Shown piece by piece: positions 1-64,000 of a stretch of DNA of 64,000 nucleotides. The translations under genes and the position numbers were made by a program. This stretch comes from an uncultured Cytophagales bacterium (lineage in GTDB: Bacteria > Bacteroidota > Bacteroidia > Cytophagales > Spirosomataceae). Where the stretch lies: contig CAVYGM010000042.1 in NCBI GenBank assembly GCA_963768025.1, positions 142,589-206,588 of the forward strand, written 5' to 3'. How positions within the stretch are numbered: position 1 is the first letter of the stretch; every line of letters begins with the position of its first letter. Under the pieces are notes generated by a model, which saw only the letters and a program-made list of their open reading frames with translations, had not been told where the DNA came from and did not search any database.

Positions 1-1
1 C

Positions 2-1189
2 AAAGATCCCATTCAGCTACGCAAGCAGAATTTCATTCCCGCCTTTGATGGGGTCAATCAGCCCGGCTATCAAACGCAGGTAGCCCTGCAATACGATTCC
101 GGCAATTACCATGGGGTGGTAGATAAGGCCATGGAAATGCTGGGATACGAGGAATTCCGGCGGATGCAGAAGGAGGCCTCCCAAAATGGCAAACTGCTGG
201 GTGTGGGCTTCTCGACTTACATTGAGGCCTGCGGTATTGCGCCTTCGGCCGTAGTAGGTGCGCTGGGTGCCCGGGCCGGTTTGTACGAGTCGGCGCAGGT
301 GCGGGTGCAGCCTACGGGCAAAGTGAGCGTGTACTCGGGCTCGCACTCGCACGGGCAAGGCCACGAAACTACCTTTGCCCAGATTGTGGCCGATAAGTTT
401 GGCATCCCGATGGAGGACGTGGACATCATCCATGGCGACTCCGACGCGGTAGCCTTTGGCATGGGTACCTACGGCTCGCGCAGCCTCGCGGTAGGTGGCT
501 CGGCTATTGTAAAAAGCATTGACAAAGTACTGGAAAAAGGAGCCAAAATAGCCGCCCACAAGCTGGAATGCTCGGCGGATGACCTCGAATTTGCCGAAGG
601 AAAATGGACCGTAAAGGGTACCGACAAATCCATCAGCTTTGGCGATGTGGCCCTGACTGCCTACGTGCCGCACGTGTACCCACAGGGGCTGGAACCCGGC
701 CTGGACTTCGCGAGTTTCTACGACCCCACCAACTTTACCTACCCCTTCGGCTGCCACATTGCGGTAGTGGAGGTAGATAAGGAAACCGGGAAGGTGAAGC
801 TGAATCGGTTCATTGCCGTGGACGACGTAGGGAACGTCATCAACCCTATGATTGTGGATGGACAGATTCACGGCGGGCTGGCGCAGGGTATCGGACAAGC
901 GCTGCTGGAAGGTACTATCTACGACGAGAACGGTCAGTTGATCAATGGCTCCTACATGGACTACGCCATGCCCCGCGCCGACGACCTGCCTATGTTTGAG
1001 CTGGGTCGTCAGGAGACTCCCTGTCCGCACAACCCGCTGGGTGTTAAGGGCGCCGGTGAGGCCGGTTGCATTGGCTCTACTCCGGCCGTCGTAAACGCAG
1101 TGATCGACGCTTTATGGAGCGGCGGGCACAAGGTCAAGGACATCATGATGCCCCTGACCCCCGAGCGCGTATGGACCGCTATGCAGTAG
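2..1189 (+). CDS. Molybdopterin-binding large subunit of a xanthine-dehydrogenase-family / aerobic CO-dehydrogenase-like enzyme (CoxL-type), C-terminal about 395 aa; the 5' end lies outside the window
   Basis: The frame is open from position 2 and the ORF ends at 1189. The translation (…[24 protein letters not shown]…[21 protein letters not shown]…) is typical of the MoCo-binding subunit of CoxL/XdhA-family proteins. Genes for a CoxM-like FAD subunit, CoxD and CoxE follow. Confidence 0.85.
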
Positions 1190-1309
1190 TGACCTACGGT
1201 AAAGGAAGGCTGATTGAAAAATTGTATTAGCCTTCCTTCAATCATACACCCCGGCAAGGCTAACAGCTAACCACCTAATTGCTAACCCCCTAACAAGACC
1301 TAAAAAACC

Positions 1310-2149
1310 ATGATTTCATACGCATTTGATTACGCCAGACCCGCTACGGTGGAGGATGCCCTGGCCCAACTGGACGACGACGCCAAGATTCTTGCTGGCG
1401 GACATAGCCTCATTCCAGCCCTGAAATTACGCCTGAGTGCACCCGGCAAGCTCGTGGATATTGCCCGCATTCCGGCGTTAAAAGGCATCCGGCAAGATGG
1501 CGACGAACTTGTCATTGGCGCAGCCACCACTCACAAGGAAATTCTCAGTTCCGATTTGATTAGAGAGCACCTACCCATGTTTACCGAAGGTGCCGCCATG
1601 ATCGGTGACCCCATGATCCGGTACAAGGGTACCATTGGCGGTAGCATTGCCCACGCCGACCCATCAGCCGACTGGCCCGCCATGGTGATTGCCGCGGAGG
1701 GAACCGTGGTGGTACAAAATAAGTCGGGCTCGCGTTCCATTGCCGCCGACGACTTCTTTACGGGCTTCTATGCCACGGCTTTGGAAGAAGGGGAGATAAT
1801 CATCGAAATTCGTTTCCCGGTACCCACCGAAGGTACCCGCATGACCTACCAGAAGTTTACGCAGCCCGCCTCCCGTTTTGCCATCGTGGGCTGCGCCGCC
1901 GTACGGAAGCCTGATGGCTCCGCACGGGTAGCCTTCACGGGCGTAGCCGACGCCGCCTTCCGCGATACGGGCGTAGAGGAAGCCGTGGGCGACTGGTCCG
2001 AAGCCGCCATCGAAGCCGCCGCCGCCAAAACCGCCGAGGGCGTGCAACTCAACGTAGACCACTACGCCTCCGAAGCTTATCGCCACCATCTGGCACGTGT
2101 CTATTGCAAGCGAGCGCTTGTAGCGTTCAATTATAGAATGAGTGAATGA
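1310..2149 (+). CDS. FAD-binding medium subunit (CoxM/XdhB-like) of the molybdo-dehydrogenase
   Basis: 279 aa ending …YRHHLARVYCKRALVAFNYRMSE. The …ILAGGHSLIPALKLRL… region is the FAD-binding PCMH-type fold of CoxM/CutM. It sits directly after the large-subunit gene. Confidence 0.85.
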   Translation: MISYAFDYARPATVEDALAQLDDDAKILAGGHSLIPALKLRLSAPGKLVDIARIPALKGIRQDGDELVIGAATTHKEILSSDLIREHLPMFTEGAAMIGDPMIRYKGTIGGSIAHADPSADWPAMVIAAEGTVVVQNKSGSRSIAADDFFTGFYATALEEGEIIIEIRFPVPTEGTRMTYQKFTQPASRFAIVGCAAVRKPDGSARVAFTGVADAAFRDTGVEEAVGDWSEAAIEAAAAKTAEGVQLNVDHYASEAYRHHLARVYCKRALVAFNYRMSE

Positions 2150-2258
2150 TAGAATTGAGTAGAATATTTTAAGTTCAGGAGTCGATGAGTTTAAAGTAGA
2201 TAATAAATAAAAAACTGAGTCTTTCAATTTTATATACTCATTAACTTTCTATCCATCA

Positions 2259-2295
2259 ACTCTATTCACTCATTCAATCTATCATTCAAAATTGA
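2259..2295 (+). promoter_or_regulatory. Leader cassette ACTCTATTCACTCATTC-N8-ATCATTCAAAATTGA immediately 5' of coxD, including its putative TTG start; a second copy sits at 3924-3964 in front of coxE
   Basis: 17-nt and 14-nt identical blocks in both copies. Each ends in AAAATTGAYC, with TTG in frame with the downstream ORF. Confidence 0.5.
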
Positions 2296-3170
2296 CCCCT
2301 ATGAACCTCACCCACATAGCAGACTTATTAAAAACCCACGGCTATATCACGGAGCCTTCTGTGACGATGGCGGTGTACTTGTCCATGCAGTTGCAAAAAC
2401 CGCTGTTGATTGAGGGTCCGGCGGGGGTGGGTAAAACCGAGATTGCGAAGGTAATGGCGCGGGCCCTGGATACGGACCTCATTCGTCTGCAATGCTACGA
2501 GGGACTCGACGCCTCCCACGCTCTGTACGAGTGGAACTACCAGCGGCAGTTGCTGCACCTGAAAATTATCGAAGCGCAGGGTACCTTGCTCCAAAGCGGC
2601 CCCGATCAGCCTATCGAGGAAGTAGAAGAGGAGATTTTTAGTGAGAAATTTCTGATGAAGCGCCCACTTTTGCAGGCCATCACGCACCACAAAGCGCCGG
2701 TGCTGCTGATCGACGAGGTAGACCGCGCCGATGAGGAGTTTGAGAGCTTTCTGCTGGAAGTACTCTCCGACTGGCAGATCACCATTCCTGAGATCGGCAC
2801 CATCCGGGCCACGCACATCCCGCAGGTGATCGTGACGGGCAACCGCGTACGTGAGCTATCGGAAGCCCTGCGTCGCCGCTGTCTGTACTTATGGATCGAT
2901 TACCCTGATTATGAAAAGGAGCTGGCAATTGTGAAGGATAAAGTACCCGGAATTTCGGAAAAACTCGCGACGCAGATCTGCCATTTTATGCAGGAGCTAC
3001 GCCAGCTACGTCTCGAAAAAACGCCCGGCATTGCCGAAACCCTCGACTGGGCCACCGCCCTTGCCGCCCTGCATTTTGACCATCTGCCCAAGGATATCAT
3101 CGAGCAAACCCTGGGCGTGATCCTGAAAGACTGGAAAGACACCCGCACTGCCCAGCTATCGCTGACGTGA
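2292..3170 (+). CDS. MoxR-family AAA+ ATPase (CoxD-like maturation factor)
   Basis: Walker A motif GPAGVGKTE, conserved MoxR core, position after coxM. The start is assigned to the TTG at 2292 inside a leader that is duplicated in front of coxE (see findings). An ATG at 2301 is an alternative. Confidence 0.8.
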   Translation: MTPMNLTHIADLLKTHGYITEPSVTMAVYLSMQLQKPLLIEGPAGVGKTEIAKVMARALDTDLIRLQCYEGLDASHALYEWNYQRQLLHLKIIEAQGTLLQSGPDQPIEEVEEEIFSEKFLMKRPLLQAITHHKAPVLLIDEVDRADEEFESFLLEVLSDWQITIPEIGTIRATHIPQVIVTGNRVRELSEALRRRCLYLWIDYPDYEKELAIVKDKVPGISEKLATQICHFMQELRQLRLEKTPGIAETLDWATALAALHFDHLPKDIIEQTLGVILKDWKDTRTAQLSLT

Positions 3171-3243
3171 GCTGTACGAGAAGATGGGGATTGTATCGAA
3201 GCTGGATGCGTTGTAAATTTTCTCACTATAATTAGTTTGCTGC

Positions 3244-3816
3244 ATGGGACATATCGCAAACAATCTTTTTATTATCCTGGGCATTTATTACACAGCTATG
3301 TTATCTGTGCAATGTCAGCAATCACACAAGCCTACAACAAGCCCGGAAGACACACGCATTGATTTTAAAAAGATTCTTGAAAAACAGCCTGAGAATACTG
3401 AATACGTCAATTCTTTTAAAGCGGACTATATCGTACTTGATGGAATACTGATTAATCCTGGTATAGATTCTTTTACAGCCACAAAAATCATAAGAAACTA
3501 TCGTCTGAAAGATTTTGAAGAGCTTACTAAAATCGGAGTTCTACATCCGGCTAAGTCTTATGAATTTCTATACACGGAACCATCTGAACTGTACAGATAT
3601 GCCTACTCGAAAATCAGGAAAGCCATTCCTTTGCAACTTCTGGATATGCAATTTCCCCTCTTCATAGATGGACAGATAATTCCACTTAATAAAAGTGTCA
3701 TGGCTGATAAGTTGAACCGAGATTCCATTAGGGAAATTGAATTTTTAACAAAATCTTCTCCCGAAATCAGCGGTGATAGTACCGTAGTATATGGGGCGAT
3801 AAAGATTATTTTTTAA
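3244..3816 (+). CDS. Hypothetical protein encoded in an AT-rich insert between coxD and coxE
   Basis: 190-aa ORF in a markedly AT-rich 0.8 kb segment (3171-3960). No recognisable domain. The N-terminus is hydrophobic, and a shorter start is possible. Confidence 0.35.
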   Translation: MGHIANNLFIILGIYYTAMLSVQCQQSHKPTTSPEDTRIDFKKILEKQPENTEYVNSFKADYIVLDGILINPGIDSFTATKIIRNYRLKDFEELTKIGVLHPAKSYEFLYTEPSELYRYAYSKIRKAIPLQLLDMQFPLFIDGQIIPLNKSVMADKLNRDSIREIEFLTKSSPEISGDSTVVYGAIKIIF

Positions 3817-3923
3817 TTTCTAGTAGTTCTTCCAAAACGTATTATTAATCTATTTAACAAACTGTCCTAATGACAGCTGTGGCTGAGCTAAAAACATATT
3901 CATTGAGTATGGTCATCATCCAG

Positions 3924-3964
3924 ACTCTATTCACTCATTCCGACAATCACTCATTCAAAATTGA
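3924..3964 (+). promoter_or_regulatory. Second copy of the coxD leader cassette, directly 5' of coxE and containing its TTG start
   Basis: ACTCTATTCACTCATTC-cgacaatc-ACTCATTCAAAATTGA. Confidence 0.5.
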
Positions 3965-5172
3965 TCTCCCGCCCTACCGACCTCACCGACAACATCGTAG
4001 CCTTTTGCCGCTACCTGCGCGCCTACGGCTTCCGCATCGGGCCGGAAGAGGAGGCTACGGCCCTGCGGGCAATCACATTGATTACACCCAACGACCGCAC
4101 CAACTTTGCCCTGGCGTTGCAGGTAAGCCTAACCCGCTCGGTCAAAGAGTTGGAACTGTTCGGAAAGCTTTTCATTGACTATTGGAATGAATTGGAAAGC
4201 GCGCTCGACAGTAAAATCAAGGACGATGAGCAAAAAAAAAACAAGCAACAGGGCAGTACCCAACCCTCCTTCGACGCCCTGAAATCATGGCTGAATGGCA
4301 ACAAGAATACTCAGGAAACCGAAACCGCTACTTACTCGCCCGTGCAGACGCTGGGGCAGCAGGATTTTTCGCTGATTCCCGCCGACCAATTGCCCGAATT
4401 GGAACGCCTGCTGCGCGAGGTATCCCAAACCCTGGCCCGTAAGCTGAACCGCCGCCACGAAAAAACGATCCACGCCCGGCAGTTTGACCTCAAAAACACC
4501 CTGCGCCGCAACCTCCGCCGGGGCGGCGAACTCCTCGAACTTTCCTATAAGCGTCCCCGCCGCAACCGTATGCAACTGGTGGTACTGGCCGATGTGAGCA
4601 AGTCCATGGATCTGTACAGCGCTTTTCTGATTCAGTTTATGTACGCGTTTCAGAATGTGTTCCGCCGCATCGAAACCTTTGTATTCAGTACTGAGCTGCA
4701 CCGGATTACGGCCGAGCTAAAACAGCAGAATTTTCAGGAAGCCCTCCAAAAGCTGTCCGAACGCCAAACCGGCTGGTCGGGCGGGACGCGCATCGGGCAG
4801 AGTCTGCATACTTTTGTGAGCGAGTACAGCCGCCTGCTCAACCGCGAAACCATCGTGGTGATTCTGAGCGATGGCTGGGATACCGAAGACACCCATGCTA
4901 CGGATTTAGACAATCACACCCGTGCCACGGTTTTGAACCGTGGCACGGGTACAGGTACAGTTTTAAACCATGGCTCGGATAAAGGTACACTAGCCGAAGC
5001 CATGCAGCGCATCCAACAGAAGTCCCGCAAAGTCATCTGGCTCAATCCCCTGGCCGGGCAGCCCGGCTACGAACCCCGCACTGCCGCCATGCAGGCCGCC
5101 CTGCCGTACGTGGATGTGTTCGCCCCCGCGCATAATGTGGAGAGCATGCGGGCGCTCGGGAAGTGGTTGTGA
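3961..5172 (+). CDS. VWA-domain protein (CoxE-like), apparent TTG start, with an unusual in-frame palindromic insert near the C-terminus
   Basis: CoxE-like N-terminus (…FCRYLRAYGFRIGPEE…), VWA core with MIDAS-like …VVLADVSKSM…, and C-terminal …VIWLNPLAGQPGYEP…. The TTG start lies inside the duplicated leader. Confidence 0.8.
   Translation: MISRPTDLTDNIVAFCRYLRAYGFRIGPEEEATALRAITLITPNDRTNFALALQVSLTRSVKELELFGKLFIDYWNELESALDSKIKDDEQKKNKQQGSTQPSFDALKSWLNGNKNTQETETATYSPVQTLGQQDFSLIPADQLPELERLLREVSQTLARKLNRRHEKTIHARQFDLKNTLRRNLRRGGELLELSYKRPRRNRMQLVVLADVSKSMDLYSAFLIQFMYAFQNVFRRIETFVFSTELHRITAELKQQNFQEALQKLSERQTGWSGGTRIGQSLHTFVSEYSRLLNRETIVVILSDGWDTEDTHATDLDNHTRATVLNRGTGTGTVLNHGSDKGTLAEAMQRIQQKSRKVIWLNPLAGQPGYEPRTAAMQAALPYVDVFAPAHNVESMRALGKWL
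4919..4949. repeat. Perfect 14-bp-arm palindrome (cccgtgccacggtt-ttg-aaccgtggcacggg) inside the coxE coding region, followed by an imperfect direct repeat (gttttgaaccgtggc / gttttaaaccatggc)
   Basis: Read directly from the sequence. The reading frame stays open across it (…DLDNHTRATVLNRGTGTGTVLNHGSDKG…). Confidence 0.8.
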
Positions 5173-5211
5173 GAGAATCTGCCATCAGAATGCTGAGCAA
5201 ACAAATCATAT

Positions 5212-6172
5212 GAAAGCCATTGTATACACCCGCTACGGTGAGCCTAACGTACTGCAGCTCGAAGACGTACCCTCGCCGGTGCCCAAAGACGACGAAGTAC
5301 TGGTGAAAATACAGGCAGCCTCCGTCAACTCATGGGATTGGGATCTGGTGACGGGCAAACCCTACCTATACCGCCTTCTGTTTGGAATTTTCAAACCAAA
5401 ATACCCCATCATTGGCTCCGACATAGCCGGACGGATAGAAGCGGTAGGCAAAAAAGTAACACAATTTCGGCTGGGCGATGAGGTATACGGCGATATATCC
5501 GGTAGCGGATTTGGTGCTTTTGCCGAATACGTCTGCGCTCCGGCCAAGTTGCTGGCATTGAAAGTACCTTCCATGACCTTCGAGCAGGCAGCCGCTACTC
5601 CTCAGGCGGGGGTACTTGCTTTGCAGGGCCTCCGGCAGGGACAGCTGAGCGCCGGAAAAAAGGTACTCATCAACGGAGCCGGAGGGGGCGTGGGTACCTT
5701 TGCGGTGCAGATAGTCAAAGTAGCCGGGGCGCAAGTAACGGGTGTGGATCGTGCCGACAAGCTGGATATGCTCCGCTCGCTGGGGGCTGACCACGTACTG
5801 GATTACGGACAGCAGGATTTTACCCAAACCGGACAAACCTACGACCTGATTCTGGATATGGTAGCCCGGCATTCGGTGCCCGACTGCCGACGGGCGCTGA
5901 ATCCCGGTGGACGGTACGTTATGGTAGGGGGCAAGGTAGGTACTCTCATCAAGGCGGCAACCCTGGGCAGTTGGTCTAAGCCCGAAGGAAAGCAGGTCGG
6001 CCTTTTGGTGCACAAGCCAGAAGCGAAGGACTTGCAGGAATTGAATTTGCTTTTCATGGCTGGCACTGTGGTACCGCTGATTGATAAAATCTATCCGCTG
6101 CGTGATGTTTCGGAAGCGGTACGCTATCTTGGGGCGGGAAATGTCCGGGGAAAAGTCGTCATAACGATGTGA
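5212..6172 (+). CDS. Zinc-type medium-chain dehydrogenase/reductase (NAD(P)-dependent alcohol dehydrogenase / quinone oxidoreductase family)
   Basis: ATG at 5212 (MKAIVYTRYGEPNVLQLEDVP…), Rossmann motif GAGGGVG, and MDR family architecture. Confidence 0.8.
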
Positions 6173-6210
6173 CCTGGGTACTGAATAACAACCAACTTCC
6201 CATACCCGCT

Positions 6211-7473
6211 ATGAATAAACTTTTAGTACAGCTTACTTTGTTCCTGGGGATTGGCTTTTGCACCCTGGCACAAAGTACCCCTCCCATACACGTAACCTTC
6301 TTCGGCTCATCCGTTTGCTGGGGTACCGGAGCCGAAAACAACCACGGCTACGCCTGGCAGTTTTTTCATAGCGGGGCCCTCGATACCCTACGATACAAGT
6401 ACTTCAATGCGTCCACCGGGGGAGACAATACCCTCAAAATTGAAAAGGAAGATCGGCTATCCAAAAAGCTGTTTCCTACCCGACCCAACATCGTGGTGAT
6501 TGGCCTGTCACTGGGAAACGAAGGAATTCTTACGCCCAAGGACGACAACGGCCGGGAGCAGATTCTGGAACAGTACCGTAGCCGTTTGCTGGCCCTAGCC
6601 GACTCCCTCAATAGCTTGGGGATGAAGCCGATTATCGTCAATTGCTACTCCAACTCGAATTTTACGGAGGCCCATTACGAGATCACCCAGCGCATGAACC
6701 GGATCATCAATACCTGGGACTATCCGAGCATCAACGTGCTGGGGGCGGTGGATGATCTGACCGGAAAATGGGTAGATGGCTACGTACGAGATCCCCTCCA
6801 CCCCAACACGGCCGGGCACACCGAGATGTCCTACACCCTGGTACCGTCTCTGTTTGAAGCTATGCAGATAGGTAAGAGAACCCCCGCTTACGACTGGCAC
6901 CGAAGCTACGCCACTCTGCTAAACAAGAACAAAGTGGAAAAACCACTGACGCTTGACCTGACCAGCACCGTCCATTCCTTCACCCTCAGTTTTAGGTTCA
7001 AGGAAACCACCGACGGGAGCATGGCCGGCTTTATCTCCGGCAATCAAAACCACCCGATCGCGGTGTCGGGCCAAAGTATACGGTATAAGAACCTCAGCCG
7101 AGCCTTTTCCGCCACCCCCGAAACCTGGATGCACGTGGTACTTTCCCATAGCTTTGTGAATCAGAAAACGATACTATTCGTAAACGGTGAACCGGTCGGG
7201 AGCGTGCAGGAACAGCTCTCCCCCACGCAGGCATACTTCGGCGGCACGGCCCCGAAAACCGAACTGAAAGACCTGACCCTGCACCGCTCCGCTTTGAACG
7301 AGAGCGAAGCGCTCGATTTGTACAATAAGAAATTCATCCAATCCAGCCTGGAATACTACAATCCGCTTACCCGGCCCGTTACGGGGGGCGAGGTGGGTAA
7401 TGAGGCACAAAGCCTTTCTACCTTGAAAGTGGGCAAGGGAGTAGTTGTGGAGCATCAGCGCGTCGATTTTTAA
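6211..7473 (+). CDS. Secreted SGNH/GDSL-type hydrolase fused to a C-terminal concanavalin-A-like (LamG-type) domain
   Basis: Signal peptide MNKLLVQLTLFLGIGFCTLAQS, an N-terminal FFGSSVCWG block (GDS-like), and a C-terminal beta-sandwich-like region (…TILFVNGEPVGS…LTLHRSALNESEALDLYN). Confidence 0.6.
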   Translation: MNKLLVQLTLFLGIGFCTLAQSTPPIHVTFFGSSVCWGTGAENNHGYAWQFFHSGALDTLRYKYFNASTGGDNTLKIEKEDRLSKKLFPTRPNIVVIGLSLGNEGILTPKDDNGREQILEQYRSRLLALADSLNSLGMKPIIVNCYSNSNFTEAHYEITQRMNRIINTWDYPSINVLGAVDDLTGKWVDGYVRDPLHPNTAGHTEMSYTLVPSLFEAMQIGKRTPAYDWHRSYATLLNKNKVEKPLTLDLTSTVHSFTLSFRFKETTDGSMAGFISGNQNHPIAVSGQSIRYKNLSRAFSATPETWMHVVLSHSFVNQKTILFVNGEPVGSVQEQLSPTQAYFGGTAPKTELKDLTLHRSALNESEALDLYNKKFIQSSLEYYNPLTRPVTGGEVGNEAQSLSTLKVGKGVVVEHQRVDF

Positions 7474-7536
7474 GCTCCGTACTTTATTCATGTCCTGACT
7501 TAGAGTAGAAATTCAGGCTCATTACTCATCCCTTCT

Positions 7537-8466
7537 ATGCGCAAAATCGCAGGCTACCTACGCACCCACGTACGAGAAGACTTTGAGCTCAGATTGTACC
7601 TCAAAGTAGCCCTTTTTCTGACTACCCTCATCGCGATCAACTATACGATTGACCTCGAAGATCGGATCATTGACGCCTGGATTGGCAACCCCATCCGCAT
7701 CCTGTGGTACTTTTTGCTGTACGCCACGGCCTACTACGGAACCTTGCTCATCTGGGCGCTTCATTCTGGACAGATGCAGGTATTCCGTAATTCACGCGTG
7801 TGGCTATACAGCCTGTTTGGCCTGGCGGTGCTGGCCTGGGACGGCGGTTTTTATGGCTACCAGTCGTGGAGCAAACAGCTTTTCGAGGGACACATCTACT
7901 GGTTTGCGTTCTACGGTTTGTCCAACCTGTCGTCTTTGCTCACCGTGTTTACGCCCCTCATTCTCTTTTATTTCCTACTGGATGGGCAGCGCACCCATTT
8001 CTACGGACTTTTCAAAGCCCAAAACATAAGCCCCTATCTCCTTTTGCTGGCCGCCATGCTGCCCCTCATCGCCTGGGCCTCGTTCCAGCCCGACTTTATG
8101 AGTACCTATCCTACGTACCGCGATTCGTCGGCCAACGAATTCTTTGGGGTAGCGCCCTGGGTTACGGCTTTGGCTTTCGAGCTATTCTATGGCTTCGATT
8201 TCATCTCCACCGAGCTGCTGTTTCGAGGCTTCCTGATCATCGGCATGGCGCACTTGTTGGGCCGGGGTACCCTGCTGCCCATGGTGGTATGCTACGCCTC
8301 GCTGCACTTTGGCAAGCCCCTGGGCGAAACCATCGGTTCTGTCTTTGGGGGCTATATTCTAGGCGTCATTGCGCTCAACTCCCGGTCGGTTTGGGGCGGG
8401 ATTCTGGTTCATGTCGGTATAGCCTGGGCCATGGAGATCGCCGCCTGGCTGCAACTGACGCGTTAA
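7537..8466 (+). CDS. CPBP-family intramembrane metalloprotease (CAAX protease / Abi-type)
   Basis: Polytopic membrane protein carrying the signature TELLFRGFL plus downstream His motifs. Confidence 0.8.
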   Translation: MRKIAGYLRTHVREDFELRLYLKVALFLTTLIAINYTIDLEDRIIDAWIGNPIRILWYFLLYATAYYGTLLIWALHSGQMQVFRNSRVWLYSLFGLAVLAWDGGFYGYQSWSKQLFEGHIYWFAFYGLSNLSSLLTVFTPLILFYFLLDGQRTHFYGLFKAQNISPYLLLLAAMLPLIAWASFQPDFMSTYPTYRDSSANEFFGVAPWVTALAFELFYGFDFISTELLFRGFLIIGMAHLLGRGTLLPMVVCYASLHFGKPLGETIGSVFGGYILGVIALNSRSVWGGILVHVGIAWAMEIAAWLQLTR

Positions 8467-8680
8467 AGTGGTCTTCAGGAAGTACCCCCTTCTTTTTTTC
8501 TTTCATATACTTCTGCCAATCTCCCTGGTGGTCGGCCTTCCTCCTATTTGTCCTTTACCAAGAACCTATATCATTATTTAAAATTATTCTAAATAACTCT
8601 TTGAAATTTATAAACGCCTTTTACCTTTGTGAGACTATTTATAAAAAGTCTAAATAAATATAGATTAAACAAAGGTACGA

Positions 8681-11042
8681 ATGAACCATAAACTACTACT
8701 TACTATATGCCTGGTGCTGTTGTCGCTCGGGGTCATAGCCCAAACCGGGCAAGTCAAGGGAATTGTCGCTAGCCAAGACGGGCAGCCCGCGACTGATGTA
8801 TCGGTGCAGCTGAAAGAACTCAACAAAGGTATGAGCACCAATGCGCAGGGGGAGTTTGTATTCGTCACCCTACCGACTGGCTCCTACACCCTCGTAGCGT
8901 CATTCATGGGTTTCAAAACCCTCGAAAAGAAAATAAAAATTGAGGAGAACAAAACGGTGAATCTGGCTCTGGAACTCGTGGAAAGCACCGACCAGCTGAA
9001 AGAGATTGTGGTGAAAGGCTATACAAGTCCCAACGAGAAGCCGATTTCGGTGGGGAAAATCGCCATCCGACCCATGGATCTTCCGCAAAGTACGGCCATT
9101 ATTGATCAGCAGACGCTGATTAACCAGCAGGTGCTCCGCATGAGCGACGTACTCATGAACACCAATGGCATCTACATTATGGGAGCCACGGGTGGGTACC
9201 AGGAGGAGATCGCCGGGCGCGGATTCTCCTTTGGCAGTTCCAATACTTTCAAGAACGGGGTACGGTACTTCAACGGCATGCTGAGCGAAATGAGCGGACT
9301 GGAACGCGTGGAGGTATTGAAAGGCAGTTCGGCCATTCTGTTTGGTAATGTGGCGGCCGGGGGCATCCTGAACCTCGTGACCAAAAAGCCAAAGTTTGAT
9401 TTTGGCGGGGAAGTATCCATGCGCGTAGGCAGTTTTGGATTGGTAAAGCCCTCCTTCGATGTGTACGGGGCGATCGATAAAAAGCAACGGGTGGCTTTCC
9501 GCGTCAACGGTACCTACGAAAAAGCCAACAGTTTCCGTGAGGGCGTAAGTTCGGAGCGGTTCTACATCAACCCCTCACTGCTGGTAAAACTGGGCGAAAA
9601 AACCGATTTCCTGGTCGAAGCAGACTACCTGAACGACCAGCGCACGCCAGATTTTGGCTCGGGAATTATCAACTACCAAATCGTGGATATCCCACGCGAG
9701 CGCTTCCTGGGCGTACCCTGGGGCTACTTCAAGGCCGAACAGGTTTCCACCACGGCCACCCTCACGCACCGGCTATCGCAAAACTGGAAGCTGTCCCTCA
9801 TTGGGGCCTACCGCAACCATGCCACCGACCTGTTTGCCAACGCCCGCCCCAACACCGGTGGACTTATTCCCGCCTCAGGTACCTGGATCCGAAATATTCA
9901 GCGTAGCCAATCGGCCGAAGACTACTACCTGGGCCAACTGGATTTGACCGGTACCTTCACTACGGGCCGGGTATCCCATCAGGTACTAGTGGGGATGGAT
10001 ACCGATCAGTACAACACCCGCACTACGGGCTACGGGCAGCTGGCACGCTACGACACCATCAATATCTACGGCACACGGCAGTATGCCCGGCGCACCGACA
10101 TTCCGGTTCTGAACCCCTCTACGCTCACAACATCTCCGGTGAATCGGGTGGGAGTGTATGCTCAGGATCTGATTAGCATCACCAATTACGTGAAGGTACT
10201 GGCCGGAATCCGGTACAGCTACCAGCAGACCGGCAGCGATGTGTTTACGTATAGCACCAAAGCCACCACCAACAGCGTGTACTACGACGGTGCCTTTTCG
10301 CCCCGCCTGGGCCTGGTGTTCCAACCTACCAAAAACCACTCGGCGTTTGCGAGCTACGCCAATTCTTTCTCCCTCAATACCGGCGTGGATGTGGCCGGCA
10401 ATGCCCTGCCTCCTTCCTACATTGACCAATATGAAGTGGGTGTGAAAAATGAATTGCTGGATGGCAAACTGTCTGCCAATGCCACGGTGTACCGCATTCT
10501 GAACAGCAATCTGGCCCAGATTTCGCTGGCGGACGGCAATACCAACAACAACATCAAAGAGCTGGCCGGATCGGTGCAGAGCGAAGGCGTGGAGCTGGAT
10601 CTGGTGGCGCGGCCCGTCCAGGGGGCTGTCGCTGATGGCCGGATACAGCTACAACGAAACCCGCTACGTGAAAAGCAATACCTACGTAGAAGGTAGCCTG
10701 CTGCGCTACAATCCCAAGCACACCGCCAATGCCAGCGCCCAGTATCGTTTTGAGCAAGGTACCCTCAAAGGCCTGTCGCTCGGGGTAGCGGGCGTGTACA
10801 TAGGTCAGCGGTACGCCGGGCGATCCACCCGCGTGCAGGTAGCCAACGACGCCTACCAGCTCATCGGGCTACCAGCCTACACCCAGCTGGATGGTACCCT
10901 GGGCTACACATTCCGGTCTATATCTCTGCGGGGGAAAATCGGGAATATCTTCGATGTACTCAGTTATAATGTGCACGACGACAATAGCGTTAATCCCATT
11001 ACGCCCCGCAATTACTCCGTAGCTTTGTCTTATAAATTTTAA
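8681..11042 (+). pseudogene. TonB-dependent outer-membrane receptor (CarboxypepD_reg N-domain + plug + barrel) interrupted by a 1-nt frameshift in a G5 run at about 10621-10625
   Basis: ORF 8681-10696 (signal peptide, plug, barrel) and ORF 10635-11042 (the C-terminal barrel strands …ALSYKF) join when one G is removed: …VARPVQG|LSLMAGYSYNETRYV…. This could be a genuine pseudogene or an assembly indel. Confidence 0.8.
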
Positions 11043-11055
11043 CTCTAAATAAACT

Positions 11056-12309
11056 ATGAAGTTCGTAAACCTGTTTCTGGGTCTTTGCATCAGTTTGCAG
11101 GCCCTAGCCTATCCGATCAGCACGGATACCTCCCGCACCGCCACTACTGCGCATTTGTCCGCCCTCAAAAACGGCCACGTACTGCTCACCTGGACCGAGA
11201 AGGACAAGAATAATCTGGTGTACTTTTACTCGGCCATTTCCAAGGACAACGGCAAGAGTTTCTCGGATAAAAAGCTCGTCTTCGCCCACGAAGGCATCGG
11301 CAGCAGCCGCCTGATGAAACCCAAGGTACTCGAAAAAGGCGACGGAACCCTGGTGGCGGTATTCGGCCTGCGGGGAACTGGTGGCCAGCCAGCCCCTCAG
11401 CCCTCCTCGCACGATAGCCACGCGGCGGGCGGGCACGACACCCACGCCGCTGCCGCCAAGCCTGCCCCGCCCAAAGGCGGCGGACGCCCGCGCGATATGC
11501 AGATTGTGTATAGCTATTCCAAAGACCAGGGTACAACATGGAGCGCGCCAGCGCCCGTCCACCAAGATCAGACCGCCGGGGTAGTACGGGGCTTTTTTGA
11601 CTCAGCCGTTATGGGCAATGGCGAAATCGCCGTGGCTTTCTTGCAGGACATTCCCAACCAGCCCCACTCACGCGACATGCGCCTGGTAACTTCCAGCGGC
11701 CTTACCTTCGGCCAGGAAAAAGTAATTGACGATTTCACCTGCGACTGCTGCAACATCAGCCTGCTCACGGATGCCAACGGGTACCTGAATGTGTACTACC
11801 GCGAAAACAACGAAAACATCCGCGACATTGCCCGGATGGTGTCAAAGGACTTTGGAAAGAGCTTCGGCACGCCGTCCATTCTGTTTCCTGACAAATGGCT
11901 GATCAACGGCTGCCCCCACAGCGGTCCTACTTCCAGTGCGCTGGGCAAGGGTTCGGTAGTGGCGTGGTTTTCGGGATCGGAAGACGCCCCCGGCCTGCGG
12001 GTGGTAAATGACCAGGGCAAAAGACTGGCGGTTATCGGGGATCCTTCGGCCAAAAATGCCTTCCTGGTGCCCACGCCTTCCGCTTCGGTGCTGCTGTGGG
12101 AAGAGGCCCGCACCGATGGCGAATCCACAACCTACTACATCGCCTACCGGAAGGTCACAGCCGAGAAAGCCGCTGACGTGCAGTGGCTCACTCCCTCCCA
12201 GCACGGCCACAGCCCAAGCGCCGTGTACACCGGCAATCAGCTGCTGGTAGCCTACGAAGTTCAGAAGGGTTCACAAAGCACCATTGAACTGAGCACGGTC
12301 AGCCTGTAA
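11056..12309 (+). CDS. Secreted BNR/Asp-box repeat protein (sialidase-like beta-propeller)
   Basis: Signal peptide, Asp-box motifs SKDNGKSF, SYSKDQGTTWS and SKDFGKSF, and a low-complexity H/A/P linker. Confidence 0.55.
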   Translation: MKFVNLFLGLCISLQALAYPISTDTSRTATTAHLSALKNGHVLLTWTEKDKNNLVYFYSAISKDNGKSFSDKKLVFAHEGIGSSRLMKPKVLEKGDGTLVAVFGLRGTGGQPAPQPSSHDSHAAGGHDTHAAAAKPAPPKGGGRPRDMQIVYSYSKDQGTTWSAPAPVHQDQTAGVVRGFFDSAVMGNGEIAVAFLQDIPNQPHSRDMRLVTSSGLTFGQEKVIDDFTCDCCNISLLTDANGYLNVYYRENNENIRDIARMVSKDFGKSFGTPSILFPDKWLINGCPHSGPTSSALGKGSVVAWFSGSEDAPGLRVVNDQGKRLAVIGDPSAKNAFLVPTPSASVLLWEEARTDGESTTYYIAYRKVTAEKAADVQWLTPSQHGHSPSAVYTGNQLLVAYEVQKGSQSTIELSTVSL

Positions 12310-12327
12310 TATTTGATTTTTTCTTAC

Positions 12328-12367
12328 GAACCGCCCCTGCGCTGCTTTCGCGGCATAGGGGCGGTTC
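12328..12367 (+). terminator. Hairpin (gaaccgcccct…aggggcggttc) downstream of the BNR-protein gene; the T-tract is weak
   Basis: 11-bp inverted repeat read from the sequence, followed by gtcgctttat. Confidence 0.4.
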
Positions 12368-12470
12368 GTCGCTTTATGAAACGGTCTGATTTTCACCGAA
12401 CCTATCAAGTAGTTTTTTCTTTTTAAAGCCTTCGTATACAAACTATCCCCTGAACCGTGTAGATTGCACT

Positions 12471-13382
12471 ATGAAGAATTTTGTATTAAAAACTACCTGC
12501 ATTTTCCTCCTGGCCTGCTGCGTGGGCACCGGAGCCTGGGCCCAATCCACCACCGCCAAGCCTTCCGACTGGATCCCTCTTTTCAACGGCAAGGACCTCA
12601 CCGGCTGGGATGTCAAGATTGCGGGCTACGCCATGAATGACAACTACCAGAATACCTTCGTGGCCGAGGACGGGATGATCCGGGTGAAGTACGACGGCTA
12701 TAAAACCTTTGACGGCCGCTACGGTCATCTCTACTACAACAAGCCGTTTTCCCACTACCGCCTTCGGATGGAGTACCGCTTTCTGGGCGATCAGGTACCG
12801 GGCGGCGACTCCTGGAACGTCCGCAATAGCGGCATCATGGTGCACTCGCAACCGGCCTGGAGCCTGGGCAAGGATCAGACGTTCCCGATGTCGCTGGAAA
12901 TGCAGTATTTGGGTGGCCTGGGGGCGGGGGAACGCGCTACGGGTAATCTCTGCTCTCCCGGAACGATTGTGGATGTTGATGGCAAACTGGCCGATGCGCA
13001 CTGCATCAACTCCACCTCCAAAACCTACCATGGTGACCAGTGGGTGAAAGCCGAGGTCATTATATATGGCGACTCCCTCGTGTACCATCTTATTGAGGGA
13101 GATACCGTGCTGACCTATACCAATACCCGCATTGGGGGAGGCTTTGTGGGCCGTTCGAACGACTTCAAAAGTGGAAAGTTTACTGCCGCCCACGCTGAGG
13201 AATGGATGAAGCTACAAAACACCCCCTTGAAAGAAGGGTACATTGCTCTGCAGAGCGAAAGCCACGCCATCGACTTCCGCAACATTGAACTTCTGCCCCT
13301 CAAAGGCTGCATGGACCCCAAGGCCTCTAATTTTAAATCCTATTACGAGGTATCGGATAAAGCCGCCTGCGTGTACAAATAA
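12471..13382 (+). CDS. DUF1080 (3-keto-disaccharide hydrolase-like) secreted protein
   Basis: Signal peptide followed by PLFNGKDLTGWD…, and the LamG-like DUF1080 architecture common in Bacteroidota. Confidence 0.8.
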   Translation: MKNFVLKTTCIFLLACCVGTGAWAQSTTAKPSDWIPLFNGKDLTGWDVKIAGYAMNDNYQNTFVAEDGMIRVKYDGYKTFDGRYGHLYYNKPFSHYRLRMEYRFLGDQVPGGDSWNVRNSGIMVHSQPAWSLGKDQTFPMSLEMQYLGGLGAGERATGNLCSPGTIVDVDGKLADAHCINSTSKTYHGDQWVKAEVIIYGDSLVYHLIEGDTVLTYTNTRIGGGFVGRSNDFKSGKFTAAHAEEWMKLQNTPLKEGYIALQSESHAIDFRNIELLPLKGCMDPKASNFKSYYEVSDKAACVYK

Positions 13383-13602
13383 GCAGGGAAATCCCTCCAT
13401 TTCCAGCCGTATTGTTCTACGTTTACCACGTCTGGAATTTTATAAAAATACATTCTGTTATGGGAAAAGTATTCCAAAGAATCTTCGGAATACTTTTAAT
13501 TTTCTGCCGGAAACAGGTAAATTTTGCGTCATTACAAGCCCTCCCTCAGTTTTACGGCAAAACTACCAAACCAACCCTTATCCCAAATTATCAGCGGATG
13601 CT

Positions 13603-14985
13603 ATGGATGCTTTACAAGAACTGAAAATTAATGAAAGCCTGACCTCGGTACCCGAAGCGGAATTGCAATGGCTCGTAGATCATTCGGTGATTACCGTGGT
13701 GGAAGAAGGAGAACCACTCTACCAGAACGGCGACCCGATTGACCATCTGTTCATTATTCTGGAAGGGCGGCTGCGGATGTACGTCAACCGCAACAACCAA
13801 CACCGCGAACTAGGCTTCAACGAAAAAGGGTACGTAGGCGGACTACTTCCCTACTCCCGGCTCAAAACCGCCGTAGCCACCGCCGTAGCCATGGAACGGA
13901 CCACGGTGCTGCGCCTACACCGGAAGGAGTTCATGGAAATGATCTGTTCCCAGTTTAACCTGGTCGAAAGTTTTGTGCATATGATGCTGGACCGGATCCG
14001 GGATTTCACCAAGCTGGATCAGCAGAACGAAAAGATGATTTCGCTCGGCAAGCTGTCGGCGGGCCTCGCGCATGAGCTCAACAACCCGGCGGCGGCCGTG
14101 GTGCGCTCTGCCTCAGCCCTGAAAAAGCATCTGGGTTTTGTACCGGAAAAATTCAAGGCGGTTATATCCATTCAACTAAGCGAAGACAAGGTTGACCAGG
14201 TCAATGAGATTATCACCAGCATCGTTAAAAGGGAAACGCACGGAATGAGTCTGATGGAAAAGTCGAGCCTGGAAGATGACCTGACCGACTGGATGGACGA
14301 TCATAACGTGGAGAATAGCTTTGAACTGGCGGAGTCTTTTGCCGAATACCAGATCACGACCGACGACCTGGAACAGATAGAAGAGCAGGTATCGGAGAAG
14401 TACCTATCCCCCGTACTGGATTGGTTCAGCAACGTACTGGTAACCGAGAAGATGGTAAACGAAATCGGGGAAGCGTCCGAACGGATCGGCAATTTGGTAA
14501 AATCAGTGAAGGAGTACTCGCACATGGATGGTGGCACCGACCGGAAAAAAGTGGACCTGCGGGATGGCATGGAAAGTACCCTGCGCATTTTGCAACACAA
14601 ACTGAAAACCAAGAACATAAAAGTCAACCTGGACATGCCCGTTGATCTGCCCCCCATGCTGGTAAGTCCCGGTGAAATGAATCAGGTATGGACCAACCTG
14701 ATTGACAACGCCATTGATGCCTTACCCGAAAACGGCGAAATACGCATTGAATCACAGCACGATCGGGAGTTTGTGATCACCAAAGTGATTGATAACGGTA
14801 CGGGTATTCCGGCCGATGTGATTGAGCATATTTTTGACCCTTTCTTTACCACGAAGGAGATAGGTAAAGGAAGTGGATTGGGCCTCGAGATTGCCCAGAA
14901 TATCGTAAGACGCCACCGGGGGCAAATCAAGGTATCATCCAAGCCAGGCCACACCGAATTCAACGTGTGCTTACCCATTGAATAG
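13603..14985 (+). CDS. Sensor histidine kinase with an N-terminal cyclic-nucleotide-binding (CAP-family) domain
   Basis: ATG at 13603 (MDALQELKINESL…). The cNMP-binding fold is …EEGEPLYQNGDPIDHLFIILEGRLRMY…. The HisKA H-box is LAHELNNP, followed by HATPase_c N/G boxes (…NLIDNAIDA…, …DNGTGIP…GSGLGL…). Confidence 0.8.
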   Translation: MDALQELKINESLTSVPEAELQWLVDHSVITVVEEGEPLYQNGDPIDHLFIILEGRLRMYVNRNNQHRELGFNEKGYVGGLLPYSRLKTAVATAVAMERTTVLRLHRKEFMEMICSQFNLVESFVHMMLDRIRDFTKLDQQNEKMISLGKLSAGLAHELNNPAAAVVRSASALKKHLGFVPEKFKAVISIQLSEDKVDQVNEIITSIVKRETHGMSLMEKSSLEDDLTDWMDDHNVENSFELAESFAEYQITTDDLEQIEEQVSEKYLSPVLDWFSNVLVTEKMVNEIGEASERIGNLVKSVKEYSHMDGGTDRKKVDLRDGMESTLRILQHKLKTKNIKVNLDMPVDLPPMLVSPGEMNQVWTNLIDNAIDALPENGEIRIESQHDREFVITKVIDNGTGIPADVIEHIFDPFFTTKEIGKGSGLGLEIAQNIVRRHRGQIKVSSKPGHTEFNVCLPIE

Positions 14986-15029
14986 CAGTTTTAGTACCTT
15001 TATCCTACCCCACTTGACCCCAAATTTCC

Positions 15030-15593
15030 ATGAAACAACCGATTATACTGGCAGTAGATGATGACGCTCAGGTGCTTCGCGCCCTCACCAGGGATTTGCG
15101 CAGCAACTATCGTAAGGACTACCGAATCATGAGTACCGATTCGGCCGAAGAAGCCTTGTCGGCCCTGAAAGACCTTAAACAAAAGAACGAAACGGTTGCC
15201 ATGTTTGTGTCGGACCAGCGTATGCCCGAGATGCTGGGCGTGGACTACCTGACCGAAGCCAAAAAAATATTTCCGAAGGCCAAGCGCGTGCTGCTGACGG
15301 CCTACTCGGATACGGACGCGGCCATTAAGGCCATCAACGATGTGCAGCTGGATTACTACCTGATGAAACCCTGGGATCCGCCCGAAGAAAAGATGTACCC
15401 CGTTCTGACCGACCTGCTCGACGACTGGAATATGAACTACATACCGGAGTTCGATGGGATTCGGGTGGCGGGGTACCAGTTCTCGCCCAAATCGCACGAA
15501 ATTAAGGATTTCCTTTCCGGCAACCTGCACCCGTACCAATGGTACGACCTTGAAACCAGCGACCGGGGAAAAGAACTGATGACCCTTCAATAA
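15030..15593 (+). CDS. Response-regulator receiver-domain protein; probably the N-terminal half of a fused response regulator / thioredoxin-disulfide reductase
   Basis: REC domain (…LAVDDD…FVSDQRMPEM…LLTAYSD…K) followed by a roughly 65-aa extension. The stop codon is at 15591-15593, and the next frame is open from 15583. Confidence 0.75.
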   Translation: MKQPIILAVDDDAQVLRALTRDLRSNYRKDYRIMSTDSAEEALSALKDLKQKNETVAMFVSDQRMPEMLGVDYLTEAKKIFPKAKRVLLTAYSDTDAAIKAINDVQLDYYLMKPWDPPEEKMYPVLTDLLDDWNMNYIPEFDGIRVAGYQFSPKSHEIKDFLSGNLHPYQWYDLETSDRGKELMTLQ

Positions 15594-15645
15594 CCTCGAA
15601 GCCAAAGATGCCCCCTTCGTTTTTTTTGAAGATGGGAGCTTTCTG

Positions 15646-16692
15646 ATGCAGCCCGATATCCGGCAAATTTCCGAAAAACTCGGTCTGAGCCTGCAAAATA
15701 CCCATGAACTTTACGATGTGGTGATCATCGGTGCCGGACCGGCCGGGCTATCGGCGGCGGTATACGGTGGGTCGGAAGGTTTGAAAACCCTGCTGGTTGA
15801 GAAGCGGGCTCCCGGTGGGCAGGCGGGCACCAGCTCCCGGATTGAGAACTACCTGGGCTTTCCGTCGGGCCTGAGCGGGGCGGAGCTTTCGCGCCGGGCC
15901 ATTACACAGGCTACCCGCTTTGGCGTTGATTTTCTGTCCCCCGAGGAAGTTGTCAGCATCGAGGTAAAGGACAACTATAAGATGATCACCCTGGGAAGTG
16001 GAAAAGTGATCAACACCAAGAGCATCGTAGTTACCACCGGGGTCAACTACCGGAAGCTGGAAACCAAGGGAGTTGGTGACTTTACCGGCGCGGGGGTATA
16101 CTACGGCGCCGCCACTACCGAAGCCAATTCGTGCCGCGACCGCGAGGTGTACGTGGTAGGGGGTGGCAATTCGGCCGGTCAGGGAGCCATGTACCTCTCG
16201 CAGTTTGCCAAAAACGTGTACATCATGATCCGCAAGCCTGATCTTACGGAAACCATGTCTAGCTACCTCATTGACCAGATCAATTCAACCCCCAACATTC
16301 ACATTTTGGCTTGTTCCGAGATCTTGGAAGCGAAGGGCGATGGGCACTTGCAGGAACTGCTGGTGCAGGACCTGAACACGACGCACACGCGCACGCTACC
16401 GGCCGATGCCCTGTTCATTTTTATTGGGGCCAAGCCCTACACCGAATGGATCGAAAACAACTTGCTTAAAGACGAAAGAGGATTTATCGAAACCGGCCGG
16501 GCGCTGGTCAACTACGCCAATTATAAGAAAGTCTGGAAGAAACAGCGGGAACCTTATACGCTGGAAACCTGCGTACCGGGCATTTTTGCCGCGGGTGACG
16601 TGCGGGCTTCGGCTATGAACCGCGTGGCCTCCGCCGTGGGTGAAGGTGCCATGGCTATCAGCTTTGTGCATAAGTACCTAGCCGAAATATAG
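15646..16692 (+). CDS. Thioredoxin-reductase-like FAD/NAD(P)-binding oxidoreductase; the reading frame is open upstream to 15583
   Basis: Motifs GAGPAG (FAD), GGGNSAG (NADPH) and the C-terminal …GIFAAGDV…. The in-frame upstream peptide PFNNLEAKDAPFVFFEDGSFL resembles the linker of fused RR-TrxR proteins. Confidence 0.8.
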   Translation: MQPDIRQISEKLGLSLQNTHELYDVVIIGAGPAGLSAAVYGGSEGLKTLLVEKRAPGGQAGTSSRIENYLGFPSGLSGAELSRRAITQATRFGVDFLSPEEVVSIEVKDNYKMITLGSGKVINTKSIVVTTGVNYRKLETKGVGDFTGAGVYYGAATTEANSCRDREVYVVGGGNSAGQGAMYLSQFAKNVYIMIRKPDLTETMSSYLIDQINSTPNIHILACSEILEAKGDGHLQELLVQDLNTTHTRTLPADALFIFIGAKPYTEWIENNLLKDERGFIETGRALVNYANYKKVWKKQREPYTLETCVPGIFAAGDVRASAMNRVASAVGEGAMAISFVHKYLAEI

Positions 16693-16757
16693 TTCCATCC
16701 CTAACTTTCGGGAAGTTCAAAACTTCCCGAAAGTTGACTAACCCACTCCAACTCACG

Positions 16758-17024
16758 ATGTCACAACTATGCAGCCATCTTTCCTCGCTGGAGGAAATAA
16801 AAGTCGCCTCCACCTATGAGTGCGAAGAGTGCGTAAAAGTAGGTGGGCAATGGGTACACCTGCGTACCTGCCAAACCTGCGGAGTCACGCTATGTTGTGA
16901 CTCATCCCCTTCCCGCCACGCTACGGCACATTATCAGGCCACGGGCCATCCGGTGGTAGCCTCGGCCGAGCCGGGCGAAAACTGGGTGTGGTGCAACAAG
17001 GATCAACAATTCGCTGAATACTAG
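16758..17024 (+). CDS. UBP-type zinc-finger domain protein
   Basis: Cys/His-rich ECEEC…CQTCG…LCC…H…H pattern typical of zf-UBP; small protein. A start at 16734 is possible. Confidence 0.55.
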   Translation: MSQLCSHLSSLEEIKVASTYECEECVKVGGQWVHLRTCQTCGVTLCCDSSPSRHATAHYQATGHPVVASAEPGENWVWCNKDQQFAEY

Positions 17025-17091
17025 CCAACACGCCCGCTTTGACTGTATAAGTTCATACACCTAACCACTAAAAAAAAGCCATTACTGAAAG

Positions 17092-18019
17092 ATGATTATT
17101 TACGAAACCAACAAGCATTTCCTCGGCGACATCAAACACCTGACCCGTAGCTGGACTATGCGGAAAATAGTGCGGAGCACCTTGGGCGTAGCCGCATTGA
17201 CCACAGTTTTTTCTATTGTCGTGGAGGAGGTATTTGCCACCGAGATTCACGTACCCTCTACCATTTTTTCCCTGCTGGGTATTGTGCTCAGCGTGCTGCT
17301 GGTGTTCCGAACCAACTCGGCCTACGATCGCTGGTGGGAAGGCCGCAAGCAATGGGGAGCGCTGGTGAACAACTGTCGCAACATGGCCGTTACGGCACAC
17401 ACAATTTTACCGGAAGGAGATCAGAAAAGCCGCTATGAAATGGCTACGCTGATTTCCAATTTCTGTATAGCGCTCAAAGAACATCTGCGGCAGGGAACCA
17501 AGGTAGAGGAACTGATTCACCTGAGTCAGGAGGAGCAAGAAAAGTACAGCCAACGCAAGCATATCCCCAACTACATCACAACGCTCATCCACCAGAAAGT
17601 ACAGGTGGTGTATCGCAGCGGGGCCATCAGTGGGGCTGATATCCGAAATATGAAGCCGCACCTCCAAGCCCTGCTCGACATCGCCGGTGCCTGCGAACGC
17701 ATCAAGAAAACGCCGATTCCCTTTTCGTACAGCGTGTACATCAAGCTTCTGATCCTGGGTTATTCTCTCATGTTGCCCATTCGGCCTCATCCGCGATTTC
17801 AGTTACTTTACTATTCCACTGGTTACCTTTATATTTTTCACGTTCATAGGCATAGAAATGATGGCTTCCGAAATAGAAGACCCCTTCGGCCTGGACTGCA
17901 ATGACCTGCCAACGGGCGACATCGCCCAAACCATCAAAAAGAATGTATTCGAAATACTGGAAGTGGATCTTGAATCACAACCCGTCGAGAAAAAAGAGCT
18001 CTACGATAAGGTGTTCTGA
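17092..18019 (+). pseudogene. Bestrophin-family (UPF0187) ion channel interrupted by a 1-nt frameshift near 17779
   Basis: Signature RTNSAYDRWWEGR. After cccA-ttc at about 17776-17779 the conserved C-terminus continues in the +1 frame (…LMLP|FGLIRDFSYFTIPLVTFIFFTFIGIEMMASEIEDPFGLDCNDLPTGDIAQTI…KVF*, stop at 18017-18019). Confidence 0.75.
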
Positions 18020-18180
18020 TCCCTTGTGTTACTCCGGAAGGTAAGCAAATTCGAACGGGGCTGATGCGTCCGTATGCCATACTTATACTAATTCTAAATT
18101 TCCTCTAAGCCGGAAAGCGCATAAACTTATTGTTTACTTTTGGGGTAGTGATGTGCCACCAGAGTTCTGACAGATTGACA

Positions 18181-18564
18181 ATGAAGCGTTTGGTTGTTTA
18201 TTTTCTTAGCTTTAACCTACTGATCGGCAGTTTCCTGCCCGGTGGTGGCTGGGGCGAACTGGCCAAACTACCCGACCTGATCCGGCACTACGAGTTGCAT
18301 CTCCAAAAGAGTAATGGCGAAATCAGTTTCCTTACTTTTCTGTCCATGCATTATGCGGCTGGTTCCGATCACGTAGACACGGAAGACCATAGTTCGCTCC
18401 CTTCGTTACACCTGCCTATACTGGTTGCGCTTTTTGTTCCTACTCTTACGTCTCTCTATTTTAGTAGCCCCAAAATCTCCGCGCTTTCCGGCTTAAAAAA
18501 CTATTTCTGGAACAACCTCTATTCGTTCCAATTTCATTCCATTCTGCTCAATCCCCCCAAATAA
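18181..18564 (+). CDS. Small His-rich membrane or secreted protein upstream of czcA
   Basis: ATG at 18181 (MKRLVVYFLSFNLLIGSFLPGGGW…), with H-rich stretches (HYELHLQ, HYAAGSDHVDTEDH). No recognised domain. Confidence 0.35.
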   Translation: MKRLVVYFLSFNLLIGSFLPGGGWGELAKLPDLIRHYELHLQKSNGEISFLTFLSMHYAAGSDHVDTEDHSSLPSLHLPILVALFVPTLTSLYFSSPKISALSGLKNYFWNNLYSFQFHSILLNPPK

Positions 18565-18706
18565 ATGTGGTACGGGCCGACGGTCGCCGTCCCGCCCGTT
18601 AGAAGCAGTATATTGCCTACTGCCCAATCCCATTTTTTCATGATTTCCGTGTGTAATCTGCGCTCACTTGGGCATGGTATTACCGCGCACCACTCTTTCC
18701 TGATAC

Positions 18707-21700
18707 ATGCTATTCGATTCAATCATCCGATTTAGTATTCGGAACAAACTCATCATTGGTCTGCTGGTGCTGGGCCTGATCGGCTGGGGTACCTATGCCC
18801 TATCGAAGCTACCCATCGACGCCGTCCCGGATATTACCACTAACCAGGTGGTGGTGCTCACCCAGTCGCCCGCGCTGGCAGCGCAGGAAATGGAGCAGTA
18901 CATCACCACGCCCGTTGAACTCAGCCTGGCCAATGTGCAGGGCGTTACCGAAATCCGCTCGGTATCGCGTCTGGGGCTTTCCGTAATCACGGTCGTTTTC
19001 GACGATGACATGGACATTCTGCGGGCCCGGCAGTTGGTGAGCGAACAGATCAATCAGGCTACACAAGACATCCCCGCCGAGTTTGGGGTACCTTACCTGG
19101 CTCCCATCACCACCGGCCTGGGCGAAATATACCAATACACCCTGGTGCCGCAGGCGGGCTACGAAACCCGTTACGACCTGACCGAGCTGCGGACGATGCA
19201 GGATTGGATCGTGAAGCGGCAACTGGCGGGCATTCCGGGAGTGGTAGAAATCAGTAGTTTTGGGGGTAAGGTAAAACAATACGAAGTAAGCATCAACCCC
19301 GAGCGCCTGCGGGCCGCGGGCGTGACCATCGCGCGAGGTGTTTGATGCGGTGCAACACAACAATGGCAATACGGGAGGAAGCTATCTCGAAAAAAGCAGT
19401 CAGGCGTACTTTATCCGGGGTGAGGGTACGGTAAAATCTCTGGACGATATCAGAAACATAGTCGTCAAAACCACGGGCGGTGTGCCTTTGCTGATTCGAA
19501 ATCTAGCCGAAGTAAATTTTGGCTCGGCCGTGCGCTACGGTGCCATGACCCGCGACGGGCAAGGAGAAGCCGTGGGGGCCGTGGTGCTGATGCTCAAAGG
19601 AGCCGACGCCGAGCGGACCATCAAACTAGTAAAAGAACGCGTGGCCCGGATTCAGAAAAGCCTGCCCGAAGGGGTTCGGATTGAGCCCTTCATTGACCGC
19701 ACCAAACTCATTGACCGGGCCATCAGGACGGTTCGAAATAATTTGCTGGAAGGAGGCTTGATTGTGGTATTTGTACTAGTGCTGCTGTTGGGTAACTGGC
19801 GCGCGGGATTGATTGTAGCCTCGGTGATTCCGCTGGCCATGTTATTCACCTTCGGCCTGATGAACGCCTTTGGGGTGTCAGCCAACCTTATGAGCCTGGG
19901 GGCTATTGACTTCGGACTAGTGGTGGATGGCTCGGTGATAGTGGTAGAGGGGGTACTTCATTTTCTGCACGATCACTGGAAAACTGGCGATCGCCTCACA
20001 CAGGAACAAATGGATGATACCGTACAAACCCAGGCTTCGCGGATATTAAAATCCGCGGTATTTGGTCAAATTATTATCCTGATCGTGTACGTTCCCATTC
20101 TGTCTTTGTCGGGGATTGAGGGCAAAATGTTTCAGCCTATGGCCCTGGCCGTGAGCTTTGCCATCCTGGGTGCCCTCATTTTGTCCCTGACGTACGTACC
20201 CGCCGCCTCGGCTTTATTTTTGAAAAAAAAGATACGGAATGAAGAAAATTTTTCGGATCGCCTGATGAATACCATGTACGCATTTTACGAGCCCATTGTG
20301 CGCCGGGCGCTGGCAACCAAGGGCCTTGTGGTAGCCGCCGCCCTGGGACTTCTTCTGGTGAGTGGCTGGCTTTTCAGTACGTTGGGCGGAGAATTCATCC
20401 CTCAGCTCGACGAAGGCGACATTGCCATTGACTTCCGGATGCCTACCGGTACTTCCCTCACCGAAACCATTGAGGCCTCCTTACGGGCCGAAAGAGTCTT
20501 GTTGAAACATTTCCCGGAAGCCCAGCACATAGTAGGACGGATCGGCTCTTCCGAAATTCCTACCGACCCGATGCCCGTGGAAATGACCGATCAGATGATC
20601 AACCTGAAACCCCGCAGCGAATGGACTTCTGCCGAAACCAGGGAAGAGCTCTCCGAAAAAATGAACGAGGTACTTCAGCGTGAGGTACCCGGCACGATGG
20701 CCGAATTTACGCAGCCGATTCAGATGCGCTTCAACGAGATGATCACCGGTGCCCGCTCCGACGTGGTGGTGAAGATTTACGGCGATGATCTCAACCTGCT
20801 GTTTCAGCGCGCCAATGAGTGCGCCGCCCTGATCACCCCCATCGAGGGCGTGGCCAGTTGCCGCGTGGAACCCATCGTAGGGCTGCCGCAGATCAAGGCC
20901 ACTTACTTTCGCGAGCGACTGGCGCAGTATGGCCTCGACGTGGCCGACGTAAACCAGCTGATCCGCACTTCATTTGCCGGTGAAACCGCCGGGGTAGTTT
21001 TTGAAGGGGAACGGCGCTTCGACCTCGTGGTCAGGTTGGATAGCGCCCACCGCACCGATCTGACCGACCTGCGTAACCTGTACATTCCGTTGCCAAACGG
21101 TGGCGCAGTACCGCTGGGCGAACTGGCCGATGTCCGCTACGAAGAAGCCCCCGCCCAGATCTCCCGCGACAATACCAAGCGCCGCATCACTATCGGCATC
21201 AATGTCCTGAACCGCGACGTGGAGAGTGTCGTCAACGATATTCAGGCTCGAATTGAAAAAGGTGTAGTGCTGCCCGAAGGCTACTATTACAGTTACGGAG
21301 GGGCTTTTGAGAACTTACAGCAAGCCCGTGACCGATTGCTGATCGCCGTGCCCCTGGCCCTGCTCCTGATCTTTGCGCTTTTGTACTTTACCTTTGGCTC
21401 CCTCACCGAAGCCCTGCTGATTTTTACCGCGGTACCCCTGTCAGCCGTTGGGGGTATCTGGGCCCTCTGGGTGCGCGACATGCCCTTCAGTATCTCGGCG
21501 GGGGTTGGTTTTATTGCGTTGTTCGGGGTAGCCGTGCTGAACGGCATCGTCCTCATCAGCTACTTCGACCAATTGGAAAAAGAAGGAAAAGGAACGCTTT
21601 TCGAGCGCATTATTTTGGGCTTGCGGGCACGCTTTCGCCCGGTAATCATGACGGCCTCCGTGGCTTCCCTGGGCTTCCTGCCCATGGCGTTATCGCGCTC

Positions 21701-23046
21701 GGCCGGGGCCGAAGTGCAGCGGCCACTGGCCACGGTCGTGATCGGAGGGCTCATCACGGCTACGCTTCTGACGCTGGTCGTTCTGCCAGTTTTGTATAGC
21801 CTCGTCAAAGGCTATCAGCATGGCCGGAAAGACCGTGGTAAGGGCGGCCTGGCGACGACAATGCTGGTGCTTGGCTTTATGCTATTCGTGCCGAACGTGC
21901 GGGCACAACGCACCGTTTCGCTAAACGAAGCCATTCAGGAAGCAACCTCCCAAAACCTGCTCATGAAGTCGGGACAGTTAGGGATTCAGGAACAGCAAGC
22001 CTTATTGCCTACGTCCTTTGATCCCGCAAAAACGGCCGTGGACGTGCAGTATGGACAAACTCAGGCCCGCCCGATTGACTACACTATTACGGGTATTCAG
22101 TCGTTCTCGGCTCCTTCGGTATACCGCACTCAGAAAGAGCTCCTCGAAGGGAACGTGCAGGGTGCCCGCTACCAGCTGGTGATAGACCGCCTGCGGGTAG
22201 CTAACGAAGTAAAGCGTACGTACTACCGGCTACTTTATGATCAAAAAATAGTGGAGGTTCTGCGCCAGCAGAGCGAACTCTACCAACGCTCGGCGAGGGC
22301 GGCGGAGGTTCGCTTTCAAACCGGTGAAACCAACCGGCTAGAAGACTGTAACGGCCCAAAGCCGCTACCAGCACCTAAGCCAACGCATCCGAAGCGCTCG
22401 CCGCGACCAGCAAATGCACTACGCCGCGCTGAAGCTATTGTTACAAACCTCAGACAGCTTGCTCGTTGACACTCTGGTGGCGTTAAAACGTCCTTTAGGC
22501 TCAGGAGGAGCCGCCGTGGAACAGGCCGGAAACAACCCTCTTCTGCGGGTGTTGCAACAGCAGGTAGCTAACAGCCGTACCCAAACCAAACTCGAACAAC
22601 GCAGCAAGCTGCCCGATTGGCGGGTGGGTGTGCTCAATCAGTCCATTGAGCACCGGTATGGATTTAGCGCCCTGCACGTCGGGATGTCCTTCCAGTTGTT
22701 TACCAAGGCGCAAAATGCCCGGGTAGAAGCCTCCCGGATTCAGGAACAAGTACGGGAAACGCAGCTCAACTACACCTCGCGGCAGTTGGCCACGGAGTTG
22801 GAAGTGGCCCAGGCCCAGCAGCGTAACCTCGCGGCTACGCTGGATTATTACGAGGCCTACGCGCTGCCACAGGCGGAACTGATTCAGCAAACCGCCCTAC
22901 GTGCTTATGAGAGCGGAGAAGTAGGCTACGTAGAGTTTTTTGCAGCCATTCAGCAAGCCTACCTGCTCCGCGAAGAGTATTTTGCGCAGGTACTTGACTA
23001 CGACCTTAACCTCATCCGGACAGAAGAATTAACCGGAATTGAATAA
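18707..23046 (+). pseudogene. czcA: CusA/CzcA-family heavy-metal RND transporter continuous with a TolC/CzcC-like outer-membrane factor domain (about 1446 codons), with frameshifts near 19334 and 22442
   Basis: Three ORFs (18707-19345, 19338-22469, 22414-23046) together give the full CzcA (…NNGNTGGSYLEK…) running without a stop into a TolC-like region (…RAQRTVSLNEAIQEATSQNLL… through …NLIRTEELTGIE). The joins are …GVTIA|EVFDAVQ… (extra c in gcgcg at about 19334) and …TNRLE|KTVTAQSRYQHLSQR… (one a missing from an A-run at about 22442). Confidence 0.75.
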
Positions 23047-23098
23047 GAAGCTGCCGCTGGTACTTTGAAAAAATATCTTTTACTACACGAAAGCAATC

Positions 23099-24265
23099 AT
23101 GCTAATTTCCCCTAATATAAAGTCATCGCTAGCCGGCCTGTTGGTAACAGTCGTGCTTTTTTCCTGTCAGTCGGAGCAGGCGACTACGGTCGAGACGCCC
23201 CCCGATAGTAGCTCTATAAATGAAATTACCCTCACGGATGCCCAGTACAAGGCAATCGGCGTACAGCTCGGTGGGGTGGAAAACGAAACCGTAAGCAGCG
23301 AGGTAAAAGCCAACGGACGGGTGGATCTGCCGCCGGAGAACCGGGCAACGGTAAGCCTTCCCATTGGGGGCAAAATCCGGTATGTAAAGGCTTTGCCCGG
23401 CCAGCGGGTACGGCGGGGCGAGCTACTGGCTACGCTGGAAAGCTTCGAGTTCATACAGCTGCAACAAGATTATTTACAAAATAGTAGTCAACTGGTTTTT
23501 TTGGATAAAGAATTAGAAAGACAAAAGACCCTGAGTACCGAAAATGTAGGGGCGCGCAAAAACTACGAGCAGGCGCAAGCCAACCACGCAGCCACCAAGG
23601 CGCTGGTGGCCTCACTGGAAGCTAAGCTTAAGATGCTGGGGCTCTCAACCGAATCTTTGGTGAAGAACGGCATCAGACCCGCGGCACGGATTGTGGCTCC
23701 GGTCAATGGCTACATCACCATTGCCAACATTAATTTGGGAAAAGAAGTGGCCCCCGGCGAAGTATTGCTGGAAGTGATTGACAAAAACCACATGCATGTA
23801 GAACTTACGGTTTTTGAGCAGGATGCCCCCTTTATCAAAGAAGGACAACGCGTGAAAATTACTCAGAACGGTATTCCCATGGAAGCCTCGGTGTACCTGG
23901 TGGGCCGGATGCTAGAGGGCGACACCCGCACCCTGAATGTCCACGCGCACGTGGGTGACGAGAAACAGGAAGCCCAACTCATTCCGGGTGCCTATGTGAC
24001 CGCCTACATCCGCACCGGCAACCGTACCGCCCTGACCGTGCCCGATGGGGCGCTGGTTCGAAAAGGAGCGAACGGTTTTGTATATGTGCAGCAGGCCAAC
24101 CGGACATTCCGCCGGATACCCGTCGAGATAGGTGGTGTTTCGGACAATGGCAATACGGAAGTGATTACGTCGGTACAGCTAATGGGACAAGAACTCGTAA
24201 CAAGGGGTGCCTACCTGATTGACGCCGAGCTGGCCAAGCGCAGCGAGCCGGCGGAGGAAGAGTAA
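23099..24265 (+). CDS. Efflux RND periplasmic adaptor (membrane-fusion protein, CzcB/HlyD family)
   Basis: N-terminal lipoprotein-like signal, coiled-coil and beta-barrel MFP regions, and position directly after czcA. Confidence 0.8.
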   Translation: MLISPNIKSSLAGLLVTVVLFSCQSEQATTVETPPDSSSINEITLTDAQYKAIGVQLGGVENETVSSEVKANGRVDLPPENRATVSLPIGGKIRYVKALPGQRVRRGELLATLESFEFIQLQQDYLQNSSQLVFLDKELERQKTLSTENVGARKNYEQAQANHAATKALVASLEAKLKMLGLSTESLVKNGIRPAARIVAPVNGYITIANINLGKEVAPGEVLLEVIDKNHMHVELTVFEQDAPFIKEGQRVKITQNGIPMEASVYLVGRMLEGDTRTLNVHAHVGDEKQEAQLIPGAYVTAYIRTGNRTALTVPDGALVRKGANGFVYVQQANRTFRRIPVEIGGVSDNGNTEVITSVQLMGQELVTRGAYLIDAELAKRSEPAEEE

Positions 24266-24451
24266 ACGTCAGTACCTTGCCTGAGAGTGGAAGTGGGGAA
24301 TGGTAGAAGGAATTATCACCCTCTCCCGGCCACGGATTGTCCATTACGAAAAAGCATCTTTTGATCAGAAAATGTGGAAGTATGGCAGGGTAGCCGTACT
24401 TTTGAAAAGGAACTCAGGCAATTAAAAGACAATGGCTGGGTAACAAGAATT

Positions 24452-25015
24452 ATGTCAAAAACCACTACTTCGCAACGTATAGCCCAAAATACCCGACTCT
24501 ACCGGAAGCTTCATAAATGGGCCGCTGTTCCTCTTTTTGTCTTCATGTTTCTCATCGGGGCCACGGGACTGCTTTTGGGATGGAAAAAGCAGGTCGGACT
24601 ACTACCCAAAACCGCCAAGGGTACCACCGAAAACAGCGTCCGGTGGATTAGCCTGGACAGCCTACAGCGGGTAGCCGCGCACTACGCCCGCCAGCACCAG
24701 CTATCCACCGAAATCGATCGAATCGACATTCGGCCGCAGAAGGGCATCGCTAAAATTGTATTTGCCCGGCATTTTACTGAGCTTCAGCTCGACTGCACCA
24801 CCGCAGAAATTTTGAGTGTGAGCACCCGGCGGTCGGATTTTATCGAAAAAATCCACGACGGATCCATCCTCGACTACTGGATCGGCGCGGACGGTGAGCA
24901 CGTAAAACTCACCTATACCACGGCGGCCAGCCTGGGGCTTCTGCTGCTCTCGTTCAGTGGTTTCTGGCTATGGTACAACCCCATCCGCCTCCGGAGACAG
25001 AAAAGCAGGTCATAA
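24452..25015 (+). CDS. PepSY-associated transmembrane protein
   Basis: …YRKLHKWAAVPLFVFMFLIGATGLLLGW… N-terminal TM segment and a C-terminal TM segment, the PepSY_TM pattern. Confidence 0.55.
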   Translation: MSKTTTSQRIAQNTRLYRKLHKWAAVPLFVFMFLIGATGLLLGWKKQVGLLPKTAKGTTENSVRWISLDSLQRVAAHYARQHQLSTEIDRIDIRPQKGIAKIVFARHFTELQLDCTTAEILSVSTRRSDFIEKIHDGSILDYWIGADGEHVKLTYTTAASLGLLLLSFSGFWLWYNPIRLRRQKSRS

Positions 25016-25024
25016 GCCTGACTG

Positions 25025-25417
25025 ATGACAATCCATCGAAACAGAATCCACTACTCATTCCTGATCCTGGGTACGATCGGGCTAGGCCTTGCCTCCCGGT
25101 TTGGGTTTGTTCCTCCCCTGATCTACCCCTATCTGGGTGACCTCCTGTACGCCCTGATGATCTACTTCATGATTGGATTTGTATGGCGGAAGGCACCCTC
25201 GTACAAAGTGGCCGTACTGTGCCTAGTGGTGTGTTATTCCATCGAACTAAGCCAATTCTACCAGGAAGACTGGATCAATACAATCAGGAACACTACGCTG
25301 GGTGGACTGGTATTGGGATTTGGATTTCTTTGGAGTGACATGGTCTGTTATTTCATAGGAGCCATGGTGGGGGTTGGGCTGGAATATAGAGGACAAAAAA
25401 CTCAGATCGGCTCGTAG
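25025..25417 (+). CDS. DUF2809-family small membrane protein
   Basis: …LGTIGLGLASRFG…YPYLGDLLYALMIYFMIGF…, four predicted TM helices. Confidence 0.6.
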   Translation: MTIHRNRIHYSFLILGTIGLGLASRFGFVPPLIYPYLGDLLYALMIYFMIGFVWRKAPSYKVAVLCLVVCYSIELSQFYQEDWINTIRNTTLGGLVLGFGFLWSDMVCYFIGAMVGVGLEYRGQKTQIGS

Positions 25418-25738
25418 CACGATGCCCCTCAACTTTACCGGAAGCTCCGTCCACGGGTCGCTTGCCAAGGCTGCTTCTTTGCCAAAAATCTAATCCCAAA
25501 TGCAATCCCGGCTCGAATAAGGACTATGTAGGCTACCGGCTTTCTACCTGCGCGAACGCTGCTGGAACGTTGGCATTTATGGGCCAATGCGTAACGGCCA
25601 CCGAAGGTAGGGGACTTTTCGCAGTGCTACATATCGTCGAAAACGAGGACCACATGTGTGGTGGATGCCAAGGAGGTGAGGCACGCGTTTAGAAAGTGAA
25701 CCCCTTAACCTTCACCTATATACGTACCTAGTGATTGC

Positions 25739-26113
25739 CTACCTTCTAAATTCGCTCAATAGCCTCGATTTGAGAACATGCAATTTGACCATGAAGATAT
25801 CAATGTCTTCCTTGGTGAAATTATTGATTTTTGCACGGATAGGGTTTCTCATTTCTTCTGCGTTGAACAACATTGAATAGTCCTGATAACCAATCGAATT
25901 GCGAATTTCTAACCAACTATCTACCAGCTCTGAGGCAAAGTCTTTGGGATTGAGAATATAAAAATAAGCTACCTGGTTGATCAGGGTACTTTCAAAATTG
26001 TCCCTATCTCCCTCCAAGATTTCTATGAGCTTCATCAACTCACCAAGGACATAGATGTTAGAGCGGGATTTGAAATGTAATACCCTAGGAATTGAATTAG
26101 GATTAAGTTCCAT
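25739..26113 (-). CDS. Hypothetical protein (124 aa) in the AT-rich islet
   Basis: Intact ORF in a low-GC context with an AT-rich upstream region. No recognisable domain. Confidence 0.35.
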   Translation of the reverse strand: MELNPNSIPRVLHFKSRSNIYVLGELMKLIEILEGDRDNFESTLINQVAYFYILNPKDFASELVDSWLEIRNSIGYQDYSMLFNAEEMRNPIRAKINNFTKEDIDIFMVKLHVLKSRLLSEFRR

Positions 26114-26410
26114 TCTTTTAGAGAGGTTTAAGGTTACAAAATATGCTATGTTACGGTATTACAAACTTTACTAAATTCTTCGAAATCTCAAAGGGAATAG
26201 CTTGGATTATTTATAATTGATCAATTATAATTAGTATAAGCAGTTACTCAAATAAGTATACTCAGATTTAATGTTCACTAATTCAGAAAACGTACCTATG
26301 AGAATAGTGACATACAGGAAATCAAGATGATGACCCTACATACCATGCCCATTTACAAAGGCATAGAAATGAGGAAAGTAGGAGACGTCGCCTGGAGGGC
26401 TTTCCGATAA

Positions 26411-26737
26411 TGGTCGCTCGACGGGAGCCGAGCGAGGATCCTCTACTTTTTCCTGATCATCGGCACCATCGGCCTGGGCCTTGCTTCCCGGTCCGGTAGT
26501 ACCCCTCCCCTCACCTACCCCTATCTGGGTGATGTACTTTATGCCCTGATGATCTATTCTATGATTGGATTTTTGTGGCCGAAAGCCTACTCCTTCCAGG
26601 TGGCGGCCCTGTACGTACTGGTGTGCTATTCCATCGAACTAAGCCAACTATACCAGGCCGAATGGATCAATACCCTTCGGAGTACCCGGCTGGGCGGCCT
26701 CCAAGAGCCACTCATCCCACCACTATTAACCGACTAG
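26411..26737 (+). pseudogene. Truncated paralogue of the DUF2809 gene; it lacks a start codon and has a divergent, shortened C-terminus
   Basis: The frame is open from 26411. It encodes …ILYFFLIIGTIGLGLASRSGSTPPLTYPYLGDVLYALMIYSMIGFLWPKAYSFQVAALYVLVCYSIELSQLYQAEWINTLR…, about 70% identical to the product of 25025-25417. There is no ATG, GTG or TTG before the first internal Met at 26549. Confidence 0.55.
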
Positions 26738-27372
26738 AAAATTTATCTCCGGTAATTTAAAACAAGATCGTTCAATGCCATTTATAATTTAGGACGATAA
26801 AGTGCTTTAGTAACTCATATCTAATTTCCCGGTAAGTCAGGTATTAGGAAGCACAACCAGCCTATTTCTAGCAATTCCAAATCAAAACCAATCGTGTTCC
26901 GACAGTTCTACCGTTGACATCAGCTCGATAGGCGCCATCCTGACGTTTAGGCCCACTCCCGATTGGGGAAGCGTGGAGGGTACTTTTTGGTACGATGAGA
27001 ACAACAATGGAGTGGAGTGCGTGAAAGTGATGAACAGGGCGTGAAAGGAGCACAATTGTAGAAATCGGGAGCATCAACTACAAGGGATATTTTACCTCCG
27101 ATACGACCGATGAGAATGGCCGATATGGATTTTCGCGCCTTCCGTCGTCGCTACACCTCGACCTACGCATTGATGACTTCAGCATTTCTGACTCATTCCG
27201 AGTGTCTTCCTAACCAATACGACGCTGGGGGTTTGGAACAATACGCGATTTTCAACCGGCTTTAGCCGGAACCCGACCTGCTACTAATGGCCAGAAAATC
27301 TGCAAAAGTAATGCTGCTTCGCTCGGCGGTTCCGAGAATTTAGCCTTCATACAATACTACTTTATTTGATTT

Positions 27373-28290
27373 TTATTTTTCGAAATACTCATGAGTTGTG
27401 CCTTTGTTACTATGCTCCAATAACTGTTTTATGATAATCGATGCGCGGTTGCCGTTCTCGATTATCTTACCCAAATTAATTTTGAGCAGTTCGCCACACT
27501 CCTTTTTTTCTTCGTCGCTGGTTGACGAAAGTACCTCGTCGACTAGCTCTTCCGATACTATCGAAAAATTATTTACAAAATTAAGCGGGTTCTGAATTTC
27601 GTGAGCCAGCCGTGTGGCTACCATCCCAAAAGCGGCCATTTTTTCACTTTTGATTAATTGTTCTTGGGTCTCTTCCAGTTTTTTATAAGCTGCTTGTTCG
27701 GAAATTAGTAATTCTTGTGAATGATTCTTCTCCTTTTGTAGAGTTGTCACAAACCACAGAGAAGTAGCGAAAACAACAGAAGACGCCATGCCAATGTTCA
27801 TAATATGAAACAAGGTTCGGACAGAATCGGATACGGTTACCTTGTAGCCCAGAAGAACTGGTTCGTACACCGCAGATATCACAATGATTGCAATGAACAT
27901 CAGTAAAAATAAAATGGCCTGTCTCCTTGAAAGAAAGATAGTTGCGCCTATGGGTCCTAGGAAACTCCAAAAAGTCACGAAACCACTCTGGTTTAAACTT
28001 CCAATACTCCATTGAATGAAGGCCGTAATCCAAGTGATACAGATCAGAAAAGTATATAGAAGAATCCGGTAATTGTGTAAGAAATGAGAAATAGGAATAG
28101 CCATTCCTACAATGATCAGGAACAAAAAGGGAAGAAAAGTAATAAGTCCCCAGCCGAAAATAAAGTAATATACAACAGCCCAGGCCCCCCCGCAGGTGCA
28201 GAGGGTAGTGGCAATAATGAGAACCAACGATTTCCTAAAAGTTGTTTCTGCTGTATCGCCATACTCTTTTGCATAGTTGGCAATTTTCAT
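27373..28290 (-). CDS. Membrane-anchored histidine-kinase-like protein: six or more TM helices plus coiled-coil plus HisKA (H-box LAHEIQNPL), ending before the HATPase_c domain
   Basis: 305-aa ORF. The polytopic N-terminus, coiled-coil and HisKA are read from the translation. The protein stops at …NGNRASIIIKQLLEHSNKGTTHEYFEK with no N/G1/G2 boxes following. Confidence 0.55.
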   Translation of the reverse strand: MKIANYAKEYGDTAETTFRKSLVLIIATTLCTCGGAWAVVYYFIFGWGLITFLPFLFLIIVGMAIPISHFLHNYRILLYTFLICITWITAFIQWSIGSLNQSGFVTFWSFLGPIGATIFLSRRQAILFLLMFIAIIVISAVYEPVLLGYKVTVSDSVRTLFHIMNIGMASSVVFATSLWFVTTLQKEKNHSQELLISEQAAYKKLEETQEQLIKSEKMAAFGMVATRLAHEIQNPLNFVNNFSIVSEELVDEVLSSTSDEEKKECGELLKINLGKIIENGNRASIIIKQLLEHSNKGTTHEYFEK

Positions 28291-28584
28291 TTACTGGCTT
28301 TGTGAGTATTGGGACAATTTTAAGTGCTGGCTGATTCAAATGGCTTTCTTTGTTTAGTTGGATACGGCTTGGATGAGCATTCGAGCCATTTACACAGCAG
28401 AGAACATACCCAAATGTAAAGAAAACCAGTCAATTATGAAAACAGAATTGTCAATATCTGCCTTGCAGTTTTCGCAGGGGGAAGGAGTAACGCAAATTTC
28501 CCACCAAGCGAGATTTTGCTCAAACCATACGAGCTGCCGCTAACCTCAACACCTCAATTGTTACCCCAAAACCACCCCCTCACA

Positions 28585-29688
28585 CTATTCCAATCCAACC
28601 AACTGATAATTGGTACTCCTACCGCCGGAATCTTCCTTTTCCAAAACCCCTTGCTCCACCAGATTTTGAATGTCCCGCAGGGCCGTGTCCGGGGATACTT
28701 TGGTGAGTTTTGCCCACTTGGAAGTGGTGAGTTTGCCTTCAAAGCCGTCGAGTAGTTTGTTCAACATTAGCTTTTGCCGGTCGCTGATTTCCTTTTCGGC
28801 TAGCCAAGTCCAGTAACGAGCTTTGGTAAGAGTGGAATTGAGCGTCGTTTCGGAGGCGGATAGGGCGCGGTCGAGGCAGGATAGAAACCACCGCAACCAG
28901 TCCGTAACGTCCAAATCGCCCCTTTGCGTTTTTTCAAGGATACCGTAGTACTGCTTCCGTTCCAGCTGTATCTGCGCCGACATGCTATAAAAGCGCTGAA
29001 GACTGCGGTCAGAACGTGTCAACTGCAAGTCGGCAATAGCCCGCGCAATGCGACCATTGCCATCGTCAAAGGGATGGATCGTCACGAACCACAGATGCGC
29101 CAGGGCCGCTTTGACGACGGGATCGTAGTCGAGATTGCTATTGAACCAGTGGATAAAGGCCGCCATTTCAGCCGGAACCCTTTCGGAAGGTGGGGCCTCA
29201 AAATGAATTCTCTCCCGTCCCAAAGCCCCCGAGACCACCTGCATGGGCCCCTTCGTGTTGTCGCGCCACTCACCCACGGTAATGTTGAACATACCGCTGC
29301 GGCCGGTCGGAAACAGCGCCGCCTGCCAGCCAAAGAGTCGGTCGTCCGTAAGGGGCAGCTGATGCCTTTGGGTAGCATCCAGCAGCATCTCCACCACTCC
29401 GTCTACGTGTCGGTCGGCGGGAGCCAGGGCACCAATATCTATCCCCAGTTGTCGGGCAATGGAAGAGCGTACCTGATCGGCCGGGAGCATTTCACCCTCA
29501 ATCTCGCTCGATTTTAGAACATCCAGCGTGAGGATTTGTAAGGTAGCTTCTTCGCGCAAAGAAAAACCAAGGCTTTCCATGCGACCTACGAGCCTACCCT
29601 GCCGGTGGCGCACCTCTGCCAGCAGGGTAGAAATCGATTCGCTATCCCAGTTAAAATGGGGCCAGTCGGGTCTTTGATATACATACAT
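28585..29688 (-). CDS. Fic-family AMP-transferase with DUF4172-type N-terminus (class II, autoinhibited)
   Basis: Canonical Fic motif HPFDDGNGRIAR and an N-terminal inhibitory-helix motif SSEIEG ((S/T)xxxE(G/N)). Confidence 0.85.
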   Translation of the reverse strand: MYVYQRPDWPHFNWDSESISTLLAEVRHRQGRLVGRMESLGFSLREEATLQILTLDVLKSSEIEGEMLPADQVRSSIARQLGIDIGALAPADRHVDGVVEMLLDATQRHQLPLTDDRLFGWQAALFPTGRSGMFNITVGEWRDNTKGPMQVVSGALGRERIHFEAPPSERVPAEMAAFIHWFNSNLDYDPVVKAALAHLWFVTIHPFDDGNGRIARAIADLQLTRSDRSLQRFYSMSAQIQLERKQYYGILEKTQRGDLDVTDWLRWFLSCLDRALSASETTLNSTLTKARYWTWLAEKEISDRQKLMLNKLLDGFEGKLTTSKWAKLTKVSPDTALRDIQNLVEQGVLEKEDSGGRSTNYQLVGLE

Positions 29689-29689
29689 G

Positions 29690-29718
29690 ATATTCGCCGC
29701 ATACTATGCGGCGAATAT
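29690..29718. promoter_or_regulatory. Perfect palindrome ATATTCGCCGCATA-c-TATGCGGCGAATAT ending 1 nt before the fic start codon
   Basis: Read from the sequence: 14-bp arms with a 1-nt centre. On the fic mRNA it would form a hairpin covering the translation-initiation region. Alternatively it is an operator for a dimeric DNA-binding protein. Confidence 0.4.
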
Positions 29719-29788
29719 AGCCTTTATTCACCGCACTGGCAAGCAAGATATCCGCACTTCATGCGGTGAAAAGCCTCAACTCGGTACA

Positions 29789-31321
29789 CTAATCCTCCCG
29801 CCCCTCCTTCCGATTGGCATCGGCCATCCTGACAATCTTGGGCGTAAACTTCGCCAGTACCTCCACGAGGTCACGTTGGGCGTCGATGACGGTTTCGATG
29901 TCTTTATACACCATTGGGGCCTCGTCTAGGTCGCCGCCGATGAGCTGAATGTCGGCTTCTTCTACTACCTTCTTCAACTGCGCGTGGGTAATGGTTTTCA
30001 ACGCCTGCGTGCGGGACATTAAGCGCCCAGCTCCGTGCGAAGCCGAGTTGATGGAGTCGGCGTGACCCCGTCCCCGTACCACAAAACCGGGTGTAGTCAT
30101 AGAGCCTGGTATGATGCCCAACACGCCGGGCCCGGCCGGGGTAGCCCCCTTGCGGTGTACCATCACCTCGCGGCCGTCGGCCAGTTGCTCCTTCCAGGCA
30201 AAGTTGTGATGGTTTTCGATCATTGCCAGCGGTTTTTCGCGCAGGGCTTTGGCTACCTTGCTGTGGATTTCGTGGTGGTTGGCTGAGGCGTACTCACCGG
30301 CCAGGTTCATGGCTATCCAGTACTCCTGCCCTTCTTCGGTATCCAGGTCGAGCCAGGCGAGGTGGGCGGCCTGTTTGGGCAATCGGGTTTTCTGCATAGC
30401 CAGTTTGGAGTAGTAGTTGGCCACGTTGCCGCCAAAGCCCCGCGAACCCGAATGCGACAGCAGCGCCAGGTATTGGCCCGCAGGTAGGTTGAGGCCGTTA
30501 GCTTTCTCTTCTCCGTATACGTCCACGAGGCCCCACTCCACAAAGTGGTTGCCGGTGCCGGAGGTACCTAGCTGCCGGTAGGCCTTGTCTTTGAGGTTGC
30601 GGATCACCTTGGTGGCGTGCCACTCGGGCCGGTCCATCACGCTCTCGTCAAACTTGTCGCGTACCTCGCCCCCCATGCCAAATTTGGTATTTTCGAGCAG
30701 CGTCTTTTGCAGCAGGTGCGGCTCGCGCTTCAAAAAATCTGGCGTCATATCGAAGATAGACAGGCACATGCGGCAAGCAATATCCACGCCCACGGCGTAG
30801 GGAATGACGGTGTTCGGCTCCGTGGCCAGCACGCCGCCAATGGGTAGTCCGTAGCCTTGGTGGGCATCGGGCATGAGCGCCCCGGCCACCGAAATGGGCA
30901 GGCTCGCGGCAGTTTCCATTTGCCGGAGAGCGCCCTCTTCGATGTGCTCGCGGCCAAAAATAGCGTAGGGTAGCTGCTCGGCTCGCAAGTCAAAGGCCTG
31001 TGTCCCCTGCTGCTCCCCGGCCGGAAGCACAAACGGCGGTGGCTCCGGCGGCAGGTAGGTGGCTCCCGCTACGCTCAGCGGCACGGCAATGCCCTGCTTG
31101 TTGAGAGCGTAGATGGCCTGCGCCAGGTTGGTGACCTTGCTTCTGGAGTAGGCGTATTTTTTGGGGTTCCGCAGCACCTGCGCCAGCAGGCCCATTACTT
31201 TTTCTTTGGGGTACTTGGCCCGCTGCACCAGCCCGTTGGCCACCCGCAGAAATGTCGCGTGCAGGTCGGCAGGAATGGGGGCCAGGATCAGGATATCGTC
31301 AAGGGTGATTGGGGTTTCCAT
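29789..31321 (-). CDS. rtcB: RtcB-family RNA 3'-phosphate ligase with a roughly 120-aa N-terminal extension
   Basis: Conserved RtcB core (…MPDAHQGYGLPIGGV…, …GTSGTGNHF…, …HNFAW…, …SASHGAGR…). The start is assigned to the ATG at 31319-31321 (METPITL…). Confidence 0.9.
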   Translation of the reverse strand: METPITLDDILILAPIPADLHATFLRVANGLVQRAKYPKEKVMGLLAQVLRNPKKYAYSRSKVTNLAQAIYALNKQGIAVPLSVAGATYLPPEPPPFVLPAGEQQGTQAFDLRAEQLPYAIFGREHIEEGALRQMETAASLPISVAGALMPDAHQGYGLPIGGVLATEPNTVIPYAVGVDIACRMCLSIFDMTPDFLKREPHLLQKTLLENTKFGMGGEVRDKFDESVMDRPEWHATKVIRNLKDKAYRQLGTSGTGNHFVEWGLVDVYGEEKANGLNLPAGQYLALLSHSGSRGFGGNVANYYSKLAMQKTRLPKQAAHLAWLDLDTEEGQEYWIAMNLAGEYASANHHEIHSKVAKALREKPLAMIENHHNFAWKEQLADGREVMVHRKGATPAGPGVLGIIPGSMTTPGFVVRGRGHADSINSASHGAGRLMSRTQALKTITHAQLKKVVEEADIQLIGGDLDEAPMVYKDIETVIDAQRDLVEVLAKFTPKIVRMADANRKEGRED

Positions 31322-31348
31322 GGTTGATTTTATGTCTATAGAAAAATT

Positions 31349-31428
31349 AAAACCGCAAAGACGCGATGGGCGCAAGGATTCAATTGCTTTATTTTTAATT
31401 CTTTGCGCCTTAGCGTCTTTGCGGTTTT
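31349..31428 (-). terminator. About 80-nt nested hairpin (outer arms AAAACCGCAAAGACGC / GCGTCTTTGCGGTTTT, inner GGCGCAAGGA / TCTTTGCGCC) between the SPFH stop and the rtcB start
   Basis: Read from the sequence. On the minus-strand transcript it is followed by UUAAUUUUUC, so it is a plausible intrinsic terminator for the SPFH gene. A role as a regulatory leader for rtcB is also possible. Confidence 0.5.
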
Positions 31429-31447
31429 AAAAATATTGGGTATCTAC

Positions 31448-32554
31448 TTAATTTTTAGAAGAAACAAAAATCTGCTTTAATTGGTCAATAATCTGACCGC
31501 TGCCGGATACAGAAATGGAGCTGATTTTGTCGGCGATTTTTTCTACGTACTCCATCTCCTTTAACTTCCACAGCATGTCGTTGTCCTCCATGAGCTTGGC
31601 GGTATTTAGCAAGCTACGCGTGGATGCGGTTTCCTCCCGACGCATGATGATGTTGGCCTGGGCTTTCTTTTCGGCCATTAACACCTGATTCATGATGTCG
31701 CGCATATCCCCCGGCAGGATAATGTCGCGAACGCCTCCACCCATCAACTCTACGCCCAGTAGCCCGGCTTTGGCTTTGGTCGCGTGCAGAATGGCTTCGG
31801 CCATGTCGGCTTTTTTATCGAGCAATTCGTCGAGGGTCAAGCCCCCGATGTACGCCCGTAAGGCCAGCTGAATCTGTACGTATAGTTGCTTGTCGTACTC
31901 CCTGTTTTCGACTAACGCTAACTTCACGTCATTGACCTGGTACTGCACATAAAAGCTAATCCGAATGGAGGCTTTGTCTTTGGTCAAAATCTCCTGACCC
32001 GAGATTTCCATCTGCTGCCGACGGGTATCGACTTTCGAAAAGTTAATCGGCGTGTTATTTTTCCACCAGTAATACTGTCCGGGGCCCAGCACGCTATCGA
32101 ATTTCCAGTCTATGTATAAAATGGCTTTCTCGTGCTGTTCCACGGTGACGGTCCGTGTGTAGGTACCCAAAGCCTGAGGCAGCAGCGACGCCAGATCCAC
32201 TTCGGCCGGAATAGCCAACTGAGTAACATCCAGAACCTGGTAGTGGTAGTTCCTTACGCCCTTCCAATACGCCCAGCGTCCGGTCCGCAAAACGCCCTGG
32301 AACAGATCATTTTCGTACTGCAACGCAATCTCGTTGTCTTTTACTTCCACCACGTCCAGTTCGGCCGCAATGGCTGGGTACGAAAGCAGGATCGTCAGGT
32401 CGCAGGGCGGATTTTTTAATAATTCACCCCGGTTATAGACGTATACGGTTTCGTTGGACCAAATCCAGTGTTTCCCCGGTGAAAGTACTTTCTGGAAATC
32501 GCCGTGTTTGAATACTAACCCGATTTGCAGGGCCTGGATGCGAACAGTTTTCAT
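31448..32554 (-). CDS. SPFH/band-7 domain protein (slipin/flotillin-like)
   Basis: SPFH core (…YVQYQVNDVKLALVENREYDKQLYVQIQLALRAYIGGLTLDELLDKK…) and a coiled-coil C-terminus. There is no obvious N-terminal TM anchor. Confidence 0.75.
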   Translation of the reverse strand: MKTVRIQALQIGLVFKHGDFQKVLSPGKHWIWSNETVYVYNRGELLKNPPCDLTILLSYPAIAAELDVVEVKDNEIALQYENDLFQGVLRTGRWAYWKGVRNYHYQVLDVTQLAIPAEVDLASLLPQALGTYTRTVTVEQHEKAILYIDWKFDSVLGPGQYYWWKNNTPINFSKVDTRRQQMEISGQEILTKDKASIRISFYVQYQVNDVKLALVENREYDKQLYVQIQLALRAYIGGLTLDELLDKKADMAEAILHATKAKAGLLGVELMGGGVRDIILPGDMRDIMNQVLMAEKKAQANIIMRREETASTRSLLNTAKLMEDNDMLWKLKEMEYVEKIADKISSISVSGSGQIIDQLKQIFVSSKN

Positions 32555-32868
32555 GATTATTATGGATAAATGGTTTCAATGTATACCAGCAGAAGGCTAC
32601 CCCTTGAGCTAACACGGAGACAGGTGGTGAGAGCAATCGGAAAAGAGGTTCGAAAAAAGGGTTCAGGACCAAGTGCCAGCGCCGAACCGAAGCCCGGGAG
32701 CCAACCGCATTGAGGCTGAATGCTTTTTCAGAAGCTGCCTTCCTTCCTGCCCACACCCGGTCTGTCTACTTGGTGCCGGCCCAAGTGTGGTGAATCTGGC
32801 AAGCCAGGGCACCACGGGGTAGCGTCTGCTGATTTTTTTTGGTGGCCTTTTAGAAGTGACCTTCTTCT

Positions 32869-33018
32869 TCTGTTGCTCTACCAACTGAGCTATCTTGCCA
32901 GGGCAAGAAGAGGACTCGAACCTCTGACTGACAGATCACAGTACTCTGTTGCTCTACCATTGAGCTTCCCTGCCGGAGCAAGGGGAGGACTCGAACCTCC
33001 ATGCCACAGAGTACAAAA
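32869..33018 (-). pseudogene. Cluster of three tRNA-derived segments on the minus strand: a 3' half (about 32975-33018), a near-full-length tRNA-like unit with a 9-nt anticodon loop (32901-32974), and a 5' half (32869-32899)
   Basis: Minus-strand read of the middle unit: GGCAGGGAAGCTCAATGGTAGAGCAACAGAGTACTGTGATCTGTCAGTCAGAGGTTCGAGTCCTCTTCTTGCCC. The acceptor, D, T (AGAGG/TTCGAGT/CCTCT) and anticodon stems (ACAGA/TCTGT) all pair, but the anticodon loop is GUACUGUGA. Flanking pieces are GGCAAGATAGCTCAGTTGGTAGAGCAACAGA… and …GTACTCTGTGGCATGGAGGTTCGAGTCCTCCCCTTGCTCC. Confidence 0.6.
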
Positions 33019-33203
33019 CGAAACCAACCCTTAGCCAACAGCATATCGGTAATCAGCGACTCCGACACTATGGGGCTATGTAAAAACCCACATCCGGTTT
33101 GGCTACGTTGCTTTCGTCCCAACAAAGGTTAGCGCCAGGTACGCAGTCTTTTTGCGTAGATGAAAAAACTTTTTACTTTTCTGAAAATATTTTCTTTTTA
33201 CCT

Positions 33204-34217
33204 ATGCCTGCCAACCGAAATGCCCTCGTCCGCTACAAAACCATTGATGCCTGCCTGCGCAACCGGCAGCGCAACTGGACACTCGACGACCTGATGGAAA
33301 AAGTATCAGAAGCCCTATATGAGTACGAGGGTATCGACAAAGGCATCAGCCGACGCACGGTGCAGGCCGATATCCAATTGATGCGGAGCGATAAGCTGGG
33401 CTACTTTGCCCCCATCATCATTCGCGACAAAAAGTATTATACCTACGAAGATCCCGGGTATAGTATCACCAATATTCCGCTGTCGGATGGTGATCTGGCG
33501 CGCATGAATGAGGCCGTGGAGGTATTGAAGCAGTTCAAGGGCTTCTCCCACTTTACCTCCCTCAACGAAGTGGTGCAAAAGCTGGAAGATCATGTGTTTT
33601 CGTCGGCCCGAAAAATGGCTCCTATTATTGATTTTGAGAAAAACGAAAACCTGAAAGGACTTCACTTTCTGGATGATTTGTACCAGGCCGTAATCCAAAA
33701 AAAGGCGGTACTCCTGACGTACCAGTCATTTTCAGCCCACCTCCCACAAACGTTTCCCTTTCATGTGTGGTGGCTAAAAGAGTTCAAAAATCGTTGGTTT
33801 GCGGTGGGCGTTCGTACTGAGCAGCGACACGTGACGAACCTGGCCCTGGACCGGATCATGAACCTGGACTCTGCACCTGATACCGACTACGTAGCAAACC
33901 AACAACTTGACCCGGAACAGTACTACCGCGACGTGATCGGCGTGACGGTGAATGCGAACCTACGACCCCTGAAAGTGAAACTATTCGTCGCCCAGCTTCA
34001 TGCACCCTACGTCGAAACCAAACCTCTCCACCACTCGCAGCAGGTAAAGGAGCGGCGCCCGGACGGCCTTGTCATTCAGCTGAAAGTACAGCACAACTTC
34101 GAACTCGAAAAAGAAATCCTCAGCTTTGGCGAAGGCATGGTGGTGCTCGAACCCGAGAAGCTCCGCCAAATTATCAGCCGACGAATGAAGGCCGCCCTTA
34201 CTTCCTACGAGCCGTGA
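33204..34217 (+). CDS. HTH-WYL-WCX transcriptional regulator (BrxR/CapW/PafBC-like)
   Basis: ATG at 33204 (MPANRNALVRYKTIDACLRN…). N-terminal wHTH, central WYL-like segment (…HVWWLKEFKNRWFAVGV…) and a C-terminal extension. Confidence 0.75.
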   Translation: MPANRNALVRYKTIDACLRNRQRNWTLDDLMEKVSEALYEYEGIDKGISRRTVQADIQLMRSDKLGYFAPIIIRDKKYYTYEDPGYSITNIPLSDGDLARMNEAVEVLKQFKGFSHFTSLNEVVQKLEDHVFSSARKMAPIIDFEKNENLKGLHFLDDLYQAVIQKKAVLLTYQSFSAHLPQTFPFHVWWLKEFKNRWFAVGVRTEQRHVTNLALDRIMNLDSAPDTDYVANQQLDPEQYYRDVIGVTVNANLRPLKVKLFVAQLHAPYVETKPLHHSQQVKERRPDGLVIQLKVQHNFELEKEILSFGEGMVVLEPEKLRQIISRRMKAALTSYEP

Positions 34218-34569
34218 TTTGGTAGTTTGTGAAGTTTTGGATCTGTGCTTAGGTGTTCAAAATCAAGCCGCTGGGCATTAAACAGGTAGGGAAATGCAAC
34301 CTGCCCAAATCTCAAATTTGCCCTTGGATGGCATCCTGTCTCTGTCATCCTGTGTCAGGGAATGAATGGGCATCTAATAGGCATTTAGTCAAAGGCTATC
34401 AGCGAGGCCAATGCGATATTTGAGGTCGGTGGGAGTAGAAGATGGGAGCACCTGGTAGGGCGATTCTTTATCCATTTTAATTTCTAACAGCTTTTCCAAT
34501 AGAATGTCTATTCATCTGCTAATTTGCTGTCGATCTCCATGCTTGCATGCAAAACACGGCTAATCTCGA

Positions 34570-34689
34570 TTACATGATCTGCACCACCCTGACAACCTCA
34601 CTGGTCGAAGCATACCGGCCTGCTTCAATTTGTTTTTGTATAAAGGCATCAAAATGCTCTCCAACGGTAATGAATGCATTTCCTTTCAT
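34570..34689 (-). pseudogene. Truncated ParD/CopG-type (RHH) antitoxin remnant (39 codons)
   Basis: Minus-strand ORF MKGNAFITVGEHFDAFIQKQIEAGRYASTSEVVRVVQIM* matches the N-terminal half of ParD antitoxins (…GRYASASEV(I/V)R…). No intact partner toxin ORF is nearby, and the surrounding 34.2-35.1 kb has no ORF of 60 aa or more. Confidence 0.5.
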
Positions 34690-35185
34690 TGCCTGATTCT
34701 GAGTTGATTACACAAATACATCCAAATGTACCAAACATTGGTACATTTGTCAATTTTTATAGGTAAAGCCACGTCAGCGCTGTTTTTCCTGCTCCCTATA
34801 TCAGACTTGAACATCGGTGGAGCTCAGTGGCTATCGAAGAATGTCAAAAAAAGATCTGTGGAGGATTAAGGTAATCAACATGAGGAGCAAATGATGGAGG
34901 AACCGGGGTTTATTGGACATGAAGCTGATTTGAATACGGGCTGCAAGTTGGCGTAAACCAGGTGGCGGGTAGTCGAAGACTATTTCATTATTTGAAGTAC
35001 GGAGTCTTCTTGCTCGAGACCCCGTACAGCGAGGGAATAGGCCACAAAGTATTTCCTAAAAAATTGATTGAATAGCGAATACTATCTAATTGTTTAATTT
35101 TCTCTCAATATTGTTTAAATTTTCGGAAATTAACACTAAATTATATTTAGCTTTGTGTGTCACAATTAAACAATTGAATACATCC

Positions 35186-35479
35186 ATGAAAGATATTTCT
35201 ACAAATGAATCACTTCAAAGGTTTTTGGAATGGATGAATACCAACGGAGGCCCTACCGAAGTTGCTCGTAAAGTAGGTAAAACCCCGCAGAGTTTTTACA
35301 ATTACGCCAATAGAGGATCAATGCCTAATATGGAAATTTTGCAGTTGATTGCTTCTGGATACCCAGATTTTGACGCAAATTACATACTTAGGGGTGTACC
35401 ATTTTCAAGTAGTGAGACAGAGTTAAGGAAGGAAATTGAATACTATAAAGCTATAATTTCAAAACTTATCGAGAAGTAG
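35186..35479 (+). CDS. Small helix-turn-helix DNA-binding protein (XRE-like) in the AT-rich region
   Basis: 97 aa from the ATG at 35186. The …EVARKVGKTPQSFYNYANRGSMP… segment resembles an HTH motif. Confidence 0.45.
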   Translation: MKDISTNESLQRFLEWMNTNGGPTEVARKVGKTPQSFYNYANRGSMPNMEILQLIASGYPDFDANYILRGVPFSSSETELRKEIEYYKAIISKLIEK

Positions 35480-35803
35480 AGCGAGACTCTACGCGCGCTA
35501 GCAAAGAGTTTGTAATATACTTACCCAATTCTTCTAGGACCACGACGCACGCGGAAACCATCAGCCTGACTTTCCGCGTACCGTATCAAAATCACGTATC
35601 TTATTCTTATTCGGTTGCATGGCAAGCATTCTACCTACCTCAGAAGATGGTGAATTCTGCGAGTCCCTTAAAGTGCTTCCATGCTGAAAATAGGATAACC
35701 ATAAAAAAGGCGGGAATTATTCGAAGTCAGTCAATAAGGCAGGAAGTTGTCCCTGCTAGTGAGCATTTTTCAGAAAGTGTCCACGCCACTGCGCCCCCAG
35801 AAG

Positions 35804-35840
35804 CAAAAAACCCACTCAGCGTAGCGCTAAGCGGGTTTTC
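35804..35840 (-). terminator. Intrinsic terminator downstream of tRNA-Phe
   Basis: Minus strand: AAAACCCGCUUAGCG-CUA-CGCUGAGUGGGUUUUUU (11-bp stem with two G-U pairs, then a U-run). Confidence 0.65.
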
Positions 35841-35842
35841 TG

Positions 35843-35915
35843 TGGTGATGGACGGAATCGAACCGCCGACACAAGGATTTTCAGTCCTTTGCTCTACCGA
35901 CTGAGCTACATCACC
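35843..35915 (-). tRNA. tRNA-Phe (anticodon GAA)
   Basis: Minus-strand read: GGTGATGTAGCTCAGTCGGTAGAGCAAAGGACTGAAAATCCTTGTGTCGGCGGTTCGATTCCGTCCATCACCA. Canonical cloverleaf, anticodon loop CUGAAAA, and no encoded CCA. Confidence 0.9.
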
Positions 35916-36198
35916 GTGCCAGTTGGCCCCGTTTGGGACTGCAAAAATAGAAGGCTGGTTTGGGTTTGCAAAACATTTTTTCGATTTCTTTCAAAAACTT
36001 TCTCTCGTCAGCCTCCAAATCCCTCAGCAGAAAGGAATTGGATACTTTTTGCGCATTCTTTCCCAAAATAATCTAACTTACTCTCTTGACCGCCTGCTTT
36101 TTTTCTCGATATTTGTGGTAGTATGCATGCATACTACTTTAAAAACATTTTTTGTACTTCACTTGTCCTATATTCACGGATCAACCACTTGACCAACC

Positions 36199-37518
36199 AT
36201 GGAAATACTTCAGCTGATAGCGTTCATTGCCGTTTTTGGCCTAACGATCTGGTTTATAGCCAAGCGAGTGACCTTTATCAAACAAAACATTCAGGTAGGT
36301 CGTCCCGAAAACCGCACGGATCGCCCGGCCGAACGGCTGGGTGTGATGCTCCGGGTAGCGTTTGGACAAACCAAGATGTTCGACCGCCCCGTGGTGGGTA
36401 TCATGCACTTTGTGATCTATGCCGGTTTTCTGCTGATCAATATAGAGGTTCTGGAAATCATCCTGGACGGCATTACGGGCCAACACCGGCTGTTTGCGCC
36501 GTGGCTGGGAGGCTTCTACACGTTCCTCATCAGCTTTTTTGAGTTTCTGGCTGTGGGCGTGTGGGTGGTCTGCGTGGTGTTTCTACTCCGCCGCAACGTT
36601 ACCAAGGTAGAACGCCTGCAAGCGAGCCGCCACCGTGAGATGAACGGCTGGCCTGAGCTAGACGCCAACCTGATCCTGATTTTCGAGATTGTCCTCATGA
36701 CCGCCATCCTGACTATGAATGCCGCCGATCTGGCCTTGCAGGACCTGGGCAGTGCGCACTATACCCAAACGGGTACCTTTGCGTTCAGTCAGTGGCTGAA
36801 GCCCCTCTTTGCGGGCTGGAGCGAAACCAGTCTGATCGTCTACGAACGCGTGGCCTGGTGGATTCACATCGTGGGCATCTTTGGCTTTGCGGTGTACGTC
36901 ACCTACTCCAAGCACCTGCACATTGCGCTGGCGTTCCCGAATACCTACTTTGCCCGGCTGATTCCGCGCGGGGAAATGCAGAATATGCCCGAGATAACCA
37001 AAGAGGTGAAGATCATGCTTGGGGTAGAGCAGCCCGACCCCAACGAACAACCCGCCGAAATAGGGCGGTTTGGGGCCAAGGATGTGATGGATCTGAGCTG
37101 GAAAAACCTGATGGATGCCTACTCGTGTACCGAATGCGGACGCTGCACCTCGCAGTGCCCGGCCAACCTCACGGGCAAGCTGCTGTCGCCGCGCAAGATT
37201 ATGATGGACACCCGCGACCGCCTCGAAGACGTAGGGCGAAATAGGCAGGCCAACGGAGGAACCTTTGTGGACGATGGGAAAAGCCTGCTGCACGACCACA
37301 TCCTGCAGGAGGAACTGCTGGCCTGCACTACCTGCAACGCCTGCGTGGAGGCCTGCCCCATCCTGATTAATCCGCTGGATATTATTTTGCAGCTCCGTCG
37401 CTACCAGATCATGGATGAGGCCAAGGCCCCCGGCTCCTGGAATGCCATGTTCAGCAACCTCGAAACGAGTCAGGCCCCCTGGAAATTTTCGCCCTGCCGA
37501 CCGGTTCAACTGGGCTGA
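36199..37518 (+). CDS. Membrane-anchored (Fe-S)-binding protein with two 4Fe-4S ferredoxin-type motifs (Hdr/GlpC-like N-terminal module)
   Basis: N-terminal TM helices, then CTECGRCTSQCP and CTTCNACVEACP. Confidence 0.75.
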   Translation: MEILQLIAFIAVFGLTIWFIAKRVTFIKQNIQVGRPENRTDRPAERLGVMLRVAFGQTKMFDRPVVGIMHFVIYAGFLLINIEVLEIILDGITGQHRLFAPWLGGFYTFLISFFEFLAVGVWVVCVVFLLRRNVTKVERLQASRHREMNGWPELDANLILIFEIVLMTAILTMNAADLALQDLGSAHYTQTGTFAFSQWLKPLFAGWSETSLIVYERVAWWIHIVGIFGFAVYVTYSKHLHIALAFPNTYFARLIPRGEMQNMPEITKEVKIMLGVEQPDPNEQPAEIGRFGAKDVMDLSWKNLMDAYSCTECGRCTSQCPANLTGKLLSPRKIMMDTRDRLEDVGRNRQANGGTFVDDGKSLLHDHILQEELLACTTCNACVEACPILINPLDIILQLRRYQIMDEAKAPGSWNAMFSNLETSQAPWKFSPCRPVQLG

Positions 37519-37554
37519 TGGACTGAAATGAAGAGAATTTTAAATGAATTAGTC

Positions 37555-37640
37555 CTTGGTTCTGAGTTCGTAGTTGTGTTTATGTCTGTAAAGAATTGGA
37601 TATACTCCATCAGCAAAAAAACCAAGAACTCAGAACCAAG
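37555..37640. repeat. 15-bp inverted repeat (cttggttctgagttc … gaactcagaaccaag) with a 56-nt spacer in the gap between the two oxidoreductase ORFs
   Basis: Read from the sequence. The right arm overlaps a short direct repeat (accaagaact). Confidence 0.7.
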
Positions 37641-37704
37641 AACTTGAAATTCACCCAATAAAGATAATGGCTAACAGCCTAACGACCTGACTTCTAAAAA
37701 CCTA

Positions 37705-38502
37705 ATGAGCGAAACACCTTATAAAGTACCCACCATGGCCGAGATGGCCGCCCAGGGCGAAATGCCTGAAATTCTGTTTTGGGTAGGTTGCGCCGGCTCA
37801 TTCGACGACCGGAGCAAAAAAATCACCATTGCCTTTGTGAAAATCCTCAACCAAATCGGGATCAAGTTTGCCGTATTAGGTACCGAGGAAGGCTGCACCG
37901 GCGACCCCGCCCGGCGGGCGGGTAATGAGTTTTTGTTTCAGATGCAGGCGATGGCCAATATTCAGGTGCTGGATATGTACAACGTGAAGAAGATCGTGAC
38001 CGCCTGCCCGCACTGCTTCAATACCCTCAAAAACGAGTACCCTGAGCTCGGGGGAAACTACGAAGTAATCCACCATTCTACGTTTTTGCAACAACTCATT
38101 GACGAAGGCCGGATAAAAATCGAGGGGGGAGGTGCCTTCAAGGGCCGCAAAATCACCTTCCACGACTCCTGCTACCTGGGCCGGGCCAATGGCATATACG
38201 AGGCCCCGCGGTCGGTACTGGAAGCACTCGACGCCGATCTGGTAGAAATGAAGCGCAGCAAAGCCAAAGGACTCTGCTGCGGAGCCGGAGGCGGGCAGAT
38301 GTTCAAGGAGCCCGAGCCTGGCAAAAAGGATGTCAACATCGAGCGCATCGAGGAAGCCCTGGCCACTGGGGCCGATACCGTAGCCGTATCCTGTCCTTTT
38401 TGCATGGTGATGATGACCGACGGCGTCAAAAACAAAAACAAGGAAGAATCCGTGCGTGTGTACGATCTGGCCGAGCTGGTGGCTCAGGCCAATGGCTGGT
38501 AA
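37705..38502 (+). CDS. Cysteine-rich CCG-domain protein (HdrD/GlpC C-terminal-module-like), partner of the upstream Fe-S protein
   Basis: Two CCG-type motifs (…VGCAGSF…CTGDP…, …TACPHCFNTL…, …CCGAGGG…, …SCPFCMVMM…). Confidence 0.75.
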   Translation: MSETPYKVPTMAEMAAQGEMPEILFWVGCAGSFDDRSKKITIAFVKILNQIGIKFAVLGTEEGCTGDPARRAGNEFLFQMQAMANIQVLDMYNVKKIVTACPHCFNTLKNEYPELGGNYEVIHHSTFLQQLIDEGRIKIEGGGAFKGRKITFHDSCYLGRANGIYEAPRSVLEALDADLVEMKRSKAKGLCCGAGGGQMFKEPEPGKKDVNIERIEEALATGADTVAVSCPFCMVMMTDGVKNKNKEESVRVYDLAELVAQANGW

Positions 38503-38505
38503 GCG

Positions 38506-39021
38506 TCAGAGTACCTTCTGCATGATATAGTCGGTTTGCGGATCGGTGCCGAGCAGGAATGTGGCGCTCCCGGTGATGGTGAAGCCGATTTTTTCGTAAA
38601 AACGTACGGCGCGGGGATTCTGAGGCCACACGCCGAGCCACACGAGTCCGTACCCTTGTTCGCGAATCCAGTCCAGGCAGCGCTGCATAAATACCAGGGC
38701 CAAGCCCTGACCTTGAAAAGGGCCATCCAGGTAAAAACGGGCGATTTCTACCGCCGAGGAGGTGGACGTACCGAAAGGGGGCTTGTTAAGGGTCAGCTTG
38801 GTGTAGGCGGCCATGGTTTCGTCGATGCGGGCAATCAGATAACAAGTTTCTTCCCGCTGGAAATCAAGCCTGAAATTCTCGACCGAGAACGCCTCCTCGC
38901 AGTACAAGGCCATGTTTTCCGGGGTATTTTGAGCCGAATACGTTTCTATGAAAAGCCTTTGGCCAAATACCCGCAGCGGTTCTTCATCGGCTTGGGTGGC
39001 CACATAAAATGAAAAATGCAT
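38506..39021 (-). CDS. GNAT-family N-acetyltransferase
   Basis: Acetyl-CoA binding motif region (…QGQGLALVFMQRCLDWIREQGY…) and the GNAT fold length. Confidence 0.8.
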   Translation of the reverse strand: MHFSFYVATQADEEPLRVFGQRLFIETYSAQNTPENMALYCEEAFSVENFRLDFQREETCYLIARIDETMAAYTKLTLNKPPFGTSTSSAVEIARFYLDGPFQGQGLALVFMQRCLDWIREQGYGLVWLGVWPQNPRAVRFYEKIGFTITGSATFLLGTDPQTDYIMQKVL

Positions 39022-39205
39022 ATACTTCGTTAGATTTACACCCTACTTCCTGTCTCACGAAACGCACTGAGCTTCATCAAAATAGGCTCAGCGAGCGTAA
39101 GACTTACACAAAGATAAGAACCCTAGGGGGGATTTTAGTGTTTTTTCAGAAGGGGTTCAAAGCCCGAATGCCGTTCTGGCAGCTATCCATCAAACGAAGA
39201 AGACT

Positions 39206-39715
39206 ATGTATTTACATTTTGACGAAATCAGTTTTGACGCCCGCCTGTGGATTTACCAGGCCGACCGTCTGCTTACCGATCAGGAGGTGAGCCTCATTAC
39301 GCAGGTACTTACTGCGGCCATTGATGGCTGGGAAGCGCATAATCATCAGCTACTGGCCTCCGCCAAAGTTTTTCACCACCGTTTTGTGATCATCGCCGTA
39401 GATGAGGCGCATGAGCTACCCAGCGGGTGCTCCATCGACAAATCGGTGCATTGGCTGCAGGAACTCGGCCAACGGCTGGGCGTAGACTTTTTTGACCGCT
39501 CGGTGGTGTACCAGGATGATGCCGGTGGGGTGCACACCCTGCCCGTTTCGGCGGTGAAGCAGGCAGTAGCCAACGAGGAGATAGGCTCGGGTACGCTGGT
39601 GTTTGATAATCTGGTCGCTACCAAAGCGCAGTGGATGAAACGCTGGAAAGTACCCGCCGACCGTACCTGGATCAAACGGTACTTTAAGGAGGAAGCAACC
39701 CAGAAATCGCTTTGA
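39206..39715 (+). CDS. Conserved hypothetical protein (Bacteroidota family, often mislabelled 'ABC transporter ATPase')
   Basis: 169-aa intact ORF (MYLHFDEISFDARLWIYQADR…). No Walker motifs. Confidence 0.45.
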   Translation: MYLHFDEISFDARLWIYQADRLLTDQEVSLITQVLTAAIDGWEAHNHQLLASAKVFHHRFVIIAVDEAHELPSGCSIDKSVHWLQELGQRLGVDFFDRSVVYQDDAGGVHTLPVSAVKQAVANEEIGSGTLVFDNLVATKAQWMKRWKVPADRTWIKRYFKEEATQKSL

Positions 39716-39819
39716 CCAGGCCACAGGCAGCGCCAGGACTACTCACTCAACCAGATTCCAAAGGATTTTGAAAGGTAAACTAAGCCTCTTAGTTTTGCTA
39801 CGTACTTTATAGAACCTGA

Positions 39820-40305
39820 ATGAAAACCATAAAACTGATTGCGCTTCTGGCTGTACTGCTGTTTGGAATAAGCTGCGACCAAAATACCCTGTACAAGGCT
39901 TACGAAGACATAGACGACGGACAGTGGTACGTCGATAAGGAGTTTTCTTTTCAGTTTGAGGTAGGTGACACCACTCAGGCCTATACCCTATACTACCTGA
40001 TCCGGAACGCCCAGCAGTATCCGTATTACAATTTGTACCTCAACCGGGAGATGACAGGGCCCGACGGCAACCTGATGATGACACGGCTGGAAGAAATGTA
40101 TCTGTCGGATCAAACCACCGGCAAACCCCGTGGCAGCGGACTGGGCGACTTATTTGATCATAAAATTAGATTTATGAAAAACTATCGTTTTCCACAAGCC
40201 GGAAAGTATACCATCACCATAGCTCAATCCATGCGGCAAAACCCCCTCCCGCACATTCTGGGGGTAGGTCTGAGTATAGAAAAAGTCCAACCCGCTACTC
40301 TTTAA
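39820..40305 (+). CDS. gldH: Gliding-motility lipoprotein GldH homologue
   Basis: Lipoprotein signal (…LLFGISC) and a …AQQYPYYNLYLNREM… core resembling GldH of Flavobacterium. Size is about 160 aa. Confidence 0.65.
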   Translation: MKTIKLIALLAVLLFGISCDQNTLYKAYEDIDDGQWYVDKEFSFQFEVGDTTQAYTLYYLIRNAQQYPYYNLYLNREMTGPDGNLMMTRLEEMYLSDQTTGKPRGSGLGDLFDHKIRFMKNYRFPQAGKYTITIAQSMRQNPLPHILGVGLSIEKVQPATL

Positions 40306-40317
40306 AGATTTTTAGTT

Positions 40318-40947
40318 ATGTCCGTTTTTTTGCCTTTTTTCCCCCTGAATCTTGTTGTATACCCGGGTGAAAAGCTGAACCTTCACATTTTTGAGGAGCG
40401 CTACCGTCAGCTCATAAATGAGTGCCTCGAAACCGGAAAATCGTTCGGAATTCCGACTTTTCTGGATAACCGCCTGCCGGGCTGCGGCACCGAGGTGAAG
40501 GTGACGGCCCTCCACGAGCGCCATGCTGACGGTACGATGGATGTCTCCACCGAAGGGCTTTATGTTTTCAAAATAGAAACATTCGATAACCCCGTACCTG
40601 ATAAGCTGTACGCCGGGGGTGAGGTGGCCTACCTCACCGAAGATACCGACCTGATCAGGCCCCTTCCCCAGCTCATCGAGCTTTTGGAAAGCCTATACGG
40701 CCTGCTCACGACGGCCGTGGAATACAACGTAGAAAAATCTCCTTTTTCTTTTCAGGTAGCCCACAAAGCCGGGCTGTCCCTGGACGACGAGTACGCCCTG
40801 CTTACCATGAAGCGGGAAAGCGCCCGCCAGCAGTTTTTGATACAGCACCTCCTGAAAGTAATCCCGGTGGTGAGGGAAATGGAACAGACCAAGGACCGGA
40901 TCCGGATGAATGGTCACTTTAAGAATCTTGATCCGCTGGACTTTTAG
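40318..40947 (+). CDS. LON substrate-binding (Lon N-terminal) domain protein
   Basis: Classic …LPFFPLNLVVYPGEKLNLHIFEERYRQLI… start of the LON N-domain. No ATPase or protease domains. Confidence 0.75.
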   Translation: MSVFLPFFPLNLVVYPGEKLNLHIFEERYRQLINECLETGKSFGIPTFLDNRLPGCGTEVKVTALHERHADGTMDVSTEGLYVFKIETFDNPVPDKLYAGGEVAYLTEDTDLIRPLPQLIELLESLYGLLTTAVEYNVEKSPFSFQVAHKAGLSLDDEYALLTMKRESARQQFLIQHLLKVIPVVREMEQTKDRIRMNGHFKNLDPLDF

Positions 40948-42313
40948 TCGTCGCTTCCCCCTCTGCCTTTGAACCTGGCTTCTTACGGCGGCGCGACGGG
41001 CGGCGCCGTTTTTTGGCTTCCAAGGCCTCCTGGCTTGTGCCTTCGACTGACGCCTCTTTACGTTCCAGGGGCACGGCTACGGAGTCTGCAAGAGCAGGAG
41101 TAGGGCGGGACTCATCCCGCGCTGGCTTTGGTTTTCGGGGCGGACGCTTCGCGGAAGATCGACGGCTACTATCAAACGTTTCCTGGTCCCGCTGGAAGCC
41201 CGGATGTCGCTCTACCGCTTTTTCTTCGGCAACCTCTTTCCCTGGTTCGCCCAGCAGGAAGCCATACGGTTCGAGGGTCGAACTAGCATCCAGGATTACC
41301 TTCAAAATAGCCGTAATCGGCAAGGCCAAAATCAGCCCCGGTAGCCCCCACAACTGACCGCCCAACAACAGCATCACGATAGCGGCCAGCGGATTGACAC
41401 TCACTTTGGAGCCTACGATATTGGGTGTTATAAAATTACCCTCCAAAAACTGCACAAAGCTCATCACGCCAATTACGCCCAACGCCGACCAGGGAGAATC
41501 TTCGGTAATAATGCTCATCAAAGCAGGAAAAAGCGATCCTATCAGGATACCTATGTACGGAATGAGGATAAGGAAGGCGGCGAGGAAGCCGAAGAAAACC
41601 GCGTAGTCTATTCCCAGAATAAGCAGGCCGATGGTGTTGAGAATACCTACGATCAAAATCACCAGCAGCAGACCGGCCATGTAGCTCTGGATCACCTCGT
41701 ATATCTTGTTCAGGATCTTGTCTATCCTGACGTTCGGGACTTTGTAAAAGGCCTTGTGTACAAACCGACGGAAGAAATCGCGGTAGAGCAGGAAGAAAAA
41801 CACGTAGAGCGGTACCAGCGTGGCTGTGGTGAGGGTACCGGTGGTGGCTACCAGTGTACCCAATAATAGGGCGCGACTGTCGCTTAGCGCAGTGACAAGG
41901 TACCCTTTCGCCCGGCTTACCTGTTCGCTACGGCTTACATTGAAGTAGCGTTCTCCCATGGAAGTGAGTTGTTCCAGCAGCGCTTCGGCTTTTTGGGTGA
42001 TGCGGGGCAGTTCGTCGGCAAAGCTTGCTACCTGAACGGACACCAGGTAGATCAATACGGCTATGACAACGATGAACAGGAGGATGCTGAGGGTAATGGC
42101 CAGTAACCGGGGAAGCTTCCAGCGTTCCAGCCGCTCACAAACGGGATGCAGTAAAATTGAAATCAGGACCGCGAATAACAGGGGAATGAGCGTCTCTTTT
42201 AACGCGTGCAGGATAAATATACCAGCAATGAGGGAAACCAGAATAGCGGCTAACTTAAAGTATCCTGGTGTTTGATTACCTTTGCTTGGTACAGCCCCGG
42301 AAGAAAAATTCAT
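40919..42313 (-). CDS. AI-2E family transporter (PerM-like permease) with a long basic low-complexity C-terminal tail
   Basis: Eight predicted TM helices, the AI-2E conserved core, and a K/R/P/E-rich tail of about 120 aa. Confidence 0.8.
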   Translation of the reverse strand: MNFSSGAVPSKGNQTPGYFKLAAILVSLIAGIFILHALKETLIPLLFAVLISILLHPVCERLERWKLPRLLAITLSILLFIVVIAVLIYLVSVQVASFADELPRITQKAEALLEQLTSMGERYFNVSRSEQVSRAKGYLVTALSDSRALLLGTLVATTGTLTTATLVPLYVFFFLLYRDFFRRFVHKAFYKVPNVRIDKILNKIYEVIQSYMAGLLLVILIVGILNTIGLLILGIDYAVFFGFLAAFLILIPYIGILIGSLFPALMSIITEDSPWSALGVIGVMSFVQFLEGNFITPNIVGSKVSVNPLAAIVMLLLGGQLWGLPGLILALPITAILKVILDASSTLEPYGFLLGEPGKEVAEEKAVERHPGFQRDQETFDSSRRSSAKRPPRKPKPARDESRPTPALADSVAVPLERKEASVEGTSQEALEAKKRRRPSRRRKKPGSKAEGEATTKSPADQDS

Positions 42314-43154
42314 GATAAAGTTTGTTTATATATGGTTGGCATTAAAAGTGGTACTTTGTGGCTGTCAGCCCGATCGGCGGCAAAATGGCTTTACAAAAGC
42401 GCGATCTGATTACAAAGTTAGCAAAATAGGCAGGCTTCCCGCGCTTGCAAACGAAAGTTCAGGCCTGGCACGTAACGGGGAGCACCAAACGCTGTGGACC
42501 CACAACGACAGCGGAGGCCGACCCGAACTCTTCGAAATTGATTACGAGGGGAATCTGCTCTCCACGCTGATTGTACCCAACGCCCAAAATACGGACTGGG
42601 AAGACCTGGCCCAAAGTCCTGACGGTACTCTCTACATAGGGGACATGGGAAACAACGGCAACAACCGGCAGGATCTGACGATCTACCCCTTATCCCCGAC
42701 GCAGAAGAGCCTCCCTCCCATTACGTTTCGCTACGCCGATCAAACGGCCCTTCCGCCCCCGTCAAGTGCTTTTAACTTCGATTGTGAGGCTTTTTTTTAC
42801 TATAAAGACACACTTTATCTTTTCTCGAAAAATCGGGGAAAGAAGGACTTGCTGGTAAAACTATACGGGCTTCCAGCCCGTCCCGGCGACTACACGATCC
42901 CGGTAAAAGACAGTATATTCATCAATAGTCCCGTTACCGCCGCTGACGTTAACCCCTCCGGGACCACTTTTGCGCTGCTGACGTACGGAAAAATCCTTTT
43001 GTTCGGAATTGAAAACGGAAAGATAAACTTTGATCATCCCAAAGATTGTATCAAGATTGGGAAAGGGCAGGAAGAAGCGCTCGTATTCGTGAATGATACC
43101 GATTTGATCCTCTCGAACGAACAGCGGGGCCTGTATCTGGTCAAGCATAAGTAG
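42312..43154 (+). CDS. Lipoprotein of the SdiA-regulated / beta-propeller type (ESSGL motif)
   Basis: ATG at 42312. Lipobox …VLCGC. An …ANESSGLARNG… motif as in PF06977-like proteins. Confidence 0.45.
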   Translation: MIKFVYIWLALKVVLCGCQPDRRQNGFTKARSDYKVSKIGRLPALANESSGLARNGEHQTLWTHNDSGGRPELFEIDYEGNLLSTLIVPNAQNTDWEDLAQSPDGTLYIGDMGNNGNNRQDLTIYPLSPTQKSLPPITFRYADQTALPPPSSAFNFDCEAFFYYKDTLYLFSKNRGKKDLLVKLYGLPARPGDYTIPVKDSIFINSPVTAADVNPSGTTFALLTYGKILLFGIENGKINFDHPKDCIKIGKGQEEALVFVNDTDLILSNEQRGLYLVKHK

Positions 43155-43420
43155 GTAGCTGTTAGCTGGCAGCTTCGCATGTATCTGATTGTAGTCAACT
43201 CCATACTTTCATTATGGGTAGGTACTTACAGCTTCATTTTGACAAAAAAGCCAACAAGCTACTGTTTCACAAAGCCTTATGAAGAGCTGGCCGCGATCTG
43301 TCAATAGCCATTAGCCGGTCGGATGATGTTAAATTTATGTTATTATTGTCTTTTGATTAATAATCAGACCTACACATCCGCTAATTTCGACTTTGAAATA
43401 ACCCAACTAACACTCACTCC

Positions 43421-44131
43421 ATGTGCGCCGCAAAAGCAACCCAGGTAGTCCAAAAAATACTCGTGGTTGATGATGATCCGGATATTGTTGAATTGCTTGA
43501 ATATAACCTTCAAAAGGAAGGCTACGAGGTAAGAACAGCTCCCGACGGAAAAAAAGGGCTGGAAATAGCCCGGGAAATGCGCCCCGATCTTATCGTGCTG
43601 GACATCATGATGCCTCAACTAGATGGCATCGAAACCGCCCGCATGATCCGCAACGACAGTGAGTTGCGGGATACCTACATCCTGTTCCTTACGGCCCGGT
43701 CGGAGGAGTACTCAGAAATAGCGGCCTTTGAAATAGGAGCGGACGATTACATTACCAAGCCCATCAAACCCAGGGCGCTGATGAGTCGCATTAATGCGCT
43801 ATTTCGGCGGGAAGCGCAAAAATCCGATACGGGCGAAGAACTCGACATTGCCGGCCTGTCCATTGACCGAAAAAACTATTCGGTTAAGCAGGATGAAAAA
43901 TCCATTATTCTGCCAAAAAAGGAATTCGAACTGCTGTTTTTTCTAGCCAGCAGTCCCAACAAAGTATTCAGCCGGGAGGAACTGCTCCACAAAATATGGG
44001 GCGCGGACATCTACGTACTGGAACGAACCGTGGACGTACACATCCGCAAGCTGCGCGAAAAACTAGGCGACGGCCTGATCAGAACCCTGAAAGGCGTGGG
44101 CTACATGTTTACCGACCAGCCCGAGCAATAG
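43421..44131 (+). CDS. OmpR/PhoB-type response regulator (REC + winged-helix)
   Basis: REC (…ILVVDDDPDIVELL…LDIMMPQLDG…) and a C-terminal trans_reg_C domain (…VHIRKLREKLGDGLIRTLKGVGYMF). Confidence 0.85.
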   Translation: MCAAKATQVVQKILVVDDDPDIVELLEYNLQKEGYEVRTAPDGKKGLEIAREMRPDLIVLDIMMPQLDGIETARMIRNDSELRDTYILFLTARSEEYSEIAAFEIGADDYITKPIKPRALMSRINALFRREAQKSDTGEELDIAGLSIDRKNYSVKQDEKSIILPKKEFELLFFLASSPNKVFSREELLHKIWGADIYVLERTVDVHIRKLREKLGDGLIRTLKGVGYMFTDQPEQ

Positions 44132-44146
44132 ATCTCGGCCGCTGAA

Positions 44147-44828
44147 TCAGGTTTTACTTTTACGACCTGCCTTGTAAGCATCGTATTCTTCCAGCAATTT
44201 TACAATATCGTTTTCGGTTTCAAAGTTTAATTGCTCTTCCTTGATCACGTATTGCATCAGGTTTTTTTCGTCATTCAGGATGTGCAGAAGATCCTTTCTG
44301 GCGTTTTTCTTCATGGGGTACATCCGGCCGTTCTTAAGCACATACAGCTCGTTGCCCATATCGAAGCTCTTGATCGTGGTAGCCGAGTTGTAGGGTCTTT
44401 CTTCCCGCATCCTCATTTCGTAGCGTTTGAGCAGCTTGGTGTTGCCATCGTGGAGCACCCGGTAAAAGCTCTTCTGGTTTTGATTCCCGGCGACCGGAAA
44501 CCCATTTCGAAAGATAAACAGATCCTTGCCCGTAGGGATGGCGAAGCCGCTGATCTCCGGGCCCAGCCGGTACATTTTTCCATCTTTTTCGTATTCCACT
44601 TCATCTTTGTAGGCATCGTACCGCATTTTGATACCATCCACCACCTTCCCCCCATTGGCCATCGTCACCGAGCCGGTGTACCAATCTTCGACCAGATAGG
44701 GGGTTCCTTCTACGTCGGTATATTGAATTTCGCTCACAACGCGCCCGTTGATGTCATACATGAATTGCGCCTGGGCGGAGGTCATCAGCCCAGACGGCAA
44801 CTAGCAAACTAGCTATGGTCTTTTTCAT
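44147..44828 (-). CDS. Secreted hypothetical protein; an N-terminal signal peptide is encoded in a different frame, implying a 1-nt indel near 44792
   Basis: ORF 44147-44800 begins …LMTSAQAQFMYD…. The upstream ATG at 44826-44828 encodes MKKTIASLLVAV, which joins as MKKTIASLLVAV|GLMTSAQAQ if one base is removed (gtcTggg). Confidence 0.5.
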
Positions 44829-44954
44829 AATGTAAGGTAATTAATAGGGGTAAGGTATCGTCTTGGTCACAACTACTGTACGCACGAATCTGATAGATGT
44901 ATGCGTGAACCTGTCATCTTTGCGTACTTTTGTTAAAAAAACTGTTCCACTGGT

Positions 44955-46418
44955 TTGCAACTGAACGAACAACTCCATCACATCAGCCAAAGCTTAACCG
45001 GAATTTTCCCCGAGTTGTTTCTGGCTGCCTTTTTATTGGTTTTTCTTCTGGCAGAGCTCCTGCTGCTCCGCTACAAAGCGGGTACCAACACAGACCGGTG
45101 GCTTTTTATACTTACCGGTGCCGCCGCCCTGCTGACGTTGGGTTTTGTACTGGGCCAATGGGACCAAAGCCCCTCTTTCCGTTTTCAGCCGATGCTGTTT
45201 TTGGATGGGAAGGCCGTGTTTTTCAAAGTCATCGTCATCATCGCCTGGCTTTTCACCTGGCTGCATATTCGGCTGCTCCGGTACCAATTCCCCGCTGAAT
45301 TGGGCGCGCTGCTCATCGCGGCGGTGCTGGGCATGCTGCTGCTCACCATGGCTACCCACTGGCTCATCGTCTACCTTGCGCTGGAGGTACTTTCCATTAG
45401 TTCATACCTGCTGGTGGCGCTGTCTCCTTCCAAAAAAGCCGCCGAAGGTGGTCTTAAATACCTGCTCTTCGGTGCCATCAGCTCGGCTATCATGCTCTAC
45501 GGCATTTCGCTCATGTACGGCCTTACGGGTACCCTCAGCCTTACCGATCCGGCCCTGCAGCAGGCCCTGGCCGCTAATTCACCCCTGGTCCTGAACGTGG
45601 CCATGCTCATGACACTGGGCGGATTGCTCTTCAAATTTTCCCTGGTGCCTTTCCACGTATGGACGCCCGACGTGTACGAAGCCTCCCCTACACCCATCGT
45701 GTCGTTTCTATCGGTTGCTCCCAAAGCTGCCGTTCTGCTGGTGCTGATGCGGGTGGCGAGCGCCTGGCCCGCCGAGTTGTTACCTTTACTTGGGGGCATA
45801 GCGCTGGTGAGCATTACCGTGGGGAACGTCACGGCCCTTTGGCAACAGAACGCCCGTCGCCTGCTGGCGTACTCTTCCATAGCGCAGGCAGGGTACCTGA
45901 TCGTGGGCGTGGTGGCGTTCAATAAGCTGGGTTTTGAAGGAGCTGCGTTTTATACAGCCGCCTACCTCCTGCTCAATATGGCCGCTTTCCTGCTGGTAGA
46001 TCTCCTACACCCCCGCTCAGAAACGCTGCTCTCCGACTACGCCGGATTGGGCAAAAAACATCCCTGGGTTTCTGTGATTCTGACGGTAGTGATGGTGGCC
46101 TTAGCCGGCCTGCCGCCTACGGTGGGTTTCACGGCCAAATGGCTCATTTTTTCGGCCTTGTGGGACAGCTACCAACAGGCAGGGCAATCCTGGATACTTT
46201 GGTTGCTGATCGGGGGAATTGTCAACGCGGCCATTTCGCTGGCGTATTACCTTCGGTTGCCGTACCTGCTTTTTTTCAAAAATACCGCCACCACACCAGC
46301 CACGCCCATCTACATGGTTTGGGGCCGGGTAATATCGGGTATTCTGCTGGCAGCGATTCTGTTGCTGTTCTTCAAGCCGGAGTTCCTGATGCAGTGGATC
46401 AGCGAGATGTCGCCCTAG
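44955..46418 (+). CDS. NuoN/NuoL-family proton-conducting membrane transporter subunit (PF00361-type), stand-alone
   Basis: 14 predicted TM helices with a conserved complex-I antiporter-like core (…SSIAQAGYLIVG…). There are no other nuo genes nearby. Confidence 0.7.
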   Translation: MQLNEQLHHISQSLTGIFPELFLAAFLLVFLLAELLLLRYKAGTNTDRWLFILTGAAALLTLGFVLGQWDQSPSFRFQPMLFLDGKAVFFKVIVIIAWLFTWLHIRLLRYQFPAELGALLIAAVLGMLLLTMATHWLIVYLALEVLSISSYLLVALSPSKKAAEGGLKYLLFGAISSAIMLYGISLMYGLTGTLSLTDPALQQALAANSPLVLNVAMLMTLGGLLFKFSLVPFHVWTPDVYEASPTPIVSFLSVAPKAAVLLVLMRVASAWPAELLPLLGGIALVSITVGNVTALWQQNARRLLAYSSIAQAGYLIVGVVAFNKLGFEGAAFYTAAYLLLNMAAFLLVDLLHPRSETLLSDYAGLGKKHPWVSVILTVVMVALAGLPPTVGFTAKWLIFSALWDSYQQAGQSWILWLLIGGIVNAAISLAYYLRLPYLLFFKNTATTPATPIYMVWGRVISGILLAAILLLFFKPEFLMQWISEMSP

Positions 46419-46508
46419 TGGGTACTTGGTTATCCTTCACTTTTAGAAGCTGTTTGTACAGGTAGGTACCTACGCGGATTCTGCTTTCGCGCCTGAGCGA
46501 TTATTTTC

Positions 46509-47378
46509 TCAAAAGATAGGCGAAAGCGTATACCCCTGCTTCCGCAAAAGGGCGATCACTCCCTTCTCACCGGCCAAATGCGCCGCACCGACGGCAATGA
46601 AGGTGGGTTTGTCGGCAATTTGTTTTTGAATAATCGGTATCCACTTCCGGTTGCGTTCGTAGAGCAGTACTTCCTGTTGATTTTCCAGATCGAACTCACT
46701 TTTCAGCGTCATAGCGTAGAGTCCCTGTAAATTTTGCTGTTTGTACAGCGCTATCATCGTTCCGAATTCGCGTCGGGCCTCCGGCAGGCTATCCATCAGA
46801 TTAACTACCATTTTGGCCTGCTCGGCGTAGGGAATGGAGTCAAACACCGCCAGCTGCTCCTCCACCGTTTCTAGCCCCAGTACCTCGGCCTGCTGCTGTT
46901 TGGCCAGGTTCATTAGTGCAAGTTCGTACGATTGAGGCTGACAGCTAAGCACTTGGCTGAGCAGGATGCTCATGAGCATAAACGGCTTGGCGCGTTCGAA
47001 AGGGCCGATGTTCATCCCGACGGAATCTTTGAAGTAGGCGGTTAAGCGAGCGTAGTCGGGAGCGCTCACCAGTTCTTTCAGCTGCTTGTTATTCTGCATC
47101 ATCATGCCCCTGGCCATGGACATCATCATTCCCGGGTCATCCATGTCCAATTCGAGTGTAAGTTGCTGGGTTTGTTTCAGACTGGCTTTGAGGGTATCGC
47201 TCAGCACAAAGTCCGCAGGGCAGATCAGGTGAATAGTACCGTATAGATACGAGGGTTTGGGTATATTATTCCCCTCTATTTTCCAAAGTAGAGACGACTG
47301 CACGGGTGCCTGTGCATAGGTGTACCCAAATGCCAGCATCAGCACTATACATAGGTAGGACGGGTAAAGTTTTCGCAT
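46509..47378 (-). CDS. TraB/GumN-family protein (secreted)
   Basis: Signal peptide and the TraB/GumN conserved blocks (…LWKIEGNN…YLYGTIHL…, …FIAVGAAHLAGEKGV…). Confidence 0.75.
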   Translation of the reverse strand: MRKLYPSYLCIVLMLAFGYTYAQAPVQSSLLWKIEGNNIPKPSYLYGTIHLICPADFVLSDTLKASLKQTQQLTLELDMDDPGMMMSMARGMMMQNNKQLKELVSAPDYARLTAYFKDSVGMNIGPFERAKPFMLMSILLSQVLSCQPQSYELALMNLAKQQQAEVLGLETVEEQLAVFDSIPYAEQAKMVVNLMDSLPEARREFGTMIALYKQQNLQGLYAMTLKSEFDLENQQEVLLYERNRKWIPIIQKQIADKPTFIAVGAAHLAGEKGVIALLRKQGYTLSPIF

Positions 47379-47846
47379 GGCGGCTTTCGGTAGGTTCTAT
47401 TTCTAAACGTCTTGGCTGGGTAAATGAGGGTAATGAAATCCGAAAATACTTGAATAACAGCAGAAAGTACCAGGAGGTTTTATTTCCGACAAGCCCTGGC
47501 CTGCGGCCAGCGGCCTAAACTACCCGAAAAAAGAGCTTACGAGTAGCCAGCAAGAGGCATCCGTACATTCTTCTGCCATTTTTAAAATTAGTTTTTGAAA
47601 AATTGGAAAATACTGAAACCCTCATGAAATCGTTTTCCAAAGGGGTACTTTGGCGGTAGTCTGGTACCATTTTTTACGAAAATATTTTGAAGGTTGTTTC
47701 TGGACACTCCCCAAATGAATTAGTACCTTTGAGTATTCTTTTTCGAACTAAATAGAATTCGGAATAGTTTAGGAAGTGTCAAATAGCACAGAAAGTTTTG
47801 CAACAAGCTGACTATCAATTTTAATTTATAACACTTTCATCTTCTC

Positions 47847-49739
47847 ATGAGCGACGCCATCAAGCATGAGTGCGGTATAGCCCTCATCCGTCTGCGTAAA
47901 CCTTATCAGCACTTTATCGATAAGTACGAAACACCTCTATACGCCGTACATAAGCTGTCGGTGATGATGCAAAAGCAAGTAAATAGAGGACAAGACGGAG
48001 CCGGAGTAGCCAATATCAAAATTGAGGTGCCCGCCGGCAAGCGTTACATTAGCCGGTACCGATCCGTGGAACCCCAACCGGTGGCGGATATTTTTCAGAA
48101 AATTCACAAAAAGTTTCGCAAAGGCCTCAAAGACCACAAAGACAGAACCTACGACGCCAAATGGCTGCAGGAAAACCTGGCTTTTACGGGCGAATTGTGG
48201 CTGGGACACCTTCGCTACGGCACCCACGGCTCCAACGAGGTGGAAAACTGCCACCCGATGCTTCGGCAGAGCAACTGGCGCAGCCGCAACCTGGTGATGG
48301 CCGGCAACTTCAACATGACCAACGTGGATGAGCTGTTTGGAAAGCTCGTATCGCTGGGCCAGCATCCCAAAGAGAAAGTGGACACCGTGACCGTTATGGA
48401 AAAAATCGGCCATTTTCTCGACGAGGAAAACCAACGCGTATTTGACCGCTTTAAGGGTATTTGGGAAAATCCCGTTCTGTCGGATATTATAGAAGAAAAC
48501 ATTGACTTACAGCGCGTCCTGGAACGCTCCTGCCGCGACTTTGACGGCGGCTACGCCATGTGCGGGCTTACGGGCCACGGGGCGGCGTTTGTGATGCGCG
48601 ACCCGGCGGGTATTCGTCCGGCCTACTACTACGCCGATGACGAGGTGGTGGTGGTAGCTTCCGAAAAGCAGGCCATCAAAGCGGCTTTTGACGTAGAGTA
48701 CAATCAGATTCAGGAAGTCACTCCCGGTAGTGCCCTCATCATCAATAAGGAAGGCGAATACCACGAGATGTCCATCCTACCCCAGCTTCCCAAGCGTTCG
48801 TGCAGCTTTGAGCGGATCTACTTTTCGCGGGGTACCGATCCCGATATTTACAACGAGCGCAAGCAATTGGGCAAGTTACTGATTCCGCAGATTCTCAAAG
48901 AGATTGACTTCGACCTCGAAAACACCATTTTCTCGTACATTCCGAATACCGCCGAAACCTCGTTTTTCGGTATGATCGAGGGCTTGGAGGAGTACCTGGC
49001 CAAGAAGCGCAAGCGCGCCATCATGGAGGGGATCCTGTTTGAAGAGGAACTGGACCGGGTGCTTTCTTTCCGTCCCCGAATCGAAAAACTCGTGACCAAG
49101 GATGTTAAGTCCCGCACCTTCATTACGGCCGACAACCTCCGCGACGACATGGTATCCAGCGTATACGACACCACATTTGAAGTGGTGCGCAAGGGCATAG
49201 ATACCGTGGTGGTCATCGACGACTCTATCGTACGGGGTACCACGCTGGAAAAAAGCATTCTGAAAATGCTGGATGGCCTGGGGCCCAAGAAAATCGTGAT
49301 TGTGTCGTCAGCTCCGCAGATCAGGTTCCCTGACTGCTACGGCATCGACATGTCCAAGATGAAAGACTTCGTGGCCTTCCGGGCCATGGTGGAGCTGCTG
49401 GAAGAAAGAGGGCTTGGTTACCTGCGCGAAGAAGTGTACACCCAATGTGTGGCCAACCTGGCTTCGCGCAACGGGTATGCCACTAATTTTGCAAAGTCGC
49501 TGTACGATCTTTTCACGGACGATGAGGTTTCCCAAAAAATTGCTGAAATCATTCGCCCGGAGGATTTGAAGGCCGATGTGTCGGTGATTTTCCAAACCGT
49601 AGATAACCTGCACAAAGCTTGTCCCAACCACACTGGCGACTGGTACTTTACCGGCAACTACCCCACGCCGGGAGGAAATAAAGTAGTAAACAAAGCCTAT
49701 GTGAATTTTCACGAAGGAAAACTGGTACGTGCCTACTAA
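47847..49739 (+). CDS. purF: Amidophosphoribosyltransferase (long Bacteroidota-type class-II glutamine amidotransferase)
   Basis: N-terminal nucleophile …HECGIALIR…, the PRTase motif VVVIDDSIVRGTT, and a length of about 630 aa. Confidence 0.85.
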   Translation: MSDAIKHECGIALIRLRKPYQHFIDKYETPLYAVHKLSVMMQKQVNRGQDGAGVANIKIEVPAGKRYISRYRSVEPQPVADIFQKIHKKFRKGLKDHKDRTYDAKWLQENLAFTGELWLGHLRYGTHGSNEVENCHPMLRQSNWRSRNLVMAGNFNMTNVDELFGKLVSLGQHPKEKVDTVTVMEKIGHFLDEENQRVFDRFKGIWENPVLSDIIEENIDLQRVLERSCRDFDGGYAMCGLTGHGAAFVMRDPAGIRPAYYYADDEVVVVASEKQAIKAAFDVEYNQIQEVTPGSALIINKEGEYHEMSILPQLPKRSCSFERIYFSRGTDPDIYNERKQLGKLLIPQILKEIDFDLENTIFSYIPNTAETSFFGMIEGLEEYLAKKRKRAIMEGILFEEELDRVLSFRPRIEKLVTKDVKSRTFITADNLRDDMVSSVYDTTFEVVRKGIDTVVVIDDSIVRGTTLEKSILKMLDGLGPKKIVIVSSAPQIRFPDCYGIDMSKMKDFVAFRAMVELLEERGLGYLREEVYTQCVANLASRNGYATNFAKSLYDLFTDDEVSQKIAEIIRPEDLKADVSVIFQTVDNLHKACPNHTGDWYFTGNYPTPGGNKVVNKAYVNFHEGKLVRAY

Positions 49740-49780
49740 TAGGTAGAGAATCAATAAACAAGAAGAGTCTTTTATAAAAT

Positions 49781-49827
49781 AAAATCCCCCCGGTTGATGC
49801 ATAATCAAATGCACCGGGGGGATTTTT
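49781..49827. terminator. Bidirectional intrinsic terminator (AAAATCCCCCCGG…CCGGGGGGATTTT) between convergent purF and the outer-membrane protein gene
   Basis: 13-bp GC-rich stem flanked by A/T runs on both sides. Confidence 0.65.
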
Positions 49828-49881
49828 AAGCATATGGCCTATACAATTGGCTCTTGCATGTGTTTAAGACGATTCCTAACT

Positions 49882-50544
49882 CTATAAAAACGTAACCCGA
49901 AACACAAAGGGGCTGGAATACGGCGAGATGTTCTGTCCGGTGAACGGATTGAGCTGGTTTTGATAGTTGAGGTTGTAGAGGAGTGTCATGTGGACTCCGC
50001 GCGTAAAACGCCCACCCAGTGACTGCGTGTAGGCTCCTCCGATCATGGGCGAGCCGATCCATTTTCGTACGTAGCGGCGATCCACGTTGTCGTAATACTG
50101 AACATTCAGGCCTTCGTACTCGGCCTGTAAGGTGACCATCGGCAAGAGCGAGTACATCAAAAACGACCGTCCTCCGTAGTAGCTACTATTGACATTAAAA
50201 CGCCGGGAATTAAACCACATGTAGGTAACCCCTACCCCACCGACGAGTTTATCGGTAAGGTTGAGCCCTACCATCGGCGACAGGTTGACGTTGGTAACCG
50301 TACCAAACCCCAGACCAAAGCTTCCGCCCAGCCGCAGACGATCCAGGATCGGAACCGGGGCGTTGGATTTGGGCTCCTCTACTACTTTTTTGTCCTCTTC
50401 GGCAGGAAGGATAATCGTGCTCTGCCGGGAGTTTTTTTTGCGAAGGCTGTCGGGTTTATAGTATTCTTCGTTTTGGGCGAGTGCAGTCGAGTACAGTCCC
50501 TGCAAAGCAAAAAACGCAAATAGGATAGAAATACGGATTTTCAT
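49882..50544 (-). CDS. Outer-membrane beta-barrel protein (porin-family, OmpA-N-like)
   Basis: Signal peptide, alternating amphipathic strands, and a C-terminal …FVFRVTFL ending in an aromatic residue. Confidence 0.55.
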   Translation of the reverse strand: MKIRISILFAFFALQGLYSTALAQNEEYYKPDSLRKKNSRQSTIILPAEEDKKVVEEPKSNAPVPILDRLRLGGSFGLGFGTVTNVNLSPMVGLNLTDKLVGGVGVTYMWFNSRRFNVNSSYYGGRSFLMYSLLPMVTLQAEYEGLNVQYYDNVDRRYVRKWIGSPMIGGAYTQSLGGRFTRGVHMTLLYNLNYQNQLNPFTGQNISPYSSPFVFRVTFL

Positions 50545-50623
50545 ATCAAAACGATTATTATTTTTACTGATCAGTAGTAACGATGCGTACTAGCCCTTTA
50601 TTCTGAACATTACCCCACTCTCC

Positions 50624-52096
50624 ATGCATTATCGTATAGCAGTCCCTGAGCCCGACACCCACTTTATAGAGATTACGTATACCTTCCCCACGAACGGTGA
50701 TCAACCCATTGAACTCCAATTACCCGCCTGGCGTCCGGGACGTTATGAAATTCAGAATTTTGCCAAAAATATTCAAAAATTAGAAGTCCGGGGGGAATCG
50801 GGAGCCAGTATCCCTGTTCGTAAAGTTACCAAAGATCGGTGGCAGATTGCGGGGAATGACGAAAAAAGCCTTTCGGTCAGCTATAATTTTTACGCGACCA
50901 TCCAGAACGCCGGCAGTAGCTACGTGGACGAAGAGCTCTGGTACCTAAACTTTATCAATTTCGCGCTCTACGCGGAGGGGGCGCTCAACAACCCCTGCCT
51001 GGTGGAACTTGCCCTGCCCGACACGTTTCGGATTGCGTGCGGCATGAAAGCCACCGAAAATCCCAAAACCCTGCAAGCGGCTGACTATTACGAGCTGGTG
51101 GATAGCCCCTTGTTGGCCTCAGCCACCCTGCACCACGAAACCTACGAAGAAGAGGGCGTGCTCTTTCATGTGTGGATGCACGGAAACCTGCATCCCAACT
51201 GGAAGAGGATCCGGACCGATTTTGCCCGCTTTTCGCGCGAGCAGATCGCCACCATGCATGAGTTTCCCGAAGCGGAGTTTCATTTTATTAACCTCATTTT
51301 GCCCACTGCTTTTTACCACGGGGTGGAGCATCGAACCTCTACCATGATTGTGCTGGGGCCCGACGACGAGGGGGAAGGCCTCTACACCGATCTGCTGGGC
51401 GTGAGTTCACACGAATTGTTTCATGCCTGGAACATCATCAGGATCAGGCCGACGGAGTTGCTTCCGTACGATTTTACCAAAGAGAACTATTTTACTACCT
51501 GTTTTGTGGCCGAAGGCTGCACTACCTACTATGGGGATCTGTTTCTGAGGCGGGCAGGGGTATTTGACGACGCCCTGTACGTGAAAGAATTGCAGGTATA
51601 CATGAAGCGACACTTTGAAGGCAGCGGCCGGGCCACGCAGTCGCTGTTGGAGTCTTCCTGGGATTTGTGGCTCGATGGCTACGAAAAGGGCATTCCACAG
51701 CGGAAGGTATCGGTGTACCATAAGGGAGCGCTGGTGGCGCTGATTCTGGACTTGTACCTGCGTAGGAAATCCGATCACGCCCGCTCGCTCGATGATGTCA
51801 TGCGTCGGATGTGGCAGGAGTTTGGCAAGCCCTATATTGGTTATACCTACGACGATTACAAGCGGATAGTAGAAGAAATAGCCGGAGACAAGCTGGACTG
51901 GTACTGGGCCGAGTGCATCGAGAGCGCTACGCCCCTGGAAGCCCGCCTGAACGAAATGCTGGCGTTTGTGGGCCTCCAAATGACGACCTTCAGCAACGGG
52001 AATGTGCAACTGAACGTGCTGGACGACGCCCGTGCTACCCGCCAGTGGGACCGTTGGCTGGCTCCGGTGCAAGTGCTCTCCGAAGAGCAAAACTGA
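50624..52096 (+). CDS. M61-family (glycyl aminopeptidase-like) metallopeptidase
   Basis: HExxH within …GVSSHELFHAWN… plus the downstream E, and M61 N-domain similarity. Confidence 0.7.
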   Translation: MHYRIAVPEPDTHFIEITYTFPTNGDQPIELQLPAWRPGRYEIQNFAKNIQKLEVRGESGASIPVRKVTKDRWQIAGNDEKSLSVSYNFYATIQNAGSSYVDEELWYLNFINFALYAEGALNNPCLVELALPDTFRIACGMKATENPKTLQAADYYELVDSPLLASATLHHETYEEEGVLFHVWMHGNLHPNWKRIRTDFARFSREQIATMHEFPEAEFHFINLILPTAFYHGVEHRTSTMIVLGPDDEGEGLYTDLLGVSSHELFHAWNIIRIRPTELLPYDFTKENYFTTCFVAEGCTTYYGDLFLRRAGVFDDALYVKELQVYMKRHFEGSGRATQSLLESSWDLWLDGYEKGIPQRKVSVYHKGALVALILDLYLRRKSDHARSLDDVMRRMWQEFGKPYIGYTYDDYKRIVEEIAGDKLDWYWAECIESATPLEARLNEMLAFVGLQMTTFSNGNVQLNVLDDARATRQWDRWLAPVQVLSEEQN

Positions 52097-52201
52097 GGAA
52101 CAATACCCGCGGATGAAGAAAGGATTTTTGTAAAAAAATGCCTGACTACCAAACCTCCCCCTTCGTCAGGGCGTTACCTGTATTCATCAAAAACTGAATA
52201 C

Positions 52202-52996
52202 ATGAACGAATCACTTGAAACCATCAGGCAGCGGATTGAACCCCTCCGGCAGCAGATCATAAACCATAAAGTATACTCCGTCATTAGAGATGTAGAGGAT
52301 CTGCGGCTATTCATGGAACACCACGTGTACGCCGTATGGGACTTCATGTCGCTGCTGAAAGCTTTACAAAACAACCTGACGTGCACGTCGGTCCCCTGGT
52401 TTCCCAAGGGCTCAGCCGATACCCGCTACCTGATCAATGAAATAGTAATTGGCGAAGAATCCGATGTTGATGAACGGGGGAACCGGACGAGTCATTTTGA
52501 GCTGTACCTGGATGCCATGCGGCAATGCGGGGCCAATACAGAACCCATTGAAAAATTCATCAACGCCCTACAACACAGCGGAGACTTGCCGCACGCTCTG
52601 AACGTTTCCGACGCGCCAAAGGCCGCATCCGATTTTGTGGCGTATACCTTTGACGTGATCGGGAGTGGAAAAGAATATTTACAGGCCGCTATTTTTACCT
52701 TTGGCCGCGAAGATCTCATCCCAGGCATGTTTATTTCGATTGTGAATGACATGCACCAGGCCTTTCCCGATAGCATCACGACTTTTAAATACTACCTCGA
52801 ACGGCATATTGAGGTAGATGGCGATCACCACAGCCAATTGGCGCTGCAAATGACCGCTACCCTATGTGGCGAAAACACCCACTACTGGCAGGAAGCCGAA
52901 GTAGCCGTGGTTCAGTGCCTCCAAAAGCGCCTTGCGCTGTGGGATGGTATCTATCAGGAAATTGCCCGCCGCAAAGAGCTGGAAATAGTATTCTAA
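52202..52996 (+). CDS. Hypothetical protein, possibly DUF3050 (heme-oxygenase-like fold)
   Basis: 264-aa helical protein (…[17 protein letters not shown]…). The family assignment is tentative. Confidence 0.35.
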
Positions 52997-53032
52997 ATAC
53001 GAATGGCGGGCTCAGAAAGCCCGCCATTCGTA

Positions 53033-53674
53033 TCATAAACTATTAGCAACAAAAGGTGCCTTGCGGATATAAGCTCCCGCCGAAAGCTCCTGCACCAGAA
53101 AACGAGCGAGGGAAGCGGCACTTATTTCTTTGCTGGGGCAGTCGTGCAGGCTCACCTTGCTCGCTGGCAGGTCGTCGGTTAGCAGAATCATGGGGAGCCT
53201 CACGAGCGTCCAATCTACGGTGCTTTGCGCCAGGAGCTGATATTCCACTTGCTTGTCGGCAGTGGTAAAGGGGTAGTGTTCCTGCATCCAGGTGGTAGCG
53301 GCCACTACCCAGGGGCTTGCGCAATCTTCGGGGGTAGCCACATGAAGCCCCGTAAGCTGAATGTACCGCCGCACCTTTTCTTCTTCCATGACTCGCAGCA
53401 CGTGGGTAGTGGCTTCACTAAAAATGGTTGGCTCGCCTACCGGCTGCCCCAGGGTACTTATAACCGCTCCGCATCCCTCAACTAGTTTCTTTATGGTGGT
53501 ATAGGAACGGGCGTCACCGGCCACCACCTCCACGGAGTCCGGTACATAGGGGTACTTTTCAGGATTTCTCAGGAGTAATCGGATGGAATAGCCTTGATTG
53601 AGCAATTCTTTGACGAGGTATCGTCCGGCCTTGCCGGTACCGCCGATGACGGCAATTTTTGGGTGTTTTCTCAT
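53033..53674 (-). CDS. NAD(P)H-binding (NmrA/atypical SDR-like) oxidoreductase
   Basis: N-terminal Rossmann motif …IAVIGGTGKAGRYLV…. Confidence 0.75.
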   Translation of the reverse strand: MRKHPKIAVIGGTGKAGRYLVKELLNQGYSIRLLLRNPEKYPYVPDSVEVVAGDARSYTTIKKLVEGCGAVISTLGQPVGEPTIFSEATTHVLRVMEEEKVRRYIQLTGLHVATPEDCASPWVVAATTWMQEHYPFTTADKQVEYQLLAQSTVDWTLVRLPMILLTDDLPASKVSLHDCPSKEISAASLARFLVQELSAGAYIRKAPFVANSL

Positions 53675-53989
53675 TTTTTCTTTTTGTAAATAGGCAGGAA
53701 ATAAAAATCTGGTACGGTTTTGTTCCTAAAAACAAAGCCGAGCATTCGCGGCATACCGAAGCGACTGCCGGGATGAAAGGGGCGCTATTTACAATGAGAA
53801 TCGAATCTGGCAAAGATAAGCGCTGGTCGTGAGAGTTACCGACAATTTTGTGGATAATAGCCCGTTATTCCCGTTTTTTTAGTATCTTGTTGATTCGGAT
53901 TTCTTCCAAGTTTTCCTTTCCACCTCTATTTTCTGCGGAGTTGGCACAGCTTTTTCGCAGGATTTAAAACAAAATTTCTCTCTCAAATT

Positions 53990-56900
53990 ATGATCCCAAA
54001 AAACACTGCACTGGACGATAACCTGCACTGGTATAAGGATGCTGTTATCTACGAACTACACATAAAAGCTTTCCGGGATGGCAATGGCGATGGCATTGGC
54101 GATTTCCAGGGCATCATGGAACGGCTCGATTACCTGGAAGACCTGGGTGTGACGGCCATTTGGCTGCTTCCTTTTTATCCGTCGCCACTCCGCGACGACG
54201 GCTACGACATCGCCGACTACTACACCATCAATCCCTCCTACGGCGATATTGACCAGTTGAAGGCTTTTATGGACGAAGCCCACAAGCGGAATCTGAAGGT
54301 CATCATTGAACTGGTTATTAACCATACCTCCGACCAGCACCCCTGGTTTCAGCGGGCCCGGCGAGCACCGAAGGGCTCGCCCGAGCGGGAGTTTTACGTC
54401 TGGACGGACGACTCCACGCAGTATAAAGATGTTCGGATTATTTTTCAGGATTTCGAAACCTCCAACTGGACCTGGGACCCCGTGGCACAGCAGTACTACT
54501 GGCACCGGTTTTTCCACCATCAGCCCGATCTGAATTATGACAGTCCGCTCGTACAGGAAGAAATTTTTACTATTCTGGAATTTTGGTGCGACATGGGGGT
54601 AGACGGCTTCCGGCTCGATGCCGTGCCGTACCTGTTTGAGCGCGAGGGCACCAACGGAGAAAACTTACCCGAAACCCACGCCTTTCTCAAAAAAATAAGG
54701 AAGAGAGTCGACGATAAGTACCCTGGTACCGTGCTCCTCGCCGAGGCTAACATGTGGCCCGAAGATTCGGCCTCGTATTTTGGCAACGGCGACGAGTGCC
54801 ACATGAACTACCACTTCCCGGTCATGCCTCGCATGTTCATGGCTTTGCAAATGGAAGACCGGTACCCTATCACCGATATATTTGACCAAACGCCCGACAT
54901 CCCCGACACCTGCCAGTGGGCTATGTTCCTCAGAAATCATGACGAGCTGACCCTCGAAATGGTGACCGATGAAGAGCGAGACTACATGTACAAGGCCTAC
55001 GCCAAAGATCCAAAGGCGCGCATCAACCTGGGGATCCGCCACCGGCTGGCTCCGCTCATGGACAACAACCGCCGGAAGATCGAGCTGATGAATTGTCTGC
55101 TGTTTTCGCTCAACGGCACGCCGGTGATCTACTACGGCGACGAGATTGGCATGGGCGATAATTTTTACCTCGGCGACCGCGACGGTGTGCGTACCCCCAT
55201 GCAGTGGTCGCCCGACCGCAACGCCGGGTTTTCGGAAACCAACCCGCAGCGGCTGTACCTGCCCGTGATCCTGGACCCTGAGTACCATTACGAGTCGGTG
55301 AACGTCGAAACCCAGCGCCGCAATACGTCGTCGTTGCTGTGGTTTATGAAGCGGATGATCACCATGCGCAAGAAATACAAGGCATTCAGCCGGGGCGACA
55401 TGCGGTTTATTCCCGTAAGCAATCCTAAAATCCTGGCCTTTACCCGTAGCTATGAGGACGAGACGATTCTGGTGTTAGTGAATTTGTCGCGCTATACCCA
55501 ACCCGCCGAGTTGGATCTGGACGAGTACAAAGGCTACATGCCCGTGGATGTTTTCAGCAAAAACCGCTTTCCGGCCATCCGGGAGGACAGCCCCTATTTC
55601 TTTACTCTGGGCTCGCACGGCTACCAATGGTTCGTGCTGGAAAAAGCACACCCCGAGGTAAGCGACGGCTATAACCTGCCTTCGTTTAGCCTCACAAGCT
55701 GGGAGGCTATCGGAAGCAAAAGTTCGATCAAAACTCTGGAAAATCGAATTTTGAATAAGTACCTCGCCAGCGTAAGTTGGTTTATCGGCAAGGACCGCAC
55801 GGTGGTGAGCATGGAGGTGATGGAACACACAGAGGTGGATTTGGGCGACAGAAAAGCCCTGATGCTGCTGCTGGAAGTTCAGTACGAAAGCGGCCTGCCC
55901 GAACATTACCAGCTTCCACTGGCCTTTGTAAAAGAAGAAACTTCCCGGAAAATTTCTGAAAATTGCCCTCCCGCTGTTATCGCCAGTTTGAAAATTGGAG
56001 AGGACGAAGGCCTGCTGGTTGACGCCTACTATACCGTTGAGTTCCACCGAATGATGCTGGGGGGCCTACGAAAAAATGCCACAGTGAAGGTAGCCGGCGG
56101 TAGCCTGGCTTTTCATACGCACAAGGCAAAAGACCTGCCTACGCCCGAGGAGATGAAAACCAGAATGCACGCCAACGGGCACGAAACGATCATTACCTAT
56201 GACAACAGCTACGCGCTCAAGCTATACCGGAGAGTAGAGAAAACGACGAATCCGGATACCGAAATAACCCGAATGCTAACCGAGAAGGCTCATTTTGCGC
56301 AGATGCTCCCCTATACCGGTACTGTGGAATGGAAAATCGGCAAGGAGGTATATACGCTGGGACTCTTGCAGAAAACCGTGGAAAGCCATGGCGAAGGATG
56401 GAGCTTCATGATGGAACGCATGAACAATTACTACGAGCGGATTCTGGCGCTGGAAGCGGATAAGCGCCCGGCGTACACGTCCCGAGGCGACATTTTCACT
56501 CCTATCGCTTACGAGGCTATTCCCGCTGACTATAAGGATTTGCTGGGAGGGCCCATTGTGGAAGCGGTACGCCTGCTCGGCGTTCGTACCGGTGAGTTGC
56601 ATACGGCTTTGGCTGCCGGAGGAGGTGCGGAGTTTGCGCCGGAGGGCTTTTCGCTGCACTACCAGCGGTCGCTCTACTCGGGACTACAGTCGCTGGTACG
56701 CGCCACCTACCAAAACCAAGCGCAGAATCTGAAAGAATTACCCGAGGGGGTTCGGAAAGAGGTGAAGGACATTCTGGCCCGCAAAACTGAGGTCCTTACA
56801 CTGCTCAAACGGATTTATGCCAAGAAAATGGATGTGGTCAAAATCCGGATTCATGGCAATTACGACCTAAATCACGTATTGTTTACGGGAAAAGACCTGG

Positions 56901-57316
56901 CCATCTGTGATTTTGGCGGGAACCCCACACGGAGTTTCAGCGAGCGCCGACTCAAACGCTCTCCCCTGCGCGACGTGGCGGGTATGATCCATTCGTTCAA
57001 TTATGCTGCCTACGCGGGGCTGCTGCTCAACAACCAGATTCGGAACGAGGATATTTCCAAACTGACGCCCTTTGCCGAAATGTGGATTCAGTACGTGTCC
57101 GGACTATTTATGCAGTCGTATCTTGATACGGTCAAAGGCAGCGCTTTTATTCCCGACAACGAACAGGATCTGAGTGTTTTGCTGCAAACCTATCTGTTGG
57201 AAAAAGCTATTTTTGACCTAAACCACGAGCTAGACGAACGCCCCGATTGGGTGGTGGTGCCGCTCCAGATCATTAAGTCCATGCTTTCTGAAACACCCGT
57301 GGAAGCGGAGCAATAG
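53990..57316 (+). CDS. treS: Trehalose synthase (GH13 maltose alpha-D-glucosyltransferase) fused to a C-terminal maltokinase (Pep2/Mak) domain
   Basis: GH13 catalytic blocks (…GFRLDAV…, …LLAEA…, …FLRNHDE…) in the first roughly 550 aa, and a kinase-like C-terminal half of about 450 aa. Confidence 0.85.
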   Translation: MIPKNTALDDNLHWYKDAVIYELHIKAFRDGNGDGIGDFQGIMERLDYLEDLGVTAIWLLPFYPSPLRDDGYDIADYYTINPSYGDIDQLKAFMDEAHKRNLKVIIELVINHTSDQHPWFQRARRAPKGSPEREFYVWTDDSTQYKDVRIIFQDFETSNWTWDPVAQQYYWHRFFHHQPDLNYDSPLVQEEIFTILEFWCDMGVDGFRLDAVPYLFEREGTNGENLPETHAFLKKIRKRVDDKYPGTVLLAEANMWPEDSASYFGNGDECHMNYHFPVMPRMFMALQMEDRYPITDIFDQTPDIPDTCQWAMFLRNHDELTLEMVTDEERDYMYKAYAKDPKARINLGIRHRLAPLMDNNRRKIELMNCLLFSLNGTPVIYYGDEIGMGDNFYLGDRDGVRTPMQWSPDRNAGFSETNPQRLYLPVILDPEYHYESVNVETQRRNTSSLLWFMKRMITMRKKYKAFSRGDMRFIPVSNPKILAFTRSYEDETILVLVNLSRYTQPAELDLDEYKGYMPVDVFSKNRFPAIREDSPYFFTLGSHGYQWFVLEKAHPEVSDGYNLPSFSLTSWEAIGSKSSIKTLENRILNKYLASVSWFIGKDRTVVSMEVMEHTEVDLGDRKALMLLLEVQYESGLPEHYQLPLAFVKEETSRKISENCPPAVIASLKIGEDEGLLVDAYYTVEFHRMMLGGLRKNATVKVAGGSLAFHTHKAKDLPTPEEMKTRMHANGHETIITYDNSYALKLYRRVEKTTNPDTEITRMLTEKAHFAQMLPYTGTVEWKIGKEVYTLGLLQKTVESHGEGWSFMMERMNNYYERILALEADKRPAYTSRGDIFTPIAYEAIPADYKDLLGGPIVEAVRLLGVRTGELHTALAAGGGAEFAPEGFSLHYQRSLYSGLQSLVRATYQNQAQNLKELPEGVRKEVKDILARKTEVLTLLKRIYAKKMDVVKIRIHGNYDLNHVLFTGKDLAICDFGGNPTRSFSERRLKRSPLRDVAGMIHSFNYAAYAGLLLNNQIRNEDISKLTPFAEMWIQYVSGLFMQSYLDTVKGSAFIPDNEQDLSVLLQTYLLEKAIFDLNHELDERPDWVVVPLQIIKSMLSETPVEAEQ

Positions 57317-57336
57317 CCGGTAGTGTATCCCAGAAG

Positions 57337-57380
57337 AAAGACCAGAGCCGCGGTAAACCGAAGCTCTGGTCTTTCGTTTT
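57337..57380 (+). terminator. Intrinsic terminator after treS (AAAGACCAGAGC…GCTCTGGTCTTT then TTTCGTTTTT)
   Basis: 12-bp stem, 14-nt loop, T-rich tail. Confidence 0.6.
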
Positions 57381-57396
57381 TGGTCGGACATCAGCC

Positions 57397-58842
57397 CTAT
57401 TCCTGTCCAAGCTCCAACTTCTTTCCGTTGATGGTTACATTGGTTGCCTGAATACCCTTCGCGTTTTTGAACGTATAGGGAGTTTTTACACCCTTGATTG
57501 TCACGTTGATGAGGCGGATATTCTGCACGGGCGATTCCGGGTAGCCTTCCAGCAGAATGCCCGTTTTGCCGCCTTGCTCCACGGTCATGTTGCGTACCTC
57601 TATATTCCGGATGGTGGGCATATGCGTACCTGTATCTTCGTAGACCATGGTGGCGATGATGGTTTGCTCCTTCACCTGCCCCACTTCTATATCTTTCAGG
57701 TACACATTCTCTACCACGCCGCCCCTGGCCGTGTTGGTCTTGATGCGCAGGGCGCGTTCCAGCTCGGGGCTGCTCATTTTACAGTCGTGGGCAAACACAT
57801 TTCTGACGCCGCCCGAAATCTCACTACCCAGCACTACCCCGCCGTGGCCGTTGGCCATGGTGCAGTTGCGGATAATGATGTTTTCGCTCGGTACATTGAT
57901 ACGCCGCCCGTCGGCGTTACGGCCCGACTTGATGGCAATGCAGTCGTCGCCGGTATTAAAATAGCAATTCTCGATCAGTACATTCTTGCAGGATTCAGGG
58001 TCGCAGCCGTCGTTGTTGGGGCCATTGCTGGTCAGGGTTACTTTATTGATCGTGACGTTGGTACATAGCACTGGGTTCAGTAGCCACATCGGCGAGTTGA
58101 TGAGAGTAACGCCTTCGATCAGCACATTTTCGCAGCGATATGGCTGCACAAATTGCGGCCGCAGATAGGAGCCGTTGCCAAATTTCCGGTCCTGAACGGG
58201 TACCCCCTTCTCGGCCATGTCGAACAGGGCCGCGCGCTTGTCCTTGTCCAGCTGGCTCGGTGTACCGGCCTTAAAGCCGTAGTGGGGCTGTCCCTTCCAG
58301 GGCCACCAGTTGGTTTCATTGGCCTGCCCGTCCAGGGTACCTTCGCCGGTGATGGCGATGTTTTTTTGTTCAAAAGCGTAGATCAACGGCGAATAGCCCA
58401 TCAGTTCCACCCCCTCCCAGCGGGTATAGACCATCGGCAGGTAGTCGTCGGGGCGGGTGGAGAAGGCAAGGATAGCCCCCTTGCTCACGTGCAGGTTGAC
58501 GTTGCTTTTCAGGTGAATGGCTCCCGTCAAAAATTTTCCCTCGGGTACCACCACCCGGCCGCCGCCTTCCTGGTTACAGGCTTCAATGGCCTTGCGAATG
58601 GCTTCGGTGCAGTCGGTTTTTCCGTCGGCTACGGCTCCGTAGCTGGTGATGGGGTAGTCTTTGTTCCGAAAAACGGGACGTTTTATTTGTTTTAAAATGG
58701 CGGGTACCTGGCTCCACGGGTCGCTTTTATCAGCTATTGTACTACCTGAATTTGTATTAGTTGAAGTCATGCTGCACGAGGCAAGGCTCAATGCAGCGAT
58801 CAGGATGAGAATCTGAGGAAGGTACTTTGGAAGCTTCACCAT
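57397..58842 (-). CDS. Glycoside hydrolase family 28 (polygalacturonase-like) lipoprotein
   Basis: Lipobox …LASCS. GH28 catalytic blocks NTGDDCIAIKSG, GHGGVVLGSE and RIK. Parallel beta-helix repeats. Confidence 0.85.
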   Translation of the reverse strand: MVKLPKYLPQILILIAALSLASCSMTSTNTNSGSTIADKSDPWSQVPAILKQIKRPVFRNKDYPITSYGAVADGKTDCTEAIRKAIEACNQEGGGRVVVPEGKFLTGAIHLKSNVNLHVSKGAILAFSTRPDDYLPMVYTRWEGVELMGYSPLIYAFEQKNIAITGEGTLDGQANETNWWPWKGQPHYGFKAGTPSQLDKDKRAALFDMAEKGVPVQDRKFGNGSYLRPQFVQPYRCENVLIEGVTLINSPMWLLNPVLCTNVTINKVTLTSNGPNNDGCDPESCKNVLIENCYFNTGDDCIAIKSGRNADGRRINVPSENIIIRNCTMANGHGGVVLGSEISGGVRNVFAHDCKMSSPELERALRIKTNTARGGVVENVYLKDIEVGQVKEQTIIATMVYEDTGTHMPTIRNIEVRNMTVEQGGKTGILLEGYPESPVQNIRLINVTIKGVKTPYTFKNAKGIQATNVTINGKKLELGQE

Positions 58843-58944
58843 GGGGCTTTGTATGGGGTAGTTGTTTCGTTCGCTACCCTGTATGACTGTAAAAAAGGCG
58901 CATTACCCGTAGCAGACGTCGAAATCTCCGGGCACAGCGTGTAA

Positions 58945-59736
58945 TTACAGATCATACCGGCTCACAAAGCTTTGGTCATTCCCCACTGCCGGATAGTAGT
59001 AGTAGAACACGATTAGTTTTGTTTTGGTAGGGATACTCTTACGGAACGTATTGTTGACGCGGGCATTTTTGCGTAGTTGTTCCGAGAAAAGTTGTGCAAG
59101 TTTTGGATTATCGAAGGATTGGAGTGCCGTTATTTTGTCAATGGATAAATCTTCGTTGACATCCAGTTCGTACACTGCAAATCTATTCTGATTATCAAAC
59201 CCTCTAAAAGCAGTGGTTTTATGTAGTTCGATACCAATACCAAACAGAGTCAGATTGTAGGGATTAACCCTTTCTAATTCATTATTTTTCAGATAAGAAA
59301 GCACCTCTTGTTTCAACTCTATTTTCTTTTTATAATTCGCTGCCGCCCTGGGGTACCTGGCATCTTCAAGGTCGCGGTCGATCTGTAGACTACCCGAGCA
59401 AGCTCCAAAAACAGGGACATCATTATCTCCCATAGACGCAAAGATGAGCCAGGTAGAGCCCTTTGGTACCTCAAATGCGCACGAACTATTAGATGCCATA
59501 TTCACCCTTATAGAAGGGACTGCCTTTCCCCTGTATAGCTGTATTATCTCAACTTTCAAAGAATGATAGTCGCCTTCCAGAGTACCATGTTCGCGATCCA
59601 GGGTGACCTCTGTAACTTTTACAGTAGCTATAAACGCTGAGTGCCCATAGTAGTCCATTAAGGGAACAGTCATGCATATGCAGCCAAAAGTTTGAAAGGA
59701 CAGGAGGGCGAAGAGGAAGCAAAGGACGGTTTTCAT
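58945..59736 (-). CDS. Hypothetical secreted protein
   Basis: Signal peptide MKTVLCFLFALLSFQTF. No recognised domain. Confidence 0.4.
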   Translation of the reverse strand: MKTVLCFLFALLSFQTFGCICMTVPLMDYYGHSAFIATVKVTEVTLDREHGTLEGDYHSLKVEIIQLYRGKAVPSIRVNMASNSSCAFEVPKGSTWLIFASMGDNDVPVFGACSGSLQIDRDLEDARYPRAAANYKKKIELKQEVLSYLKNNELERVNPYNLTLFGIGIELHKTTAFRGFDNQNRFAVYELDVNEDLSIDKITALQSFDNPKLAQLFSEQLRKNARVNNTFRKSIPTKTKLIVFYYYYPAVGNDQSFVSRYDL

Positions 59737-59786
59737 GGTATAGACAGGTAGGTTGTGATTACTTTCTAACTCTGAACCTCCTCAAC

Positions 59787-60095
59787 TCAAAGCGATTTGA
59801 GCTGGGGTTTGTCCTTCTTCCAGATGTCGCCGTACTTCTCTTCCTGTTTCGAAAACTGGCTCTTCACAAAGGGGCAGTAGGTGGCTACCATCAGGTGATG
59901 GGCGCGGGCGTAGTCGGCCATGGCGTCCAGGAGTTGGAGGGCTAGCCCCTGCCCCTGCTTTTGTTCCAGCACGGCGGTGTGGTACACGGCCATTTCGTCT
60001 CCTACCACACCCACGATCATTTCGGCTACCCGTTCGCCGTTTTCCTCGATCACAAAAGAGCCTTTGTCGTTGGGGATATAGTCTGCTTTAGTCAT
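59787..60095 (-). CDS. Small GNAT-like N-acetyltransferase (about 100 aa)
   Basis: …LEQKQGQGLALQLLDAMADYARAHH… acetyl-CoA-binding-like segment. Confidence 0.5.
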   Translation of the reverse strand: MTKADYIPNDKGSFVIEENGERVAEMIVGVVGDEMAVYHTAVLEQKQGQGLALQLLDAMADYARAHHLMVATYCPFVKSQFSKQEEKYGDIWKKDKPQLKSL

Positions 60096-60194
60096 GGTTG
60101 TTTCTTTAAGAAGCTATTTCACAAAAAGAACGTGCCATTTTCAAATTGGTACGAAACCATACTATCCCTACGCACGCTGGCTTCCTGGTTGTTC

Positions 60195-61067
60195 CTATCG
60201 TATAGTTTGCAGGGCGTACCGGTCCAGCAGGGTACGGTTGCGGTAGAGCGCAAATTCTTCTCTTCCCAGTTTTATCATTTTTCCCGCGCCTTTTTGATCG
60301 TAAACGAGGATTTTGTCAGTTCCTCGTTCGATGGTAAACAAAAGCTTTTTGCCAAAGAGCGCCGAACCCCACACCTGCATGGTGCGGTCGTGGTTGGTTA
60401 GTTCCACTCTGAAATGCCTGCCCAACTCAACTACCTTTTCGTTTTTTTGAAACTCCCGACTCGACAGCCACTTATCCAGCGCATAGCTCCCATCCGGCTG
60501 CTGACGGAGGATATCCCGCGCCCGGTGCTTTCCCCGGTACACCACCGAAGAGTCGCGCTGCACTATGGCGTAGTCACGGACAAATTTCCCTCCAAATGAA
60601 AGACTATCCGGCCCGCCGTCACGCACCAAAAGAGGAACAATCCGGTCTTTATGCTCGTAGCTTTTCAGCAGTGAATCCTGACGGAAGGTGTAATACTCGA
60701 TACCCCGTTTTCCCCGGGACATATCTTCTTTTTTTATTTTGAAAACCGGCTCACCCTCAACCCCCAGCAGGAAATTGACCCTGATACTCAGATTACCATT
60801 CAGATCGTAAAAAAGCCCATTGCCCAGATCAAAGCCCAACGGATGGTAGGGGACATCCTGGTAGGTAACCGTATTTTCGGATACCTGCCGGGACGTTTGC
60901 TGCCGCACCAGATCCACGCGTAGTTCCGTGGGCTCGGCCAGGGGGGCGAGTCGAAGGGCCCCAAAGGCAACGCGGTGGAGGGTCCGAATTTCGGATTTGT
61001 CGAGGGTAGCGCAGGCCTGGCACGTAATCAATACCCCCAAAGTAAGCAATCTGGAAAATGTTTTCAT
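60195..61067 (-). CDS. Hypothetical secreted or lipoprotein
   Basis: Start assigned to MKTFSRLLTLGVLITCQAC (lipobox-like). No recognised domain. Confidence 0.45.
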   Translation of the reverse strand: MKTFSRLLTLGVLITCQACATLDKSEIRTLHRVAFGALRLAPLAEPTELRVDLVRQQTSRQVSENTVTYQDVPYHPLGFDLGNGLFYDLNGNLSIRVNFLLGVEGEPVFKIKKEDMSRGKRGIEYYTFRQDSLLKSYEHKDRIVPLLVRDGGPDSLSFGGKFVRDYAIVQRDSSVVYRGKHRARDILRQQPDGSYALDKWLSSREFQKNEKVVELGRHFRVELTNHDRTMQVWGSALFGKKLLFTIERGTDKILVYDQKGAGKMIKLGREEFALYRNRTLLDRYALQTIR

Positions 61068-61089
61068 GGATCGGATTGTCAACGTAGCA

Positions 61090-62364
61090 TCACCAGGAAT
61101 AATGTAGCCCCAGCTGCGGTAGGGATATAACCGCATTTTCGGCCACCGGGTAGGTGGGGCGCAGCATGTACACCCCTACGTCGGCTTTGAGGTTGCGGGC
61201 GAGGCGGAAGCTGATGCCCGGCATGACCGCCACAAACTGCCAACCCCGGCGATAGGTTTGGCCGCTTTCCTGGCCCATCAGGTAGGAAGCTTCCACAAAG
61301 GGCGAAAAAGCAGTAGTACTGATATGATACCGCAGCATAGGGCCCACGGCCCAGCCCCGCAGCGGCGCTTCAATGGGTACAATGGTAGAATAAGCCCCAA
61401 AACCAACGGCCCCCAACAGCACGCGATCCGCTACGAAATAGCCCCCCCGCAGCGCCACATTGGCAAACGAACCGCCCGTTTGGTACGGAATACCCACGCC
61501 CGATATACCAGCCATAGCCGAGCCGCCTTTGAAATCAGGGCGATTGCTCCGTTTGTCTACTACGGGCGTGTTGTAGGGGCTCATGTAGTTGCCAGCCCGC
61601 TTCCAGCGCAGGCTTTGCTTGTAGCCAACCTGCAGGGTGAGGTAGCTCCCTTTGCTGACTACGTTGGCCTGGTATTCGATGCCGTTGAGTTCGAGTTCTT
61701 TGGTGGAGATTTGAAACAGATCGCGAAAACCTTTGTTGTACAGGAGCTGGAAGGTTAGAGCCCGGTATTGGCTGAGTTTATAGTCAATACCGGTCCGGAG
61801 CGATAGGGCCAGGCCGTTGTTGCGGGTATGGGCACTTTCGAGCTCGTAGCGGTACACATCGCCGGGCCAGTGGCCGTCTACCTTCTGATCGTCATTTTCG
61901 CGCACGTAGCCATCGAAGCGGTTGACGATGTAGCTGGCATCAAGGCCGGCAGTCAGGATCAGGCGGCGCCACAGCAGGCGTGAATTGAAAGTGAGGCCCG
62001 CGTTAAGATTGGCCGGAGAAAATTGCGTGTAGCCGTTGTTACGGCCCCAGCCGCTCACAGCACCCGTGGTGGAGTCGCGGGAAACAAAACTGGTACGGGT
62101 TCCTACTTTAAGGTTGGCGGTGCGCACCCCCATGCGAAGGGACAGGTTGGGGGTCAGGCTCCGCTCGGCCGAGAAGTCAAATGCCGCGCCCAGGCGATCC
62201 GGGGCTTCGAATTTGCCGCTGGGCAGAGGGCGGTCGGACGATAGGGTATTGTACGAAAGCGATGGCCCAAGTGAAGCGCTGAGACGCCACGGACTTTGCG
62301 CAAAGCTTTCGCCGGCTGCCAAAAGTATACACAGTACAGATATAGTTCGTAGAGTATTTTTCAT
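61090..62364 (-). CDS. Outer-membrane beta-barrel protein (hypothetical)
   Basis: Signal peptide MKNTLRTISVLCILLAAGESFAQ, alternating beta-strand pattern, and a C-terminal …LGLHYSW. Confidence 0.5.
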   Translation of the reverse strand: MKNTLRTISVLCILLAAGESFAQSPWRLSASLGPSLSYNTLSSDRPLPSGKFEAPDRLGAAFDFSAERSLTPNLSLRMGVRTANLKVGTRTSFVSRDSTTGAVSGWGRNNGYTQFSPANLNAGLTFNSRLLWRRLILTAGLDASYIVNRFDGYVRENDDQKVDGHWPGDVYRYELESAHTRNNGLALSLRTGIDYKLSQYRALTFQLLYNKGFRDLFQISTKELELNGIEYQANVVSKGSYLTLQVGYKQSLRWKRAGNYMSPYNTPVVDKRSNRPDFKGGSAMAGISGVGIPYQTGGSFANVALRGGYFVADRVLLGAVGFGAYSTIVPIEAPLRGWAVGPMLRYHISTTAFSPFVEASYLMGQESGQTYRRGWQFVAVMPGISFRLARNLKADVGVYMLRPTYPVAENAVISLPQLGLHYSW

Positions 62365-62517
62365 ACGCACAGCCGTTTCATGTCTATTTTACCTCTAAAA
62401 TACTGATTCCTACACTAAATCACTATACTATTATTTAAAAAAAGTGGTGACAACGAGAAGAGAGAAAAACGTTCTTGCACTTTACCAATTAATTTTGGCA
62501 ATCCATAAGTATCACCT

Positions 62518-62958
62518 ATGAAAAAACTTCGAAAGGCCTTTTTATCCCTTACACTCATCGGCATAGCATTTGTTGCACATGCGCAGCAAACTTTTCTTCC
62601 AACAAATCCAACCGAATGCACCCAGTCGTTCTTCACGGCTCTGACGGAGGAGAATGCCCCCTCGCTGCGGGCTCTGCTTACCATTGATTTTTCGATGGTG
62701 AGCTTTGATGGAGGTCTCATTGATGCCGCCACTCTATCCGATGCTATTGGCAGTGGCTCCATCACAATTGACCGGGGAGATGTGCAACGGATGTATAGTA
62801 GAATATACGGCGATGCGGGTGTGGTGACAGGTACCTGGGACGCCCGGGGGAAACTTCAAGGGTACGATTTCCAAAATCGCCTTAGCTTTATGGCCCTGTG
62901 CGTGCGGCAGGGAGGAAGCTGGAAAGTAGCCGGCATCCAATTTACTCCTCAACCCTGA
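62518..62958 (+). CDS. NTF2-like / SnoaL-DUF4440-type secreted protein
   Basis: Signal peptide plus a roughly 120-aa NTF2-like fold segment (…LTIDFSMVSFDGGL…GKLQGYDFQNRLSFMALCVRQGGSWKVAG…). Confidence 0.5.
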   Translation: MKKLRKAFLSLTLIGIAFVAHAQQTFLPTNPTECTQSFFTALTEENAPSLRALLTIDFSMVSFDGGLIDAATLSDAIGSGSITIDRGDVQRMYSRIYGDAGVVTGTWDARGKLQGYDFQNRLSFMALCVRQGGSWKVAGIQFTPQP

Positions 62959-63192
62959 TGCAGGGTGTCGGCCGCTTCGTATTGCAAATCCTTTGCGTAC
63001 AGGATTTTAGTTGCATACCCAATAGCCCTGTGAATCAACTTGCTGATTGAAATAGGACTTCACCCCGAACAAATTGAATATTGGATACATCCTAAAAATC
63101 AGAAGTATCTACTTTGGGTTAGGAATAGTATATTTGCCCCGAACCTGTTTGGGAGAAAGTAAGTTAGTTAGACATACCTTTTTTAAAATACC

Positions 63193-64000
63193 TTGGAAAA
63201 AGACGCTAAAATCTACATTGCCGGCCACCGGGGCATGGTGGGATCGGCCATCCTTCGCAAATTGAAAGCCGAGGGCTACACCAACTTTGTGACCCGTACT
63301 TCCACCGAACTCGATCTACGCAATCAGGTAGCTGTGCTGGATTTCTTTGAGGCCGAACGCCCCGACTATGTATTTCTGGCCGCCGCTAAGGTAGGTGGGA
63401 TCATGGCTAACAATATCTACCGGGCGGAGTTCTTGCTGGATAATCTCCAAATTCAGAACAACGTCATCGACAGCGCCCACCGCGTGGGGGTACGCAAGCT
63501 GATGTTCCTGGGTTCGTCGTGCATCTACCCCAAAATGGCCCCGCAACCCCTCCGCGAGGATTACCTCCTCACGGGGAAGCTCGAACCCACCAATGAACCG
63601 TACGCCATTGCCAAAATAGCCGGCATAAAACTTTGCGAGGCCTACCGAAGTCAGTATGGCAGCAATTTTATATCGGTGATGCCCACCAATCTGTACGGTC
63701 CCAACGACAACTACGACCTTAACAATTCCCACGTGCTGCCGGCCATGATCCGGAAATTCCACGAGGCTAAGGTGGAAGAAAAACCTTTCGTGGAGCTCTG
63801 GGGAACGGGTTCACCCCGCCGGGAATTTCTGCACGCCAACGACCTGGCCGATGCCTGTTACTTCCTGATGCAGCACTACAACGAACCCGAGCTGATCAAT
63901 ATAGGCGTAGGCGATGACGTCACCATTAAGGCCCTAGCCGAGCTCATTCAAGAAGTAGTAGGCTACGAAGGAGCTATTCACTGGAATACCGACAAGCCCG
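63193..64000 (+). CDS. fcl: GDP-L-fucose synthase (GDP-4-keto-6-deoxy-D-mannose 3,5-epimerase/4-reductase), 5' part; it continues beyond the window
   Basis: …[15 protein letters not shown]…[12 protein letters not shown]…GSSCIYPK…[13 protein letters not shown]…[11 protein letters not shown]… is near-identical in its motifs to E. coli Fcl. The frame is open from 63187, and the likely start is the TTG at 63193. The ORF is not in the supplied track because no stop falls inside the window. Confidence 0.9.

What the first reader, a model, noticed from the sequence alone, without database searches (positions are those of the whole stretch)
28585..34217. Fic + RtcB + SPFH gene set divergent from a BrxR/CapW-type WYL regulator: a candidate RNA-damage / defence module
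Three consecutive minus-strand genes encode a class-II Fic AMP-transferase (HPFDDGNGRIAR, with the inhibitory SSEIEG), an RtcB RNA ligase with a roughly 120-aa N-terminal extension, and an SPFH/band-7 protein. They are transcribed divergently from an HTH-WYL-WCX regulator. WYL regulators of the BrxR/CapW/DriD type commonly gate defence or damage-response operons. RtcB heals cleaved tRNA and rRNA, and Fic and SPFH proteins recur in toxin and defence contexts. The same segment also holds structured palindromes at the gene junctions, tRNA-derived debris, toxin-antitoxin remnants and a nearby tRNA-Phe, which is the look of an accessory island. I do not know of a described Fic-RtcB-SPFH/WYL system. 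The genes are separated by 100-126 bp gaps, each with a hairpin, so co-transcription is not assured.
Basis: partly seen in the sequence, partly recalled or inferred. Interest (0 to 1): 0.7.

Follow-up and report, generated by a model that had tools for sequence, protein, structure and literature searches.

The report
WYL-controlled SPFH–RtcB RNA-repair operon
This is a conserved bacterial RNA-repair cassette (a regulator, a tRNA-mimicking RNA, a scaffold protein and an RNA ligase) of a kind already predicted by comparative genomics in 2016, and the neighbouring Fic gene is an unrelated, self-regulated hitch-hiker.

Summary
They are not one four-gene module.

The conserved unit is the WYL regulator, a structured ~650-nt leader RNA, a soluble SPFH protein and RtcB. 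It forms two tandem, circularly permuted tRNA-like modules (T-arm, closed acceptor hairpin, D-arm) resembling the tRNA-like domain of bacterial Y RNA YrlA, with strong covariation.

An inverted repeat, YRCGCA-N7-TGCGYR, lies between WYL and the leader. Across related Bacteroidota loci it recurs upstream of RtcB, Ro60–Y RNA units and SPFH leaders (55 sites; about 1–3 expected by chance). That defines a WYL regulon.

This matches the Band-7/RtcB/tRNA-like-RNA repair system predicted by Burroughs & Aravind (2016). It parallels RtcR control in enterobacteria and TrcR control in Anabaena.

Fic is not part of it. It is absent from 93 of 94 related RtcB or SPFH loci, including the closest relative. 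Four close homologues sit in unrelated contexts, two of them clearly mobile or defence-linked. The palindromes in the RtcB–Fic gap are Fic's own operator cassette, which travels with the gene.

Verdict: a new member of a known, experimentally untested kind. Interest is moderate.

The parts
33204..34217 (+). WYL-WCX one-component transcription factor (337 aa), with a sub-threshold N-terminal HTH_11. It is the predicted regulator of the divergent RNA-repair operon and of itself.
   Evidence: Pfam WYL E = 3e-7 and WCX E = 2.7e-13. HTH_11 E = 7.7e-4. Orthologues (E 1e-100 to 1e-185) lie divergently next to RtcB in 32 of 57 loci. The only PDB similarity is a weak PafBC-like match.
33140..33158 (.). 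Inverted repeat TACGCA-N7-TGCGTA, the candidate WYL operator, about 45 nt from the WYL ATG and centred between two back-to-back promoters.
   Evidence: It is the only exact match in the window. It is present in 30 of 32 WYL loci. There are 55 sites in 1.475 Mb of related loci. The placed sites lie in the WYL/RtcB gap or upstream of Ro60, SPFH leaders or RtcB. In L074 the operator varies with lineage (CTGTGCA...TGCACAG, two copies).
33123..33130 (-). AACCTTTG, a Bacteroidota-type -7 promoter element (TAnnTTTG-like) pointing towards the leader, SPFH and RtcB. The predicted transcription start is around 33112-33117.
   Evidence: It is conserved 12-18 nt downstream of the operator in nearly all loci. 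The assignment as a -7 box rests on general knowledge of Bacteroidota promoters and is an inference.
33018..33116 (-). 5' domain of the leader RNA: a three-way junction of about 100 nt that ends in the conserved UAUGCUGUUGGC motif.
   Evidence: It is conserved in 10 leaders. RNAalifold gives a consensus three-way junction with some compensatory pairs. It has no Rfam match.
32942..33014 (-). tRNA-like module A, circularly permuted: a 9-bp closing stem (GUACUCUGU/ACAGAGUAC), T-arm, closed acceptor hairpin and D-arm.
   Evidence: CM R1 scores 78.3 bits. Rfam YrlA scores 37.4 bits over model positions 17-92. Covariation test: 92.9% of cells paired, 15 of 20 pairs compensatory, 0 of 500 shuffles as good.
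32866..32939 (-). tRNA-like module A', a second tandem permuted module. It occupies the place of the mini-module (T-arm + hairpin + CGUUGG) seen in relatives.
   Evidence: CM R1 scores 88.1 bits. Rfam YrlA scores 41.5 bits. The Rfam 'tRNA' hit at 32901-32974 (48.7 bits) is the junction of A and A'. It has a 9-nt anticodon loop, ARAGORN does not call it, and single-module relatives cannot form it.
32852..32865 (-). Conserved 3' hairpin AGAAG-GUCA-CUUCU followed by AAAAGGCC. It is not followed by a U-tract.
   Evidence: It is conserved across the aligned leaders and is predicted in the consensus fold.
32584..32834 (-). Distal leader domain closed by a long-range helix of about 20 bp. The 5' strand is at 32816-32834 and the 3' strand at 32584-32603, ending 29 nt before the SPFH ATG. 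A possible RNase III-type processing stem (inference).
   Evidence: RNAduplex finds the same positional helix in WIN, L081, L083, L001, L015, L085, L087, L012, L073 and L059, with covarying sequences.
31448..32554 (-). Soluble SPFH/Band-7 (stomatin/slipin-like) protein, 368 aa, with an extra N-terminal domain of about 135 aa. The predicted oligomeric scaffold partner of the tRNA-like RNA.
   Evidence: Pfam Band_7 E = 1e-26. The closest solved structure is stomatin at E = 7e-13. No transmembrane segment: maximum Kyte-Doolittle score 1.44. A tRNA-like module always lies directly upstream. A 37%-identical orthologue in Citrobacter is divergent from RtcR.
31347..31430 (-). Very stable stem-loop (16 + 7 bp) in the SPFH-RtcB gap, followed by UUUUAAUUUUU. 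A candidate attenuator or mRNA-stabilising hairpin.
   Evidence: dG -42.8 kcal/mol, z = -9. It is unique in the window. Relatives have equally strong hairpins of unrelated sequence at the same junction.
29789..31321 (-). RtcB 3'-phosphate/5'-OH RNA ligase, 510 aa. It has an N-terminal five-helix domain (residues 1-90), a low-confidence linker, and the catalytic core from about residue 130.
   Evidence: Pfam RtcB E = 1.3e-88. Solved RtcBs match at E about 1e-35. It is 70-87% identical at full length across Spirosomataceae. The N-domain has pLDDT 81-92 and no fold match. The catalytic motifs (DAHQGYG, DIAC, GNHF, HSGSRG, HGAGR) are visible in the translation.
28585..29770 (-). NOT part of the system. 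A class II Fic (DUF4172-Fic-wHTH) with its own promoter and operator cassette: palindromes at 29690-29718 and 29751-29770, and a half-site at 29727-29735. It is inserted downstream of RtcB.
   Evidence: PADLOC SoFic E = 1.9e-46. It is absent next to RtcB in relatives. Homologues sit in unrelated contexts. The TTCACCGCA-N5-TGCGGTGAA cassette is conserved with the gene. A sigma-70-like promoter is at 29742-29714.

Best explanation
The locus is a WYL-regulated RNA-repair operon of the SPFH/Band-7-RtcB type.

**Proposed mechanism**
1. A dimeric WYL transcription factor binds the inverted repeat at 33140-33158. This site lies between its own promoter and the promoter of the divergent operon.
2. RNA damage, most likely tRNA or rRNA fragments produced by ribotoxins or translational stress, is sensed through the WYL domain and switches the operon on.
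3. The transcript begins with a structured leader of about 650 nt. The leader carries a 5' three-way-junction domain, two permuted tRNA-like modules that mimic the tRNA-like domain of Y RNA YrlA, a 3' hairpin, and a distal domain closed by a long-range helix that may be a processing stem.
4. The soluble SPFH protein oligomerises and binds the tRNA-like RNA. Together they form an RNP analogous to Ro60-Y RNA that assists or organises RtcB.
5. RtcB reseals 2',3'-cyclic-phosphate or 3'-phosphate ends to 5'-OH ends.

**What is shown**
- gene content and domains;
- the RNA structure, by covariation;
- conservation of the linkage;
- distribution of the operator.

**What is inferred**
- that WYL binds the repeat;
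- the sign of regulation;
- the ligand;
- SPFH-RNA binding;
- RNA processing;
- the substrates.

Fic is an independent, self-regulated gene that landed in the variable region downstream of RtcB.
For: **Domains:**

**tRNA-like modules**
- Sub-threshold Rfam YrlA hits over the tRNA-like part of the model.
- Covariation on 12 modules from 11 loci: 92.9% of cells paired, 15 of 20 pairs compensatory, 0 of 500 shuffles as good, and the slid controls fall to 38-53%.
- CM R1 finds modules on the RtcB strand directly upstream of SPFH or downstream of Ro60. They occur in 14 of 18 loci that have SPFH or Ro60, and in 0 of 39 loci with neither.

**Leader:** conservation and consensus fold and the covarying long-range helix.

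**WYL and the operator**
- WYL is divergent to RtcB in 32 of 57 loci, and the operator is present in 30 of those 32.
- There are 55 operator sites in 1.475 Mb. I estimate about 1-3 by chance, assuming equal base frequencies.
- Sites lie upstream of RtcB, Ro60 (L024, L037, L041), SPFH leaders and a Y-RNA module in L004.
- L073 has a second operator before RtcB.
- L074 has a lineage-specific variant operator in two copies.

**Literature**
- Band-7 + RtcB + b7a-tRNA, and occasionally YrlA next to Band-7 (10.1101/312249).
- WYL transcription factors predicted to sense RNA with cyclic ends and to regulate RNA-repair pathways (PMC9503650).
- The Anabaena TrcR regulon contains rtcB, a long tRNA array and a slipin gene (PMC8421152 and PMC10272220).
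- In P. aeruginosa the SPFH protein PaFlo8 is embedded in the rtc locus (PMC13086221).
- Citrobacter has RtcR divergent to the same SPFH family, with a T-arm/hairpin mini-module in the gap.

**Fic is excluded:**
Against: - There are no expression or binding data, so the sign of regulation (repressor like BrxR/CapW, or activator like PafBC/DriD) is open.
- The modules score below Rfam's YrlA gathering threshold (41.5 and 37.4 bits against 69) and lack a Ro-binding stem.
- SPFH-RNA association rests only on gene linkage and analogy.
- The window's SPFH-RtcB gap holds a very stable hairpin followed by a U-rich tract. It could terminate a fraction of transcripts, so co-transcription of RtcB is not assured.
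- 25 of 57 RtcB loci lack the WYL gene, and many WYL-RtcB loci lack SPFH. SPFH and its RNA are therefore an optional add-on, not obligatory for RtcB.
- I could not read Burroughs & Aravind 2016 directly.
- Read-through from RtcB into Fic cannot be excluded, because no canonical terminator separates them.
Confidence: 0.8

Rival explanations
1. Fic, RtcB and SPFH form one WYL-gated defence or RNA-damage module, with Fic as the toxin or effector arm and RtcB as the healing arm.
For: In the window the three genes are adjacent on one strand with no canonical terminator between RtcB and Fic. Fic matches the PADLOC SoFic model at E = 1.9e-46.
Against: Fic is absent from 93 of 94 related RtcB or SPFH loci, including the closest relatives L094 and L081. 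In L030 it lies on the other side of WYL. Four close Fic homologues are in unrelated contexts. Fic carries its own conserved promoter and operator cassette. No WYL operator precedes Fic.
Confidence: 0.04
2. The tRNA-like elements are non-functional remnants of a decayed tRNA gene array. The 650-bp gap is only promoter DNA plus junk.
For: Related loci carry real tRNA arrays upstream of SPFH or RtcB: L004 has 15, L055 has 28 and L068 has 12. Module number varies even between close strains. One junction scores as tRNA in Rfam.
Against: All four helices of the permuted fold show compensatory covariation. The acceptor is a closed hairpin, which is not expected from tRNA decay. The same fold follows Ro60 genes as Y RNA. 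The whole leader, including its non-tRNA 5' domain and long-range helix, is conserved across genera.
Confidence: 0.04
3. The leader is mainly a cis-acting regulatory RNA rather than a trans-acting RNP component. For example, it could be a tRNA-mimic attenuator or autoregulatory binding site for RtcB or SPFH, or a sensor of tRNA-modifying or tRNA-cleaving activities.
For: It lies in the 5' UTR position with no terminator after the modules. The long-range helix ends 26-34 nt before the ATG in eight of nine Spirosomataceae-type leaders, close enough to influence translation initiation. A second strong hairpin lies before RtcB.
Against: The homologous modules in Ro60 loci lie downstream of the protein gene, not in a leader. 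In Salmonella, YrlA is a stable RNA that binds Ro60. This rival is compatible with the main explanation rather than exclusive of it.
Confidence: 0.15
4. The cassette is an anti-phage or abortive-infection defence system carried on a mobile island, like the BREX or CBASS loci gated by BrxR and CapW.
For: The regulator has the WYL-WCX architecture and matches PADLOC WYL models. The flanks are variable and rich in TA genes, with a tRNA-Phe nearby.
Against: RtcB and SPFH have no PADLOC hit. The conserved cassette has no nuclease or toxin effector. RtcB is 70-87% identical across a whole family, in a vertical-looking pattern. There are no phage hits, and the only plasmid-collection hits are distant ones on megaplasmids or chromids. 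Characterised analogues respond to translational stress or DNA damage. A counter-ribotoxin role, including against phage- or toxin-induced tRNA cleavage, remains compatible.
Confidence: 0.08

Closest known systems
SPFH/Band-7-RtcB RNA-repair systems with a band-7-associated tRNA-like RNA (b7a-tRNA), predicted by Burroughs & Aravind, NAR 2016. I know this paper through citing papers only.
   Same: RtcB lies next to a soluble Band-7 protein with a tRNA-like ncRNA gene beside it. The citing paper notes that YrlA is occasionally found next to the Band-7 protein, which is the situation here.
   Different: The RNA here is a composite leader of about 280-650 nt: a 5' three-way junction, two tandem permuted modules, a hairpin and a helix-closed distal domain. 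[quoted passage not shown] The regulator is a WYL factor with a defined operator. I could not check whether the 2016 survey lists these Spirosomataceae loci or the operator.
The rsr-yrlBA-rtcBA operon of Salmonella, controlled by RtcR (a CARF-sigma54 activator). Sources: Chen et al. 2014, PMC4201824; Hughes et al. 2020, PMC7790460.
   Same: A divergent one-component regulator, a tRNA-mimic RNA encoded inside the operon, an RNA-binding scaffold protein and RtcB. The modules match the tRNA-like part of Rfam YrlA. Related Bacteroidota loci carry Ro60 with the same modules under the same operator.
   Different: The window has no Ro60. No RtcA or RtcR was seen in the ORFs from 24 to 40 kb. SPFH replaces Ro60, WYL replaces RtcR, and the RNA lacks the Ro-binding stem.
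The TrcR translational-stress regulon of Anabaena PCC 7120 (PMC8421152, PMC10272220).
   Same: One repressor with a short operator at the promoters co-controls rtcB, a slipin/SPFH gene (alr0740) and a tRNA array. In Bacteroidota relatives, tRNA arrays, SPFH and RtcB are physically adjacent.
   Different: TrcR is a ribbon-helix-helix protein, its operator is a direct repeat, and its target genes are dispersed. No tRNA-mimic RNA has been reported there.
WYL-domain regulators BrxR, CapW, DriD and PafBC.
   Same: The HTH-WYL-WCX architecture, a divergent arrangement, and a palindromic site in the shared promoter region, which also implies autoregulation. The best, though weak, PDB match is PafBC.
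   Different: The target is an RNA-repair operon rather than BREX, CBASS or SOS-independent DNA-repair genes. Sequence similarity to solved members is marginal (E = 0.022). The ligand and the sign of regulation are unknown.
Class II Fic AMP-transferases and the single-gene defence candidate SoFic.
   Same: The Fic motif HPFDDGNGRIAR, the N-terminal inhibitory SSEIEG, and the DUF4172-Fic-wHTH layout. PADLOC SoFic E = 1.9e-46.
   Different: It falls far below the NCBIfam SoFic equivalog cut-off (50.6 against 550 bits). It is relevant only as a neighbour and is not part of the RNA-repair unit.

Membership tests
SPFH/Band-7-RtcB RNA-repair system (Burroughs & Aravind 2016) | An RtcB-family ligase with an intact catalytic core | tested here: met
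   Pfam RtcB E = 1.3e-88. Solved RtcBs match at E about 1e-35. The metal and GMP-histidine motifs are visible in the translation. Assigning those motifs rests on my knowledge of RtcB.
SPFH/Band-7-RtcB RNA-repair system (Burroughs & Aravind 2016) | A Band-7/SPFH protein encoded next to RtcB on the same strand, cytoplasmic (no membrane anchor) | tested here: met
   Band_7 E = 1e-26. It lies 126 bp upstream of RtcB. No hydrophobic segment: maximum Kyte-Doolittle score 1.44. The adjacency is conserved in L001, L004, L012, L013, L015, L073, L081, L083-L085, L087 and L094.
SPFH/Band-7-RtcB RNA-repair system (Burroughs & Aravind 2016) | A cognate tRNA-like ncRNA gene adjacent to the Band-7 gene | tested here: met
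   Two modules at 32866-33014 with covariation support. A full or mini module lies upstream of SPFH in every locus with enough upstream sequence.
SPFH/Band-7-RtcB RNA-repair system (Burroughs & Aravind 2016) | Physical and functional association of the RNA, the Band-7 protein and RtcB | not testable with these tools
   This needs RNP purification. The b7a-tRNA was still experimentally unvalidated in 2018.
YrlA Y RNA (Rfam RF02553) | A score at or above the family gathering threshold of 69 bits | tested here: not met
   The scores are 41.5 and 37.4 bits.
YrlA Y RNA (Rfam RF02553) | A tRNA-like domain: T-arm, closed acceptor-like hairpin and D-arm enclosed by a stem | tested here: met
   The alignment covers model positions 17-92 and 23-89. 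The fold is supported by covariation.
YrlA Y RNA (Rfam RF02553) | A Ro60-binding stem formed by the 5' and 3' ends, and an adjacent Ro60 (rsr) gene | tested here: not met
   Model positions 1-16 and 93-114 are unmatched. tblastn with a Bacteroidota Ro60 finds nothing in the 64-kb window.
Canonical tRNA gene | A cloverleaf with a 7-nt anticodon loop, called by tRNA finders and conserved in orthologous positions | tested here: not met
   The Rfam tRNA score of 48.7 bits exceeds the gathering score of 29. However, the anticodon loop has 9 nt and ARAGORN makes no call. Single-module relatives (L094, L015) cannot form this cloverleaf.
WYL one-component regulators (BrxR/CapW/PafBC/DriD type) | The wHTH-WYL-WCX domain architecture | tested here: met
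   WYL and WCX score above the Pfam cut-offs. HTH_11 is only sub-threshold, at 19.7 against 25 bits.
WYL one-component regulators (BrxR/CapW/PafBC/DriD type) | Divergent from the controlled operon, with a conserved palindromic site in the shared promoter region | tested here: met
   The inverted repeat at 33140-33158 is conserved in 30 of 32 WYL loci and recurs before other RNA-repair units. Binding itself was not tested.
WYL one-component regulators (BrxR/CapW/PafBC/DriD type) | Controls a phage-defence system (the BrxR/CapW sense) | tested here: not met
   The controlled genes are RNA-repair genes. RtcB and SPFH have no PADLOC hit.
Rtc system (RtcR-RtcA-RtcB) | An RtcR CARF-sigma54 activator and an RtcA cyclase next to RtcB | tested here: not met
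   None of the ORFs between 24 and 40 kb is RtcR or RtcA. The rest of the window was not scanned protein by protein.
Class II Fic / SoFic | The Fic motif HxFx(D/E)GNGRxxR plus the N-terminal inhibitory (S/T)xxxE(G/N) | tested here: met
   HPFDDGNGRIAR and SSEIEG are in the translation. Pfam Fic E = 3.8e-17 and DUF4172 E = 2.9e-34.
Class II Fic / SoFic | Orthology to SoFic (NCBIfam equivalog cut-off of 550 bits) | tested here: not met
   It scores 50.6 bits. The PADLOC SoFic model does match at E = 1.9e-46.

The most novel reading that the evidence does not exclude
Bacteroidota use a WYL transcription factor with the operator YRCGCA-N7-TGCGYR as a third, independently evolved master switch of the RNA-repair and translational-stress response, after RtcR (CARF) and TrcR (RHH).

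In this reading:
- the WYL domain senses damaged tRNA or RNA ends;
- the ~650-nt leader is a new composite RNA, cut at its long-range helix to release a Y-RNA-like tRNA mimic;
- that RNA loads into a soluble stomatin-like SPFH cage together with RtcB, forming a dedicated RNA-repair compartment.

The 5' domain of the leader and the N-terminal helical domain of RtcB, neither of which has a detectable relative, would be the docking elements.
Probability: 0.25. Interest if true: 0.65.

Novelty: new member of a known kind. Interest (0 to 1): 0.4.

Why it matters
RtcB repair operons with tRNA-mimic RNAs and Ro60 or SPFH scaffolds are widespread. What the scaffold and RNA actually do is still unknown, and the Band-7 branch has never been tested experimentally.

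This locus family offers several things that experiments need:
- a compact, conserved version in culturable soil Bacteroidota (Spirosoma, Dyadobacter, Larkinella, Mucilaginibacter);
- a defined candidate operator;
- a covariation-supported RNA structure;
- natural variants with one, two or mini modules, with SPFH or Ro60, and with or without tRNA arrays.

It also gives a concrete candidate for a WYL domain that senses RNA damage. That is relevant to the open question of what WYL ligands are.

For the scan itself there are two lessons. Adjacency alone (Fic) was misleading, and 'tRNA debris' next to RNA-repair genes deserves a structural check.

Tried and rejected
**Reading the key paper.** Burroughs & Aravind 2016 is not held, by DOI or by PMC id. 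I relied on citing papers.

**The window's own protein.** An exact look-up of P0001 found nothing on record.

**RtcB N-terminal extension**
- Pfam at E up to 10 gave nothing.
- A homology search with the extension alone returned only 4 fragments.
- The AlphaFold model of the domain is confident (pLDDT 81), but Foldseek against the PDB gave no hit below E = 4. The fold stays unassigned.
- The full-length RtcB model was poor (mean pLDDT 54) because the alignment was shallow.

**Other searches**
- The SPFH-seeded metagenome scan returned only 7 loci.
- The junction palindromes are not dispersed repeats or MITEs. Each is unique in the window.
- A near-match to the operator at 16557-16575 has one mismatch and falls within chance expectation, so I rejected it.
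- Rfam found nothing in the Citrobacter RtcR-slipin gap, and my model scored only 13.9 bits there. The T-arm/hairpin mini-module was seen by eye only.

**Ideas considered and rejected**
- That the Rfam tRNA hit is a real tRNA.
- That the cassette is phage- or plasmid-borne.
- That Fic's palindrome is a terminator for RtcB. It has no U-tract, it abuts the Fic ATG, and it travels with Fic.

Full report
**1. Observation**

The four ORFs are at the stated coordinates, and Pfam, NCBIfam and PADLOC confirm their domains.
- Fic (28585-29688, minus strand) is DUF4172-Fic-wHTH and contains HPFDDGNGRIAR and SSEIEG.
- RtcB starts at the ATG at 31321 and is 510 aa, identical to a database protein. Its catalytic core starts aligning to solved RtcBs at about residue 130.
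- The SPFH protein (31448-32554) has Band_7 over residues 137-308 and no hydrophobic segment.
- The regulator (33204-34217, plus strand) has WYL and WCX domains and a sub-threshold HTH_11.

The gaps are 100, 126 and 649 bp. Both junction hairpins are real. tRNA-Phe and a truncated ParD antitoxin lie nearby.

**2. The 'tRNA debris' is a structured RNA**

Rfam scores a tRNA at 32901-32974 on the minus strand (48.7 bits), but ARAGORN does not call it. In E-value mode, two tandem matches to the tRNA-like part of the bacterial Y RNA YrlA appear at 32867-32933 and 32941-33014, scoring 41.5 and 37.4 bits.

Each module is a circularly permuted tRNA: a closing stem, a T-arm, an acceptor stem closed into a hairpin, and a D-arm.

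I aligned twelve such modules from eleven SPFH loci and counted pairs. 92.9% of cells pair, and 15 of 20 pairs carry compensatory changes. No shuffle in 500 reaches the observed values, and sliding the partners drops pairing to 38-53%.

The Rfam 'tRNA' is the junction of the two modules. It has a 9-nt anticodon loop. It cannot form in relatives with one module (L015, L094). It arises only because both modules share complementary closing-stem sequences.

**3. The whole leader is conserved**

Ten leaders from Spirosomataceae and relatives align from the WYL start to the SPFH start. The consensus fold gives:
- a 5' three-way-junction domain of about 100 nt, with no Rfam match;
- the module(s);
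- a 3' hairpin, AGAAG...CUUCU.

Module content varies between loci.

| Module content | Loci |
|---|---|
| Two full modules | the window |
| One full module | L094, L015 |
| One full plus a mini-module (T-arm + hairpin + CGUUGG) | L081, L083, L086, L087 |
| Mini-module only | L001, L012, L085 |

Downstream, a long-range helix of about 20 bp closes a domain of about 230 nt. In the nine Spirosomataceae-type leaders its 3' strand ends 26-34 nt before the SPFH ATG in eight and 55 nt before in L073; it ends 42 nt before in L059. Its sequence covaries: GCUACCCC/GGGGUAGC in the window, GGUGUAUGC/GCAUACGCC in L015, and AGAAAUUGUUUGCC/GGCAAACAAUUUC in L059. L068 gave no convincing duplex. Such a helix could be an RNase III-type processing stem. 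That is an inference.

**4. Synteny seeded on RtcB**

I fetched eighty genome loci across Bacteroidota, plus relatives obtained by exact-protein look-up.

Among 57 loci with adequate flanks:

| Feature | Count |
|---|---|
| WYL orthologue present | 32 |
| Operator present, among WYL loci | 30 of 32 |
| SPFH present | 8 |
| Ro60 present | 12 |
| RlaP present | 8 |
| Fic present | 1 (the window itself) |

The WYL orthologue is usually divergent and immediately upstream of RtcB.

My covariance model finds modules in 14 of 18 loci that have SPFH or Ro60, and in 0 of 39 loci with neither. Outside tRNA arrays, every hit lies on the RtcB strand, either directly upstream of SPFH or directly downstream of Ro60.

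L074 is a full repair operon: WYL, then Ro60, three modules, DinB, two RlaP genes, an exoribonuclease and RtcB.

SPFH-seeded loci with at least 67% identity all have RtcB downstream where the contig allows.

**5. Operator**

An inverted repeat, (A)CTGCGCA-N7-TGCGCAG(T), lies about 35-45 nt from the WYL ATG. A conserved CTTTG element follows it, pointing at the operon.
- The pattern YRCGCA-N7-TGCGYR occurs 55 times in 1.475 Mb of loci. My estimate of the chance expectation, assuming equal base frequencies, is about 1-3.
- Sites lie in the WYL/RtcB gap and upstream of Ro60: L024 at 11962 against a Ro60 start at 12028, L037 at 10183 against 10249, and L041 at 11427 against 11492.
- Sites also lie upstream of SPFH leaders (L013), upstream of a Y-RNA module inside a tRNA array (L004), and before RtcB when it is separated (L073, L077).
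- L074 has a variant, CTGTGCA...TGCACAG, in two copies.
- The window has one exact copy, at 33140-33158, and none before Fic.

This is strong comparative evidence for a WYL regulon. Binding and the sign of regulation are not shown.

**6. Fic is a bystander**
- The closest relative, L094 (RtcB in the same 90% cluster), has WYL, a 577-nt leader, Band_7 and RtcB. These are followed by a cNMP-binding protein, a hydrolase, PIN and a TA pair, with no Fic.
- Salmonirosea (L081, 87% identical RtcB) also lacks it.
- Four Fic homologues of 69-78% identity sit in a polysaccharide-utilisation locus, an integrase/AbiE/HsdM/GmrSD island, a TraG/TrwC/ArdC conjugative element, and next to a resolvase.
- The palindromes in the RtcB-Fic gap belong to a cassette, TTCACCGCA-N5-TGCGGTGAA. 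It usually has two copies, one abutting the ATG, and it accompanies the gene in those unrelated contexts.
- The binding protein is most likely Fic's own C-terminal wHTH. That is an inference.

The region between RtcB and a conserved DUF2809 gene is variable and rich in TA genes in all three genomes. The 'island' look therefore belongs to the flanks.

**7. Comparison with known systems**
- A citing paper summarises Burroughs & Aravind 2016 as follows. In some bacteria RtcB is encoded next to a Band-7 protein and a predicted tRNA-like RNA (b7a-tRNA). Occasionally YrlA is next to Band-7. The RNA had not been validated experimentally.
- Aravind-lab papers cite the same work for WYL transcription factors. 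These are predicted to sense RNA with cyclic ends and to control RNA-repair pathways.
- In Salmonella, RtcR controls rsr-yrlBA-rtcBA and responds to tRNA fragments.
- In Anabaena, the RHH repressor TrcR controls rtcB (77-fold), a long tRNA array and a slipin gene (42-fold). The authors call TrcR functionally equivalent to RtcR.
- In Citrobacter, a 37%-identical SPFH orthologue is divergent from RtcR across a 449-nt gap. The gap holds, by eye, a T-arm/hairpin mini-module.
- In P. aeruginosa an SPFH gene is embedded in the rtc locus.

The window therefore holds the Bacteroidota, WYL-regulated member of a known family of systems in which regulators and scaffolds are swapped.

**8. Remaining unknowns**
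- The RtcB N-terminal domain (residues 1-90) is confidently helical but has no fold match.
- A very stable hairpin followed by a U-rich tract separates SPFH from RtcB in the window. Relatives have equally strong hairpins of unrelated sequence at the same place. This suggests differential expression or transcript stabilisation, and it leaves co-transcription formally open.

**9. Verdict**

The real entity is a WYL-controlled leader-RNA/SPFH/RtcB repair operon, a new member of a predicted but experimentally untested kind. Fic is unrelated. Interest is moderate (0.4). It is not surprising to a specialist, but it is a well-defined and tractable entry point to what SPFH and tRNA-mimic RNAs do for RtcB and what this WYL domain senses.

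Noticed in passing
L055:1052-7286; L004:1904-8169; L068:834-2066; also L059, L079, L073, L077: Long tRNA gene arrays (28, 15 and 12 genes) lie on the RtcB strand just upstream of RtcB or SPFH in several Bacteroidota loci. In L004 the SPFH leader starts immediately after the last tRNA, and an operator plus a Y-RNA module sits inside the array. This resembles the cyanobacterial L-arrays that are co-regulated with rtcB.
   Followed up: partly
window 29690-29770; L090, L092 and L093 upstream of Fic: Fic genes of this family carry a conserved upstream cassette of palindromes, TTCACCGCA-N5-TGCGGTGAA, with one copy abutting the ATG. The cassette stays with the gene in unrelated genomic contexts. This suggests autoregulation by the C-terminal wHTH.
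   Followed up: yes
window 31347-31430; the same junction in L081, L001, L085, L087, L012, L004 and L013: A strong hairpin (dG -16 to -43 kcal/mol) sits between SPFH and RtcB in nearly every locus. Its position is conserved but its sequence is unrelated between genera. Its function is unknown.
   Followed up: partly
window 31052-31321 (RtcB residues 1-90): A conserved five-helix N-terminal domain of Bacteroidota RtcB, confidently modelled (pLDDT 81-92), with no Pfam family and no structural neighbour in the PDB.
   Followed up: partly
L073:9660 and L073:7588; L074:3750 and L074:4036: Some loci carry two operators, one per transcription unit. L074 has a lineage-specific variant, CTGTGCAAATAGATTGCACAG. 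This fits co-evolution of the regulator and its operator.
   Followed up: partly
L095:3960-7913 (Citrobacter freundii NZ_CP151862.1): RtcR is divergent from a slipin/SPFH orthologue (37% identity, 93% coverage) and a nucleotidyltransferase. The 449-nt gap contains a T-arm + hairpin + CUGGUUG element like the mini-module of Spirosomataceae leaders. Rfam finds nothing there.
   Followed up: partly
window 34570-34689 (-): A truncated ParD-type antitoxin (39 aa, Pfam positions 2-35 of 81, E = 2.8e-11) lies in an 870-bp stretch without ORFs, between the WYL gene and an HTH_3-like gene next to tRNA-Phe. This looks like a remnant of an element integrated at the tRNA.
   Followed up: partly
window 26549-26737 (+) and 27373-28290 (-): A DUF2809 fragment duplicates the intact gene at 25025-25417. 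There is also a membrane histidine-kinase-like ORF with only a weak HisKA match and no ATPase domain. This indicates gene decay in the variable region downstream of RtcB and Fic.
   Followed up: partly
window 16666-16758 (-): ARAGORN calls a 93-nt tRNA-Gln here. Rfam at gathering threshold reports no tRNA at this position. It may be a false positive or an unusual tRNA-like element.
   Followed up: no
window 35882-35959 (-): A weak hit of the module model (23.6 bits) overlaps the 5' half of tRNA-Phe and the sequence upstream of it. It could be chance, or a partial tRNA duplication such as an att-site remnant.
   Followed up: no
L081:3175-3791; L094:12273-14425: PIN-domain toxins and a DUF433/DUF5615 pair lie in the variable regions flanking the cassette in the two closest genomes. 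PIN toxins can cleave tRNA, so the proximity to an RtcB repair operon may not be accidental. I did not test this.
   Followed up: no

Follow-up and report, generated by a model that had tools for sequence, protein, structure and literature searches.

Tandem circularly permuted tRNA-like modules of the YrlA type in a conserved leader upstream of a Bacteroidota slipin-rtcB operon

Introduction

What is a cluster of tRNA-like sequence doing between an RNA-repair operon and the gene of a divergent regulator? The question is raised by the minus strand of positions 33018-32869 in a 64,000-nucleotide stretch of DNA from an uncultured Cytophagales bacterium, which is the window of this study. The initial annotation had read this segment as a tRNA 3' half, a whole 74-nt unit and a 5' half. 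All the sequence details on which it drew are present, including the T arm GGAGG/TTCGAGT/CCTCC of the first piece, the stems of the 74-nt unit (GGCAGGG...TCTTGCC, D GCTC/GAGC, ACAGA/TCTGT and T AGAGG/CCTCT) together with its loop GTACTGTGA, and the terminal piece GGCAAGA-TA-GCTCAGTTGGTAGAGC-A-ACAGA. The gene context of SPFH-rtcB with a divergent WYL gene is likewise correct according to Pfam, and the likeness to tRNA is far above chance, with E-values of 3e-9 for the Rfam tRNA model and of 1e-7 and 2e-6 for YrlA. On the other hand, the parse into two halves and a whole does not hold; the segment divides instead into two complete permuted modules and a 5-nt linker.

Results

Architecture of the two modules

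The segment 33014-32869 on the minus strand consists of two tandem, circularly permuted tRNA-like modules of the type known from YrlA, a bacterial Y RNA. Each module follows the order closing strand, variable loop, T arm, closed acceptor hairpin, D arm and closing strand. The arms are joined by an "anticodon-stem-like" closing helix, and there is neither an anticodon loop nor a free acceptor end. In module 1 (33014-32941, minus strand), which is supported by the Rfam YrlA match, our model R1, covariation and the minimum free energy (MFE) fold, the closing stem GUACUCUGU/ACAGAGUAC holds the variable loop GGCAU and the T arm GGAGG-UUCGAGU-CCUCC, followed by the acceptor-like hairpin CCUUGC-UCCG-GCAGGG, the dinucleotide AA and the D arm GCUC-AAUGGUA-GAGC. 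Module 2 (32935-32869, minus strand), supported by Rfam YrlA, R1 and comparison with relatives, has the closing stem UCUGU/ACAGA, the variable loop CAGUC, the T arm AGAGG-UUCGAGU-CCUCU, the acceptor-like hairpin UCUUGC-CCUG-GCAAGA, the dinucleotide UA and the D arm GCUC-AGUUGGUA-GAGC. Sequence and structure evaluation place the linker UGUGA (32936-32940, minus strand) between them. The supposed 9-nt anticodon loop is this linker plus the GUAC of module 1, which pairs with GUAC at 33014-33011 and so gives module 1 a closing stem of 9 bp. The 74-nt "tRNA" thus begins within module 1 and ends within module 2, combining the 3' portion of the one with the 5' portion of the other. The complementarity that had been noticed between the acceptor strands of the 5' half and of the middle unit does exist, but it is the acceptor-like hairpin of module 2.

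Against the Rfam YrlA model, module 1 matches positions 17-92 with 37.4 bits (E 1.9e-6) and module 2 matches positions 23-89 with 41.5 bits (E 1.3e-7), both below the gathering score of 69. With R1, a single-module model built in this analysis, the scores are 92.2 and 94.6 bits. The Rfam tRNA model (RF00005) also finds a match, at 32901-32974, whose 48.7 bits exceed the gathering score of 29; ARAGORN, the run of which the initial annotation had proposed, calls no tRNA at the segment. Tandem permuted tRNA mimics can thus give rise to false tRNA calls above threshold. The fold energies are -56.1 kcal/mol for the two modules, -56.3 kcal/mol for the MFE structure and -36.1 kcal/mol for the 74-nt cloverleaf; the permuted fold lies no more than 0.2 kcal/mol from the MFE and beats cloverleaf readings by 10-20 kcal/mol.

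Conservation and covariation

We searched 80 species-level Bacteroidota genomes with R1. In 73 of them, from several Bacteroidota orders, the element occurs on the same strand as the slipin (SPFH) gene and 300-550 nt ahead of it, and at about 55-60 loci a second T-arm module lies 60-75 nt beyond the first. In the permuted register, 96.7% of the cells are paired among 64 homologues, compared to 41-55% in slid controls. The same homologues show compensatory changes in 17 of the 20 pairs, including all six pairs of the acceptor hairpin and all five of the closing stem, so that covariation covers all four module helices. The Levitt pair 15:48 is G:C in 50 of these modules, A:U in 7, A:C in 4 and something else in 3. 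Pairing of the acceptor strands across modules, as a cloverleaf would need, averages 3.0 of 5 pairs in 44 two-module loci vs. 4.6-4.8 of 5 for the hairpins, and the cloverleaf reading is not conserved in the other loci compared. The sequences of the D and T stems are conserved beyond what the fold requires.

The number of modules differs between lineages, ranging from none or a partial module in L003-L006, through a single one in the relatives of the window, to two in most Chitinophagaceae. In the latter, module 2 bears a canonical anticodon stem-loop with variable triplets (any of more than 20), which the window does not have; for this reason it may be that no single mechanism applies to every lineage. 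Since the three-way junction and pseudoknot described below vary less than the number of modules, the modules may form an accessory part, and not the core, of the mechanism.

A recent duplication

The second module of the window arose by a recent tandem duplication, and both copies have kept the fold. The closest relatives, L084-L087, whose slipins are 82-87% identical, carry a single module and a gap of 72-75 nt in place of module 2. The two copies differ at 15 positions, 5 of them in stems, and all 5 preserve pairing; the Levitt pair switches from A:U in module 1 to G:C in module 2. The duplication was established by aligning the two copies and by comparison with these relatives; Tandem Repeats Finder reports nothing in 32700-33200.

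The leader RNA

The modules lie in a conserved Bacteroidota leader of about 520 nt upstream of slipin-rtcB, which has four parts: a three-way-junction domain, the tRNA-like module or modules, an A-rich H-type pseudoknot and a large closed 3' domain. As read from the sequence, the leader in this clade begins at a Bacteroidota-type promoter with a palindromic operator and continues into slipin-rtcB. The operator-like site TACGCA-N7-TGCGTA (33140-33158) lies between the WYL gene and the promoter, and a palindrome of the type CTGCGCA-AAAAGAC-TGCGCAG is found at an equal distance from the -7 box in L001, L005, L037, L046 and L084. The operator-like site is likely bound by the divergent WYL regulator. 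The -7 box TAACCTTTG (33123-33131, minus strand) is recognised by its conservation in relatives: AACCTTTG is invariant in the window, L084, L086, L087 and L002 (alignment A7) and is present in L001, L005, L006 and L037. We take the consensus of the Bacteroidota -7 box to be TAnnTTTG. Transcription is predicted to start at about 33117-33112. A sigma-70 promoter scan is uninformative here, the model not applying to Bacteroidota, and terminator-like sites are absent from 32400-33400.

The three-way junction (33033-33104, minus strand) was derived with RNAalifold from 46 loci (alignment A6), where 18 of the 25 predicted pairs show compensatory changes. It comprises the helix P1 (AGCCAA/UUGGCU), two hairpins and the conserved junctions AAACCnGAUG, CAUAGUG and UAUGCUG. 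In some loci the junction contains a hammerhead-like CUGAUGA; the motif is not conserved, there is no match to an Rfam ribozyme, and we discarded this candidate. Directly after the modules, the pseudoknot (32844-32868, minus strand) is formed by stem S1, AGAAG (32868-32864) with CUUCU (32856-32852), and by pairing of the loop GGUC (32861-32858) with GGCC (32847-32844) over an A-rich linker. In the window it was read by hand from the sequence and alignment A7. It is present in about 65 of 81 loci, and its loop/tail pairing covaries, the variants including CACCG/UGGUG, CAUCG/UGAUG, CAGCG/UGCUG, CGCCG/UGGCG, GGCC/GGCC and GGACA/UGUCC. A PreQ1-I-type riboswitch is similar in topology only (H-type pseudoknot, A-rich linker), and neither the window leader nor that of L033 gave a PreQ1 match in Rfam at E-values up to 10; no other Rfam family matches the pseudoknot. 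The 3' domain (32596-32823, minus strand) is closed by a long-range helix of GCUACCCC (32823-32816) with GGGGUAGC (32603-32596) and ends 41 nt before the slipin start codon. RNAalifold on nine Spirosomataceae loci (alignment A8) gives 35 pairs, 23 of them with compensatory changes.

Genes of the operon and its regulator

The first gene after the leader (31448-32554, minus strand) encodes an SPFH (Band_7) protein (Pfam PF01145, E 1e-26), homologues of which carry the name slipin family protein. It is followed by an RtcB RNA ligase (29789-31375, minus strand; Pfam PF01139, E 1e-88; PDB RtcB matches at E 1e-35), whose actual start is probably close to 31321, the orthologue in L084 being 510 aa long. 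At 62 of the 81 loci an RtcB gene is found downstream of slipin. Downstream of rtcB, Pfam identifies a DUF4172-Fic-HTH gene (28585-29688, minus strand) with no homologue in the 80 loci, which makes it specific to the operon of this genome. RlaP, RNaseH_like and an AAA ATPase recur as neighbours across the loci, and many relatives have tRNA arrays upstream of the slipin-rtcB operon.

The divergent gene (33204-34217, plus strand) encodes a transcription regulator with WYL and WCX domains (Pfam). Its start is the ATG at 33204; the open reading frame as listed begins with a TTG at 33099. The regulator is 72-79% identical and divergent in L001-L005 and is present in L084-L087; only about one locus in four has an adjacent WYL gene. 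A PDB sequence search with it returned no match.

Comparison with Y RNAs

The permuted tRNA-like domain of YrlA, with its T arm, closed acceptor-like stem-loop and D arm, is found in both modules, as is the tRNA tertiary signature with compensatory G15:C48 and A15:U48. Covariation of 15:48 in YrlA was reported by Chen et al. 2014 (PMC4201824). YrlA (RF02553) furthermore shares with the modules the near-invariant T-loop and D-loop sequences, the permuted order in which the open "anticodon" stem leads to the remaining RNA (PMC4201824), and a location in an rtcB RNA-repair operon. The YrlA matches end at the tRNA-like core, and therefore the Ro-binding stem (model positions 1-16 and 93-114) with its 5' GNCGAAN0-1G is unmatched. 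A Ro60 (TROVE) gene within about 4 kb on the same strand, or elsewhere in the window, was not found with Pfam on the larger ORFs or with tblastn using the Ro60 of L013. In addition, the modules here are embedded in a long leader and stand in tandem, and in Chitinophagaceae one of them has a full anticodon arm.

The motif GNCGAAN0-1G has been linked to Ro60 binding (Chen et al. 2014, PMC4201824). A sequence that fits it, GACGAAAG (33111-33118, minus strand), sits in the loop of a short 5' hairpin 95 nt upstream of the YrlA-like match. It is clade-specific, being conserved in L086, L087 and L002. Among anchored loci the motif occurs in 3 of 52, where about 1.6 would be expected by chance; we rejected it as a family-wide Ro-binding site. 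According to tblastn with the L013 protein, only two of the 80 loci, L013 and L070, have a Ro60 gene. Both carry separate full-length YrlA-like matches beside or near Ro60, and their leader module matches positions 23-89 only.

Discussion

We consider it probable that YrlA-type permuted modules in a conserved leader, acting by tRNA mimicry, explain this locus as a whole. The element may function as a mimic of the tRNA elbow that is tied to the response to tRNA damage or translation stress. Once the WYL regulator leaves its operator, the leader RNA would be transcribed together with the RNA-repair operon, and the modules would fold into a tRNA elbow and an acceptor/T minihelix. By this molecular mimicry a tRNA-shaped surface would be presented to a factor that recognises tRNA, for which RNase P, CCA-adding or modification enzymes (as for YrlA), RtcB or its partners, and a tRNA-targeting nuclease are candidates. 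In this way the state of the tRNA pool could be coupled to what becomes of the operon transcript or to how active its products are, either in cis by the leader or in trans after processing, like Y RNAs. Regarding such partners, YrlA is known to be modified by TruB and DusA, and one proposal is that it inhibits an anticodon nuclease by competition (PMC7790460).

Could the segment nevertheless be a tRNA gene, or what is left of several? The initial annotation had offered a 74-nt tRNA-like unit with a 9-nt anticodon loop, and a working tRNA at 32974-32901 with such an expanded loop, for example for frameshift or quadruplet decoding, and remnants on both sides, would account for the Rfam score above gathering and for four stems that all pair. 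We regard this as very improbable. The loop has 9 nt, not 7, and ARAGORN makes no call; the 3' acceptor strand stands 2 nt from the next "acceptor" strand, and both form a 6-bp hairpin; the fold is 20 kcal/mol worse than that of the two modules; the weak cross-module pairing points the same way; and the unit is missing in the closest relatives, which have one permuted module. The description as a tRNA-like RNA was right in spirit, but the functional unit is not the 74-nt piece. Less credible still, and contradicted by the comparison across genomes, is debris, in the form of decayed tandem tRNA genes or of attL/attR-type scars left by integrases during island turnover. The order of 3' half, whole and 5' half superficially resembles such scars, tRNA arrays do stand upstream of the operon in many relatives, and tandem tRNAs can imitate YrlA matches, as Chen et al. 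2014 have warned (PMC4201824). However, 73 of 80 genomes share the position and the permuted boundaries, the acceptor hairpin and the closing stem are maintained in the permuted register by compensatory changes, the stem differences between the copies in the window all preserve pairing, conserved RNA domains flank the modules on both sides, and no integrase was found among the neighbouring ORFs scanned with Pfam. What had been taken for cleavage or integration breakpoints in anticodon loops are the natural ends of a permuted tRNA mimic of the YrlA type.

Two further explanations accept the modules as such. It is unlikely, in our view, that they serve mainly as processing or stability signals without any sensing, where RNase P and tRNA-maturation enzymes cut the loop of the acceptor hairpin, the 5' domain is freed and the slipin-rtcB mRNA keeps a tRNA-shaped, protected 5' end. 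There is precedent in M. smegmatis, where RNase P cleaves YrlA at the corresponding position and CCA is added, with a protective role proposed for the tRNA fold, and the variable number of modules between constant flanking domains would agree with it. On the other hand, no cleavage occurs at that position in Salmonella YrlA or D. radiodurans Yrn1, the D and T stems are more conserved in sequence than folding would need, and the canonical anticodon loop with variable triplets in module 2 of Chitinophagaceae would be left unexplained. We give even less weight to a bona fide Ro60-binding Y RNA, an orthologue of YrlA that tethers an Rsr encoded elsewhere to PNPase or another effector, as is the case in Deinococcus and Salmonella. 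The partial YrlA matches, GACGAAAG near the predicted 5' end, the position in an rtcB operon that parallels Salmonella rsr-yrlBA-rtcBA, and the Ro60/TROVE genes in 2 of 80 related loci all fit such a role, but the Ro-binding stem is unmatched, the family as a whole does not conserve the GNCGAA motif, and no TROVE gene was found in the window with Pfam on the larger ORFs or with tblastn. Moreover, where Ro60 does occur a separate full-length YrlA-like RNA lies beside or near it, while the leader module is still core-only.

Returning to tRNA mimicry, a bolder version of it is possible but doubtful. The roughly 520 nt between WYL and slipin may represent an undescribed class of multi-domain Bacteroidota RNA, composed of an aptamer-like three-way-junction domain, plug-in tRNA mimics, a triplex-type pseudoknot and a closed 3' domain, which would be a direct sensor of tRNA damage or translation stress, for instance through binding, cleavage or repair as if it were a tRNA, and would then switch on or assist slipin-RtcB repair, often with its own spare tRNA array. 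If this direct-sensing reading is true, tRNA mimicry of the Y RNA type operates without Ro60.

Several known systems resemble parts of this arrangement. In circularly permuted (two-piece) tmRNA the T arm and the 3' acceptor strand precede the 5' acceptor strand, and a pseudoknot follows the tRNA-like domain. Gene order and pseudoknot are alike here, but the acceptor is closed by a 4-nt loop, there is no CCA and the D arm is normal; in the window ARAGORN detects neither a tmRNA nor a tag reading frame, and we rejected a permuted tmRNA. The E. coli thrS operator is an mRNA leader that mimics tRNA by imitating the anticodon arm. Like the leader described here, it places a tRNA-shaped element in the 5' untranslated region of genes acting on tRNA, which makes control by competition with real tRNA plausible; it differs in what is mimicked, the elbow and the acceptor/T helix taking the place of the anticodon arm in our case.

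The Salmonella rsr-yrlBA-rtcBA operon is controlled by RtcR, a sigma-54 activator with a CARF domain (PMC7790460). It is likewise an RNA-repair operon that encodes a tRNA-like ncRNA and has a divergent regulator with a domain that binds nucleic-acid ligands, whereas in the window the regulator is of the HTH-WYL-WCX type, Rsr and RtcA are absent and a slipin is found instead. In Anabaena, the translation-stress regulon of TrcR comprises the trn tRNA array, rtcB, a slipin and an AAA ATPase (PMC10272220). The same components, including a long tRNA array, are physically linked around the leader in Bacteroidota; in Anabaena the repressor is a ribbon-helix-helix protein and not WYL, the genes are scattered and a tRNA-like leader is unreported (PMC10272220).

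The leader belongs to no Rfam family, and a literature search that included the RlaP preprint, with Burroughs & Aravind 2016 (NAR 44:8525) and the supplementary tables of Chen 2014 outside its scope, found no description of it. It is thus a widespread RNA family missing from Rfam 15 and a candidate regulatory RNA for RtcB operons without RtcR, and through it slipin, RtcB and long tRNA arrays, which are co-regulated in Anabaena under translation stress, are physically linked. What the tRNA-like domain does in bacterial Y RNAs has been a standing question since 2014. Across Bacteroidota the same domain is found with no Ro-binding part, and a Ro60 gene is hardly ever close by; because the tRNA mimic is here separated from Ro60 and fixed to the slipin-RtcB operon, its function becomes testable on its own. 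Carriers are found in the culturable genera Spirosoma, Larkinella, Chitinophaga, Niastella and Runella.

Two circularly permuted tRNA-like modules

On re-reading the minus strand from 33018 to 32869 we found an exact match to the base-level description of the initial annotation, and its three pieces (a tRNA 3' half, a 74-nt unit with a 9-nt anticodon loop and a 5' half) become two complete modules once read in the permuted order of YrlA, the Y RNA-like family of Rfam (RF02553). YrlA has a tRNA-like domain that is a circularly permuted tRNA in which a variable region is followed by the T arm, a loop-closed acceptor-like stem and the D arm, and the 'anticodon' stem opens towards the remaining RNA (Chen et al. 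2014, PMC4201824). Module 1 (33014-32941, minus strand) reads GUACUCUGU / GGCAU / GGAGG-UUCGAGU-CCUCC / CCUUGC-UCCG-GCAGGG / AA / GCUC-AAUGGUA-GAGC / A / ACAGAGUAC. Module 2 (32935-32869, minus strand) has the same plan, and a 5-nt linker, UGUGA, lies between the two. The 74-nt unit is composed of the back half of module 1 and the front half of module 2.

At the gathering threshold, an Rfam scan reports a tRNA at 32901-32974 (48.7 bits), and ARAGORN, proposed as a check in the initial annotation, calls in the window only a tRNA-Phe and a doubtful tRNA-Gln, both elsewhere. A permissive Rfam scan of 32500-33400 yields two adjacent YrlA matches, at 33014-32941 (model positions 17-92, 37.4 bits, E 1.9e-6) and 32933-32867 (model positions 23-89, 41.5 bits, E 1.3e-7), each short of the gathering score (69) and confined to the tRNA-like core of the model. 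The two-module fold has an energy of -56.1 kcal/mol (MFE -56.3), compared with -46.4 for a nested cloverleaf version and -36.1 for the cloverleaf alone. Because YrlA hits can be imitated by tandem tRNA genes, as Chen et al. 2014 (PMC4201824) warned, comparative evidence was needed.

Comparative evidence and origin of the tandem

Using an alignment of 20 slipin homologues, we retrieved 80 loci from species-representative genomes of Cytophagales, Chitinophagales, Marinilabiliales and other Bacteroidota. From the two window copies we built R1, a single-module covariance model. It matches 300-550 nt upstream of slipin, on the strand of that gene, in 73 of the 80; most of these carry a second T-arm-bearing module 60-75 nt beyond the first. 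Over the 64 best R1 matches 96.7% of the cells are paired, versus 41-55% in slid-partner controls, and two-sided changes occur at 17 of 20 pairs, including all six of the acceptor-like hairpin and all five of the closing stem. The tertiary 15:48 Levitt pair also covaries among module homologues (G:C 50, A:U 7, A:C 4). Together, these two kinds of covariation argue that the permuted, hairpin-closed form is the selected fold of the module. The cloverleaf 'middle tRNA' was rejected as a selected structure, its acceptor pairs averaging 3.0 of 5 across 44 two-module loci versus 4.6-4.8 of 5 for the hairpins. In the homologous loci most second modules are missing their own 5' closing strand.

Decayed tandem tRNA genes were one explanation offered in the initial annotation. 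Junction domain and pseudoknot enclose exactly one module in the closest relatives of the window (slipin identity 87% in loci L084 and L085, 83% in L086 and 82% in L087), as also in Arsenicibacter and Runella, and the 72-75-nt insertion of the window relative to these single-module relatives is the second copy. The copies differ in 15 columns; the five that fall in stems (two double compensatory changes plus a change from G.U to A-U) leave the pairing intact, and the Levitt pair is A:U in one copy and G:C in the other. The single module of the relatives and the pairing-preserving differences indicate that a functional module was recently duplicated and that both copies stay under structural constraint, rather than decaying.

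Between lineages the module varies. In Chitinophagaceae the second module runs on into a full anticodon stem-loop (alignment A5 of the loci, columns 71-89; L033 6562-6621, L044, L048, L019 and 44 other loci), whose stem is 100% paired with compensatory changes at 5 of 5 pairs. The loop has the canonical signature Y32-U33-NNN-R37-A38 and, in 46 of 48 loci, a length of 7 nt; 21 different 'anticodon' triplets, varying by species, are found among 46 loci. The clade of the window is without it, and Larkinella-type loci have just the T arm and acceptor hairpin left.

Architecture of the leader

Upstream of the modules lies a three-way junction (33104-33033, minus strand) with the invariant junction sequences AAACCnGAUG, CAUAGUG and UAUGCUG, and 18 of its 25 predicted pairs show compensatory changes over 46 loci. 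It resembles an aptamer or protein-binding platform. Directly 3' of the modules is an H-type pseudoknot (32868-32844, minus strand), in which a tail pairs, across an A-rich linker, with the loop of a 5-bp hairpin; this pairing covaries, with at least 10 combinations in about 65 loci. Its topology is like that of preQ1-I-type or triplex pseudoknots and is matched by no known family, and in L033 the Rfam tRNA model aligns the hairpin where the T arm belongs, following the D and anticodon arms. Pairing of GCUACCCC (32823-32816) with GGGGUAGC (32603-32596) closes the 3' domain, which is about 230 nt long, has compensatory changes at 23 of 35 pairs among nine Spirosomataceae loci and stops 41 nt short of the slipin start codon. 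The leader was found to have no terminator-like site.

Just upstream of the leader, TAACCTTTG (33131-33123) is conserved in the clade of the window and agrees with the Bacteroidota promoter consensus for a -7 box. A palindrome, TACGCA-N7-TGCGTA (33158-33140), conserved in the same clade, adjoins the WYL gene and would be bound by the WYL protein. Besides tRNA and YrlA, no Rfam family matches the leader, be it that of the window or that of L033, at E up to 10.

Relation to YrlA and possible function

A TROVE (Ro60) domain was absent from the larger ORFs of the window, and just two of the 80 loci have a Ro60 (TROVE and vWA) gene in or beside the operon: L013 (8333-9844, downstream of slipin) and L070 (4679-6196, upstream of the leader). 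Both have separate full-length YrlA-like matches in Rfam (model positions 1-114) next to the Ro60 gene or not far from it, at L013 10269-10378 (49.5 bits), L013 10703-10814 and L070 3776-3867, in addition to a leader module that covers only model positions 23-89. A GNCGAAN0-1G motif near the inferred 5' end of the window RNA (33118-33111) is clade-specific. Membership tests did not place the modules among Ro60-binding Y RNAs.

A conserved multi-domain RNA with mimics of the tRNA elbow and acceptor lies between a promoter that would be regulated and an RNA-repair operon, with which it would be transcribed. Judged from sequence, the modules probably work like the YrlA tRNA mimic, presenting a tRNA-like surface to a tRNA-recognising factor. 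Such mimicry is plausible because TruB and DusA modify YrlA, the YrlA of M. smegmatis is cleaved by RNase P and gains CCA, and YrlA has been proposed as a competitive inhibitor of an anticodon nuclease. The main role of the modules may be to protect the transcript or help process it, to titrate either a nuclease or a repair protein, or to signal that tRNA is damaged. We rate the window element as a YrlA-type tRNA mimic, new in being Ro-independent, tandem and leader-embedded. Rfam 15 has no family covering the leader, we found no description of it in the literature that could be searched, and the entire leader has a real chance of being a large regulatory RNA of a new class.

Genomic neighbourhood

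Downstream on the strand of the modules follow genes for slipin/SPFH (31448-32554), RtcB (29789-31375), a DUF4172-Fic-HTH protein (28585-29688) and a 305-aa protein without significant Pfam match (27373-28290); the true start of the divergent HTH-WYL-WCX regulator is ATG 33204. Among named relatives, slipin is closest to those from Spirosoma, Larkinella and Fibrella (72-74% identity), which assigns the organism to Cytophagales, Spirosomataceae. The DUF4172-Fic-HTH and 305-aa proteins follow RtcB in the window genome alone; the operon contains a homologue in none of the 80 related loci. RtcB follows slipin in 62 of 81 loci, and a WYL regulator is divergent in about 21. RNaseH_like (PF04308) and AAA ATPase genes immediately precede the leader in 39 loci, and RlaP nucleotidyltransferases lie downstream in about 18 (neighbour cluster representatives, L053 4520-5077 and L079 3707-4870). 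At L076 6916-8532 a HEPN (LA2681-like) protein is encoded directly after slipin.

In about half of 60 loci scanned, an array of 5-18 tRNA genes, usually ending in tRNA-Phe GAA, lies 2-3 kb upstream of leader-slipin-rtcB on the same strand (L012 2942-4583, L016 1457-3023, L024 2941-4632, L031 1655-3192, L066 5396-9664 and about 25 other loci). A parallel is the stress-induced trn array of Anabaena: under translation stress, this array of 26 tRNA genes is controlled by the repressor TrcR together with rtcB, slipin and an AAA ATPase (PMC10272220). In Bacteroidota these genes form a physical cluster around the leader. Near the window leader ARAGORN finds just the tRNA-Phe (35842-35915, minus strand) and no array. 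Its 93-nt tRNA-Gln(ttg) at 16666-16758 (minus strand) scores below the Rfam tRNA gathering score, so that either a false call or an unusual gene is likely. Beyond tRNA-Phe, two genes (36199-38502, plus strand), one for an Fe-S (4Fe-4S dicluster) protein and the other for a CCG-domain protein, appear to be ordinary metabolic genes with no connection to the leader.
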